DNA of 62,820 nucleotides, counting the filler, from Globobulimina sp. (taxonomy: Eukaryota), in NCBI GenBank assembly GCA_003354225.1. It is 27 parts of 27 records of this genome, joined end to end, with 100 filler letters (N's around TTAATTAATTAA, not from the genome) between each part and the next. Parts side by side here need not be neighbours in the genome. Positions count along the whole stretch, not along the records: positions 51,278 to 53,506 come from PIVH01008039.1; 26 more parts are not named here. One strand, given 5' to 3'. Under the pieces are notes generated by a model. It was not told the DNA's origin, ran no database searches, and saw nothing but the letters and a program-made list of their open reading frames with translations. A program made the translations under genes and the position numbers. Shown here one piece after another: positions 1 to 62,820 of the stretch (position 1 is the stretch's first letter; each line of letters begins with the position of its first letter).

Positions 1-168
1 TATCAGTTCATTTGCAAAATGCGAATAAACACTTATATAACTATAATAAGTAATCACTTAATTTGAATTGCCATTGAAAAACATTTATTTCTTGCTGTTA
101 TAAACTACAAAAAAACAAAAATAGCAATAACTACCTTTTTGCTTGAAACTGAAAGAAACGGTTAAAGA

Positions 169-885
169 ATGTCTCAGCAACAACACAATCATAATTCACA
201 TCTTTGCGTACAAAATGATAATAGAGGCTCATTAATTGTCAAAAACAGAAACAATATCCAAATCCAGTTCATTGCAGTCCGTCACAATCCAAATCCAGTT
301 AATCCACAGCAAAACAGTGAATTAAATTATTATAATCCCATGCATCCATTTGGCCATTATGCATATAAAGAAGATTATAATACATATGTTCAATATGAAG
401 AAGATAATGCATATGAAACATATAAAGGAGGTACTCTCAATGAGATATATAATAAATATTTTGATGGAAATGGCCAAGCTGTCGTCGCACCACCGGTAAA
501 GAAACAAAAATTAAATGATAGTAACAGCAAACCATCAAATACAAATGCCTTACATTTAAATTATACAAACACAAATACAAATACAAATGATGCCAGTGAT
601 GTAAGTGAAGAAAGGAAATTATCGGATACGCAAAAACAAGATAAAAAAGATATCATTGAGTATTTTGCAAATGTTATTAAATTACCTCAACATTCGAAAT
701 TATGCATAGAGAATGGATTTGATTCTAAATCAAGTTTAGCATTAGCGACTGAACAAAAATTAAGAGAGATTGGATTGAATGTAGGCCATTCCGGCTTAAT
801 ATATAAATTTGCAAAGAAGTTAAAAAAACAACAAAAGAAAAAAGAAAAAGCACAAAGAAAGAAAGAAAAAAAAGATACAAAATAA
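169..885 (+). CDS. SAM-domain protein with low-complexity N-terminus and Lys-rich tail
   Basis: The C-terminal segment IIEYFANVIKLPQHSKLCIENGFDSKSSLALATEQKLREIGLNVGH matches the SAM helical pattern. Confidence 0.65.
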   Translation: MSQQQHNHNSHLCVQNDNRGSLIVKNRNNIQIQFIAVRHNPNPVNPQQNSELNYYNPMHPFGHYAYKEDYNTYVQYEEDNAYETYKGGTLNEIYNKYFDGNGQAVVAPPVKKQKLNDSNSKPSNTNALHLNYTNTNTNTNDASDVSEERKLSDTQKQDKKDIIEYFANVIKLPQHSKLCIENGFDSKSSLALATEQKLREIGLNVGHSGLIYKFAKKLKKQQKKKEKAQRKKEKKDTK

Positions 886-1034
886 AGATAAGAAAAAATT
901 AAAGATGATTGAAACTGTAATTGTATACATAATTACATTTCAAATAAAATTAAAACTTGTGTTTTTTTATTCAAAATTCTTAATTCGAAAAAAATTTGCA
1001 CATCGCTAAAAAACTTTAGTTTCAACTTTCAACC

Positions 1035-2232
1035 ATGGGGAATATAGTCGATGACGTTGCTAAAAATGCTATCGGAGCTCAAATGAGCAGCAATATCGAC
1101 CCTGAATTGTATCAAAACCCACATCGCAAGCCCAAAGGACATTATCTTTCCGCCCCCAAAACTAAACCACAACCAAAACGGCCTCGATCAACTTCAAACA
1201 TCGCTCACAAATATAACTATAATTCAAAACAATCGAAACGACATCGTGATGCCAGTAGCAAACCATTCAGCAAACGCCGCGAACGCAAACGTAAACGTAA
1301 AACGTCAATCACGTCGACAGTCTCTGAAAATGATATCAAACATAGCAACCATGTCATGGATCAATTAGTATCTTTGGGCTATGGCACAGAGAAAGAAGTC
1401 ATTGCCGCCTCTGCTCTTTCATCAAACCATCGTGACATTAATCAAGTATTGAAGCAATTAGCTGTTATTCAATCAAAAACACCCATAAAATATAAGAAAC
1501 GAACTGACACGAAAAAAAATCCCAAAAAGAGTCCCAAAAAGAGTACCAACACGAATACAAATAGCAATATCGTACAAGATTCTGTGCTGGGAAACAATGA
1601 CAATTTGCTTAAAATTATAGATTGGATCAACAGTACACCCGAACCAAAACCTGTAGCATCAACATCTGAAAATAAAAAAGAGAGCGCAATATCTCCAAAA
1701 CAGGTAAAGTACTCTTCACATTTACTTCAAATCACTCGCCTTACTCACCGCTGCATGCGTACATAGGTCAGAAGCAAATCGCTATCCGACAGTTTAAACA
1801 GCCACATCTTATTAATACCGCAGCAATCGCCGTCATTCGAAGATCTACATCAAGATAAGAAGGAAATTGATGAAGAGGAGGAGGAGGAGGATAATTTCAT
1901 CTTTTCCTTGGATTTAAATGATAACCGCAAGAACTCAGACAAACCAAAATTTGATCCCTTCCCATACAGTGACAAGAATGGGTATAAATATAAACGCAAA
2001 ATGAGACTGCCGGCGCGCAACAGCATCAGTGCCACCTCAAAGACTGCGGGTTTACGCAAGATTGAAGCCTTGAAAAATGAGATTCGCGAATCTATAGAGT
2101 CCACATTAAGCGAAGTAAGTGCAGTGATTGAAGACAATCCGAATCAGAATCATAGCGATAAAAAACAAGAAGAAACTTTAATATCTATGTCGGATCCACC
2201 ATTATTACCCGCCACAACCAAGCATTTATTGT
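1035..2232 (+). CDS. Basic low-complexity protein with a UBA-like segment; 3' partial; intron 1704-1766
   Basis: VMDQLVSLGYGTEKEVIAAS resembles UBA. A GTAAAG...ACATAG intron joins the 1035 and 1908 ORFs in frame. Confidence 0.55.
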
Positions 2233-2332
2233 NNNNNNNNNNNNNNNNNNNNNNNNNNNNNNNNNNNNNNNNNNNNTTAATTAATTAANNNNNNNNNNNN
2301 NNNNNNNNNNNNNNNNNNNNNNNNNNNNNNNN
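2233..2332. other. Artificial contig linker N44-TTAATTAATTAA-N44 (first of 26; recurs about every 2.33 kb up to 60493-60592)
   Basis: Identical 100-nt spacer with stop codons in all six frames; contig lengths decrease along the window. Confidence 0.99.
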
Positions 2333-3245
2333 GTATGTCTTTGCAGTAAATCCGACGGATTCAATGGTGAATATATATTCATTTACCAGTGCATGGAGAC
2401 TGCATCATTATATGCCGGAGATTGGCGGTGATTTGGAGCAGATTGAAATTGGTTCGGTTTATGTGGATGGTATTTTATATTTCAGTGTCAATGAATATGA
2501 TCCATTGGGAGTTTATACAGTGTATGATTATATGGAGGATATATTTTCGGTGAAAAATACGTTTTCTAAAACGGAAATGCCGGTTTACTCGCATTGTTTG
2601 ACGCAATTTGGAGCTGCGTTGTTGATTTATTATGTGGATTATGGAGATAATTTATTTGCATATTATGACGGTGTACGATATGATATGGAGTTTAATATCG
2701 CAAATTTAAATGAAATTGCTACCAATCAATTTAAATGTGTATTAACTGAGAGAGGGAATATGATATCGTGGAAATATGGTGCAATGGTTTATTATTTACA
2801 GATATCTGTGGATGATTTTAAACAGATTGAATATTATGCAAATTTGCCGTGGACTGTGGATGATGATACAAAGGGAAATTTATTTCAATTAATTGCGATG
2901 CGGAATGGTATAAATAATTATAAATCGGTGTCTGTTTATTATACAAATGATATAATACATAATTATTTGACAGATTTTGAGTTATTATCGATGGATATTT
3001 CGTCAATTGTTAGTTTCAGCAATATTATGTATTCAGTGAACAATAATTATAAAGATATGATGAGATTGAATGGGATTTTATTATATAAAGGAAATGTTGA
3101 TGCATTTACCGCATATGACCATGAGGGGGAAAGCGATATTAATATATTATTAGTGGATACAATGAATGATAATGACGAAATTGGATATTCACAGTGTGAT
3201 GAGAATGAGCAATCATTTGCTGTTGTTGAATATACTGTGTTTTGA
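2333..3245 (+). CDS. Hypothetical protein, probably 5' partial
   Basis: 293-aa ORF near the contig edge; no motif recognised. Confidence 0.5.
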
Positions 3246-3401
3246 ATTTTGTTTTTGTGTACTTTTATTAACTTTAGGTTTATCTTTAATATGTATATTA
3301 TATACGTATATACATGATGTATTATATTTTATTTTAATTTATTATCTCCTAAACCTATTTTACCACAAAACCTCCAAAGTAGCAAGCGGCCGCGGACAAA
3401 C

Positions 3402-4439
3402 ATGTCAACCACCTTGGATTTAACAGCAGAATTGAATAAAGCAGGATTTCTTAATGTTACCAAGATAGCAAATACATTACAAGGTATACGTAGATACACT
3501 TTAATTGATTTGTACTGTAACTTATGCATTTAATTGATTTATATTATATATGCAGGCCATTTATTCAAAGCATTTAAAAAAGCAACCAATGGTAACACTA
3601 ACATTGTTGTTATCAAAGTTACCGACAAATATTTACATAAAAATTCAATTTCTGTAGTTAATAATCGAAAATATGTTGTTAACGAAAACATAATATTGGA
3701 ATCCTCCTTTTTGCAATTTATAACCGCACAGCAAGCCGTACCTAAATCAATTATAAAATTCGAGGATTTCTTTGAATGTGATAAAAATTACTATTTAGTA
3801 ATGGAAGATGGTGGTTCTGATATGTTCCGTTTTGTATTAAAAGCACATCAATTTATAACCAGTGGACTTCTTGACATTGCTGAATGGCACAAAGTGGCAC
3901 GAATTATATTCAAACAAATGGTTGAATCGATTGAATTTATCCATGCAAAAGGCATTTGCCATTTTGATATTTCTCTCGAAAACTATCTGATTAATGATGT
4001 CAACATTGTTGTTAAACAACCGCCGAAAGTAGAGTTTATCTGCGACGGTATACAAGTAAAATTGATAGATTTTGGCTTATCTACGATATTTCAGCCAGGC
4101 GACGGCTATAAAAGTAGTAAATGGTGCGGTAAATGTGACTATAAATCACCAGAAGTTGCCTCAAAAAAGAAATCGTTCAATGCCAAAAGTAATGATATCT
4201 GGTGTTTAGGCGTGGTGCTGTTTTCATTAACATTGGGCTGTAAACCATGGACTAAAGCAATTTCAGGCGATGCTATATTTGAATTAATAATGAATGGTAA
4301 CATTCTGAGTGTATTAAAAAGATGGAATAAAATGAAATATGTAAATAACGATTTAATTGATTTATTTAATTTATTTTTTCAATATGAAGATGATAGAATT
4401 TGTTTGGAGGAAATTAAGCAGCATCCATGGTTGAAATAG
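3402..4439 (+). CDS. Ser/Thr protein kinase (CAMK-like, non-RD); exons 3402-3483 and 3556-4439
   Basis: MSTTLD...IANTLQG/HLF across a GT-AG intron; VVIK, HFDISLEN, DFG, YKSPE and DIWCLGV motifs. Confidence 0.9.
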
Positions 4440-4664
4440 GAGAGATTTATGTACTTTGCATTCATTCATTATCATATCGATGTCTCCTTTTATTCGTGTG
4501 AGTTTTGTAGTAATTATTGGATTGGGGGATCGACTTCCGTTTTTTTAAAAAAATAAGTAAACCANNNNNNNNNNNNNNNNNNNNNNNNNNNNNNNNNNNN
4601 NNNNNNNNTTAATTAATTAANNNNNNNNNNNNNNNNNNNNNNNNNNNNNNNNNNNNNNNNNNNN

Positions 4665-5074
4665 AAATAATTATTAATATCATTGATGGTGTCTTTACAT
4701 TCAATATCTAAGGTTTTGCAGCCATTCTTTATATTTTCTGTTAATGCATTTACTTTTTGTTGATGCTTACAAAGTTTTTGAAAGTGATTGTTTTCTTGTT
4801 CTGATATAAAGACTGTTTTACATTCATCATATTTATTTTCGTCGTTGTCAATGTGGTGTTTCTTTGGGATTGATCCAAATAATTTTACTGCTTTTACTAA
4901 CCGCACTTTTTGCACTGAATGAAATTCCATCACATCACAAAATGATCTTAATTCATCGTCATTGAATTCCAATAATTCTTCCATTGTTACTTCTCGTTCT
5001 TTCAATTTCATACAAACGTCATTCGATAATTTATTGTGAGATGTCCACTCTTCAATATTCATCTGAGTTGTCAT
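4665..5074 (-). CDS. SAM-like domain plus coiled-coil protein, 3' partial
   Basis: IEEWTSHNKLSNDVCMKLKEREVTMEELLEFNDDELRSFCDVM...KVRLVKAVK is SAM-like. Confidence 0.55.
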
Positions 5075-5169
5075 TCTCACAAAGTAGTTACTTAAAAACC
5101 TTGGCTCGTTCAATTCCGTATTTTACTGTGCGATTTTACTCTAACACGACCCACTAGAAAACTCAGATC

Positions 5170-6177
5170 ATGTCAGTGTTGCGAAAGATCCAAGCTAAAG
5201 CCGCGTGTCTTGTAAATCTAATGGAGAGAATGAAATGCGATCATAATGATCCAACCCGATTTGTAACAGATCAAATAGAGAATATATTTGTTTGTTTACG
5301 CCATGATATAAAACAACCATGGAATGATTGGACAATCAAAGTGGATACATCAACCATACCGAATGCAGGTATATACGATATACATTGTTAAATATCACAT
5401 ATTCATTTGTCGCAAAGTATAGGAAGAGGCCTATTCCTCGATGGCCATGCACCCGCTGGGCGGCTATTATGTTTATATTCCGGTGAACTATGGAGATCTG
5501 ACGATATCGAAGCTGCATTATCTCAATTACGAGCTGGAGATATTAATATATCCTATGATCTCGATCAATGTCACTAACATTGTTTTGTATATATATTTGT
5601 CACGGAAATGCTGCATATGATTACAAAATATGTACAGTATTTTACTGGAAATTTCTGTGTACGTAAACAGCATAGATTTGCAGTAAAATACATATCATTC
5701 AGCAACAGTTTACCGCATAACACGTACAAACATACAGCATCTCCTTGACAGCTATACAAATATATTACGTGTTTTTGCGTTTTTGCAGTGTTAGTCGGCG
5801 AGTATACGTACGCTCGCGATAATGGTGCATTGATAGATGGTTCGCCGTGCGATAAAATCCATGATGTTTTACGTCAGAATCCGTTGTGTTTAGGATATTG
5901 TATCAACCATCCACCAAAAGGGTCGATCCCCAATCTATTGTCATTGGATGTGCCCTTCGGATTTGATTATCAAACAATGAAATATCAACCAACATGGCAT
6001 CGGAAAAAAGGAGTGATTGACGATCATATTACTATATTTTTAGCAATGCAGGATATAAAAAATGGTGATGAATTATTTTTTGATTACGATTTAGAAGGTT
6101 TCAACAACGAAGAACAGAATGATAAGTTGCCAGAATGGTATCATTCCATCGATGCCTCTGTGTATGACACAGACTGA
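5170..6177 (+). CDS. SETD9-like SET-domain protein; exons 5170-5368, 5423-5569, 5789-6177
   Basis: The spliced product reads STIPNAGRGLFLDG...LCLYSG...GALIDG...NPLCLGYCINHPP...AMQDIKNGDELFFDY, covering the SET motifs GxG, NH and ELxFDY. Confidence 0.8.
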
Positions 6178-6239
6178 TAACCTTTGATATTCACAGTGCA
6201 AGGAGATAACTTTGAAAATCAAAACTTTTACAACATTAC

Positions 6240-6896
6240 ATGGAATCTGTCGCGTCATGCACAAGTTTCATCTCCTCACGAACGCAACCTTTGTTTCGTC
6301 GATTTTTTACATGGTTGGGTAGTTATATTTATTTATATCATGGTTGGTTTATGGCATTTGGAGTATTACTAACCATGTTATGTACAGCTGGCGGTGCTAC
6401 ATATTTTGTATTCAACTGTAACGAGTCGAGTTGCATTGAAAATCGATTATTTTATTTATGGATCCCACGCGATTCCACCGTATGGACGCAATATCGTGAA
6501 ATCATTGATGTATTTGGTTCCTATCCCTCTCAAATGTCACTATTATTAAAAACAGCCGACGCGAAAGAATCAATTATAACTCCCTCAAACATGGATATTT
6601 CATACAATATATTCCAAAGCATAGACCATATAACCTTAGATTACCAAAATAACGAATATCATTTCCAAGACATCTGTTTACGTTCATCTCCCACCGCTCT
6701 TTTCTGTGATGCTGCGTTTGCTAATTTTTTCGGCTATTTCTTCGACGAAAACGAGTTTTTATGGAACAACGAGAGCGTCATCGAAGACAGCATCAATATT
6801 CGCAATGCGCAGATTGCATTCTTTTTAGGTGGACTCCAATTCGATGACAACGTTGTAGTTGGCGCACAGTCAATGCGTTTAGTATATGAGTTGGAA
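6240..6896 (+). CDS. Patched/NPC1-family membrane protein, N-terminal part
   Basis: N-terminal TM helix, then ENRLFYLWIPRDS and YHFQDIC, typical of the first luminal loop of PTCHD/NPC1-like proteins. Confidence 0.7.
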
Positions 6897-6996
6897 NNNN
6901 NNNNNNNNNNNNNNNNNNNNNNNNNNNNNNNNNNNNNNNNTTAATTAATTAANNNNNNNNNNNNNNNNNNNNNNNNNNNNNNNNNNNNNNNNNNNN

Positions 6997-8545
6997 CATA
7001 ATAATATTGCATGGACGGTCCATGTATCTCAAACACAGTCTCACTGGAATCACATTGAAGTGGTAATTCATATTCCATTAAGAAATAATATTTCAAATTC
7101 TTACTTTCTACATTCCACTCATTATTATTCTCATTCTTTGCATTACAAACTGTAATTGCATAAAAACTCTGATTTGAATTGCTTGCAATTGTTAGGTCTT
7201 CATTTGTCAACATATTATCTGGCGCATACATTCCTACTTTTATATTTTGTGCGGAATCAATAAATATTTCATTATATTCATCGGTATTATTTACCATCCA
7301 TTTATATTCTGAACCTATTTTTTCAGCGCCAATCCAAGCAATATTGCCATTATCTGCAGCTGCGTCAGTTTGCATGTCACAAATTAATGACTGTATACAC
7401 AGGTTTTCTTCTGCCGAGGTGATAACCGCTAAATGTCCTTTCCTACCATACCAATATAAGGAAGAAGAGGCATATTGCTTTGCATCATTATATGTTACTT
7501 TTTGGGAATATATCAATTCATACCAATGTCCATTAACATCACAGTGCTGAGCGCTCCTTATCTTTCGTAGCAATATTCTTCCGGGACAATAGGCAGAGGG
7601 CACACGTAAACCAAACTGATTTGAATAATAATTGACATACAATCCATTGGGATTGCCCTTTAATTCAATACCGATGGATGTGTCCATATTTAATTTTATA
7701 TAAGTTGTAAACTGAAAGGATTCGTCCAATTTATTGGTATTTGTGTCAGATTTTAATTTACAATTTGGAAATTGTACGGCTTTGCATAATACATTGATGA
7801 TACATAACTTTTTACATTTTTGTAATGTTAGGTCATTGTTATAATTGTTTGATTCTATATTTATTATGTTTCCCTCCACAATTCTGCCTTCAATTGCTTT
7901 CCATAATGTATTATGTTTTACACGTTTGAATGCTTCAAATCTTCCTAATTTCGTTAAATATGCATTGAAATCGGATAATATGATATGGTGTGCGCCGGAA
8001 AATGAATATTGTTCGATGATATTTAATGTAATTTTGTCAGATGGCGCCACTTCCCATCCATCCGGCAAATACATATATTTATTTTGACACGAACTCTCGC
8101 CATCTCTCACTAACTCGGATTTATAATCTACAAAATCTAATGTTGTATATTGGTAATTCCATGCAACTAAATTTAAAATTCTTTCATTATGTGGTTGTTG
8201 TAATCGTTTTTGAGTTTCACTAAATTTTAATTCATATTGTAATGGTTCTTCGCAATGACATGCATATGTTATTAATGGTAATGAAGTTAGAGCATCTTTT
8301 GTCTCTCTTCGTTTGTAATCACAGGAATATTGCACAGAACCAATAAATGAGTCAATGCATTTTGACTTTAGTATTGCTTCGCCATTTGCTCCATTAAAAC
8401 AAAAATTAGTACAACTTTCAAAGCCAACATGTTGCACTTTGAATAGTTTTAATTCGACATGATGTGCAGCGGTTGAATCTGTTAATTGCTGATCGTGAAA
8501 ACAAATTGCAACCAATACATAGCATAAGTACAATAATGGTGACAT
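6997..8545 (-). CDS. Secreted Cys-rich protein with PAN/apple-like and C-type lectin domains, 3' partial
   Basis: Signal peptide MSPLLYLCYVLVAICF; TLQKCKKLCIINVLCKAVQF (PAN-like); GHWYELI...TYNDAK...GHLAVITSAEEN...AWIG...YKW (CTL). Confidence 0.7.
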
Positions 8546-8636
8546 GACGTTGGCGCCAGATCTATTATTTTGCTTAATTTTAGTTGACACTTTAAAACCG
8601 GTAATGTTAGAGAAAAAGCTTAAGTAAATGTTCGTC

Positions 8637-8874
8637 TAAGGGGTTGTTCTTATATTGCGTAATATAAATTTGGACCTATGACCTAGGTACATGGTTATTG
8701 CAATTTATTGCAATTTAGACCTGAGTTGTGGGCTTTTAACGCAAGCTTATTTAGCACAACAATACGGATCACAGACAGCAGATAAACACAACAAAAAAGT
8801 CTCGAGTAACTGAATTAAGGATACCTAGGTCCTAGGCCCAAATTTATATTGCGCAATATAAGAACAACCCCTTA
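8637..8874. mobile_element. MITE-like element with 53-bp terminal inverted repeats
   Basis: 8637-8689 and the reverse complement of 8822-8874 match at 50 of 53 positions; TA/TAA-TTA flanks; non-coding interior. Confidence 0.85.
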
Positions 8875-8907
8875 CTGCTCGGATTTCCAAGCTGTATACT
8901 CCTACAC

Positions 8908-9228
8908 ATGGGTTGTGTCAACGAGACATTTCCGCAAAACGATGAAACTCAAAATGAGACAAATTATCATAAAGATGAAAAACAATCCGTAAATAAACAC
9001 AGACCAGACCATATCGGTTGTATTCACTCAAATAAACACCGTGAAATTGATTTAAATTTATTCAAACAAACTGAGATGAATTGCAATCATACAAGTGATA
9101 CAACAACGGATATTATCGATAACTGTCAACATTTACAGCGCTTAGCCTTTGCGTTAAAATATTATAATAATAATAAGGGGAATAAGTCGGTGAAAGAATG
9201 GCGTAATTTTTGTTTGACTGTGTATGGT
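8908..9228 (+). CDS. Hypothetical protein, 3' partial
   Basis: ATG-initiated ORF open to the contig end. Confidence 0.45.
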
Positions 9229-9952
9229 NNNNNNNNNNNNNNNNNNNNNNNNNNNNNNNNNNNNNNNNNNNNTTAATTAATTAANNNNNNNNNNNNNNNN
9301 NNNNNNNNNNNNNNNNNNNNNNNNNNNNTGTCAATCACATCAAAAGTACTGTACAGATCTTCTGTACTTCTCCAAACGCATCTGAATTATCTTAACCTTT
9401 GAAGCATATGGATCTGGCTGACGTTTCAACAAAATATGGCCGGTGATAATAATAATATGATATTCCCATAGTAATTTTCCAAAACAAAACGTACATCACT
9501 GAGTTCAGATTATCTGTACGTATTTATTCTGTACTTGAGCATGTGAAGTCGAACCAAATTATTCACAAATAAAAACCCTGGCAGACCACACTGTTATTCG
9601 TCAATGCAGGAGCTGTAATTTTTCATTCTGAAATTTCAGACAGTTCCTGAACGGAGTTACAAACTCTGACCAAACACATTTGTGATTAATAAACAAACCT
9701 GATTTAACGCCACCATATCCATCGTTAATTGCATATATGGCTAATAATCAACGTACGTCAATGAAATTGTTAATTCATAGTCACTTTATGAATTAATGAC
9801 TGTTTGTTATTTTATATTTGTGTCTTGTGTTACCAAATGTATCATCTGTTATTCTATCATTATAATTTGACTGAGTAAAAACTGAACTATCGGATTGTTT
9901 TGAATAATGTTTTTCTAAAATTGAACACTAAAAACAACCCCTAACAGAAACA

Positions 9953-11325
9953 ATGGAAGGCCTTCCAACAAACGAAACCAACAATGAATCGAATTCAACC
10001 AATAGTTTTGTAATGATAGAGACACAACAATCAGACTGTATTGTACCACCAACATCACCAATAGTATGCTGCAGTCATTGCAACTCTGTTAACCCTCCAT
10101 CTTCACAAACATGTATTAAATGCAGTAGCTCCATAAGCAACACATCTGACATACCTCACATACCAACTCCGACAACAAAATATGACATAACCACTCCAAA
10201 TAATGAGGCAAAATCGATAGCAGAGCTAGAATTGAATGAAGCTAACTGCACTGTGAGATATTCACAATTCAACCCAAACAATGTCAATGCATTGCATTTA
10301 GCGCCACCAAAAAAACAATTATACCCTCAACAGGAACAATTATTTGGCAATTTCTTCTTTCGTACATTATACATCTCCTCAACATTCATATTCGTTACTA
10401 TCTTATCACTCCATTTGTGGTTTTCAAACGCAATCAACTCAACTTTCCAAACTGCATTTATTATATCAGCCATTGGCAGTTTATTCATATTTTTAGCTGC
10501 AATATTTGCCATAATATATGCAGTCATCTATCGAGGATGGAAAACATTTAAATGTTTGAATATTTTGCAATATACAACAATGACTTTATATTTTATGGGA
10601 GCATTGTTATATTGGATTGGGGGATGTGTGCTAGTGGCGGCATATAACAATTCCTTCAAAGATACAGTACATATTCGAGCATTCGCAGGGATTTGGTTCT
10701 GTGAAATGACATATATTTCAGTGCAGGCAGTCGTTGCTGGTATGTATGCAGTATGTTGATGTATTACATATTTTAATTTTATTTATTCACAAACATACAT
10801 TGCTTAGGAGTTGATATTAAGAAACGATATCTGAATACACATGGTTTGAGATTGGTGCTTATGAGTGTCATATTACTTTGCTTTTCAAGTATTATCTTTT
10901 TTTGTGCTGCGGTATGGAGTGTGGCTATGGAGAGTAAAATGGCTGGTTATGGATTGACCACAACCGGGTATTTTCTAATTATTGTATTGGTTCCTTTGTT
11001 TATTGGGATAAAAGTAATTGTAACGCCTGAGAATAGAATACAAATACAGTTGGATTTGGTGATTGCTATAGGTTTGAGCGTCAGTGTATTATTTATAATG
11101 CTTGGATATTTTGCATTGTCTGGGAATGGTGATGCTGGAGAAATGAGTGAATATTGGGTTGGTTTTGGATTTTTTATACTTTTTCATGGCATTTTTATAG
11201 GAATGGATATGAGTTTTGAGGGGTTTTTACCATATGCCTTCAAACGGACTTATAATATGAATGAAAATGAGGATAATGATTTAGCGGAGTATATGCTACA
11301 AAAAAGTGCAGGAAGTATGTACTGA
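9953..11325 (+). CDS. Multi-pass membrane protein with an N-terminal CxxC...CxxC zinc ribbon; intron 10740-10807
   Basis: CSHC...CIKC motif; about 8 hydrophobic helices across two ORFs joined in frame by a GTATGT...TTAG intron. Confidence 0.7.
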
Positions 11326-11698
11326 TTTGTTATTTCAGCATTGCATCTTATAATAATATTGTTTTTAATTAACTTTCTCTTTAGTTTCAAATAAATTATG
11401 TTTCAAAAAAAGATCTGGTAAAATGTCGTAACATAATATATCAAAATAACAATAATTACAAATCAACATCGTTGAAATCTCATGTTCTGATTGGCTGCAA
11501 TAACAATGGGTGATTTAATTGCTTTGAAACATAGGATTTGGATATTTTTTTATGGGCAATNNNNNNNNNNNNNNNNNNNNNNNNNNNNNNNNNNNNNNNN
11601 NNNNTTAATTAATTAANNNNNNNNNNNNNNNNNNNNNNNNNNNNNNNNNNNNNNNNNNNNTTTGTTTTATTACTAGTATTTGTATATTTATTATACAG

Positions 11699-12120
11699 AA
11701 GGGTGAATATCTTCGTCGCGAACCTGTTTATTACCAAACATGGAATATGGTGATGGATTAGATGCAGTGTCAACAGCTGCTAATTCAGGGAATAATGCCG
11801 ACGAAGACGAAAAAAAAGTTGGCAAAAAAGAAGAAAATACAAATATTGGCACTAGTGTTCATTGCCAGGGAGGATTAATAACATTTAGTTTTCATGTTAA
11901 AGCGGCGGATGTTATAAAATGTTATCTCTATTGGAATGGGACAATTATTCGATTTATGCCAGAAGACATTAAGACGATATTACCAAAGATGTTTGATATG
12001 AAATTTGCAGACAATCAAGCGTATATTGATAAAAATAAGGATTTGGATGCAATGATAAAAGAAATGCAGACAAAACTTGTTGATAAAGAATTTAAAGCAT
12101 TTCAACAAAGTTATTCTTGA
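11699..12120 (+). CDS. Hypothetical protein, terminal exon
   Basis: ORF preceded by a plausible acceptor (TACAG); no motif recognised. Confidence 0.5.
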
Positions 12121-12493
12121 AAAGAAACATTTAAAACAAAATACATATTTCTCTGTACAGATTTATTAATAATACATATATTTTAATTCTATGAAAAACA
12201 CTTGCAGCCATATGTAATGTTTAGGTCCGCGGTGTTTGACATCCGCAATAGATCCATATTTAGTTTCTAAATTAATGACTATAATAATTAGTAAATACAG
12301 AAACGACACATAAAATCATAAAAACCGCGTTTATCGGAACATCCATATTGGATTGAAAAATAGCGAAAACCTGAGGTTAAAACCCAAACTCCAATGAGTA
12401 GCTGTTTTCCTTTCGACCAATACGAAACTATTATTACGAATTGAATCTGCTTCCTCTGATTAAACCCGTTAAATCCAATACTAACAAACAACA

Positions 12494-13892
12494 ATGTATG
12501 CCAACAAATGATTCACTTATTTGGTGCATGTTGTTCAAGTCATCCATTAAAATAAATTAAAAATACAGGTCAAACAACAAAAGTGGTATCCAAGAACAGT
12601 TGGTTTCAATGGGATTTCAACTAAATTATATTACGCGAGCTTTCAAAGTCTATGAAGTTATAAATCTATTCATTCCACATAAATCTATTGCTTTTTTTTT
12701 TTGACAGAAAAATTACGGCTACAGTTATAATGTTGAAGTCATCACCGAAATCATTGTTCGATTACAAAACAAAGACAAACTAAAACAAAGCAAAAAAGCT
12801 GCAGAAAAAGACAAATCGCCACAGCCTCGACAATCCTCTTCAAAACCATCCAAACCGAAACTAAAAATAAAACCAAAAGATATATCCGGTAATAATAGTA
12901 ACAAAAAACATGGCAAACCACCTCCTCCTAAACAGTCACACTTAAAATCATCACAATCCAAACCGAATCCGCACAAATCGAAGCATGTACAATCGCCACA
13001 TACGCACAAATCCTCACAATCACAAAATAATCCATCCAAACCATCCAAAAACGTAATAAAAACAGAACCGCCTCCAAAACTATATTCGGGTTCAGGTTAT
13101 GGCCAAGCACATAATAATAATAACAATCTATCAAATATCAGTATGTGCTCTGAAATCTCACACTCGCAAAATCGCATTATCGCATACATAAATATCAAAT
13201 AGGTCCAATGAATAGGTCACGAAGCGGTGGAGATAAGAAAAGAAAACCAAATAAGCCACCGGTACCTCCACCGGCACCCTCAAACTCATTACCACAGCAA
13301 TCCAAACACCAACATCCCCCACAAGCCTATAATGGCAATAATAGTATGCACCGCCGACCCTCTCCTTCGCCGCCAAATAGATTTAAACCGCATGAAGTCG
13401 TTATATATAATGGCCAGGAAGCTGAAATTCAAAAAATATACCCAACTTATATTGAAATTAGCTATCCAATTTCAAAATTTATTATGCAAAGACAAAAAGC
13501 TAAAGTCTCGCCCTCACAAATCATGGTATGTTGCTTGCGAATTTGCGAACTGCACCGACATCACACACCTTACATTGACAGAAAAAGAAAGGATATAATC
13601 CATCACAATCACCACAAAGATCGCAACAATCGCACCAATACAGCCAATCTCACCAATATCCATCCAACCCCTCGCCACAAAGACACAGTCCGCCAAGACT
13701 CCAATATTCGACATCGCAAACCGTGCCACAATCGCAATCGCAGCCCAATGGTCCACAGCAACCCACGGCGCCACCTCCAAAACAAAAACCTAAACCAAAA
13801 CCAAAACCAAAAACGCCTCCAAGCCACACCAAGCCCGACGCAATGCCCGCCTTTGTCTGCCATATGAACCTCGAAGAAGCAAAGAAATTAAA
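12494..13892 (+). CDS. UBA-like N-terminal, Pro/Ser/Lys-rich protein; introns 12496-12568, 12657-12707, 13141-13202, 13526-13581; 3' partial
   Basis: Four GT-AG introns restore one open frame: MSNNKSGIQEQLVSMGFQLNYITRAFKVYE/KNYGYSYNVEVITEII... Confidence 0.7.
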
Positions 13893-13992
13893 NNNNNNNN
13901 NNNNNNNNNNNNNNNNNNNNNNNNNNNNNNNNNNNNTTAATTAATTAANNNNNNNNNNNNNNNNNNNNNNNNNNNNNNNNNNNNNNNNNNNN

Positions 13993-15620
13993 GTCATTGC
14001 AGCCTTCCATTGCTGTTTGATGTCTTCCGTGGGAACAATATTATATTGTGAATGTTGCTCAATGATGTATCGAATAAATTGGTGGAATTCTTTTTTACAT
14101 TTGCTGTTTGTATAATGATTGGCACCCACAACAAAATGACAATGCAAAATTGCCATATTTGGTTCTAATTTGTCCACATTTATCAGTTGATCATAATATT
14201 TATTTGCTCTCTCAATATTATCACCGCAAACCTCCAATAATCGACAATAAAAATATGGCGCTCTATCAAGTTGCAACAAATCCATTATCTCACATATTTT
14301 ATCCACTTTACCCCATTTTTCATTATTATTTTCATGTCCAAGCAAGGATTTTAACATTTGATCAAATGTACTGAGTGTTGCTGAGGGGAATAATTTGTGT
14401 TTTTTTGCAGGATTTGTCAAATATTGCAATAACAAAGAACATGAATCATAGTCATTATTCCGAGCATAAACATGTATCATCGCATTGAATATAGCAACGG
14501 GAACATTAATATCGTTTTTTATAGCGGCCGATAAACTTTTTTTAAAAACGTTTTCAGCTTTTTCTATATACGAATCAGAGCCAAATCCGCCCCACGCCAC
14601 TTTTTTAGACAATGCAAATAAAATTTCACCCACTCGATAAGTGTCAAAATCAGCCCATACTGCTTCATCATTTATGGCCTTTTCCTCAATGAAACTATAT
14701 ATAATCCACATGAAATAGAGCAAAACATTGCATTTTGAAAAGGGTTTTTTATATTTATGTATATACCTAATTAATTCATCAATATTCTGTGTTAAACATA
14801 GCAATCTCAAATGCGCAGCTTTCATTCTTGAATGGTTTAACAACTCCGGATAATTTACTTTGACCTTATCGATGACCTGCAGCGCTTTACTGAAATGTCC
14901 AACTTTTATGCAACTATTAATTAACGTTGAATATGTTCGAGGATGTACGGCTAACTTATTCTCAATGATCACTTGTTGCAATTCGTCATACAAATTAAAT
15001 ACTTGCTGCAATGCCTTTTGATTTCTGGCTTTATACATTGTACACCACATTGTCGTATTATATAATTCATTGGAAATAAGATTCATTGTTTTGCATTTTG
15101 AAAATATTTTATATCCAATATCAAACTCTCCCAAATCTGCACAACAACGAATTGCTTTGCAATAAATGCGATGAATGGTTGGTTTTATATTTCTGTCACT
15201 GACAATATCTTCGTCATCGACATCTTCATACACTTCATGTTGAGGGTAGTCCTCATTGTTTATAGTGTTTAATATGTCCAGTATTTCAGCTCCACTTTTT
15301 GCCGAAAGTAGACTGAATATAACAGGATGATATTGATTTGCGTCCAGTAACATTTCCTCTAACTTTGCTTTTCGAACTTGCATAAACTTTTGCTGATGAT
15401 ATAATTTTTGGTTGACTCGTTTGTCGTAATGTTTTGTGTCATGTTGATCTATAAATTGCAATAAATTCGCATGATCATCATCGGAAATTTTTGGATTTTT
15501 CTGTTCCGATAGTGTCGACTCATTGGCACAACACCTCAATGAAATGGAGATATGCGACGGAGATATGTTAACGTTGATGTTTCTGAAATTGCGAACAAAG
15601 AAAGCTTTGAATACACTCAT
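13993..15620 (-). CDS. Pentatricopeptide-repeat (PPR) protein, probably mitochondrial; 3' partial
   Basis: PPR-like units RTYSTLINSCIKVGHFSKALQVIDKV and AIFNAMIHVYARNNDYDSC; Arg/Ser-rich N-terminus resembling a targeting peptide. Confidence 0.8.
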
Positions 15621-15740
15621 TTTGCTTTAATGTTAGAGGTTTTAATGTTGAAGTGATGGAGGTTTTAATGTTAGGAATCTACAGCAAACGCAATCATTAT
15701 ACAAACAGCAGAAAGTAAACTCCGCAAATGACCAAAACTC

Positions 15741-16224
15741 TTAAAAACAAAAGGTCAAATGGAATACGTATATTACAGCAATCATTTGCATTAAACCAGC
15801 AGTTGGTGCACTACACGCATAATCAGTACAATTAAACCAACAGTTCTCACCATATCCAATGCCACCTTCCATTAATCGTGGTCCTGGATTGCTGAGATTC
15901 CACACCATTTCTGTATTCATAGTTTTATGCACAGTAACTTTACCTTCAGAGAGTGCCTCCCCTCTCCCTTCAATATAACATAAACCATTCGCAGGACATT
16001 CAACATTCATATCACTGCAACAATCCACATCATTATCATCCGTATTATAACAAAAACAATTTTCAATCCTCAAAGAAGCCGACTTCTGTGCCTCAACATT
16101 TAAACCAGCACAACTCGCTGCATTCTCACCACAAATCACAACACATTCTGCATCCAACGGACAGACAAGCTCCAAAAAACTACATTGTCCATTATCCGTT
16201 CATAAGAAGATGTGCAGTCAGCTA
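15741..16224 (-). CDS. Cys-rich extracellular repeat protein fragment, 5' partial
   Basis: Repeated CP..C.V.C.....SC spacing, similar to the gene at 41140. Confidence 0.5.
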
Positions 16225-16447
16225 NNNNNNNNNNNNNNNNNNNNNNNNNNNNNNNNNNNNNNNNNNNNTTAATTAATTAANNNNNNNNNNNNNNNNNNNN
16301 NNNNNNNNNNNNNNNNNNNNNNNNTACATCATTACAACACACAAAAAAAATTAAAAAACAATTTGAAAATCTAATTCTAATCGACACAAAATCATCTACA
16401 ATATCCTCACCCCATCATCTATTAACAGAAACACAAAATCAATGACA

Positions 16448-17250
16448 TCAGCTTTTTCCACTAAACACACCAAATCCTCCCAATAAGGCAAAAATGAGAA
16501 TAATTAGTACCACGCAACAAGCCAACAAAATGCACTGTTTTTTCCTATAACTTTTTTGATTCTTTTCAGCGCTCTGTAACTGAATCGTGCCCGCTGCGAC
16601 CTGATCCTTTGCTTTTTCTGTGTTTTCTTCAATATGTCTTATCATCTCACCTTGTTCTGCCACTAAAACATTCAAATCTGTAAACGCCTCTTTTAGCTCA
16701 GTAACATCCTCAGCTATCTATCACATCAGTTTTATAATAAAAATCCGTATATATAATTAAATTAAACAAAACACTAAAAACATACTTGTTTAACAGCACG
16801 ATTTTGTTCTTCAAGATGGTCCAAATCAGCACTCAGACCAATTAATCCAATCTGTTCTATTTGTGCCTGTTGCTGCATTTGTTGTGGTGGCTCATAATTA
16901 TTCTCATTGCCATCATCATTACCAAATGGATTGTCGTTTATAGGTTCGTTTTGCAATAATTTGTCATCAATTCTTTGCTTTAATAGATTGAATTTTTGCA
17001 TGTGTGGTATGGATTGCTGCAACAGTTTGTCGTCCTGATTGTTGATTGACTGTGTTCTGATTTGTGAGGTGGATGACTGTAATGAGTGTACTAAATCGAC
17101 ACCGGTTTGAACATCATTGTTGAATGTTTTTCTCCATGAAACGGTATCATTATCTTTGCCAATGCGCGATGAATATTTTTCTAAGTTTCGCGTTAATTTT
17201 TGTAATTTTTTCACATCTGATACTAATTGGTCACGTTGTTTATTTTCCAT
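16448..17250 (-). CDS. Syntaxin (Qa-SNARE, Stx7/Pep12-like); intron 16718-16785
   Basis: Habc region; SNARE motif IAEDVTELKEAFTDLNVLVAEQGEMIRHIEEN; C-terminal TM anchor. Confidence 0.9.
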
Positions 17251-17415
17251 TAGTTCGTCGTTTGGCAAAAGTGGTTGTTTTAAAATCTTGATCTATTGGG
17301 TGTTTATGACTAGTATGTGTTGATTATCCTGCATTTATTTTCAATTTTGAAGGGTGGCAATGGTCGGTCAGCACGGGAGTTAGTATGTGTTTTTTCTACT
17401 ATAAAAGACTATTGA

Positions 17416-18302
17416 ATGGCAACAGTTCGTCAGCTAACAATATTTTGGAGTGTATTGTTTCATGGAGGTGTAATTGATGTACTTAGTTTACCAGCAAGTG
17501 TGGATTTATTATGCGATTCATCGGCCTGGACAGATGTAAATGGAATATGGGAATTTATTAAACAATGTGAATATGAAAACATGAATGGTATTTTAGGTGC
17601 AATGTCGTGGATTGGCCAATCCAATCCAGATTCTTTGGACTGGGCTGACTACACTGTCGAAGCCACAGTAACCCCAACCACTGGCGGCAATGGTGATGCT
17701 CAGATGCTGGATTAGCTTTTCATATTCAACAAGTTGGAGCATGTTCTGATTGTGGTCACTATTATCCAGTGTCAATAAGGCCAAATCAAGGATTGTTAAG
17801 TGTACTGCACACCATTGACATTAATTAATTGTTACTCACAGTGTTTCTTGGTAAATGGGACGAATAATGAGGACACTCTGCAAACATGGAATACAAAGTA
17901 TGAAAGCAATCAAATTTCATTCCATATAAAAGTAAGCATCCAGCATGGCGCAGCTATGAAGGTGTGGATTGACGGTAAGTATTTGGGTGGCTATCTGGAC
18001 TCAGCTGCGCCAATATGGTCAACCGGATCTGTTGGAGTAAGAAATTCAATGTTACCGTCAATTTATGAAAAACTATGTGTAAATGGATGTGGTGCAAGTT
18101 CAGAGTCAAGCACTGTCAGTGGATGATGGATATTTATTATTGTTGTGTTGTGTTCATATGTTTGTATTGTGGTATTGGCTGTGTTATGAATGGATTTTAC
18201 TCAAAACAATATGCTAACTGGCAAGACAATATGCAACATTCTCAGTTTTGGAAACAATTTGCGCAATTTACATCGATGGGTTGTATAGTATCATTGGAAT
18301 AG
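17416..18302 (+). pseudogene. Disrupted type-I membrane protein (lectin-like ectodomain, M6PR/ATG27-like tail)
   Basis: Signal peptide; frameshift near 17710-17720; TGA at 18124 within SG*WIFII; further frameshift before LYCGIGCVMNG...QHSQFWKQF. Confidence 0.55.
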
Positions 18303-18549
18303 AATTAGTGCATTTAACTGAATTGAAAGCAAAGTCGATAATTCAGTTTATTTTATCCGTCTACACTCTATATTTATTAGACTAATCGAATAAATGTTTA
18401 ATTATATCAATCATATTTATGTTGAAAAGGATATAATAGAGTTAGTGCATTTAAGTGAAAAGAAAGTAAAATCGATAATTCAGTTGATTTTATCCGTCTA
18501 CAATCAATATTTAACAGACTAAACGAATAAATACTGAATTATATCAACG
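18301..18549 (+). repeat. Diverged direct repeat, two ~110-bp copies about 137 bp apart
   Basis: TTAGTGCATTTAA...TCGATAATTCAGTT.ATTTTATCCGTCTACA...AATTATATCAA at 18301 and 18438. Confidence 0.8.
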
Positions 18550-18834
18550 TATTTANNNNNNNNNNNNNNNNNNNNNNNNNNNNNNNNNNNNNNNNNNNNT
18601 TAATTAATTAANNNNNNNNNNNNNNNNNNNNNNNNNNNNNNNNNNNNNNNNNNNNTGCATAAGGGTGGATTTTATTTGAGACGGTTACTGTTGACTAGTG
18701 TTGAGAGTACTTTTAAAAATCTCAAAATCTCAAAACTGAACCCTCTGAACCAATCTACAGGGAAAGTACACTCTGTTTTTTAATCACATCGTCAAATGTT
18801 TTGTCAAATAATTTTTATATATACAATAATTAAA

Positions 18835-20505
18835 CTAGTTTTGATTTCTAACAAATTCTTTAAACCTATACGAATAGACATTTAGTAACAATTGATACAC
18901 TTCAACCAATGCGTTATCCCATATTACCTTAAAATCATCCCATGTCTGAAACAATTTGCATCCATTTTTCCGAGAGAATATATCTATTAAAGATTCTTGT
19001 GTCTGCGATGACAAATTTACCTGATGAACAGCATTAGTTTTAATAAATTCATCATATATTTCTTTATAAACGCGATAAAAACCCTTTCTATAATACTCAA
19101 TATCTTTATTTCCTGATCCAAATTGCAATTGTTTCACACCAGAGACATCATAGCTTTCTGCTGTACAACAAAATAAATTGATTTTATCTTCATATTCTTT
19201 ATATTTTGTATACGAATATTCAAATTTCAATCGCTGTATTTTACTTTGTGTATCGTCATAATCCTCCACTAAGTCCACTTGATATTTATTGATAATCCAA
19301 TAAATGACAGAAACTCTTTCTACAAAGAATAAATTTTCAACAGCAAAACAATGATTTAAGTATTTTGCAAAGATTTGATAGTTTTCATACTCATTTAAAA
19401 ATACTAAACATTCTACATTTAAATCTATATCTTCCTTAATCTCATTATCCTCATTACAAACAAAGTCAGCACTGACACTGCTTACATTGCATGCAATCTC
19501 TTTTTCTTTTTTATATAATTCCGATTTAAATTTATCTCTCCACTGTTTATAATGTAAACTCGTTTCACATTTTCTGATGAAATATAAAGAGATATAAATT
19601 GGCAATAAACCCTGAATGGGCGACAATGCGATCCGAATATACGCAGAAACATAATGATGCCCACGGTCATCGGTGAGGGAAGCTACTATCGTAAAAATTG
19701 TAGCACATAAAGTATAAAGCAAAGACACGTAGGACTCGAACAGTAAACCTATCCCTTTATTGTATACATTATTAATTAATAACATATTCTATGTGCAGTG
19801 CAATTAAAATATCCAGATGCAAATTAAAGAAATTATACCTTCGTTTACTTTATGATAAAGTACCAAGACACAGCAACATATTCCGAATATAATCATGAAA
19901 GCCCATAACATTCCCAGTAACATATAATTTGGAAAGAGAGGCATAGAGAATGCAATGTATAATGAGGCTGTAATTACAAAGCTAAATACTATAAAAGTTA
20001 CTTTATGTTTATAGATACTTTTGGCTGTATCTGGTTGCTGTATATGTGTCGTTAATGAAGCGGTCGATTTGCTGTTTCCGCTGTCGATACTCGCACTTCT
20101 CGAGATCCTCGTTCTTAGCTCAACGTGTAACATCTTTGAAATTGTGATTTGAGATTTAGATTTTTTCCATCTGATATACACCAATATCAATCGATAAACA
20201 ATTAAGCCAGAGGTCATAAATGATAATGCTGCGTTAATACCGCCAGATAAACCGATTCTTGTATATAAGTTTTGGACTGCTTCATGATAATTTATCCATC
20301 GTTTAACAACACCAACCGACAGATTGAAAAAAGAAATCACAATAATTGTATTTGAGATCGCCGGGAAACGCTTTGTGATAAGGAAATGTCTCCGGAATTG
20401 AATCCATTTCACACCGCCATATATGTACAGAGGCAAAGATGCACAGAAAAGAGCAGTATTAAACGTAGCGAAGGCAAGCCACTCTGCCTCGGTCCACTGA
20501 ACCAT
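18835..20505 (-). CDS. 7TM-RGS protein (multi-pass membrane domain fused to an RGS domain); intron about 19755-19838
   Basis: About 7 hydrophobic helices, then RGS motifs FAKYL...AVENLFF, IYDEFI...QVNLSS and WDNALVEVYQLL. Confidence 0.8.
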
Positions 20506-20567
20506 TCAGACTGATGAAACAAAACTACACACTTTTACTTTTTTCAAAACATCTTTAGGTTGCAACC

Positions 20568-20886
20568 ATGTCAACGGAACAACCTACACCAGTGACCCCA
20601 CAAAAAAAACGTGGGATTTCACCAATAAAAGAAGAAGACACTCAACAAAGTGAGATATCCCGATCACTTTCACGTAAAAGCGCAGCCGTATCGGCGCCCA
20701 AATCGCAAACCTACTCGAAAGCAGATCGTGTTGATTTGACCGGAGCATCAATTCATTCATATTCAGAAATCTATGAGTCAGCAACACGAGAATCCATCGA
20801 TGAAACACCACACGAGATTCGACACAAACCTCGCTCAAAGAAAAAAAATAAAACTAAAAATAAAAACAAAAATAGCAAACAAAACA
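20568..20886 (+). CDS. Hypothetical low-complexity protein, 3' partial
   Basis: ATG in a CAACC-ATG context; open to the contig end. Confidence 0.45.
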
Positions 20887-21184
20887 NNNNNNNNNNNNNN
20901 NNNNNNNNNNNNNNNNNNNNNNNNNNNNNNTTAATTAATTAANNNNNNNNNNNNNNNNNNNNNNNNNNNNNNNNNNNNNNNNNNNNATACTCGGCGCAGA
21001 TCGCCGCGGGCCGCCGCGTGGGCCACGACGAGTCATGACGAAGAAGCCTTCTTCTCGCTCTTCTTCTGGTTGTCAAACGTTTTTTGGCGCGAAAATGCGT
21101 GCACAGACACCGTATAGTGTCGATGCAGGTGATATTTAATAGACACACACCTCGCAGTGCGTACTATATGTGGTTTATAACGAA

Positions 21185-21343
21185 TTCTGCAATATGTTCT
21201 TATATGGATTGCATGTTGCTTCCTCGATCCCAACAGAGAAATGTGACACGAAATCTGTAATATGTTCTTATATGAGGTGCATGTTGCTTCCTCTATCCCA
21301 ACAAGTAGATTTGACACGGATTCTGCAATATTTTCTTATATGG
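21185..21343. repeat. Tandem repeat, ~69-bp unit, about 2.3 copies
   Basis: TCTG(C/T)AATAT(G/T)TTCTTATATG...TGCATGTTGCTTCCTC.ATCCCAACA repeated. Confidence 0.75.
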
Positions 21344-22335
21344 CTTTATTCCAATCACACTCTTCGTATCGTTGCTATTATCCACATCACTCTGTGTTAC
21401 TGCTGTGTTTTTAGGCGCATTGCATAAAGTCACTGAACAAACATCAATGGGACATTTTGCTTCATATATAAAGCCTGCAGTACCTCCTCGACCCGGCCAT
21501 AACCATACACAGTCCGCATCAGTTGAATATATCGCTGCATCAAATCGTAAACTTTGGTTATCCGGTTCTCCAGGCTCCCAAAATTGGCTACATTCACCAT
21601 CCTCAACTGTACAACATGTGCCATCTGCCCATACAAATGTTCCTTCCACACCACGATCATTCAAACCTATGAGGGCACCAATTGCATTATTCTCCAAAAT
21701 CGCGTTTTCTGCAGCACCCATATCTTCCTGTGTTGGTTGTGCAGTAATACCATATTTATTATTAAATTGTGCAGAAATACCTGTGTTAAAATGGTGGCGA
21801 GATCAGTCCCAAAATCAGCTATACATTTTTGTCGCGCTTCATCATACCCTCCGCATGAAGTTATTCTAATATATTGCGCTGCATTATATGTGCCAAGAGC
21901 TTCACAGCCAACAGTTGTAACAGGACTGACTGCAATACCACTGCATAAGAATGGTCTTAAAGTGTCACATGATATGTCATCAACAGTAGCAACATCATCG
22001 CCGTCATGATATAATGCACAATAATTATTGTATGCAAAACATTTTGGTTGATGGACTCCAAACTTCTCATAGCTCCAAAAGTCAATACAATCTCCAGTTG
22101 AGGTCCACCATCCTACTGCAAGGGTGCTATATAAATCAACATATGGAGCTTCATTTGAACCAATTGCTGTTTTGGCATTTGCGCGGTCTTCTGCAGTAAT
22201 AATTGTAGCAAGATTTAGTCCTTGCGATTCACAAAATGATCGCGCATCTTCATAAGCTTTAAATTCTGAATGGTATTCCCAAACGATTTTACTTTGTACT
22301 GCTAAAATTAATGACAGATAAACTAAGCAACGCAT
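21293..22335 (-). CDS. Secreted tandem C-type lectin domain protein; intron 21728-21780
   Basis: Signal peptide; YEDARSFC...LATI; IGLNDRGVEGTFVWADG; FWEPGEPDN...DCV. Confidence 0.8.
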
Positions 22336-22437
22336 TGGAAACGTTTGCAGTGTTGACTGCTGAAACGATGATTTGAAGTTGATATAATGAGAAAAAAACC
22401 TTGAACCTACGAATAAATATGGAGGGGGTTAAACGTA

Positions 22438-23100
22438 CTATACAATTCTTATGCAAATGCATTGGCTACAAATAATCCAAATAAAATAAATATTAAAACA
22501 GATATAATAATTAAACAAAGGCAGTACTGTATTTCGGTGAAATGGATCAATATTTCTCATGTTGCCCCACGATCTGAGAAGCGAAATATAACCAACATCC
22601 AAAGTGTCATTATCGCCGTGGCACCAACGGTGCATTTGAATTCAAGCGAAATATTGTCCCATTCTATTTGACGCAATAACCATTCCAGTAAACTTTCCGT
22701 TTCCGGATCCGGATCCGGATTTATTCCAAATGAATCCGGATCCAGATCACTCTGTGTTACTGCTGTGTTTTTAGGCGCATTGCATAAAGTTACTACACAA
22801 ACACCAATATGACATTTTGTGGCATACATATATGTACCGCCTACAGTTCCTCCTCGACCCGGCCATAACCATACACAATCAGTATCATTTGAAGATAACT
22901 CGACAGCAAATCGTACATGTTCGTTATCCGGCTCTCCAGGCTCCCAAAATTGACTACATTCACCATCCTCAACTGTACAATAGGTGCCATCTGCCCATAC
23001 AAATGTTCCTTCGACAATCGACATCACGATCGTTCAAACCAATGATGGCGCCAAATGCATTATTCTCCAAAATCGTTTTTTCTGCAGCATCCATATCTTC
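22438..23100 (-). pseudogene. Tandem paralog of the C-type lectin gene, frameshifted, with a C-terminal TM segment
   Basis: Near-identical to 21380-21735 but with a 7-nt insertion (TGTCGA-T-TGTCGA on the minus strand) at about 23011-23023. Confidence 0.6.
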
Positions 23101-23317
23101 CTGTGTTGGTTTCATATATATATACTATATATTATATGGAAAGTTTTTTTATTCAGTTCAATTTAGCTTCTGTCCAGTTGATTTTCTAAACTTTCTTTTT
23201 ACAAATAAACATCCGCCNNNNNNNNNNNNNNNNNNNNNNNNNNNNNNNNNNNNNNNNNNNNTTAATTAATTAANNNNNNNNNNNNNNNNNNNNNNNNNNN
23301 NNNNNNNNNNNNNNNNN

Positions 23318-24776
23318 TAAATGGTGCACATCAATTAAAAGATTGGTATATTCCGCCCAAATATGTTTGTTTTAAACAGGAACTATTAAACAACCAAATT
23401 TATGTGATTTCATTGTCGAAATGGCAAATATTAATGAACAAAGCTGGTGATTACTGTGCTAGTGACGTATTTCGACAGTTTAAATGTCCGCGGACAACCT
23501 CTGCAGTATGCTATGAAATGCAATATGGACAATTAATGAATAGCGACCACGTAATCGCTTTGTGTGTTTATTGCAATTTTGATGTGTTACAGAGCAAATT
23601 TACAGAAACGTTTCGTCATAAAAATAAAAATGAAACGAACCAAGAATTAAAAGATAGACATAGCAATTTTTATTATTTAGGTAGATTATTACGAGAATGT
23701 GTGGAATGTTTCGGAATGAAAAATATTTGGAGAAACTCTGATTATGAAAGGAGTCATAACTTGAAAGTCTATCATGGTGTGAATAAACATTTTACTTTTG
23801 GCTCATTAAATGCATTCATTAAAGGCCCGACCAGCACCACTACGGATTATGCAGTTGCTGCCTGTTTTTGTGGTGATTCAGGAATGATATTGAAACTTAA
23901 TTTGATTGTCGAAGATTGGGTGCTTAAAATCAACGAAGGAGAAGAGGCACAGACTAGATTATGCTGCTTTGATTGTCAATGGATATCGGATTATCCACAC
24001 GAAAGGGAAATATTTTTTATTGGCGGATTGAATAAGTTCTCATTTGACACAATTATCGCTGCTTCTTTAGGTAGACATTATATTTATTACTTTCAATTTT
24101 CTATTTTATCCTATTTGTATATTATATTTATTTAAGGTAAAAATTATGCAAAATATATCATGGATTACGGCAAATGACATATAATATGGCAAGTGGTGAT
24201 GATATAGATTGCGGTCTTACAGTCACAGCACCAGCAACCTATGAAGAACAACAAATTGTTTTCAGATTATTAGCCAATGAATTATTTAAATATTTTCCTG
24301 ATATGCAGAATGCGCATGATTTTAAAACTTGTCCTGATTATTTCAAACAAATTGTGACCAAACATTGCCAAAGCATTAAAAGCATGCAATTTGTTGGCAA
24401 ACATCAACTTGAAGCAGAACAAAGCAAATTGCACGATTTACTGTTTAAATATGATAATCAATGGATTAAATTGGATGTTTTGATGAAGGTATTTCCCAAT
24501 ACACAGCAAATTGGTTATTCATGTTCAAAGGATGAAGATATTGCATTTTTGAAACAAGCGTCGATTTGGAATTCAGTGTTAGAATTTATTAAAAAGAATA
24601 AAAACACAAAATTATTATCTATTTCTATTGACATTAATCCAATATTCAGGCAAGAGATGATGCTTTATATTGAACCGTATAGATTGACATTTTGCAGATA
24701 TTTGTGGCAAATGGAAGTCTGTTTGTTTGCAGATAACATTGTTATGGTAAATATTGTTAACTTAAATATTCAATAA
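23318..24776 (+). CDS. ADP-ribosyltransferase-like domain protein, 5' partial; intron about 24071-24136; apparent 1-nt frameshift near 24160
   Basis: KVYHGV, GPTSTTTDYAVA and ISDYPHEREIFF correspond to the ART R/H, S-T-S/T and E-x-E motifs. Confidence 0.6.
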
Positions 24777-25216
24777 GTTTTTGGATGGCTTTGCAGTATA
24801 TTCTGCAACAACAGATTTCTAATTCAAATCTTTTTGTTTAAAAAACGTTGTATTTTTGGAAATGTATCCTCGCTCTGCTACATTGACACATTCCCATCAC
24901 TGTAACACTGCAAACACCACTACTGAGCTAATTTATTGTGGTGAGCGATCAATATACATGCGATTATTATGCATGGATTTTCCATTGGACATTTATTTCT
25001 GACTGCATCATAATTATATCTTTGTTCAGTTTGAGTTGTGATTTCCAACAAAGACTCCAGCCAACTACGTCGAAATCCGAGCACCAAAAAACTATGACTT
25101 GAGGTGGCTTATCTATCGGAACTCTATATGTACCACGATACATAGCAATATATCAGATTGTCGAAAATCAGCAACGTTTCTGTAATATTTATTTGTTGCC
25201 AGAGCAGGTTTTAATC

Positions 25217-25548
25217 TTCGAGATAATGGCAAGTCTCCAAGAAACAATCCATGACCAGATTCAAGGTGAAGGTGAGGATTTTGATTTTGATAAATGGATC
25301 GAAGCAAACCATCTCGAACAGGCCAAACCATTCCTGATAAAGCATGGCATGACCGATAGAGATTCAATGTCAATGGGTTCTCCTTCATTTATTAAATTAA
25401 TATCAGATTTATTCGCATCTCAGCCTTTATCCATTCCATTGGTAATTTCTGCCATTCCCTCACCAAAACATATAATCGTAGCAGAGGAAGAACACAATGT
25501 CATCGATGAAATAACAGCAAACTTAAAAGAAATGGATGCCTTTGCAAT
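25217..25548 (+). CDS. SAM-like domain protein, 3' partial
   Basis: FDFDKWIEANHLEQAKPFLIKHGMT followed by a helical region. Confidence 0.45.
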
Positions 25549-25648
25549 NNNNNNNNNNNNNNNNNNNNNNNNNNNNNNNNNNNNNNNNNNNNTTAATTAA
25601 TTAANNNNNNNNNNNNNNNNNNNNNNNNNNNNNNNNNNNNNNNNNNNN

Positions 25649-26605
25649 AATAGATGGCATCAAATAAAAGATATGAAAATAAAAAATATTTTTTCTGCAC
25701 CTGGATCATCTCATTCATTTTGTATTTCAAATGAGAATAAATTATATGCTGTCGGCTCAAATAAGTGTAATCAGTTTGGTATACAAACAAATGACGAATA
25801 TAATAGTAAATGGATACCAATTAATACATCATTATCGATTCAAAAAGTAGCCACAGCATCAGAATATACAACATTTTTAAGCACAAATGGTAAAATATAT
25901 GTTTCTGGTTATGATGATGGTGATGGTGGTTTAGGATTAGGTGAAGATATTGAATCATCGCCAAATATTCAAGAAATTCCAATAAAAATAAAATTTAAGG
26001 ATATATCTTGTGGATGTTTACATACCTTAGCAATTGATGATAATTATGGTGTTTGGTCTTGGGGACGTGGTGATGTGGGTTTAGGTCATGGAGATGGTAA
26101 TGATAGATATTTGCCAACAAGAATACAATATTTTATTCAAAACAATATTAAAATTGGTAAAATATGTTGTGGTGATTGGCATAATATATTATTATCACTA
26201 AATAATAAAGTTTTGTTCTTTGTGTTAATTTATTTTTACAAATATATTTTAATAAATAACAAGGTATATTTTTTTGGAATGAATAACTTGTATCGATGTC
26301 GTGATGGTTCAATTAAAACTGTATATTTACCACAACCAAATGAAACATTAAAAAAGGAAACAATTATTGATATTAAATGTGGTGCAAATCATAATATTGT
26401 TAAAACAGCGGATAATAAATTTTATTTATGGGGATATAATAAATATAATCAATGTTTATATGTTCATAAATATAATCAATGTTTATGGCCATTATATATT
26501 AAGAAACCATTATTATTTAATTCAAATTATTTTGATAAAGATCAAAAAATACTTGAAATGTATCCTGGATGTCATGAAACACGAATAATAATTGGAAACA
26601 TTTAA
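25649..26605 (+). CDS. RCC1-repeat beta-propeller protein, 5' partial
   Basis: ISCGCLHTLAID...VWSWGRG...LGHG, ICCGDWHNILL, IKCGANHNIV...YLWGYN. Confidence 0.9.
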   Translation, partial: NRWHQIKDMKIKNIFSAPGSSHSFCISNENKLYAVGSNKCNQFGIQTNDEYNSKWIPINTSLSIQKVATASEYTTFLSTNGKIYVSGYDDGDGGLGLGEDIESSPNIQEIPIKIKFKDISCGCLHTLAIDDNYGVWSWGRGDVGLGHGDGNDRYLPTRIQYFIQNNIKIGKICCGDWHNILLSLNNKVLFFVLIYFYKYILINNKVYFFGMNNLYRCRDGSIKTVYLPQPNETLKKETIIDIKCGANHNIVKTADNKFYLWGYNKYNQCLYVHKYNQCLWPLYIKKPLLFNSNYFDKDQKILEMYPGCHETRIIIGNI

Positions 26606-27038
26606 ATGAAGATTAAAACAAAGTGACATCCATTTTTGTATTCGTTTGTTGTTGTTTCAATTATGAGATAGCAAATCATTTTTTGTATTTGTTGTATAGC
26701 AAATCAACACATTTTAAATATTAAAAATACAATAATAGTTTTTAAGGCAGTGTTTCAAATAACAAAGGCAGTGTTTCAAAAACGAACAGTGGATAATGTT
26801 ATTTTGATGTTATTTTGCATATACTTTACAACATTCCTTTTTGAAACATAATTTATTTGGAAATATTGAAATTTGCTTAATTGTATATCTGATCGCGCAC
26901 TGTAGACACAACTATTGATCGATCAATAATTTCATTTGAGAGTTGTCTGAAAACACATTGCAACTGATAGAAATTGGATCGGAATTTGGTTTAAGAATAT
27001 GAAGTTATGAACTGCAAAACTGCAAAAGTAATAAAAAA

Positions 27039-27879
27039 TCAATAGAGTGTTTGCTGCACATCGACACAAAACCGTTTGTGATCGAACCTCTTCCAATCCA
27101 TTTTTTGACATCGTCGGGAACAATAAAATGTTAATTTACATCCTTTGCAAACATAAAATTTCCGAATGACTTTTGGTAAACGTCGATCCGAAATCTTTTT
27201 CAATTTTAAATGATCGATACCAAATTTATGTTTTATATATCTTTTTTTGCACAATTTATTTTGACATTTTGCATCATCATAATATATAAAATATTTCAGG
27301 AATGTTTTTTCTTGGATAACACTCTTTGATTCGATCAATAATTCTTTGGTCTGCTTGAAATTAATAATTCCTTTATACTGTGAATAATTAACTTCATCCA
27401 TTGCTCGTTGGATATATACTTTATTCCGATATTTTTTTCTAAATTTCGCATTATGTATCATCAAATTCAGAGCAATCCAATTGGCATAAGTTTCGCGTGC
27501 ATTTATATCCTTATTCAGCAAAAGCCCTTTAATGAAAAACTGAAATGGCATTACAATAAAAGCATGCCATGAATTGTTGCCAAATGCATCGTTATATTTT
27601 ACTTGCTTTAATCTCATTATCCATTTTAAATGGCAAGGTTTGGCACACAAAGACAGTAAAACATCTAATATGGTTTCCCAAAGAATGAGCATGTCACCTT
27701 TTGGCAAAGTACTGTCTGTTAACGAAAATATAGCAGCTATTGTTATTTTAAAACAAGATGTAAATAAATGTTTATTTCTTGAAATTGAATAATAAATTTG
27801 AGGATGACCAATAATCTGTAAAATGACGTGTAAACATTTAACGGGATTAGGATTAACACAAAAACGTTCAAAGATTTTT
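27039..27879 (-). CDS. MYND zinc-finger protein, 5' partial
   Basis: C-terminal CQNKLC...CKGCKLTFYCSRRCQKMDWKRFDHKRFC. Confidence 0.85.
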
Positions 27880-28360
27880 NNNNNNNNNNNNNNNNNNNNN
27901 NNNNNNNNNNNNNNNNNNNNNNNTTAATTAATTAANNNNNNNNNNNNNNNNNNNNNNNNNNNNNNNNNNNNNNNNNNNNATGTGGAATAGTTCAACATTA
28001 GTTTGGTCAGATAATCACAAGTCATTATCATGTGAATCAATACACGAATTTCTAAATGCAAAACTAAATGCACCGCATACATAAAATAAACAGGAAAAAC
28101 AATACATTGATTGCGTTACATTGCATTTTGTAGAAGTTCTGTTATGATTAATGTGTAGATTCCCATGAACAAATGCATGACAGTAATTATTATAAATATA
28201 CAAACTGTAACGACGTATAAATTGAGTGTCTGCATCTTGCTGTTTCCTTTGAGCTTTTGTTTGTTTTTTTATATGATGCTCCAATAAATATGTAGTTATC
28301 TTGGCATAAGATTAATGTATTTTCTATTCAGGTTTTCTCTCACTGTGTTCACTGTTACTA

Positions 28361-29353
28361 ATGAACACGTTCGAAGAGGGTGAAATAAAAGAAGCCATTC
28401 CAAATGACGCAGACGGCAAAGTCCATTGGAGCGGTACATTTACATGGAAATGTAACGAGAAATTTGTGCAAAAAATAACCAAAGCTAAACATTCGCAAGC
28501 ATTTGAATCAAAAATATTTGAGATAGGTCAAATCCAATGGTTTCTGCGCTTGTATCCAAATGGCAGTGGCAAAAACAATATGGGCTTTGTCAATTTATTT
28601 CTTTATTTACGTGAAGTGCCCCACAATTTGTCTAAATTACGCGTAAAATATTCAATATTGTGTCGCGAGACTGATACAAATTGGAATCATATAAAAGATT
28701 ATAAAGTAAATGCAATGGGCTCCGGATGGTCCAATCATAGGTTATCGAGAGATAAATTGTTCAAATTCGCATCGTTTAGTTTTAAAATAAATGTAGCGAT
28801 TCTTCAGAAATATGATAAACGGAACAATATAATTCCATTTATTCCGCCCGTCCCATTGGTTAAAGCCAAAGGAAAAAAAAGTATAAAAATGAATAATTCA
28901 ATCATTCCAATACCAGTACGTGTGCCCGATATAAATGAGAATCATATGAATCATAACAATGATATACAAGAAATAAAGAGATCTATCCATTCATTAAAAT
29001 CGCAGATGCAGGAAATACAAATTACGGTCGATAATATAATGACAAATGTGGATAATATGGAGGATAATAATAATGACACAAATCAGTTAATATTTGAGAT
29101 GTTAAAAGAGATAAAAAATGATATTTATCAATTAAAAAATGGAATGGATAATGAAAAGCAAATATCGGTACAAAATTGGTTGAAAAATATTGGATTTGCA
29201 GAGTATTATCCATTGTTTGTAAATAAAGGATATGAGAATATGACACTCCTTAAAGATATAAAGAAAAATGAATTTCAGAGTATACAATTCGAGCAAGAAA
29301 ACGATGGATTATTGATATGGATCGCGATTCAATCTTTCAAGAGTTTGAGATGA
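28361..29353 (+). CDS. MATH domain, coiled coil and SAM domain protein
   Basis: FTW...FESKIFEIGQIQWFLRLYPNG...FVNLFL (MATH); SVQNWLKNIGFAEYYPLFVNKGYEN (SAM). Confidence 0.85.
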   Translation: MNTFEEGEIKEAIPNDADGKVHWSGTFTWKCNEKFVQKITKAKHSQAFESKIFEIGQIQWFLRLYPNGSGKNNMGFVNLFLYLREVPHNLSKLRVKYSILCRETDTNWNHIKDYKVNAMGSGWSNHRLSRDKLFKFASFSFKINVAILQKYDKRNNIIPFIPPVPLVKAKGKKSIKMNNSIIPIPVRVPDINENHMNHNNDIQEIKRSIHSLKSQMQEIQITVDNIMTNVDNMEDNNNDTNQLIFEMLKEIKNDIYQLKNGMDNEKQISVQNWLKNIGFAEYYPLFVNKGYENMTLLKDIKKNEFQSIQFEQENDGLLIWIAIQSFKSLR

Positions 29354-29462
29354 TGAGACTTTAAATAAATCATTTTTGTGTCAAAAAACAATTATACTTT
29401 ATACAGAAACAGTTTTCCGCAAACCAACAGTTTTCCGCAAACGAACAGTTTTGTGAAGCAGA

Positions 29463-30210
29463 CTATAATGCATCAATAAAGTGTTCATTTTCATTGCTCT
29501 TTGCAAGTTTAGATTTTTTACTTTTTCTGCTTTCAACATATTTTACTTTTGTTTCTTTAATACTATCATCCACTCTTTTAAACTCCATAATTTTCCTATA
29601 TTGCAGACCGTCGCGTTTTGCTTTTTGTATTTGGTACGTGCAATATACCAATAATACGGACGTTAACAATGTAAAATATATTATAACATATGATTTTATC
29701 CATGATTTTGGTCGAGATTGTGAAGAGATTCCAGGCATAAAAATAGATGTTTCATTTGCATGTACAACAATACCATCAGTATCAGTTTTGTTTTCATTCA
29801 TTACAATCTCATCTGTTTCATTTTTAATCGCCAACAAATCACAATCTATATCATCAAATACCCCCAACCGCAAATTATCAACATCATAAACAATCAATTT
29901 ATTAAACATCACATTCGAGCCAACCAGCACTGACTGTACATCACCAAACAAATCCAAACAAATATGTGTCCCTTTAAACAACAGATATTTTCCCGCTGAA
30001 ATTCTGAATTCAACAGGTTCTTTTTGATCAGCTGCATCCCACAACATCACAATGTCAGGAAATAAGTGCATATAATCTGTCTCAAATACCTTCCATTCAG
30101 AAACAGTAAATATTGTTTCTCCATTCCATTGCAAAAAATAGTCATAGTTTCGTGAGTGATCAGCAATCCATTCGAATGCATATGCATTGTCAACAAGCTC
30201 CAATATGCTA
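29463..30210 (-). CDS. Membrane-anchored aspartic protease (A1 family), C-terminal part
   Basis: FPDI...FRISAGKYL...ICLDLF...LVGSNVMFNKLIVYDVDNLRLGV, followed by a TM helix. Confidence 0.75.
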
Positions 30211-30310
30211 NNNNNNNNNNNNNNNNNNNNNNNNNNNNNNNNNNNNNNNNNNNNTTAATTAATTAANNNNNNNNNNNNNNNNNNNNNNNNNNNNNNNNNN
30301 NNNNNNNNNN

Positions 30311-32540
30311 GTCCGCAGGAAATCGGGCATGACTCTGTCGACGATGACTACAAAGCGATGCAGCCGATTTATAATGACCCGCACAACGACGATGAGCTGC
30401 AAGTGTTGGGTATGTCGAATGCGTTGCAAAGGGAGAAAGTTAAGAATAAGAACAAAAACAACAACAAAAGTCGGAGATATTCCTATTGCGACCCCAATGC
30501 GGGCGGTTTTTCCTTTGCGGAATTGCCGAAGGTTGCGGTCAAAGTGAAGGAGAAGCTGCGGGTCGAGGATGATATGAGTTTGTTGCAGGCGGTGAGCGGT
30601 TTGGAGGATATCTTGAATGGCAATATTAAGCAGAAAGTGGTGCCGCAGGCTGGTGATCAGGATATGTTGAAGGCGAATGCAGCGAGACGCGACTCGATAG
30701 GTAAGGTTTTCTGTCAATGTGTGCCTGTTACAGCATAATTGCGCATATTGTTTGATTGAAAACATAAAACCAAACAGGTGCAGGTGATAGCAGTGGGAGC
30801 GTGGACGTGGAGGGGATATTTGGCGTCGATGGAGACCGGGAAAAGGCCGCAAGGTATGATACGAACGAAATTGTGAAAGCTTGTTGGAAATTGTTGGAAC
30901 GCAAAGTGAGGAAGCAGCCCAAAATCAAATTTAATGAGTTGATATCGACACATGCGTCTGGTTGGAATTTAGATGATAATGTTATAAATGCGTTACGTGG
31001 CGAATATAACCAGACCATTGTGGATATTTTCCAAAATTGCTTGGAGAGTGAGCTGCGGGATAAGACTGATCAAACCGCAGTGGATATCGATATTAACTCT
31101 GGACTGGACACTGCCACACAAAAGAATGTCTGGGCTCAGCTGGACGAGAATTTGCGCAGTTTGTACAAGTCGCAGAATGTGAAAGCTATCCATTTTGTGG
31201 CGAAAGTGTTTGCGGATGAATGTAAAGACGGCGATGCCGAACAAAAAGCAAAATGTTTGAGCATTTTGAACCAGAATAGTAATAATTTAGTGCGCATTTT
31301 GAAAAGTGATCGGAAAGGGTTTATTAACGATATCACGCGCATTTTGTTTGCAGTGGTCAAAGGTTGTCAGCTTATCAACGATGACGAGATGGACATTGAT
31401 GTCGATATGGAGTCCAAAGTTGATATTGATGTCGTTTTTGGTGCATTTGGTTATGGCTTTATTGACGAATATATGTATTCGTTGATAAAATATCAAAAAT
31501 CGCACTCCGAGACGATAAAAATGATGATGTTGTTGGCCAAATCGTGCGTTGTGTATCAGTTGATTGGTTGTAACCGCATGTTGGAGATAATGGATCGATG
31601 GAATATTTTAAAATTATTAAAAGTGCAAAGTATATTTAGTAACAGCAACAGTAACAAGAAAATGGAGCAGGATGATGAGGAGGAGGGGGAGCAGGAAATG
31701 AGTGCGTCGATATTGTTAAGCATCGAAGTGTTGCGATTGGTCAATATTTTGACGACTGGAATAAGTTCATACCGCAATGTGACAAAGCTGCAGAAAGATT
31801 GCATCGACGATATCCAGCAAAATACGTCGAATTATATGCTGAGAGGCTTCCCATTGGATTTGTTGTATAATGTAATAAGCGGTGTTTTGAAATATAATTT
31901 ATTATCCATACCGAGGCCGAATATAATTTTATTCGAATTATGCTGCAATATCTTAACCAATGCAGTGAGCATCAACGAGCCGATTATTTTGAAGATATTG
32001 GATGTGTCGTATAAGCGGTCCAAGCGAGTGATTTATTTATTGCATAAAACATATACGGAGTTAATCAGTGGCAAAAAGAGGAGGAAAGCGGCGGAATCCA
32101 GTTCTTCGGACGATTCTTTTTATAACAATGACAGCGACGGAATGGGCAGTCCGCGAGCGAGGTTGAAGCAAGTTATCCAGCCCTATGAGTTTAAGGTAAT
32201 ATTCTCTGTTTTATGTACAAATATTATGTTGAATGCAAGGATCCGTTCAAAACTTACAGAGCCATATTTGTGTAGCTTGCAAAAGACGATTTCGTCACTA
32301 ATAATATGCCTAATATGTTCTACACATTTTGAACGACCCTCTCTTCAATGTTCCACTTTGCAAACTTACATGTTTTGGCCAAATAATTTCAGAATTTCGA
32401 TGATGCGTCGTACGAACCGTACGGCATTGAATTGGATGTATCGCAACGCGAAGATCCAAAGAATTTGTCCAATATTGATTGCAGAGAGTCCATTGGAGAC
32501 ATTTTATTGCGATATCTCGAAAGAATGGCAAATAACAACA
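30311..32540 (+). CDS. Large helical protein, internal fragment with introns (e.g. about 30701-30783)
   Basis: Long ORFs at 30358 and 30801 separated by a GTAAGG donor and a candidate CAG acceptor; no specific motif. Confidence 0.5.
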
Positions 32541-32640
32541 NNNNNNNNNNNNNNNNNNNNNNNNNNNNNNNNNNNNNNNNNNNNTTAATTAATTAANNNN
32601 NNNNNNNNNNNNNNNNNNNNNNNNNNNNNNNNNNNNNNNN

Positions 32641-32961
32641 TCGAAAACAGTGCTATTTATAAGTAACGATTGAATGTTAAATGGGAGCAAAAGTCGAACA
32701 GAATATGCATACAAATCAGTGCTTGATTGTGAAAGCAGCATTGGCGGAATAGATTTTGTTTTGTTATTTCGTTGTTTCATTTTTTGTGCTTTTGAAGAAA
32801 TCTGTTTTCTTTGAATTTGATTGTTGTCACCATTTTTACGCAATATTCTATCGACAAGATCACTTTTCGTCTCCTTCCATTTCGGGTTGACCTTATATTT
32901 TTTGATCAATTTTTTTTCTGACAATTTGAGTAAATCTGTTTTTCTCAGTGGAGCAGCCATT
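32641..32961 (-). CDS. Hypothetical protein with a small basic helical N-terminal domain, 3' partial
   Basis: LLKLSEKKLIKKYKV...TKSDLVDRIL resembles a SAP or Rho-N-like helix pair. Confidence 0.4.
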
Positions 32962-33132
32962 ATGAACGTCAGAAAACATTCTAGAGATGGCAACAGTTAA
33001 TATCAGCTACTAGTACTAGTAGTAAACAATAAGTAAAGCGTACGAAAATAATCTGTAGCTGCAAGATATGACACTCACCTTATTAATAGTTTAATTATCA
33101 TAATTCCGACCCACAAATAAACCCAAAAACAG

Positions 33133-34340
33133 ATAAAATCAAAACGTATCTTTATTCAATCATATTCATTGCAATACAAACCAAATACTGATGCGAATTG
33201 GACGGATATTTACATGGCAAGCAAAGGATTGTTATTACATAATAACATCACACAATTAAAAGGCTCAACAGATTATCAATTTAGGATCAATTCATTCAAT
33301 TCTTTTTTTACATCAAATTGGAGCAAAATACTGGATATCACTACAAAACCACCAATGTTACCATTACCACCGTCTGCTCCATTTGTAATTGATGTGACTC
33401 TCTCAAAAGCAGATAAAACAAAAACAGTTAATTTAAGCATCGCATTTAAACCAAGTTCAGATGGTGGAGCATCCATTGATTTTTATTCTGTATTTTATCA
33501 ATTATTAAATGAGCAACAAAGTGAATGGAAACCATTTTGTAAAATTACATCGAATGAAATACAAACAATTTCTGCATTGGACGTATTAAATTGTACCAAC
33601 GCAATCAAAATAGAGCAAGTAAATAAAATTTATATGTTTAGTGTTACTGCAACAAATTATGTTGGAACTTCATCAAAATCAACAATAACACCATGCTTTA
33701 TTCCGCCAATTGCTTCCCTCCAATATTATAAGTGTGAAATCCAAGATGTTCCCTCAAAAATGGCAAATTCATCACTATCATTAATTGTATCGCCATCTGA
33801 AATTGATATGACATGGTTGCCCCCTTCGAGTGATACACCAATATTATATTATGAATTGCAAAGAGATGGTTGGGGGGAGATGAACCATTGCATACAGTGT
33901 CAATTCCAAACAAAGGATTATCACTTTATGCACAAATAACTCACTTAGAGCCTGGCTCGCCGTATCAGATTAGAATAAGGGCAGTGAATAAAGTTGGTGC
34001 CGCTGAATGGAGTGACTTATTAATTGTTACAACTGTCGAGACTGAGAAATGTGGAAATTATAAAGATGAGAGACATTTGTTGGACATGTCTCATTCAAAC
34101 ATGGTACCAATATTCCTTTCTTGTCAGTTTGCAAGAGATTGTGAAAAATGTATTGCAAATAAACTTGAAAAAGATTATGATTTAAGTGATGGCTGCTCGA
34201 CCTGTGCCGCACAGAATGTATATTGTCATGGCACTGACTGTTTGAAACAATGTATAAAAGGCCAGCAATCAGATAAATGTAAAGTTTGCGGGGAGCATTG
34301 TGATCGTCAATTCGATAAATGCGCTGGAGGATCTTTTTGA
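33133..34340 (+). CDS. Fibronectin type III repeat protein with a Cys-rich C-terminus; frameshift in a G6 run at 33872-33877
   Basis: LKGSTDYQFRINSFN, DGGASIDFYSV, YMFSVTATNYVGTS, LEPGSPYQIRIRAVNKVGAAEWS. Confidence 0.85.
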
Positions 34341-34582
34341 GCCAAGACCTGATTTTACAGCCTGTAACTAATAAATTATATAATTTAAATTAAATTTCAC
34401 CAACAAATTTTGTAGTAAAATTAAATTGGAATCATTCATAAATATACGCCAATCTTAAGCACTTTAAAACAAGAAGAAAGCTCCTGTGATATTAACACCT
34501 CTTTCCAAACATGCAATACTTTCTTCTTTTTTTTTATTTTTAGTTTTTTTTTAGATTGAAATTAAAAATCTTTTTGTTGGCG

Positions 34583-34672
34583 GAATAAATCAGACAATTT
34601 AAACATATTTCATTTGGTATATTTTTTGATACGTATTACGTACACAACACCACTAAATTGTCTGATTTATTC
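34583..34672. repeat. Perfect 19-bp inverted repeat with a 52-nt spacer
   Basis: GAATAAATCAGACAATTTA (34583-34601) and TAAATTGTCTGATTTATTC (34654-34672). Confidence 0.8.
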
Positions 34673-35175
34673 AAAAGGCAGAAGTGGATTTAGTGGAATA
34701 ATTAAGAAAAAACTGGTTGGTAGTCATATCGGGAAAAAAACAAAAATAAAGAATCTCCTTCAGAATGTGGAGAGAGGTAGCTAATGACAGCTAGAATATG
34801 AGAAATAAATTCCTCAAACAAAGTGTCTATAGCGCGATCATCGAAACGCATCCATCAATTTCAAAAGCGANNNNNNNNNNNNNNNNNNNNNNNNNNNNNN
34901 NNNNNNNNNNNNNNTTAATTAATTAANNNNNNNNNNNNNNNNNNNNNNNNNNNNNNNNNNNNNNNNNNNNGTATTACAGATAGTAAACAATTAAGTAAGT
35001 TTGTCAAGTAAAGTTGTAAAATGTTAGTGAACTGTGTGAGAAAAGTTGTAAAATCTTAATAATCAAAAAGTGTGAGTGTATTTTCTGTTTGAACTTTCTA
35101 AAGCTATTAACACATAGAATGAGTCTCTGATACATCAACACAAGAAATGAAAGAAATGAAATATTACGGATTCAA

Positions 35176-37200
35176 TTGCCTCTGCAGGAAAATAATGAGA
35201 ACAATAATTTATCACAGGATCCACTGAGTAATGCCGCTTTTTTTACACAAATACATAAACAACACACAGATACAAATGATTATAATATTTCTAATAACAA
35301 TGAGATTGATGTTGCAATGGATGAAAGTGCACAAAGTGATGATTTGTTATTGGCATTGGGTCAAATTGGTCGAACCGAAGAAATTGTGAAAATGAATAAA
35401 AATAATAAATTGAAAAAGAATGCGCATTTTGATTATGATTTTATGTCTCAAATAACGCAGACAGCTCACTTTCCAACTATTGATCCAATATCGTCTGCAT
35501 CAAAAGTACGATTCTCCCAAACACCACCACCAATATCACGGGTACCCATAAAATCGCGTATCTGTTCACACAAATCGCTATCAACCACACCAAATATAAA
35601 GAAGTCACACAAATCCATTGCAAACAAATCAAAAACAACCAGTAAAAAAAGAAAATTTAAACCGCCTCGAATTATAACAAATGGACCATTTCCAAGAACT
35701 GTGTCACCAAAAAAACATAGATCCAATACCAAAATAAACAAAAAAACGTTTAAAATTCCGAGAATGACTAAATTTGCAGCTACAGCACGCAAACCAATCA
35801 CTAAAACAAACAAGAAAATGTCCAAAAAAACTGCAGATTTTGATAAATTTCTACTCGGTTAAGCTAATTACTTACGTACACATTTTTTTTTTTTTACAAT
35901 GGTTATATGTAAAGGTATGGATTTGGACGAAAATAAAAATGAAGAAAATGGATTTGGTTTTGCTAAAATACCAATACAACATAATGACAAACAAGAAATG
36001 GATGTAGATATAAATGAGAAACCAACAGAAACCTCTGGCTTCGTCAAGGCATCGCATAGGAAAAGCACCGCTAAACACAAAAATAATGCAAATAAGTATA
36101 GAAGTCAGATACGGAAACCTTCATTCAATAAAGCAAAATATACGCAAATGATGAAGAAAATGAATACAAGCAATACAACATCGAAAATAGATGAATTTGA
36201 CACTTGTATGCAATCATCATTTCATACTGCAAAAAATAAGCAAAACTCTCCCATTAATTGTATCAAACCGGCTTCATCCCACAAAACCCCATCATTCCAC
36301 AAAGCAAATAAAGTTAGAAATGATGTAATTTCTGCACAGCATATGACTGTTCACAATAAACCGCCCGAAACGCCTTCATTTCAGAAAGCAAATATCGCTG
36401 AAAACGCAGTCATTTCTATACCACCATTCCCCAAAGCAAATAAAATTGAAAATGCTGCAATTCCCACAACAGAAAATGCCGTAACTTCCTTATCCCAAAC
36501 GACATGCGCAAATTCAGCAAAATGCGATGACAAATCGCAAGAGGACCCATACGCAGCATTCATGGATGCAATTCCTGCGTATTGCGAGAGTCAAATCTAT
36601 GATGATCCCAATAACAACAACAATGATCTTTTATTTGAAACGCCAGCAAAAAACCACAACAATACCACTGACATTGCACTTGGAACACCTGTCCAGGTCC
36701 CACCACATAACAACTCACAAAGACCGCCCTTACAAAGTATCGACGATAATAACCATTCAATGCAGGAGCCAACGCCAACAGAATTGGATGCGATGACACC
36801 GGCAGAATATCTACGATACAAAACTAGCTTAACATCGCCAGCCATTCAACCCGAAACCAAGTCCATTGCCAGTGCCTATACCTTATTATACAGAAATATC
36901 CCTTCCTCACATCCCAATTTATCTGCGTCCAAAAACCCAAAATCAAGGGCAAAGTTAGCAAATTTCTCCTTCATTTTGGACAAATTAAAAGTTGGCAATC
37001 AAAGTGGTGCAGCAAACACACCGCAAATACGCAATAAACATGCTTCATATTCGTCGTTTACAAAAGCAAAGAATCATGGAAATAATAATAATGAGTATCG
37101 AAGAGCGTCCATGCCGACTATGCCGAAATTAATTGCGCCGAGCACCAATGCAGTGGTTCGACAAAGAGCAGCGCAAAAAAATCGAATGGCAAAGCTCGCG
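35176..37200 (+). CDS. Large intrinsically disordered protein; intron about 35858-35914; 3' partial
   Basis: Two consecutive long ORFs separated by GTTAAG...AAAG; start codon uncertain. Confidence 0.55.
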
Positions 37201-37536
37201 NNNNNNNNNNNNNNNNNNNNNNNNNNNNNNNNNNNNNNNNNNNNTTAATTAATTAANNNNNNNNNNNNNNNNNNNNNNNNNNNNNNNNNNNNNNNNNNNN
37301 AGAAAATGGCAGCTAAAGATAAATTACAAGAAGAAAAATCTCATGATTATGATTATATTTCTCCAGCAGCTCAAGAAGGTCATGAAGAAACATATGAAAG
37401 ATATTGTGAACTTCAGAGTGACAATAGTAAATTACGCAAACAAATACAAGATCTTGAAAATTCTAAAGTTATTCTCCAAACAGATTTAAATAAAAGTAAA
37501 GCGAAGCTCTCTAAGTGGCAAGTAGATTGTCATAAT

Positions 37537-38180
37537 TTAAATGAACAATATTGGATAAATGTTAAATGTTGAGCATGAGAAAATATTTTATTTCTCGTCC
37601 AAATGCAAGGATAGACGAGGAATTGCCAAACCAATTGTTATTTGCTATTGCAATGTGATTTTAAGGGAGTAACTCAACCTCGCCATCATCATTACTGCAC
37701 AGCCATTGACCGTAGCGCGGTATTATTGGGGAGCAACTCAACACAAACGCCCACAAACGTGCCTTACAGGGAGCAACTCAAACTACGGATGCACCACCAA
37801 CCCGTACATACAATAACTTCATATCATTCGGGAGAAGGACGCCATGCAACCGCTTCGTAATTTAAATGAACAATGAATCTATGTAAATATCACGCAATTC
37901 AATATTGGATCAATGTTAAATGTTTATTTCTCGTCCAAGTGCAAGGATAGATTGTCAGTTGCCATTGCAATGTGATTTTAAGGGAGTAACTCAACCTCAC
38001 CATCAACATTACTGTACAGTTATTGACCGTAGCCCGGTATTATTGGGGAGCAACTCCACTCAAACGCCCACAATGGTCAATATTAAGGTGTATTGCAATC
38101 TACGTGCCTTACAGGGAGCAACTCAACCTAACGGACGCACCACCAACCCATACATACAATAACTTCATATGATTTGGGAG
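37537..38180 (+). repeat. Diverged ~320-bp direct duplication with six GGGAG(C/T)AACTC(A/C)A motifs
   Basis: Units begin at about 37537 and 37862; motifs at 37665, 37729, 37769, 37982, 38046 and 38114. Confidence 0.8.
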
Positions 38181-38334
38181 AGGAACACAATAATACGTAC
38201 TAATTTAATTTTATATTTAATAGTGTTGGGTCAGATTGAATGTTGACTAGAAGAAGGACGCCATGATGTATTGATTGAAAGGGAGTGATTGAGTGAAAGT
38301 TTTTTTAATCATCTAAAAAACATTCTTTTTGCAA

Positions 38335-39042
38335 ATGTCTCTAAAGAATGAACAAAAAGGAGATAATAACGTCAACCTTCAAGTTCTAAACCCTCCACAC
38401 AAATTAGTGACATTGTCCCGCAACAAAGGCAAATCACCTTCCAAAATTAGAAGAGAGTCCCGGCGATCTGCTGAACATCATTTGAGAGAACAATATCCAT
38501 TACATAATTCATATGATGATGAATTGTTATTCGGTGACAGTATATGTGATCCAGATCCATTAGGCGGGAATTGGTTTGATCACTTTGATGTATCTAATGA
38601 TAATTGTATGGAGCAACCAAATCCATCGATGTCAGCAAATGGTGTTAAAGCATATGTACCTGTCGAACCACCGAAAAAAAGAAGAAAAATAAATATAGAT
38701 TCATGTCATAATAAACCTGTATTTAATGGCATTGAATATAGTGAAGCAGTTCAAACATCACCTATTGAACAAAAAATTATAATCCAAGTAAATGATAAAA
38801 ATCAAATTATGCCTGTAATTGAAGAGAATAATAATATTAAAGAAGTTAGAAAATTTCTAAAATCATTAGATTTGAGTGATTATTGTGATATGTTGATTGG
38901 AAATGGACGCGATTCGATGTGTAGATTATGTTTAGTGTCAAGGGATAAATTACAAGAATTAGGAATGAAAGACGGCCATGCGGATGAATTAATATATCAT
39001 TTACAACACGAAAAAATCAAATATCTTAAACATAAAGACTGA
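38335..39042 (+). CDS. SAM-domain protein
   Basis: EVRKFLKSLDLSDYCDMLIGNGRDSM...DKLQELGMKDGHADELI. Confidence 0.75.
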   Translation: MSLKNEQKGDNNVNLQVLNPPHKLVTLSRNKGKSPSKIRRESRRSAEHHLREQYPLHNSYDDELLFGDSICDPDPLGGNWFDHFDVSNDNCMEQPNPSMSANGVKAYVPVEPPKKRRKINIDSCHNKPVFNGIEYSEAVQTSPIEQKIIIQVNDKNQIMPVIEENNNIKEVRKFLKSLDLSDYCDMLIGNGRDSMCRLCLVSRDKLQELGMKDGHADELIYHLQHEKIKYLKHKD

Positions 39043-40132
39043 TATTGTACCATAATGGACACACTAGTACATAATAATTATTATGCGTTATTTATTTTTT
39101 TCTTGATTTTTGTTGTTTGGTCGATCGTTGCTTTGCTTGATTAATAAACCGTTTTTAAGAATTTTAAGTTGATTTGCAATGTTTGAAGTAATCAAAACAC
39201 AAACCGTTTCTGAGTTTGCACAAACTGTTATCGAAATACCTGTAATATAAATGTTTATTTCCCGTTCTAAGTGTATTTTTGTAGTCAGTAAGAAAAATAT
39301 TTCGTATCCTCATGACCACTGCTCTCAAACTAGCAAAACTTGTCCCAAATCGATCCATACTTGTATGTATTAATTGTATTTGTGTATAGATCACATAGAT
39401 GACATATAATTAATGATAACAATTAAATGGCACAATATATTTAGAACAAACTATTTTATTATAGTAACAGAAAAATAACAACATGCAACAAATGTCCCTT
39501 TTATGCATCAAAAAATATGTCCATAAATCANNNNNNNNNNNNNNNNNNNNNNNNNNNNNNNNNNNNNNNNNNNNTTAATTAATTAANNNNNNNNNNNNNN
39601 NNNNNNNNNNNNNNNNNNNNNNNNNNNNNNTTTCTTATTAATAAATGATTTTTTGGACACTGCGCCAATCTCAAAATGTAATGCTGATTCTTTATGTAGA
39701 TCATTGGAGATATATTGTTCAATTTGCTTTAATATATCATATAAATGAGTGTCAGGACTATACGTTACACGCAAATTGGTTGATTTATTATATTCTGGTC
39801 GCGATCGACATTTCAGGTGAATCGGTAATTGCATTTCATGTCCCAATGTTGATATGTCCTCCATAGATACACTGTATTTCTTACCCATACTCTGATTAAC
39901 AATTAAAGCGAAGAATAGTTAAATTAAAAACAGCTTAAACAAAAACTTTCGCCATGAAAATACTAACAATCAGACACTGAACGTTTCCTTTGACACAACA
40001 AACGTTAGAAAAAAAGGGTAACCCTTGCTTTTATTCACAAAAATAAATGTTTTAAGTTAGGCGAACCGATACTAGCTAACAATGCTGCAACGTGTCTAGC
40101 AACGCAATTGCAATGGAGTTATTTTGGGTGTT

Positions 40133-41061
40133 TCAGAATTTTGTCATATCCGCAATGTTTGAATGGTTCTTCGCTTCCTTGTGCTCGTTTTTTTGTTCCA
40201 TATCATTTACTTCCTGACAATAAGTAACCGGACCAACACAATCTGCACTCCATTCAGCAATATCAGCGTCAAAATATGCGATATTATTCAAGTTCCGTTT
40301 TTGCATTATATATTTTTGTACATTGTTATCAAAATCCATCATTGGTTTCAACGCTGGCAATTCAAATTCCTGTGTCGATTTATTAAATCTTCCAACATCA
40401 TACACATAAAATGTTGCAATGTTTTTATTATTTTTATCACTTGAAAATTGTTTAACTAATGTACTGTATTCTTGCTGTACCACATATCCGCCACCAAAAC
40501 AGATAATAATTTTAGCCTTTGTTATATGTATAGCTTCGGTTCCTAAATCAATAAAATTTCTAATTTGTGCTAATGGTTTTAATGCAAAATGAATCGATAA
40601 TTTTTTGCTGTATTTGGATATTCTTAATTTATTTGACCAGCAATTAGTAAATCTGTGAATATCTTTTTGTTTAATAAATGCTAAAAATAACCAATGTTTT
40701 TGGTTGTTTGTGATTGGGTGTTTCTGTGTATTTTTCTGTAGATTACTTAATTTAAATAATGCGTCAAATAATAATGGAATCATAAATGTAAATGAATCAT
40801 TATTATATGAATCGCCATCCCATATTAAACTGCCTCCGTTTTCTAATAAGGTATATAGTGTATGGATGCAATGCGATTGCAATTTCTGTATTTTGTTGCT
40901 GTAATAAAATATATATGGTGTTTGTAGATATAATGTAAATTGACAATTACGTACTTTTTGAAGTTGATATACCTCCCAAATCCTTTAAAATGGACTACTG
41001 GAGGAGGTAAACTGTGTTGCAATGGAGGACTTGCGTCAAGGACATTGATTGTAGCAAACAT
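40133..41061 (-). CDS. Hypothetical protein, probably spliced
   Basis: Globular-looking segments VHFKGFG, LIWDGD...DSFT and ICFGGGYVVQQE; exon junction not resolved. Confidence 0.45.
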
Positions 41062-41139
41062 TTGATGATTATTAATAAAAACTTTGATGTACAAAAAACC
41101 TAATTCAAAATAAAAACAGTTTCGCATCACACCACAATC

Positions 41140-41860
41140 ATGGCTAGAAAAGCAGCATACACATCGATACTCTCACTATTTTTAATCAGTGAATTAACCG
41201 CTCAACGAGGATTAGGCTGTGTTGTTACGTGACAATTCCATCCAAAACTCCTTTTATTTCGTTTGTAAACATCAACACAAACTAAACACTTTCTTACAGC
41301 AAACGACGTGTTCAATTGCAGGACAAGTGCGAATCGACGTTATTTTAGACGCGTATGGTAATTATGCAGGTGGCTGTAACTGTGCCTGCGACCCATTAGT
41401 CCCATGCAACCCGCCCAATATTTTAAATTTCGACGCCATGAGCGGTTTAGGCGATTGTTCGTGCCACGCCCCTCAACCCCCAGCCTCTCCCATCATGCCC
41501 TTACCCTCCCCGCCACGCGCCATCGTCAGCGAAGTGTTATGCGATACCGATCGAGGGACCTGCCAATGTCCAGTGGGGCATGTTGGTGAATGCAGGATTC
41601 GTTGCGAAGGTCCAGACGCCTGCAAAGATGCCAATATCCATTGCAATAACGACGGTTATGGCTGTTTTGTAGACTGCATATCAGAGAATTCGTGCGGTGG
41701 AAGTAGCAGCATTATGGGCCCGGTCGATGGCGCATTGAGTGTGACTTGCTTCGGCGAGAAAGCCTGCGAAGGACATACGCAAATTGATGGCGAAGCGGGC
41801 ACCGACTTAAGCGTGACCTGTGAGGGCGACACGTCGTGCAAAGATGCCGAGTTTAACTTT
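41140..41860 (+). CDS. Secreted Cys-rich repeat protein, 3' partial
   Basis: Signal peptide MARKAAYTSILSLFLIS; repeated C.G..AC / C....SC units. Confidence 0.7.
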
Positions 41861-42535
41861 NNNNNNNNNNNNNNNNNNNNNNNNNNNNNNNNNNNNNNNN
41901 NNNNTTAATTAATTAANNNNNNNNNNNNNNNNNNNNNNNNNNNNNNNNNNNNNNNNNNNNGTAAAATGTAATATGTAATATGAAAACTAAAAATGTATAA
42001 TATATTTTGTGGTATATCATTTTCATTAAATATCAATCTGAACATATTAGTTAATATCGCGTTTTAACGTTTGTATCATGGTTAATTTGCATAATTTGCT
42101 GTGCAAACTGTGGCGAAATTAATCAATAGAAATATAATGTTACTCTTTGATAAGGAACGTATGATATAAAATATTTGTCGCTTTATGACGAACGTTTCTA
42201 TTTTGCATAGTCAACAATATTTGCAATTTGCAATTATCCACATAACAGAATGTAATAATTTGAAAAAGAAATGGCAAATATCGTATACAAATACATGTAT
42301 TAATTATTACAGTCCGCATGTGTATGTGTAATTTATTTCAAATATTTCGGCTCATACAAATATTAATAATTTCTTGATATTTCTTGGAATAAAAACGTTC
42401 GTTCAAAAAAGAACATAAGCGACAAAAATGCCACTTGTATATATTGGGAAATGTATTAATAATATCCAGTACAATTAACGTACGTTTTTGTGGAGAAACT
42501 GGGTATTTCGAGTCCTATTATCGTTTTTGTATAAT

Positions 42536-42814
42536 TTATTTTTGTTTACATGTGGCAGATATCGATGTAAATATAATCAAAACTTTAATGTTGGAGTGAA
42601 CGTTGTATATGGCAGATTTGAATGGAATTATTAAACCGGATCGATTTTTAAATGAATCACTCTGAACAATAAATTCCAACATGAACATAAGTTCTAAGCA
42701 CGATTTGGATTTAATTTGATTAACGCTTTCAACATTAAACTTTTTTAATTCTCCTTCAATCGATGCTGGAAAATTGTTAATTTGTAACCAATAACTTATC
42801 GTTTGATTACTCAT
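42536..42814 (-). CDS. Small SAM-like N-terminal protein or first exon
   Basis: TISYWLQINNFPASIEGELKKFNVES. Confidence 0.3.
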   Translation of the reverse strand: MSNQTISYWLQINNFPASIEGELKKFNVESVNQIKSKSCLELMFMLEFIVQSDSFKNRSGLIIPFKSAIYNVHSNIKVLIIFTSISATCKQK

Positions 42815-43245
42815 TATGGAGTGTGTAGTTGAATTGGATTAGTCGGATCGATGCGATCTAAGAAACAAGAAATTGACGGTAAGGAAAGGATGTCGAAAAT
42901 GTATATTGAAGTGATGTTTTTTTTTATCAATACGACCTCAAAACCGACAATACGAAGATGACTCATATTTATGAATTATTTCAATTGAAAACAGAATGTT
43001 TAATTTTATAGTATTTCATTTGAGAGTTGTCGTTCTTTTAATCACTGCAGTCACAGCTTATGAACTATTGACCTGATTTTAACTTTGGGAGTTGATCGAC
43101 CACCACAATTCTCATGATAATATTTAATATTTGTATACAAAAGCAATTGCAACAAAAGTGTTTCCAAACCTGTACTTGTTTGGTGTTTGTTTATAATTAT
43201 CACGTCAAACCTATCATAATCTGTATTCTTTGTATCTGTGCAATC

Positions 43246-43983
43246 ATGGAAGAGAATGAGAATAAAGAGCAGAATGAGACTGCAGATGAAACTAAAACGT
43301 ACGATGATATTCGCGCAGATTGGTATAATCAATTATGGTCAAATCGCAATTCAGTGATCGATCTCTATTTTACTAAATTAAAAGAATGTGAATCAAACCG
43401 AGTGACAGAAGTAAACGGATCAATATGTATTCAAAATTATTTCCGAATGTATCAATCGAAAACAAAATTTAATTTGCTGCATAGTTCGGCTATACAGATT
43501 CAGCGTATTTTCAGAGGATACACCGCCAGAAATTATGTTACTTTTGAAGTAAAAATCAAACATAAACTCAATCAACAAAATTTGTTTTATAATCGAATGG
43601 CAACTTTGATACAAAAGTGTTTTCGTGGATATTCATCAAGAAAATCTATATTGGACTTTTATGGTCGGAAAAATTATATAAATCAAATTACTATAAAATC
43701 AAATAATTTATTAACAGAACTACGAGATCAATATGATAAAAATATTGAAACACAAAAGAGAATGGAAGAAATGAAGAAAGCTGAAAAATTTGAAAAATTA
43801 ATTGGCAATTTACATCATTTAGTATCTACAAAACAAATTAACGGTGTATTTAGGTCACCATTTGGCCATCAATTTAGTGCGACTGCATATGGTATTTCTG
43901 TCGAACAACATATTAAACAAAAGTTCCATTCACGATTCGAAAAACAATATTATTCCACTTCTCATCAAATCGACAAATTATAG
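43246..43983 (+). CDS. SPATA17: Spermatogenesis-associated protein 17-like IQ-motif (ciliary) protein
   Basis: Three IQ motifs (IQNYFRMY, IQRIFRGY, IQKCFRGY), SRKSILDFYGRK and LHHLVSTKQINGVFRSPF. Confidence 0.8.
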   Translation: MEENENKEQNETADETKTYDDIRADWYNQLWSNRNSVIDLYFTKLKECESNRVTEVNGSICIQNYFRMYQSKTKFNLLHSSAIQIQRIFRGYTARNYVTFEVKIKHKLNQQNLFYNRMATLIQKCFRGYSSRKSILDFYGRKNYINQITIKSNNLLTELRDQYDKNIETQKRMEEMKKAEKFEKLIGNLHHLVSTKQINGVFRSPFGHQFSATAYGISVEQHIKQKFHSRFEKQYYSTSHQIDKL

Positions 43984-44673
43984 ACATTATCAACATGTAT
44001 TCTTGTGTTTTGTGAGTATTGTTATGATAATGAAGTTTATAAATTATAATAGTACTGCAATTTAAACATTTAAAATCAACTCCAAATGGCTAATGGTTAG
44101 ATCCCCACCCCCTTTTGTATACATATCGATCAATATAAAGTACAGTTTGTACTCACTTTGCAAACCCAATTGATTTCTTAGGTTCACTTCNNNNNNNNNN
44201 NNNNNNNNNNNNNNNNNNNNNNNNNNNNNNNNNNTTAATTAATTAANNNNNNNNNNNNNNNNNNNNNNNNNNNNNNNNNNNNNNNNNNNNAGGGATTATA
44301 CGGCGATTCCTGTTTTTAGAATTAAATTTAAATCTACATAAATAAATAAATTTGTTTACAATCTGTTTTTTAATTTTTTTTAAATACTTATAAGTTTTGT
44401 GTGTTTTTTTTTAAAATACTTATTTAACTTTTTTGGCTTAGTTTCCAAGAATACTAAAATCCAAGAATATGTTACTTGATAATTATCAATGGCAACCCAG
44501 AATATTAAAAAAAAGTCACATAAAAATTCAAACCCCAAACAAGATCGATGTATACGACACACCAATTAATGCAATATACCATCATACATTCCATTCCATT
44601 CCACTGGCTTGCTTTACAACATCCGATACCAGTCCAGTCCAATCCATATGAATGATATTATTGTTTTCTTATT

Positions 44674-44941
44674 GGAATATATCGTTTAACGATATATTCC
44701 AAAAGATAAGCCCCCTGGTCGATAAGTTGTATACATTTAATTCAATTATCTGAGAAACGCTTTCCAAATCCAGAAACGGTTTGCTATAGGTTTGCCTTGG
44801 GTTTGTCTGTGTTTGTTATAACTTTGTCTTGAGTTTGCAAATCCAGAACAAAGTCAGAACAAATTTATAATTGAATTTTCGGTATACAAAGGGAGGGGGT
44901 TATCCAAAAGGGGGGGGGCTATCTTTAGAATATATCGTTTA
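44674..44941. mobile_element. MITE-like element with ~28-bp imperfect TIRs and an abutting inverted end
   Basis: Left AACGATATATTCCAAAAGATAAGCCCCC versus reverse complement of the right end AACGATATATTCTAAAGATAGCCCCC; palindrome at 44674-44700. Confidence 0.6.
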
Positions 44942-44956
44942 GCCATTGTAAACACA

Positions 44957-46519
44957 ATGGACGCTTTAAGAAGTTTGGAAGGAATTGGCAGTTTATTACA
45001 AAAGAAGGAAACTAAAGTCAAATTTAAACCAACATTTGGTCGGGCAAACAGTGTAATGCCAAAGAAAAAAAAAAGAGTAACCCTTGATGTGATTAATACA
45101 GTAACATTCAATGACAATATTAATGATTTATCGCGTGCCTATTCCTCGAGAGGAGGTATTGCTGCCCAGGTTGCTGCCTCTCTAGAAATAGCTGAGAGTG
45201 AAAGTGAAAGTGAAAAAGAGATAGAAAAAGAAAGCTGCACACCCTCCAAAGCCAATCCATTGCATTCTATATTATCAGTAACGCCAGAAACAGAAAATGC
45301 AGATATCGCGGATTATGCAGAAACGAATGAATTTATAACCATGGATAGCTATGACTCGCATGACCTTGTCAGTGATACCAGTTTACATGCAATGGGCTTA
45401 GGAGGTATTGGATTAAATATAGATGATATCGAAGATGAATATGACGAAAACGCATATGTTGAAAATGATGGATGGTACAACGATGTTTTTTTAAGTGCAA
45501 ATGTCGACGATGAAAAACAAAAACCAGCAGAAAAAGAAAAACAAAGTGATATTAATATTTTGGATGATATTAATCGATTTCCAATGGAAGAATTTGCAAA
45601 TTATCCGTCCTCAGCAGATAATAAAGACAATGCCACCAATATTAATATTATAGGCACCGGTTCCTTTGGCATTGTGATCAAATCTTTTCATTTCACTTCG
45701 TGTCAAACAGTCGCCATTAAACAGTGTCGAATATCGGATGACAAGAAGATATTATCACTATTTGTTCAAGAAGCGAATTTTTATAAAGAGTTTGTGGATA
45801 ATAAATATATAATTGATATATTAGGATTTGGCCGGAAAGAAGAAAATAATAAATTGTGCATTGCATTGGAATACATGGATTTGGAAAGTATCAGCAAAAT
45901 AAATCATAAATTGGAGGAAACGCAATTAAAATATATCTGTTTTTGTATCTTGTCCGCATTAAATACAATTCATGAAAAGAAATATGTTCATAATGACGTC
46001 AAGCCCGATAATATATTAATAAACAGCGCCGGTGAGGTCCGCTTGAGTGATTTTGGATGCTGTATTAAGATAAATGATGGTTTAGATATGGTTTATGATA
46101 ATATTTGTGGCTCAAAACAATATTTCCCGCCCGAAAAATGGTTAATATCACCACCTCAATATAATATGGCAGCAGATATCTGGTCTTTTGGTATCACATT
46201 TTATGAGTTAATAACATTATCGATGCAAAGTAACCGGGAATTTGGATTTACAGAGCCGCCAAATACGGATGAATTACTAACAAAATATAGTAAAAATTTA
46301 TGTTTATTTTTATCGAAAATGGTAATTTATGATTTTAAACAAAGATGGAATGCAAAACAATTGTTAAATCATCCATTTTTATCTGCGGCAAATAAAATTA
46401 AATCAAAAACATATTTAAAAAATAATTTAGTAAACAAAAAAGAAACTGATTTGCAATTTATGGTGGATTCGTTAATTAAATATTATAGTAATAAGAATTG
46501 GTTTGATGATAAAAACCAA
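44957..46519 (+). CDS. STE-group (MAP2K-like) protein kinase, 3' partial
   Basis: IGTGSFG, VAIK, IALEYMD, HNDVKPDN, SDFG, YFPPE, DIWSFG. Confidence 0.9.
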
Positions 46520-46619
46520 NNNNNNNNNNNNNNNNNNNNNNNNNNNNNNNNNNNNNNNNNNNNTTAATTAATTAANNNNNNNNNNNNNNNNNNNNNNNNN
46601 NNNNNNNNNNNNNNNNNNN

Positions 46620-47763
46620 ACCAATGCGGATTTTGTTTCCATACCGCCAAAACTTCACATGTATTATCCTTAAAGGAAGCCAAACAAGGTCTTAAATTAT
46701 TGGCTGAATATGGTATGTTTTCTATCTTCAGATTTGGTCTGAACATATTTTCCCTTTACATGTGAATTTATTCCTTCAAATCTAATTATTCTGAAAACGT
46801 ATTTCATATACAACATGTTTGTTATTTAGGAGTGAAAAAGATTAATTTTGCAGGTGGCGAGCCATTTATTGCACACAACGGAAAATTTTTAGGTGAATTA
46901 TTGAAATATAGTAAAGAAACATTAAATATCGAAATATGCTCAGTGGTTACAAATGGAAGCATTATACATCAGAATCCGAGATGGTTCAAAAAATATGGCA
47001 AATATTTGGATGTTTTTGCAATTTCGTGTGATTCATTCAATGATGATATTAATAAGAAAATTGGCAGATTTAACCCATCAAAAACAAATCAAACAGAAAT
47101 AGTGCAGAATTGCGCTAATTTATGTGTGGCGCATAAAATTCCATTTAAAATCAATACTGTGGTAAATACATATAATTGGAATGAAAATATGTTGAAACAT
47201 ATTCAAGTTGAGATTTTTTTGCATTACATGTAATAAAAAATTAATATATCAGTACATGTACGTTAAAACAACAGAGATTAAAACCATTTCGGTGGAAAGT
47301 CTTCCAATGTTTATTAATTGAGGGAGAAAATGATGGAAAGAGTGGTAATGATTCTTTACGAAATGCGCATACATTTTTAATTGATGACAAAAAATTTGAT
47401 TATTTTATTGAGACTCACAAATCTGTGAAAGAATTGGTGTCCGAAGACAATGAAACTATGAGAGTATGTTGTTACGTTTTATCTGAATGTACATATATAT
47501 ATATATCTAATAATAAACATTTTCGTGATATGCAGAATTCATATTTAGTGTTGGATGAATATATGCGTTTTCTAAACAATGAAAATGGTAAAAAAGAACC
47601 ATCGCAATCTATATTGGAGGTTGGTGTTGAACAAGCATTAAATGCAACATTTTTCGATGAAAAGAAGTTTATGAAAAGAGATGGAAACTATAGAAAAACT
47701 ACCATTTCGAAAGTAATACATGACAATGTTTGCGGACATAAAGATGTGGAGGAGTGTTATTGA
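46620..47763 (+). CDS. RSAD2: Viperin (radical SAM antiviral enzyme), 5' partial; exons 46620-46712, 46830-47206, 47275-47463, 47536-47763
   Basis: The spliced product reads [11 protein letters not shown]...[10 protein letters not shown]...VTNGS...AISCDS...IGR...KINTVV...[14 protein letters not shown]...[12 protein letters not shown]...SILEVGV...[11 protein letters not shown]. Confidence 0.95.
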
Positions 47764-48448
47764 TGTTATTAAAAAACTTAAATAAATAATTAATTATATT
47801 TATCACCAATCAAAACCCTTGTGTTTTTTTGTTATTTTTTGTTTGGAAACAAATGTTTAATAAATATTATTGTTGTTTGACAAATTGAGTGAAATCTTCT
47901 TTTTTTATTAATTATTACCACAACTACAAAAATGTTGTCTAGAAATAATACAATATGTAGGTTTATTGTGCATTTCGCATCCTTTGTGATTATTATGATC
48001 ATGAAGTGAGCTAGTCATCGTTTTTGGGTTACAAAATTATAGGACACAGAATCGCTCTCTTTAAAAGCAGACCTTTTTCCTATATTATGCACCAAATTCG
48101 GCAACGTTTGATTGGTGCCTTAATGAAACATAACGCACAGATGATTCATATCTAATATTGATTCATTGCGTATATATTTTTGCAACAAGTTTAAAAACAT
48201 GTATATGCACTAATTATATAATCGCTACGTACGTTTCTAAAATAGAAACGATTTGACCGTGTTTACATTTTTGGTGAATGAATGTGTTGCTGAACATTTC
48301 TATTGACACAACTTTTGAAAAAGGTAGCAATCTTACATGCAAAACATGCAAAACAATTAAGAACGCTACAATCAATTTTTCAGTGTCAGACATTTGTATG
48401 TTACATAGGTACATATTACATATAGCTATCGGTATATATTCCAAGCTG

Positions 48449-48848
48449 TTATTTAAAATGACCGTATTTCGATTGTAATCTTGTTAACATTAATAATATT
48501 TCGGTTCTTTTAATATCGTTATTTTTATTGGTTTCTTCTAGTAAGCTTTGAAATTGTTGTTTGGACCGTTTGTTTTCAACTTGTAAATCCCATATTTGCT
48601 TCTTTAATAAAATGTTCTCTTCTTGCAAACACCTCAAGCTTGTCTCAATTGTGTCCTTATCTGCAGCTGTCACATTTAAATTTGATGTTTCTTGTTCGCC
48701 AATATATTGTGTTTTTGATTGTGTTTTATTAACTGAATTATTATTATATTGTTTTTGTATAAAGCAGTATGTGATGTACGCGAATACTAGTAACAATAAA
48801 GTGCGCTTTAATTTAGTGTCTGCGAATGGAAAAAGTAGTTCCAACAAT
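48449..48848 (-). CDS. TM plus coiled-coil protein, 5' partial
   Basis: Hydrophobic helix followed by a heptad-rich region. Confidence 0.4.
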
Positions 48849-48948
48849 NNNNNNNNNNNNNNNNNNNNNNNNNNNNNNNNNNNNNNNNNNNNTTAATTAA
48901 TTAANNNNNNNNNNNNNNNNNNNNNNNNNNNNNNNNNNNNNNNNNNNN

Positions 48949-50415
48949 TGGTATTGGCCACAATTTATAGCTGATGAGGGAACAGCAAACACATTGTATA
49001 AATCAGAATGTTTAGAAGCATTAAATGGAAGTTATGCCATTAACTCTGAAAGTTATCCTAAATTTACATATAGCGATACTGATGAATTTATGTTATTTGA
49101 TTTGAACACTGATAAGATTGAAGCCTGCAATCTTGCGAATGCAGTGGGTTCCCAATATACAGACAAAATTAGTGAATTATTGGCAATATTAGAAACACGA
49201 AGTGGTGAATATAGCAGAGAGCCAGAAACGGAACGTAGTGTTGGTGCAATGTGGGAACAGGTCAATTCTTATAATTGTACCACACAAAGTACGTATTTGC
49301 TACCCTGGGATGGACAGAATGAGGATAAATGCGGACCGATTGAGGAAACCATAAATGATATCACAGCCAGAGATTGTAGTCCTATTTGGCAGAGATTGAA
49401 TGAGATAAAACAAAATTGTCCAACTGAAACACCAACAACTGGAGCCCCGACAACTGGAACCCCGACAACTGGAACCCCGACAACCAAAACACCAACAACT
49501 GGAATGCCAACAAATGGGACCCAGACAAATGGGACCCAGACAAATGGAACCCAGACAACTGGAACTCCGACAACTGGAACCCCGACAACATTTTTTACTC
49601 AAATTCCGACAACTGCAACCCCAACAACTGGAACACCAACAACCAAAACCCCGACAACTGGAAATCCGACAACATTTTTCACTCAAATCCCGACAACTGG
49701 AACCCCAACAACTGGAACCCCGACAACTGGAACCCCGACAACTGGAACCCCGACAACTGGAACCCCGACAACTGGAACCCCGACAATTGGAATGCCAACA
49801 ACTGCAATGCCAACAGTTGCAATGCCAACTGGAACCCCAACAACTGGAACACCAACAACAGCTCCAACACAAATTGTAAATTTCATAGCAACTCCAACAT
49901 TGAATTGGCAAGACGCAGATGATAATTGTGGTGGTAATATTCATTTAGTGACTGTTATGTCAGACAGAAATAAAGATATTATTACTCAGTATTTATCGGA
50001 CAGTGGAACGCAATCTGCCTGGATTGGATTAAAACAAAATACAGCCACCAATGCATTTGAATGGGCGGATGGAACAAATTGTAGTGAGAATAATAATAAC
50101 TGCGTAGCCGCTTCTTTTTGGGGGCCAAATGAGCTGGGTTCTAATGAGTGTGTCGCGATTAATTCCAATGGCAAATTTAGAACCAAACATTGTAATCAAC
50201 GGAAAGCATATTTTTGTTCTGTGTCAGAAGCATCGGCAGCATATATTACAGGCAAAACAGAATCGAGTTCATTACATAAATATATTTATTATGTTTATGT
50301 TGGTTTAATAGTTTTTGTTGGATTTGTAGTGTTAATTATATTGATTGGATGTATTTTGTTTAAAGATAGAAAAGTGACAATTGATAATTCATCAAAAGGT
50401 TGGGTAATGGTTTGA
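48949..50415 (+). CDS. Membrane protein with sulfatase-like C-terminal segment, mucin-like PTTGT stalk, C-type lectin and TM; 5' partial
   Basis: FMLFDLNTDKIEACNLA...ISELLAIL; PTTGT-type repeats; LNWQDADDNC...AWIGL...FEWADG...ECV...C...YFC; TM helix. Confidence 0.75.
   Translation, partial: WYWPQFIADEGTANTLYKSECLEALNGSYAINSESYPKFTYSDTDEFMLFDLNTDKIEACNLANAVGSQYTDKISELLAILETRSGEYSREPETERSVGAMWEQVNSYNCTTQSTYLLPWDGQNEDKCGPIEETINDITARDCSPIWQRLNEIKQNCPTETPTTGAPTTGTPTTGTPTTKTPTTGMPTNGTQTNGTQTNGTQTTGTPTTGTPTTFFTQIPTTATPTTGTPTTKTPTTGNPTTFFTQIPTTGTPTTGTPTTGTPTTGTPTTGTPTTGTPTIGMPTTAMPTVAMPTGTPTTGTPTTAPTQIVNFIATPTLNWQDADDNCGGNIHLVTVMSDRNKDIITQYLSDSGTQSAWIGLKQNTATNAFEWADGTNCSENNNNCVAASFWGPNELGSNECVAINSNGKFRTKHCNQRKAYFCSVSEASAAYITGKTESSSLHKYIYYVYVGLIVFVGFVVLIILIGCILFKDRKVTIDNSSKGWVMV
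49430..49870 (+). repeat. Coding 15-bp tandem repeat (CCGACAACTGGAACC; PTTGT)
   Basis: More than 20 degenerate copies. Confidence 0.95.
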
Positions 50416-50646
50416 TATTGATATATTTATGCTGTATATGCGCAATATTTTTATATTTTTATTATTTTTTTTATCCAATATTAATATTTGTTTTTGTATC
50501 CAATAATATTTACAGTACTTGTTTCAGAAATATCTTTCATCGCAGCACAAACGCCATGTCACCGTTCCATCAGCAATAAAAAGCAGTGATCCATTCGCCA
50601 TCATCAACATCTAAGCCACAGAAATTGGCCCATCATAATTCAATGC

Positions 50647-50698
50647 TAGCATTCGCATATTGTTGGTAGCATTCGCATATTGTTGGTAGCATTCGCAT
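50647..50698. repeat. 20-bp tandem repeat, about 2.5 copies
   Basis: TAGCATTCGCATATTGTTGG repeated. Confidence 0.85.
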
Positions 50699-51277
50699 GG
50701 TCCACACCTAATTTAAAAGAATTGGCACCACAGAGTCCAAACAAAAATTAGGAGAGAGAGTACGTGCTGCTCGCAAGAAATTGAATGATGACAAGAAATT
50801 TGGTCAATTTATTTCAAGCATGTTCTTCTAATTATTAATGGATTGGAGTGTATTGTGGGAGAAATAAATGAAACCTACACCTATGGAGATAAGATTGTAT
50901 AAATCATAAATGTTTTCCCAACAAGTATATGGATGTTGAAAACAAAAGAATTGAGTGATATCGCCAATAATATCATATGTCAAAAGATTCTATTTATAAC
51001 CATTTAGAATATCATCCAAAATGGAAAGAATTATTATATATAAAAAAGTTGGTTCATTTTAGAGATGAAAGAAGAAGATGAATCATCACAGGATCTATCA
51101 TTCACAAATTATGGAGCACAAAAAATATCTGACTTTCCAGACTAAAATATCTGACTTTTTCGAGATTACTGAGGATANNNNNNNNNNNNNNNNNNNNNNN
51201 NNNNNNNNNNNNNNNNNNNNNTTAATTAATTAANNNNNNNNNNNNNNNNNNNNNNNNNNNNNNNNNNNNNNNNNNNN

Positions 51278-51780
51278 ATTCATCATTAATAGTGGATGAA
51301 AACGTTATGGAAGAAGTGAAAGAAGAAATATTAACTACGGATAATGGGCAGTTAGAAGGGATTGAGGTGGATTTAAATGATATACAGGTTGTGGCAAATG
51401 GTGATGACGTATCCCGAGAGAATCTGGAGAGTGGCAAAATGAGTACAGATTGGACATTTGAGGAAGAATCGTCATTGGTGCAAGAGGTTGGATTGTATTT
51501 GAAAGTTAATATGATGAACGTGAAGGAAATGAGCAAACAGGATTGGAAAGCGATTGCAGGTCAACATAATGAAAACTTTTGGGAAAATACTGGTTTTAAA
51601 GGGAGATTATATAAAGACTGTAAGTCACGGTATAAGAAAGTAGGGAGTTTATTACATGCAAATGATGGATATGATAAGAATACGCCTCAAACAGATGGAG
51701 ATGACCAAATGAGAGATTATAATATGATTCATCAGTCAGCACAATATCAAGTTGTTTCTGATCATGATAATTTTGTGTAA
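51278..51780 (+). CDS. Myb/SANT-like domain protein, 5' partial
   Basis: WTFEEESSLV...DWKAIA...RLYKDCKSRY. Confidence 0.6.
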
Positions 51781-51902
51781 TGTTATAAATAATAATTCAT
51801 ATAAATCAAGATTGTAACATAGTAGTGCTTTAATTAATTTTAATTTTTAGATGTTTACTCAGTTGAACATGTACAAATTAAAGAGTTAGAAACATTTAAA
51901 TC

Positions 51903-52790
51903 ATGGACAACTTTTATTCATGGTTTGAAAACACAACAAAATCCTCTTTTTTAACTATAAAACCATTCAAGTATATTTTAATTCCATCAATTGGGATTTC
52001 GCTATACTTGGGTTTCAAGAAACGGACGTTTGTAAAAGCAGTAATCAACACTGGAATTGAACTCATCGTTTCATCCTTCGCAATTCCATTGGCCTATATT
52101 ATACCTGGAGTGCAAAGGAAAATTGAACGCGATTATGGTACTACATTGGATGTTAGTTTTTCTGCATTTTATTATTTAGCAAAACAAGTATGGTTCAGAT
52201 TAAAACGATCATGGAATGAAATTGAAATAAATGACTATATTTCTGATACAGTAATGGTATATACACACAATGGATATTATACCAGTTTAAATCAATTAAT
52301 ATCTCCAATCAATAGAATAAAGAAAAAGAGTCCGCCATTTACATGTTTAATATTTGGTTCTTGTTCGTGACCACCTTTTATGAGGGACTTACGCGAATTA
52401 TATGAGTTATATTGTAAATATAAACAACGATGTAATTTCATAATAATTTACGTTCAAGAAGCACATGCAGAAAATGAATGGATTTTGAAAAGAAATGTGA
52501 AAAACCATATTAATATCAAACAGCATGAAAAAATCAATGATAAATTGGATGCATGCAAAGAATTAATACGTTTGTGGTCAAAGCAAGTGGGCAGTGTTAA
52601 AACAGCCATAAATGAAAATAAATTGCAAATATTATGCGATGATATTAATGGTAATTTAGAAAAAACATTTAATGCATCTCCTGAGCGTATCGTCATTGTG
52701 GATGAAAATAAGAAAGTTGTAATGAAAGGTGGGTACGGTCCAGCTAGTTGTGATATAAATATAATTGATAAATTCTTTCAAAATGTATAG
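51903..52790 (+). CDS. Iodothyronine deiodinase-family selenoprotein (295 aa; Sec codon TGA at 52368-52370)
   Basis: In-frame read-through gives LIFGSCS-U-PPF, then IIYVQEAHAENEW and ASPERIVIVD...KGGYGP, all deiodinase signature motifs. Confidence 0.92.
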
Positions 52791-53606
52791 TAAATTCTTT
52801 CAAAATACAATTGCAATATTTAATTGAATGATTGATGTGGTGATTATGTCTGTTAAAATGGCATATGAATTTTCTTATATATCGTTTGATGGATGTTTGT
52901 GTTTGTAATGTTTGAAATCTTAAAGTTTTGAAGAAGAAACGTTTCGAAGTCACTTAAACTCAATTTGATTACATGGGTGTTTGTTTTGGCAATAAATCGG
53001 TCAATGTAAATGCTTATACTCATTCTTTTTCACCACAAAAAATCAATTATTGGTTTTTAATGATGATATTAATTGACAACAAAGATAATTTAACGTGACA
53101 TAGTTAAATGACAACATGATGATGCCATATCCGACCGATCTATACACAAATTAATATCCAGAATGAATTTGTCATTCAACAGATTTCACATAAAGCAATT
53201 TTAACAATTAATTAGTGGCATCATCTAACAACCAATTTGTCAATAATATTGATAAAAGCACAAAAACAGTCCATAGCTATATATCTGTCAATTAATACCA
53301 TCATGAAAAACATAATAAAACAAGGAAGCAACACATGCATCGAAGAAGAATGACTCAATCAAATTGGAAGAAACCCCGGCAAAACAAAAACCAAAATCAA
53401 AACCAAAATCAAAACCAAAACCAAAACCACTGCAACAAAAAGACACAACAAAAAGCCACAAACCAAACCCTAAAAAGCTGAAAAAAGCAAAAGTATTATC
53501 CAATGANNNNNNNNNNNNNNNNNNNNNNNNNNNNNNNNNNNNNNNNNNNNTTAATTAATTAANNNNNNNNNNNNNNNNNNNNNNNNNNNNNNNNNNNNNN
53601 NNNNNN

Positions 53607-54711
53607 ATTTACTTTGCTTTCAACTGTAGCTGAATGCATAGGTAACAATTCCACGGACTTCTTAGTTGTTGGTAAAATGGACGATATTATTATTACACTG
53701 TTATTAGTTTCGCCACCTTTATTTTCTGTATGTTCTGAATTTGATTTTGATTTCTCTGTACTTTCGCCAGTACTGCTTTTTTGCTCAATTCGATGCGTTT
53801 CTTTTTTTGCAAAATAGTGATGAATGCAATGGCATGATTTACGATATTGAGAATCATTAGACACAAATAATAAAAATAAGCAGACTGCACTGACAGTACA
53901 ATCAACCACAGTCCAAAATATACCTTATATAAATAGAATGTGTTTATATCCGTATACAAAGCAGAAAGTACAAACCAGCGGGATGCCATTCAGAGCGCGT
54001 AAAGCCGTATTCGACCAGAAGCCATGTACAAAATAACACGACTGACGAACCAATCGATATTGGTATCAATATGCTGGATTTTAATATAATATGAATCATA
54101 TCCGGGTCAATCGCCGTAGCAAACATCAAGGCCTCCACCCTACGTATGAATAATATGCATAATAACACTGATAAACAGAAATAGAGTGCTATCCAGATAA
54201 TGGCAATGATTTCAAAGATATACCAGAGCTCAAAAATTCGACTACTTGACACAAAGCAATAAAATAAAGTAAATATAAAGCAGACTGCACGCAATAATTT
54301 AATAACATGCGGTGGATATGCCAGCGGCGTGTGGCTGACCACGCCGTCAATGCGTAGCGTAAAAATAATAAGCATTAAGGTCTGACATCCGAGATATAAA
54401 CAAAGCGTTAATTTCGAACATATATCCACTGCATATAATCGATGATTGAAGTCAGAATAAATTAAAACCATCACTGTCGTTGCAATACTTAATATGGATG
54501 ATATCGGCAGGATAAAATTAGTCAGGGCGCTGATGATCACTATGTTGGAGGTACGCGCCGTATGTTCACGTAGATGTTGTCGAAACTTTGGAAATAACAA
54601 TATAGCCAATACAACCTGACCGATTGTTAAAACCACCATCAGTCCAACTAATAGCCAATCACTGGGATCAGCGTAAACTTTGGTATGATCTGGAAATCCA
54701 TGATGTTCCAT
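53607..54711 (-). CDS. 7TM GPCR-like membrane protein; intron 53924-53975; 3' partial
   Basis: Seven hydrophobic helices after splicing (...HPAG/IFWTVVDCTVSAVCLFLLF...YRKSCHCIH). Confidence 0.7.
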
Positions 54712-54770
54712 TTTTTTTTAGATGGGAAAATTTAAAGTGAAAAATTGTTTGATTAAAGTAACTGTAAACC

Positions 54771-55835
54771 ATGGCGCCCTCAACTCAACCTAACTTAATC
54801 CCTGATGCATTACCATTGCCTCAACCGCATCTAATGGTGGCAGCAACTCCACCATCAACACCATTTGTTGCCTTACCAGCGGGACATCATCAACCAATGC
54901 CACCACCACCAGAAATGCAATCATTAATGGACAAAACTGCAAATAAAACCGTACACTCACAAAACGCATTCGAATTTGAGGACCTAATTCGTCGAAAACA
55001 AGCGTCAAACCCTCAATTTGCATTTTTATTTCGTGGACATCCATGGAACCATTATTATGAATGGAAAAAAGTAACACTTCAACAACAATTACAAATGCAA
55101 CAAAATAAAAACAATAACAACCCCAAAGACGACAAAAACAACGAATCCAAACCAAATGAGAATGCTAAGACCGCTACATCGCAGCCAACAGACCTTCCAA
55201 ATGTTAAGCCACACAGTGCAAGGATCAATGTATGACAATATGATTCAATCTGTTTTTGTGTTTTGGTTATAACGTATACAGATCAAAGAGTTAAATGTGA
55301 TCTTATCAGAATTAAACGGCAGTAATCATAGTATAAATAGTGCGTGTAAATGGATCATTGATCATAAGGATTGTCCAAAACAGGTCTGCGATGAATTAAA
55401 ATCCTATTTCCTTACAAATCTGATGAACCACAAAGACCCAAACATATTTGATAAAAAGTTGTATATATTATTCATGATCAATGATGTTTTGCATCAAGCC
55501 TTAAAAACAAGAATATCCATTGATAAAATTGACCCATTATCGCACCATTTATCCACTATTTTATTTACTGTTTTGCCCAATGCATATCAGACATATTCAG
55601 CGCAACAACAACAAAAAGTGATGTCATTATTGAATCTATGGTCGGAACGGAGTATATTTAATATTGCATTGACACAGCAATTGAAAGATGCGATGGTTGG
55701 CGTTGGTAATGTAAACAATCAGAATAGTTCTGAACAGTCACAATCACAAACAACATATCTGACTCGCACACATATACCGCCACCACCAATAAATCCATTA
55801 AGACCACCACCTCCGCCCCATCCATACCAATGGCC
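54771..55835 (+). CDS. SURP plus CID domain splicing factor (CHERP-like); intron 55230-55281; 3' partial
   Basis: MDKTA...FEDLIRRKQASNPQFAFL...YYEWK (SURP); SINSACKWI...KLYILFMINDVL...LLNLWSERSIF (CID). Confidence 0.8.
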
Positions 55836-55935
55836 NNNNNNNNNNNNNNNNNNNNNNNNNNNNNNNNNNNNNNNNNNNNTTAATTAATTAANNNNNNNNN
55901 NNNNNNNNNNNNNNNNNNNNNNNNNNNNNNNNNNN

Positions 55936-56067
55936 TAAAGATAATAAAACACCAACACCAACACCAATCAATCCATTTGTACCCATTGTAGTCCCTATAT
56001 TCTTCCAATTATCACCCAATGTAAATTCATTTGGTATTTCAGAGCTAGTTTGACTTTCATCCGCCAT
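55936..56067 (-). CDS. MICOS subunit Mic10-like, 3' partial (absent from the ORF track)
   Basis: MADESQTSSEIPNEFTLGDNWKNIGTTMGTNGLIGVGVGVLLSL: an E..LG..W pattern followed by a GxGxG TM motif. Confidence 0.55.
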
Positions 56068-56138
56068 CTTGTTAGTTCACTACACTGAGCAAATAAAAAA
56101 AACAGTTTAAATAAATCTTTTAGCACAAATTAATATCA

Positions 56139-57635
56139 ATGTCATCCGTTAATATCACGCAACGGATAGATGACTTAATAGCTGTATTTACGGAGTCTTA
56201 CGGTAATAAAACAATATGTGGTGACATCACAACACAATTTCTGAATGAATTGGACAGTTCAACCGCAGATAATTATGAATTAAATATGAACATTACGACA
56301 CGCTATAAATTATTGGATGCAGCAATAACGCGTCAATCAGCATTAAATAATACGGGAAATGGAGTTTATTCATTTGAAGTTAAGCAAAGTGAATGTGAAC
56401 CTGTTTCAAATCAAAACAGTACAGGAACCTGTTGGTTATATGCTACATTGAATGTGCTACGCAAACCATTTATGGATAAATATAATTTAAAAACATTTGA
56501 ATTCAGTGCACAATATTTATTTTTTTGGCATAAATATGAATTAACAAACTTTTGGTTAGAATCTATTATATCCACTGTAGATTTACCATTACATTCAAAA
56601 TTAATTCAATATTTATTGCATAAAGGATGTGAAGATGGTTCACAGTTTGATTCGGCAGTGAATTTAATTGAAAAATACGGTTTAATGCCAGCTATTTGTA
56701 ACAACAATGCATTGTTTGCCGAGGAAAACGAAGTTAAAGTTAAAAAACGTTCGTTTGAAATGAATCAAATATTAAATAGAAAATTGCGAGAATATGCATT
56801 AATTTTACGGCAAAAATATCAACAAAATAAGGAAAAAAATGAAAATATTTTATTTGAATTACGAAAAATAAAAAAATGTCAAATGAATGAGGTTTATAGA
56901 ATATTAGTTATTAATTTTGGCAAAATTGTTACTGAGTTTAATTGGAAATATAATGATAACAAAAATAACTTTTGCAGCGTTGATAATATTTCTCCAATTG
57001 ATTTTTATAGAAAATATGTGAAACCATGTTATAATATCAATAATTTAATATCATTGATCAATGATCCTCGCCATGAATATTATAAATGTTTGACAGTGGA
57101 TTATTATGGAAATGTTATCAATGGAAAACGAAAAGAAATTAAATATATCAATGTTCCCATGGATATACTAAAAAAATATACAATTCAAATGTTAAAAGAT
57201 AACAAAGCGTGTTGGTTTGCATGTGATGTTCGCTTATATTATTATGAGAAATTTGGAAGTTTGGATGCAACACAATTTAATTTCAATAAATTACTCGCGA
57301 TTTCTGATAAGAAAGAGTTTATAAATATGACTAAAAAAGATAATTTAGAATATGCTGCTTCATGCAATTCACATTCAATGGTTATTGTTGGATTTGATAC
57401 AAATGATGCAAAAACAGAGGAGGATGCTATTTATAGTAATATAAAAAGATGGAAAGTCGAGAATAGCTGGGGAAAGAAAAGAGGGAATAAAGGTTATGTG
57501 ATGATGACTGATGCCTGGTTTGATAAGTTTACATATCAAGTACTTGTCGAAAACAATAAATTAACAAAAGATATTGTGGATGTGTTGCAAGCTGAACCCA
57601 TTGTATTGCCTCGATGGGACCCTTTTGCACAATAA
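56139..57635 (+). CDS. BLMH: Bleomycin hydrolase / aminopeptidase C (peptidase C1B)
   Basis: NQNSTGTCWLYA, FEFSAQYLFFW, HSMVIVG, WKVENSWG and C-terminal LPRWDPFA. Confidence 0.93.
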   Translation: MSSVNITQRIDDLIAVFTESYGNKTICGDITTQFLNELDSSTADNYELNMNITTRYKLLDAAITRQSALNNTGNGVYSFEVKQSECEPVSNQNSTGTCWLYATLNVLRKPFMDKYNLKTFEFSAQYLFFWHKYELTNFWLESIISTVDLPLHSKLIQYLLHKGCEDGSQFDSAVNLIEKYGLMPAICNNNALFAEENEVKVKKRSFEMNQILNRKLREYALILRQKYQQNKEKNENILFELRKIKKCQMNEVYRILVINFGKIVTEFNWKYNDNKNNFCSVDNISPIDFYRKYVKPCYNINNLISLINDPRHEYYKCLTVDYYGNVINGKRKEIKYINVPMDILKKYTIQMLKDNKACWFACDVRLYYYEKFGSLDATQFNFNKLLAISDKKEFINMTKKDNLEYAASCNSHSMVIVGFDTNDAKTEEDAIYSNIKRWKVENSWGKKRGNKGYVMMTDAWFDKFTYQVLVENNKLTKDIVDVLQAEPIVLPRWDPFAQ

Positions 57636-57708
57636 GACATGTAAAGTAATGCCCACTTGAATGATTGAATAAAAATAGTGTCAAACAAAAACAGAAAACA
57701 GTTCGAAT

Positions 57709-58065
57709 TCACTTCTTTTCAGGACATTTTATAGATATCCAATGCAATATGACTTCCACCATATACATGATTTGTTGCTTGGTCAACACTTTGCCCATTG
57801 GTATGCAGTGCCATTTGGAGAGGCAGGTCCTGCAACAGGTGGCAGTCGCATGTTGTGCGATGAATACAGGATGGCCTCTCATCGGGGTCTGCTTGCCATC
57901 ATTGACTGGATACGCAGACGAGAGTCGATTACGTATGAAATCAAATGCGTGCGACTCCACATCCTTTGTATGCACAATATTGATTTCCAAATTATTCAAT
58001 TTGAACTTGGAGCGAAATTTGCTATGCGATAATCTTTGAAATAGCACTTTGAGAGATAATGGCAT
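57709..58065 (-). CDS. DUF4186 family protein
   Basis: LFQRLSHSKFRSKFKL...NDGKQTPMRGHPVFIAQHATATCCRTCLSKWH. Confidence 0.88.
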   Translation of the reverse strand: MPLSLKVLFQRLSHSKFRSKFKLNNLEINIVHTKDVESHAFDFIRNRLSSAYPVNDGKQTPMRGHPVFIAQHATATCCRTCLSKWHCIPMGKVLTKQQIMYMVEVILHWISIKCPEKK

Positions 58066-58264
58066 CCATAGTCGAGCTCTTTGACCGTTATTTTTTGTAT
58101 ATTTTGCATGTTTTTTGTATTTTTTATATTGTTTTTTGCTTTTTTTGTGATTGGATTGTAACGANNNNNNNNNNNNNNNNNNNNNNNNNNNNNNNNNNNN
58201 NNNNNNNNTTAATTAATTAANNNNNNNNNNNNNNNNNNNNNNNNNNNNNNNNNNNNNNNNNNNN

Positions 58265-58711
58265 CAATGGAAAAATAAATATAATTTATGTATACAAGAC
58301 AATATGTCACAAATTCAATTAAAAAATGAAGAAATAAATGATTCGAGTCAGCAATATAATGCATTAAAACACAAATATAACATTTTAGCGAAATTAAAAT
58401 CTCAACAAGATGAATATGCGAAATCCGCATCGGAATTACAAAAACAACTAATGAATGAAACTGCAGATTTAAAATCCAAATTCATCGAAAATGAACAAAA
58501 TTGTGATGATCTTAAAAAAGAAAATTTAATATTAAAACAAGAGAAAGATAAGCGACAAATGCAAGATTCACATGTTTCAACATTTATATATCGATCGGGA
58601 AGTGTTATTTTGAGCTCTTTGTTTGGTGCTACATTTATGTATTGGTATATTAGGAAATATAAATTGTATAAAAAAACTATATTACATTATGTCCCGAGTT
58701 TTTGGAGATAA
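58265..58711 (+). CDS. Coiled-coil tail-anchored protein, possibly 5' partial
   Basis: Heptad-rich region with a C-terminal hydrophobic helix. Confidence 0.45.
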   Translation, partial: QWKNKYNLCIQDNMSQIQLKNEEINDSSQQYNALKHKYNILAKLKSQQDEYAKSASELQKQLMNETADLKSKFIENEQNCDDLKKENLILKQEKDKRQMQDSHVSTFIYRSGSVILSSLFGATFMYWYIRKYKLYKKTILHYVPSFWR

Positions 58712-59098
58712 TTATGGTTGGAAAACCTTATCTTATCAACACCTTCATGCTCAATTTCACCGCCATGACCAGTGCAGTTTTGGCTTTCATTGTTTTGTGT
58801 GTGTTTGTGTGTGTCATAGTATTTAAGATCGATGGAGTTCGCCGTTACTATAAAAGCTTGCAAATATTCTTGAACATCACCATTCACCAATATGATTTTA
58901 ATACTACATACATTTTGTATGACTACAGACAGGGATATGCTAACAAAGAAGAAAAATAACAAGTTCAACATTACAAAACGATTTAAAAATTGCATGATCA
59001 TTGTTGTATTTAATTAGCAAAGCACATAATCAAACAATAAAACAACAAAAAAAACAAAAAATATAGAATAATAAAAATAACATCATGATGAAAAATAA

Positions 59099-60492
59099 TT
59101 ATAAATATTTTAGACCATGTAATTGTATCCCATATCTTTCCAATTGATGAGCCATTTCATTTGTTAATAATCCATATAAATCGGCAATGTGTTTAAATAT
59201 TTGTTGATGATCACATTCATCAATGTTATTCCGATAAATATCGTGTCTCCATCTCATTTGAACACTTTTGTAATCCAATAATAATGGATTCTTATTATCA
59301 CTTTCAATCGATCGGAATATCCGTTTAATTCCACCTTCATTCTCCAATTTAAAAATTTGAAACTCTGTTTTTTTCACAAATTTTTGTATAAAATCACCGG
59401 TGTCGACAAAACATTCTTTCCTAAATTGATAATACCCACAAATCTTTACCTCACAATGTGTACAATGCGTGTTGGATCCACCAGATGTCACTGTTATTGC
59501 TGGTCCGCAAATATTATAATTTATATCATATGGCTCATATTTGCGGCATATATTATTATTCATAATACACTTTATCTCGACATTATTGCTGAAACTCTCA
59601 ATCAATTTGATAATACCCGATGCAATATTTATATTACAATTGCAATTAAAATAACCATGAATTAATAAATTATATCGCGATGGAATCACAAGATAACTCA
59701 ATTTCGAACAATCAAAAAATACACCATAACCTTTGTCGCAATCTGAAAAATAACATCGGTCATGAAATAATCCGTGTGTTCCTTCTGTAATACATTTATT
59801 TAATCGAATTCCATAATATATATCACCACCAATATTAACGTTAATATTTGAATGAGATTTAACTTTTGGTTTACCAATGTATTTTATAGTACCATTGCAT
59901 TTATATTCATCAATAACAATCTCATCGTTGATACCAATGCGCGGATTATCATAATTTACCTGCAAAATCCGACCAATTTGCTGCTCCGTTACAAATAATC
60001 CACCTTTTCCATATGTTTTAAAATAATATACATTATCAATATAGCCGTTATTTTGTGGGAGTGGAAATCCATTATTTCGGTTACTTTTCTGTCTCCAATG
60101 GATGATATCATCACTGTTTTTAAGTTTGTTTAACTGGATACCATAAAATATTTTACCTTCATATTTGGAAAGCTCTCCAATGAATCGAATAGTGCCATGT
60201 AAGTAGTTGTAGTTTGCAGTTAATTCAATCTCATCACCAATAGTCATACACATTGACGTATTCATATTATTCTTATAATTAACCTGTTGTTCATCATTCA
60301 ATACATTCAGGTCATACTCCTCATCGTGGCCATGATCGATATCATATATTGTTTCTAGATCCGATTCAGATGTCATCATAGAAAAAGTTAAACTTTTGCC
60401 ATTCGCAAAACTCACGATACTGTCATCGTACATATCAAGAGCGTCATCATTTGAACTGTTTTGTAAATCACTCAACAGTACAAAATTTGGAT
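59099..60492 (-). CDS. Tandem CAP-Gly domain protein, 5' partial
   Basis: GTIRFIG...FYGIQL...NNG...YF...GGLFV and GTIKYIG...YYGIRL...THG...YF...GYGVF. Confidence 0.8.
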
Positions 60493-60592
60493 NNNNNNNN
60501 NNNNNNNNNNNNNNNNNNNNNNNNNNNNNNNNNNNNTTAATTAATTAANNNNNNNNNNNNNNNNNNNNNNNNNNNNNNNNNNNNNNNNNNNN

Positions 60593-61257
60593 TTTTTTTT
60601 AAAAATTACACCCAAAAACAATGGGGAGAGAATATAAAAGATTTATCACCTGATGTAACTGCAAGAATTCCCATAAGATTTAACCGGGATGATCGTTTTT
60701 TTTCTGATACTTATCAGGGGTTGCCAATAGATGGATATACAAAGATGTTTGAAAAAATGACCGATCATCCAAATATTCATATCCAATTAAACACAAATGT
60801 AAAAGAAACCATTGATGAAATAGCATATAAACGAATGATATATACCGGACCTATTGATCAGTTTTTTAATTATCAGTATGGTACCCTTCCCTACCGCGGC
60901 ATTCAATTTAAATTTGAAATGGAAAAATCTTCACAAACACTTCCGGTTGCTGTGGTTAATTTCCCCAATGAGCAGGATTACACCCGTATAACAGAATTTA
61001 AACACATGACATTACAAGATCATGATAAGACCTGCCTTTGTTATGAATATCCTGCACAAGCAAAAGCAGGTAGTAAAAGCCTTGTACCCTCATATCCGGT
61101 TTTAACCGAAGATTCTTTAAAAACCTATTCAAAATACAAAAAAGAATCCCAAAAACAGAAAAAAATTATTTTCATGGGAAGACTGGGAAAATTCGAATAT
61201 CTAAATATGGACGTTTGTGTAAAACAGGTACTGGATACCCTGAAAGACTCAAATTAA
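60593..61257 (+). CDS. glf: UDP-galactopyranose mutase, bacterial type, 5' partial
   Basis: FFKNYTQKQWG...ARIPIRFNRDDRFFSDTYQGLPIDGYT...YTGPID...LPYR...YTRITEFKH...GRLGKFEYLNMD. Confidence 0.95.
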
Positions 61258-61307
61258 TATCAAAAAAAATACTGTAAGTAATAAAAGTTTAATTTGAAAA
61301 ATGATAA

Positions 61308-62732
61308 TCATGAATCATCAACAATTAAATTCCTTAGCCAGAAAAGCTTTTTTTGTACCTTATTTGGCAGTTTTCTCCATGAAATCATCAAAAAATAAAG
61401 CATTTTATTCTTTAGAAACTTGAATAGTCGGACTATCCCCATCCGCGATCTTAAAAAAGATTTATCTCTTACTTTGTCGTACCACATTGTTTTTCGTAAA
61501 TAATACCAATAGAACTCTGACATTGGCGCATTATAGTTTACCCATGGTTTGGCCTCTTTACCCGCATAATGTATAATTTGGGGGGACTGGCATGCCTCAG
61601 ATATAGTTTTTTTCATATCATCGTCGAGCCCTTTTATTGCACTTAAGCTTTCATTAAGGACATTCCATCTTAAATCAATATACTTTACCGATCCCAAAAG
61701 AATTTTGTTTAAAACATCCTGATCAAGAAACCAGTATTTTTTCCCCCTCAGTGCATTAATACTTTTTTTATAAACCCCGTGCTTGATATATTTTTCCAAA
61801 TCAATAAGCAGGACCCCGGCCTGGAAATAATCAGTATAATTATCTCCCAAGCCAACCCACTCCATTAAATATTGCTTGGCTTTCAGTCCGCCCGCACTAT
61901 GAATTGATGGTGCCCCCGTTGCCACAAAGTGTTTCATTACAATATCAGTGGATGCAGCCAACACTTGATTATCATCTAATTGGACATCAAATAATTCACT
62001 GAGGTCTCCTAAAACAATTATATCCGAGTCCAAATATATTATTTTATTATAATCCGGCAGAATCTCACCTAGAGAGAGCCTGTAAAAAGTAGGAAGTGCA
62101 AAATGCATATGAACCGTTAAATCATTAAAGCTATTCATACAATCAATAAAAGATATTCTGCCATCCCCATGATTATAGAATTGTTTTTCCAGCAAGCGGC
62201 GATTTAACAATGAAATACCACCATCCAATATAATAAAATCAAGCAGTTTTTCACTATTCAGATTCAATTGAATTGACATCAGCATCGCAGCTAAATGTGG
62301 TACAAAATGATCATCTGAAGCCGTAACAACTGCTACAGATTGTTCTGAAACGGGTTTTATTTTATTCTTTTTTATATCTATATTTTTCACCATGATTCTA
62401 TCCAGTTCGATTATTGAATTCCCTTTACCGATAATATTCTTTTCAATATACACATTAAGCAATCGCTCAGATAAATATCCCAAGACCCTCTTAGCACTCT
62501 TAGAATAATATGTGGTGTCAATTAACTTTTCGGCCTCAAATAATATATCAAACACCCACGCACTGTAATTTTCAAAATAATCCCGTCTTAAAACAAACAT
62601 ATTATTAAAATAGCAATCCACCTTTTTAAATATTGAGTCAAAACAATCAATATATTCCGGATATTTTTTATATACTATTTCTCGAACAATACTTATGTCT
62701 TTTTCAAAATGACCGACGTCCAGCTTCAGTTG
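61308..62732 (-). CDS. DUF4422 plus GT8 glycosyltransferase (WbbM-like), 5' truncated
   Basis: HFEKDI...KYPEY...NNMFVLR...YSAWVFDIL...RVLGYLSERL (DUF4422); FYRL, YLDSD, YFQAGVLL, DQDVLN, IIHYAG..KPW (GT8). Confidence 0.9.
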   Translation of the reverse strand, partial: QLKLDVGHFEKDISIVREIVYKKYPEYIDCFDSIFKKVDCYFNNMFVLRRDYFENYSAWVFDILFEAEKLIDTTYYSKSAKRVLGYLSERLLNVYIEKNIIGKGNSIIELDRIMVKNIDIKKNKIKPVSEQSVAVVTASDDHFVPHLAAMLMSIQLNLNSEKLLDFIILDGGISLLNRRLLEKQFYNHGDGRISFIDCMNSFNDLTVHMHFALPTFYRLSLGEILPDYNKIIYLDSDIIVLGDLSELFDVQLDDNQVLAASTDIVMKHFVATGAPSIHSAGGLKAKQYLMEWVGLGDNYTDYFQAGVLLIDLEKYIKHGVYKKSINALRGKKYWFLDQDVLNKILLGSVKYIDLRWNVLNESLSAIKGLDDDMKKTISEACQSPQIIHYAGKEAKPWVNYNAPMSEFYWYYLRKTMWYDKVRDKSFLRSRMGIVRLFKFLKNKMLYFLMISWRKLPNKVQKKLFWLRNLIVDDS

Positions 62733-62742
62733 TCAAACTAAA

Positions 62743-62820
62743 TGTGTGTGTGTGTGTGTCTCTGTGTCTCTGTGCGTGTGCGTGTGCGTGCGCGCGTGTG
62801 TGTGTGTGTGTGTGTGTGTG
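62743..62820. repeat. (TG)n compound microsatellite
   Basis: TG/TC/CG dinucleotide run to the window end. Confidence 0.95.

Follow-up and report, generated by a model that had tools for sequence, protein, structure and literature searches.

The foraminifer-like protist Globobulimina sp. probably carries a genuine, expressed selenoprotein gene, encoding a membrane-anchored enzyme of the deiodinase family in which the UGA at codon 156 specifies selenocysteine (Sec). The gene lies in a window of 62,820 nucleotides, meaning the whole stretch of DNA that was analysed, taken from assembly GCA_003354225.1. The deiodinase-like coding sequence (CDS) is a single exon at 51903-52790 on the forward (+) strand, comprising 295 codons and a closing TAG (52788-52790). 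Its sole internal stop is the TGA at 52368-52370 (+), and an in-frame TAA is found upstream at 51897. The argument for Sec is built on the reading frame and the protein family, on the codon found at the same position in relatives and on contigs from public sequencing runs, and the 3' region is considered for the element expected to direct recoding.

A deiodinase-like reading frame joined by one TGA

The preliminary description of this DNA proposed that two adjacent open reading frames (ORFs) are one frame joined by a single TGA and that the family motifs downstream of it are intact, and translation agrees on both points. The ORFs at 51903-52370 and 52380-52790 share a common reading frame, and the read-through peptide runs ...CLIFGSCS-U-PPFMRDL... 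followed by IIIYVQEAHAENEW and SPERIVIVDENKKVVMKGGYGP. Alignment to the Sec position of Dio3 and Dio2 makes the TGA, codon 156 in FGSCS-U-PPF, the proposed selenocysteine codon. A scan of all six frames on both strands of the 62.8-kb window for a TGA flanked on either side by 60 or more open codons gave a single case, that at 52368-52370, with 156 + 139 codons. A TGA-joined frame of the deiodinase-like kind is thus far beyond chance. Of the 19 ORFs in the window with 200 codons or more, some of whose ends may be exon ends, 6 terminate in TGA; TGA is therefore not generally a sense codon here, and the genetic code is not reassigned.

The read-through protein contains the thioredoxin-fold catalytic domain T4_deiodinase (PF00837) at residues 149-286 (52347-52760, +), as delimited with Pfam. 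Assignment to the iodothyronine-deiodinase family, made in the preliminary description together with the suggestion of a T4_deiodinase profile search, is borne out by profile, sequence and fold. The Pfam match has an E-value of 8.1e-22 and scores 78.1 bits against a cut-off of 27, covering profile positions 107-227 of 237. Among solved chains, only mouse Dio3 (4tr3, 6e-12) and Dio2 (9h48, 3e-11) were matched by sequence, and HMMER aligned the TGA codon to the Sec-to-Cys residue of both. The active-site motif FGS-x-(T/S)-(U/C)-P-P-F is present as FGSCS-[TGA]-PPF.

An AlphaFold model was built on a 60-sequence alignment consisting of the window protein and 59 homologues chosen from the best 150 of 540. 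Its mean pLDDT is 81, with values of 92-98 over residues 141-295, of 89, 89, 92 and 77 in successive ten-residue blocks over residues 101-140, and low values in the N-terminal 70 residues. Foldseek placed the same two deiodinases at the top (4tr3, E 2e-12; 9h48, E 4e-12), with TM scores of 0.73 and 0.80 by target, while the next match was a generic thioredoxin-like protein at 1.5e-6, six orders of magnitude weaker. Y183, E186, H188, D246, P260, R262, G279 and P280 are nearly invariant among the 60 sequences and are present in the window protein. The conserved Tyr, Glu and His of YxxEAH, the Arg of PER and the Gly-Pro of GG.GP are residues with catalytic roles in Dio3. Position 214 is Lys in the window protein and Arg in at least 90% of the aligned relatives.

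At the other end of the protein, the N-terminal hydrophobic segment already pointed out in the preliminary description was located at about residues 43-70 (52029-52112, +), with a Kyte-Doolittle maximum of 1.84 over 19 residues. The model places a helix at residues 40-63, with low confidence. Together, hydropathy and model suggest that residues 43-70 are a probable N-terminal membrane anchor of the deiodinase type.

Host and genomic context

The neighbouring genes are eukaryotic and encode a bleomycin-hydrolase-type peptidase C1 and proteins with Surp and CID domains. The nearest named relatives of the peptidase C1 are from Foraminifera (Nonionella at 65%, Bolivina and Elphidium), followed by the rhizarian Paulinella. 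The organism had been described beforehand as a protist, which fits both the deiodinase-like gene and its neighbours, as these are nearest to Foraminifera among named relatives. No tRNA was detected in the window with ARAGORN.

Downstream of the deiodinase-like gene, a probable next gene occupies 52973-53506 (+), with an ATG at 52973, exon 1 to 53005, an intron at 53006-53324 and exon 2 from 53325. Evidence for the splice comes from two of four public runs (X1-X4, Logan contigs of two studies), whose kind, DNA or RNA, is not on record: a GT..AG joint from 53005 to 53325 is present in X4 record 16, and a matching loose end in X2 record 7. Exon 1 consists of 11 codons (MGVCFGNKSVN), a start that resembles an N-terminal acylation motif, and exon 2 is Lys/Pro-rich and in frame. 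Because the joint ties the ATG at 52973 in frame to 53325, a separate small gene seems to start there. The 3' untranslated region (UTR) of the deiodinase-like gene would then be about 170 bases long, bounded by this ATG. Further on, a convergent gene is located at 53944-54717.

The intron of the next gene contains 26-base terminal inverted repeats (53053-53078 and 53286-53311), which are 92% identical and enclose an element of ~260 bases. Contigs of X1 break or end loosely at the borders of this element, a behaviour expected of a dispersed MITE-like repeat. Weak C/D-box snoRNA-like Rfam matches of 21-27 bits, far under the cut-offs, also fall within it (53053-53311).

The 3' region and the recoding signal

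The eukaryotic selenocysteine insertion sequence (SECIS) is defined by a UGAN/KGAW core, a helix II and an unpaired AA, as set out in PMC3753652. The element was searched for with Rfam and with a pattern scan, in which the length limits of helix II were the author's choice. Rfam gave no SECIS at the gathering score in the whole window, and none at E ≤10 in 2 kb or in the 231-base 3' region. The Rfam model is insensitive here, as among ten low-GC homologue loci it detected only L009, at 26.8 bits and under the cut-off. The pattern scan, by comparison, found a canonical SECIS 40-70 bases past the ORF in 4 of these ten loci (L009, L015, L030 and L047), and no canonical pattern in the deiodinase-like 3' UTR before the ATG of the next gene.

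The four loci with a canonical element are low-GC metagenome contigs, each with a deiodinase-like gene that has TGA at the Sec codon. Their SECIS elements are nearly identical (AUGAUGAUUUGUAUCC AAA ... GAUACAAAACUGA; at 849-918 in L009, and likewise in L015, L030 and L047), with 84% identity over 88 columns. Since a covariance model of their own would be narrower than that of Rfam, it was dropped. In two other low-GC loci, L017 and L055, the TGA of the deiodinase-like gene stands in MGSFT-U-PPF, and neither scan found a SECIS in the 1.5 kb downstream; L055 has a long perfect hairpin at 1268-1340.

Within the window, the canonical pattern gave 30 (+) and 21 (-) matches at relaxed settings and 21 at full settings. 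Its sole match in the readable bases from the stop codon to the convergent gene is at 53063/53110, inside the intron of the next gene. This match was rejected as being at chance level, given that the relaxed pattern matches about once per 2.5 kb per strand. Three further candidates were discarded. One of the 21 full-setting matches, at 52474/52539, lies within the ORF; its helix I measures 6 bp, its apical part of 43 bases is oversized, and its local fold is no better than that of its shuffles (z -0.64). The match at 55232 lies inside another gene. Finally, UGUAAU and AUUACA (52904-52909 and 52968-52973) could be paired as a helix I, and the helix II that this would enclose was unpaired on inspection by hand.

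The 3' UTR does contain a long imperfect hairpin at 52798-52917 (+), which is the best SECIS candidate, albeit a non-canonical one. It spans 120 bases, starts 8 bases past the stop codon and has a folding energy of -26.1 kcal/mol (z -2.77), with 1 of 200 shuffles folding as well. At its top (52840-52869), G-UGA-U stands opposite U-GA-A, and 6 bp of helix lead up to the loop UGUUAAAAU. This arrangement agrees with the UGAN/KGAW core as described in PMC3753652. A canonical SECIS would need a longer helix II than the 6 pairs present here, and the hairpin has no Rfam match. Repeat copies of the hairpin were not found within the window. Two variants in X1 fall in it, one for and one against the structure: G52861A turns a G-U into an A-U pair, and T52878G breaks a pair.

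A mini-hairpin pattern matched 2 places in 125 kb and was absent from 10 other homologue loci; as it was written after the hairpin had been seen, its rarity is not a fair test. A chance match to this pattern lies at 1597-1628, inside an ORF at 1035-1766 (+) that begins MGNIVDD... and contains Lys-rich stretches. A second, weak SECIS candidate is located at 52886-52947 (+), where U-UGA-U stands opposite C-GA-A and 12 of 14 positions of helix II are paired. Its AA lies 17 bases from the core and it has no helix I, and since its pattern has 108 matches in 125 kb, the candidate is compatible with chance.

Comparison with the run contigs further revealed an imperfect tandem copy of 22 bases over the stop codon (52769-52812, +). 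One of the 22-base copies, that at 52769, is missing from X1 record 1. In the single-copy version, the ending ...FFQNV-stop would be replaced by a longer C-terminus that ends at a further TGA.

It could also be argued that the gene and its Sec decoding are as proposed and that an ordinary SECIS sits unseen in a longer 3' UTR overlapping the next gene, for instance in the N stretches downstream, so that the UTR hairpin would be irrelevant. This arrangement appears unlikely. An AAUGA motif resembling a core lies at the very edge of an N stretch, and the perfectly canonical SECIS elements of other low-GC, eukaryote-like homologue contigs speak in its favour. Yet the readable bases between the next gene and the convergent gene at 53944-54717 hold no candidate, and because a separate gene with an in-frame splice seems to begin at 52973, a transcript shared by both genes would be unusual.

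Codon state among relatives

An exhaustive HMMER search retrieved 540 proteins at E ≤0.001; a word-indexed protein search with the full protein gave no relatives among entries of near or shorter length. Among the matches listed, the four best named ones (P0002-P0005) stem from foraminiferal transcripts, namely of Ammonia, Bolivina and Nonionella; these ORFs have 42-45% identity and all begin at a Met four residues past the Sec column. Conversely, the 136-residue P0089 matches residues 6-155 (E 4e-8) and terminates in ...FGSCT, and the N-terminal half is thus conserved in it. The expectation voiced in the preliminary description, that gene callers would split or truncate such a gene, is illustrated by these entries, of which the former four start after the codon and the latter ends before it.

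In 59 aligned database homologues, which are the author's choice from the best 150 of the 540, 34 have Cys in the Sec column, 11 have Trp and 1 has Ser; the remaining 13 do not cover the column, 12 because they begin downstream of it and 1 because it terminates upstream. The entries with Trp, reading NFGSCTWPPF, are P0010, P0016, P0019, P0021, P0024, P0026, P0028, P0032, P0033, P0047 and P0078. Most likely, TGA was translated as Trp by gene callers in these 11 entries, which would be a second mis-annotation beside truncation.

At the nucleotide level, the codon was read in 80 metagenome homologue loci, several of which are near-duplicates. It is TGA in 64 of them, many being high-GC bacterial contigs, TGT or TGC in 13, a stop whose codon was not printed in 2, and off the contig in 1. 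The loci were retrieved with an alignment of a closer set of sequences. Given that TGA occupies the Sec codon in most loci and that database ORFs are broken there, TGA is the rule in this family and gene callers regularly cut at it.

These observations bear on two readings in which no selenium is involved. If the TGA were a true stop, the gene would yield a 155-residue N-terminal fragment or be an inactivated copy, with its downstream half untranslated. Such a reading would account for the outcome of the Rfam search, the pattern scan and the inspection of the 3' region, none of which found a canonical SECIS. It is nevertheless highly improbable, as the 139 open codons past the TGA encode a sequence that contains all family motifs and shares 42-45% identity with proteins of foraminifera, as most homologues have TGA at the same codon and the ORFs of relatives break there too, and as this TGA is the sole stop within 295 codons of AT-rich DNA. 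Alternatively, near-cognate decoding could insert Cys or Trp at the UGA without any SECIS, giving a non-selenium enzyme. The lack of a canonical SECIS among the elements found and the existence of Cys forms (13 of the 80 loci and 34 of the 59 proteins) would be in line with it. That UGA is read in this way is barely credible, however, as TGA and not TGY is conserved across distant homologues, which is a signature of Sec; furthermore, with TGA terminating other long ORFs of the window, read-through as a general process is improbable.

Support from public sequencing runs

Contigs of all four runs contain the TGA unchanged and ungapped (X1 record 1, X2 record 6, X3 record 11 and X4 record 14), and no other letter occurs at 52368-52370 in any of their contigs. 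Reads with TGT or TGC at this codon had been named beforehand as an observation that would speak against Sec, and the contigs of the 4 runs from 2 studies all read TGA. Regarding an intron or an editing event that might remove the codon, a check of colinearity showed contigs crossing the TGA ungapped in the 4 runs of unrecorded kind, and X2 record 6 (51877-52744) aligns to the deiodinase-like CDS without gaps. Elsewhere in the CDS, the run contigs differ from the window at 7 positions, comprising 3 synonymous and 4 conservative replacements, and these seven within-species differences say little about selection. A sequencing or assembly error that turned TGT, TGC or TGG into TGA can practically be dismissed, as contigs of 4 runs from 2 studies have TGA and yet differ at 7 other CDS positions.

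The contigs of X2 and X3 are gene-shaped, in that those of the upstream gene stop at 51855 and 51862, respectively, and those of the deiodinase-like gene start at 51877 and 51881. One X1 contig crosses the boundary between the upstream gene and the deiodinase-like gene unbroken. Both the GT..AG joint in X4 and the ends of contigs in X2 and X3 weakly suggest that X2-X4 hold transcripts. Neither the gaps in coverage of the 3' region in X2 and X3 nor the unequal depth of the coding and the spliced downstream contigs is usable as evidence.

Comparison with known deiodinase-family selenoproteins

The vertebrate enzymes Dio1-3 share with the window protein the active site FGSC(T/S)-U-PPF, with a UGA-encoded Sec where the window gene has TGA, as well as the EAH, (E/D)xW and PER...GG.GP motifs, the N-terminal hydrophobic anchor and the fold. 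They differ from it in sequence, with about 20% identity over the structural alignment, and lack a helical stretch that the window protein has at around residues 211-237. In addition, its host is without a thyroid hormone system, and no canonical SECIS was found at the window gene.

The preliminary description suggested a possibly undescribed halogen pathway. This is speculation and its novelty is overstated, as Sec-type homologues of the deiodinases are known from Dictyostelium (2007; PMC2375036), from algae (PMC7539508) and from bacteria. In Dictyostelium discoideum, an amoeba that has no thyroid axis, an unexpected Sec-containing deiodinase homologue was reported in 2007 by Lobanov et al. 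(PMC2375036), and the gene is named didA (DDB_G0275741) in PMC3205185. Its SECIS is of type II, in which UGUA precedes the core, AAA is unpaired and the mini-stem is very long (PMC2375036). A null mutant of the homologue had normal DIF-1 dechlorinase activity (PMC3205185). By description, the window gene resembles this system in probably encoding a Sec-type deiodinase homologue in a free-living amoeboid protist; in contrast to the type II SECIS of Dictyostelium, no such element was found at the window gene.

Closer to Globobulimina, the ORFs of Ammonia sp., Bolivina argentea and Nonionella stella (EukProt/MMETSP), with their 42-45% identity over residues of about 160-294, were compared as protein fragments only and are, judging from sequence similarity, probably orthologues of the window gene. 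In algae, DIO is among the selenoprotein families and 80% of its members have Sec, and within Rhizaria, Bigelowiella uses Sec in 23 selenoprotein genes (PMC7539508). The algal DIO proteins, in which Sec forms predominate, thus belong to the same family as the window protein in other lineages. Four of the ten low-GC metagenome homologues differ from the window gene in having a canonical SECIS 40-70 bases past the ORF, where none was found at the window gene. A literature search on selenoproteins in Foraminifera or Reticulomyxa brought up no such paper.

Bacterial deiodinase-like selenoproteins, reportedly first described by Zhang, Fomenko and Gladyshev in 2005, share the Pfam family and the UGA position with the window gene. 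In bacteria, Sec insertion depends on a hairpin immediately 3' of the UGA, together with SelB. The window gene is set apart from the bacterial genes by being eukaryotic, with neighbours encoding Surp and CID domains and one neighbour with a spliced intron. PMC1088965 is a catalogue of microbial selenoprotein families from the Sargasso Sea, in which the term 'deiodinase-like' occurs 7 times.

Proposed function and significance

In the selenoprotein reading preferred here, the product, a member of the iodothyronine-deiodinase family, would be a membrane-anchored enzyme whose fold is of the thioredoxin/peroxiredoxin-like type. The UGA at codon 156 would be decoded as selenocysteine, which within FGSCS-U-PPF would serve as the catalytic nucleophile. 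If the analogy to Dio1-3 holds, its selenolate may attack a carbon-halogen bond or another oxidised substrate, and the enzyme may then be re-reduced by thiols. The recoding signal would be a divergent SECIS in the short 3' UTR, the best candidate being the hairpin at 52798-52917, or it may lie outside the readable sequence.

It could be speculated that the enzyme dehalogenates iodinated or brominated aromatics in an undescribed halogen pathway. The nearest relatives of the enzyme are in calcareous benthic foraminifera, a group whose shell iodine serves as a proxy for ocean oxygen. A bolder proposal would be that foraminifera decode UGA by a divergent SECIS of the kind suggested by the hairpin at 52798-52917, with the short-helix G-UGA-U / U-GA-A and an AAAA loop, and that the enzyme possibly belongs to an unexplored iodine or halogen metabolism; as a whole, this proposal has a distinctly low probability.

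The gene extends Sec-type deiodinase homologues to a foraminifer-like rhizarian and adds evidence that the deiodinase family is older than thyroid signalling, with another substrate. Public protein sets contain the gene and its foraminiferal relatives in split or truncated form, so that annotation misses the catalytic half-site. Unusual about the gene is only its 3' end, where a short UTR with a long, significantly stable hairpin is found instead of a recognisable canonical SECIS. If the SECIS elements of foraminifera are divergent, surveys of the selenoproteome in this group would undercount.
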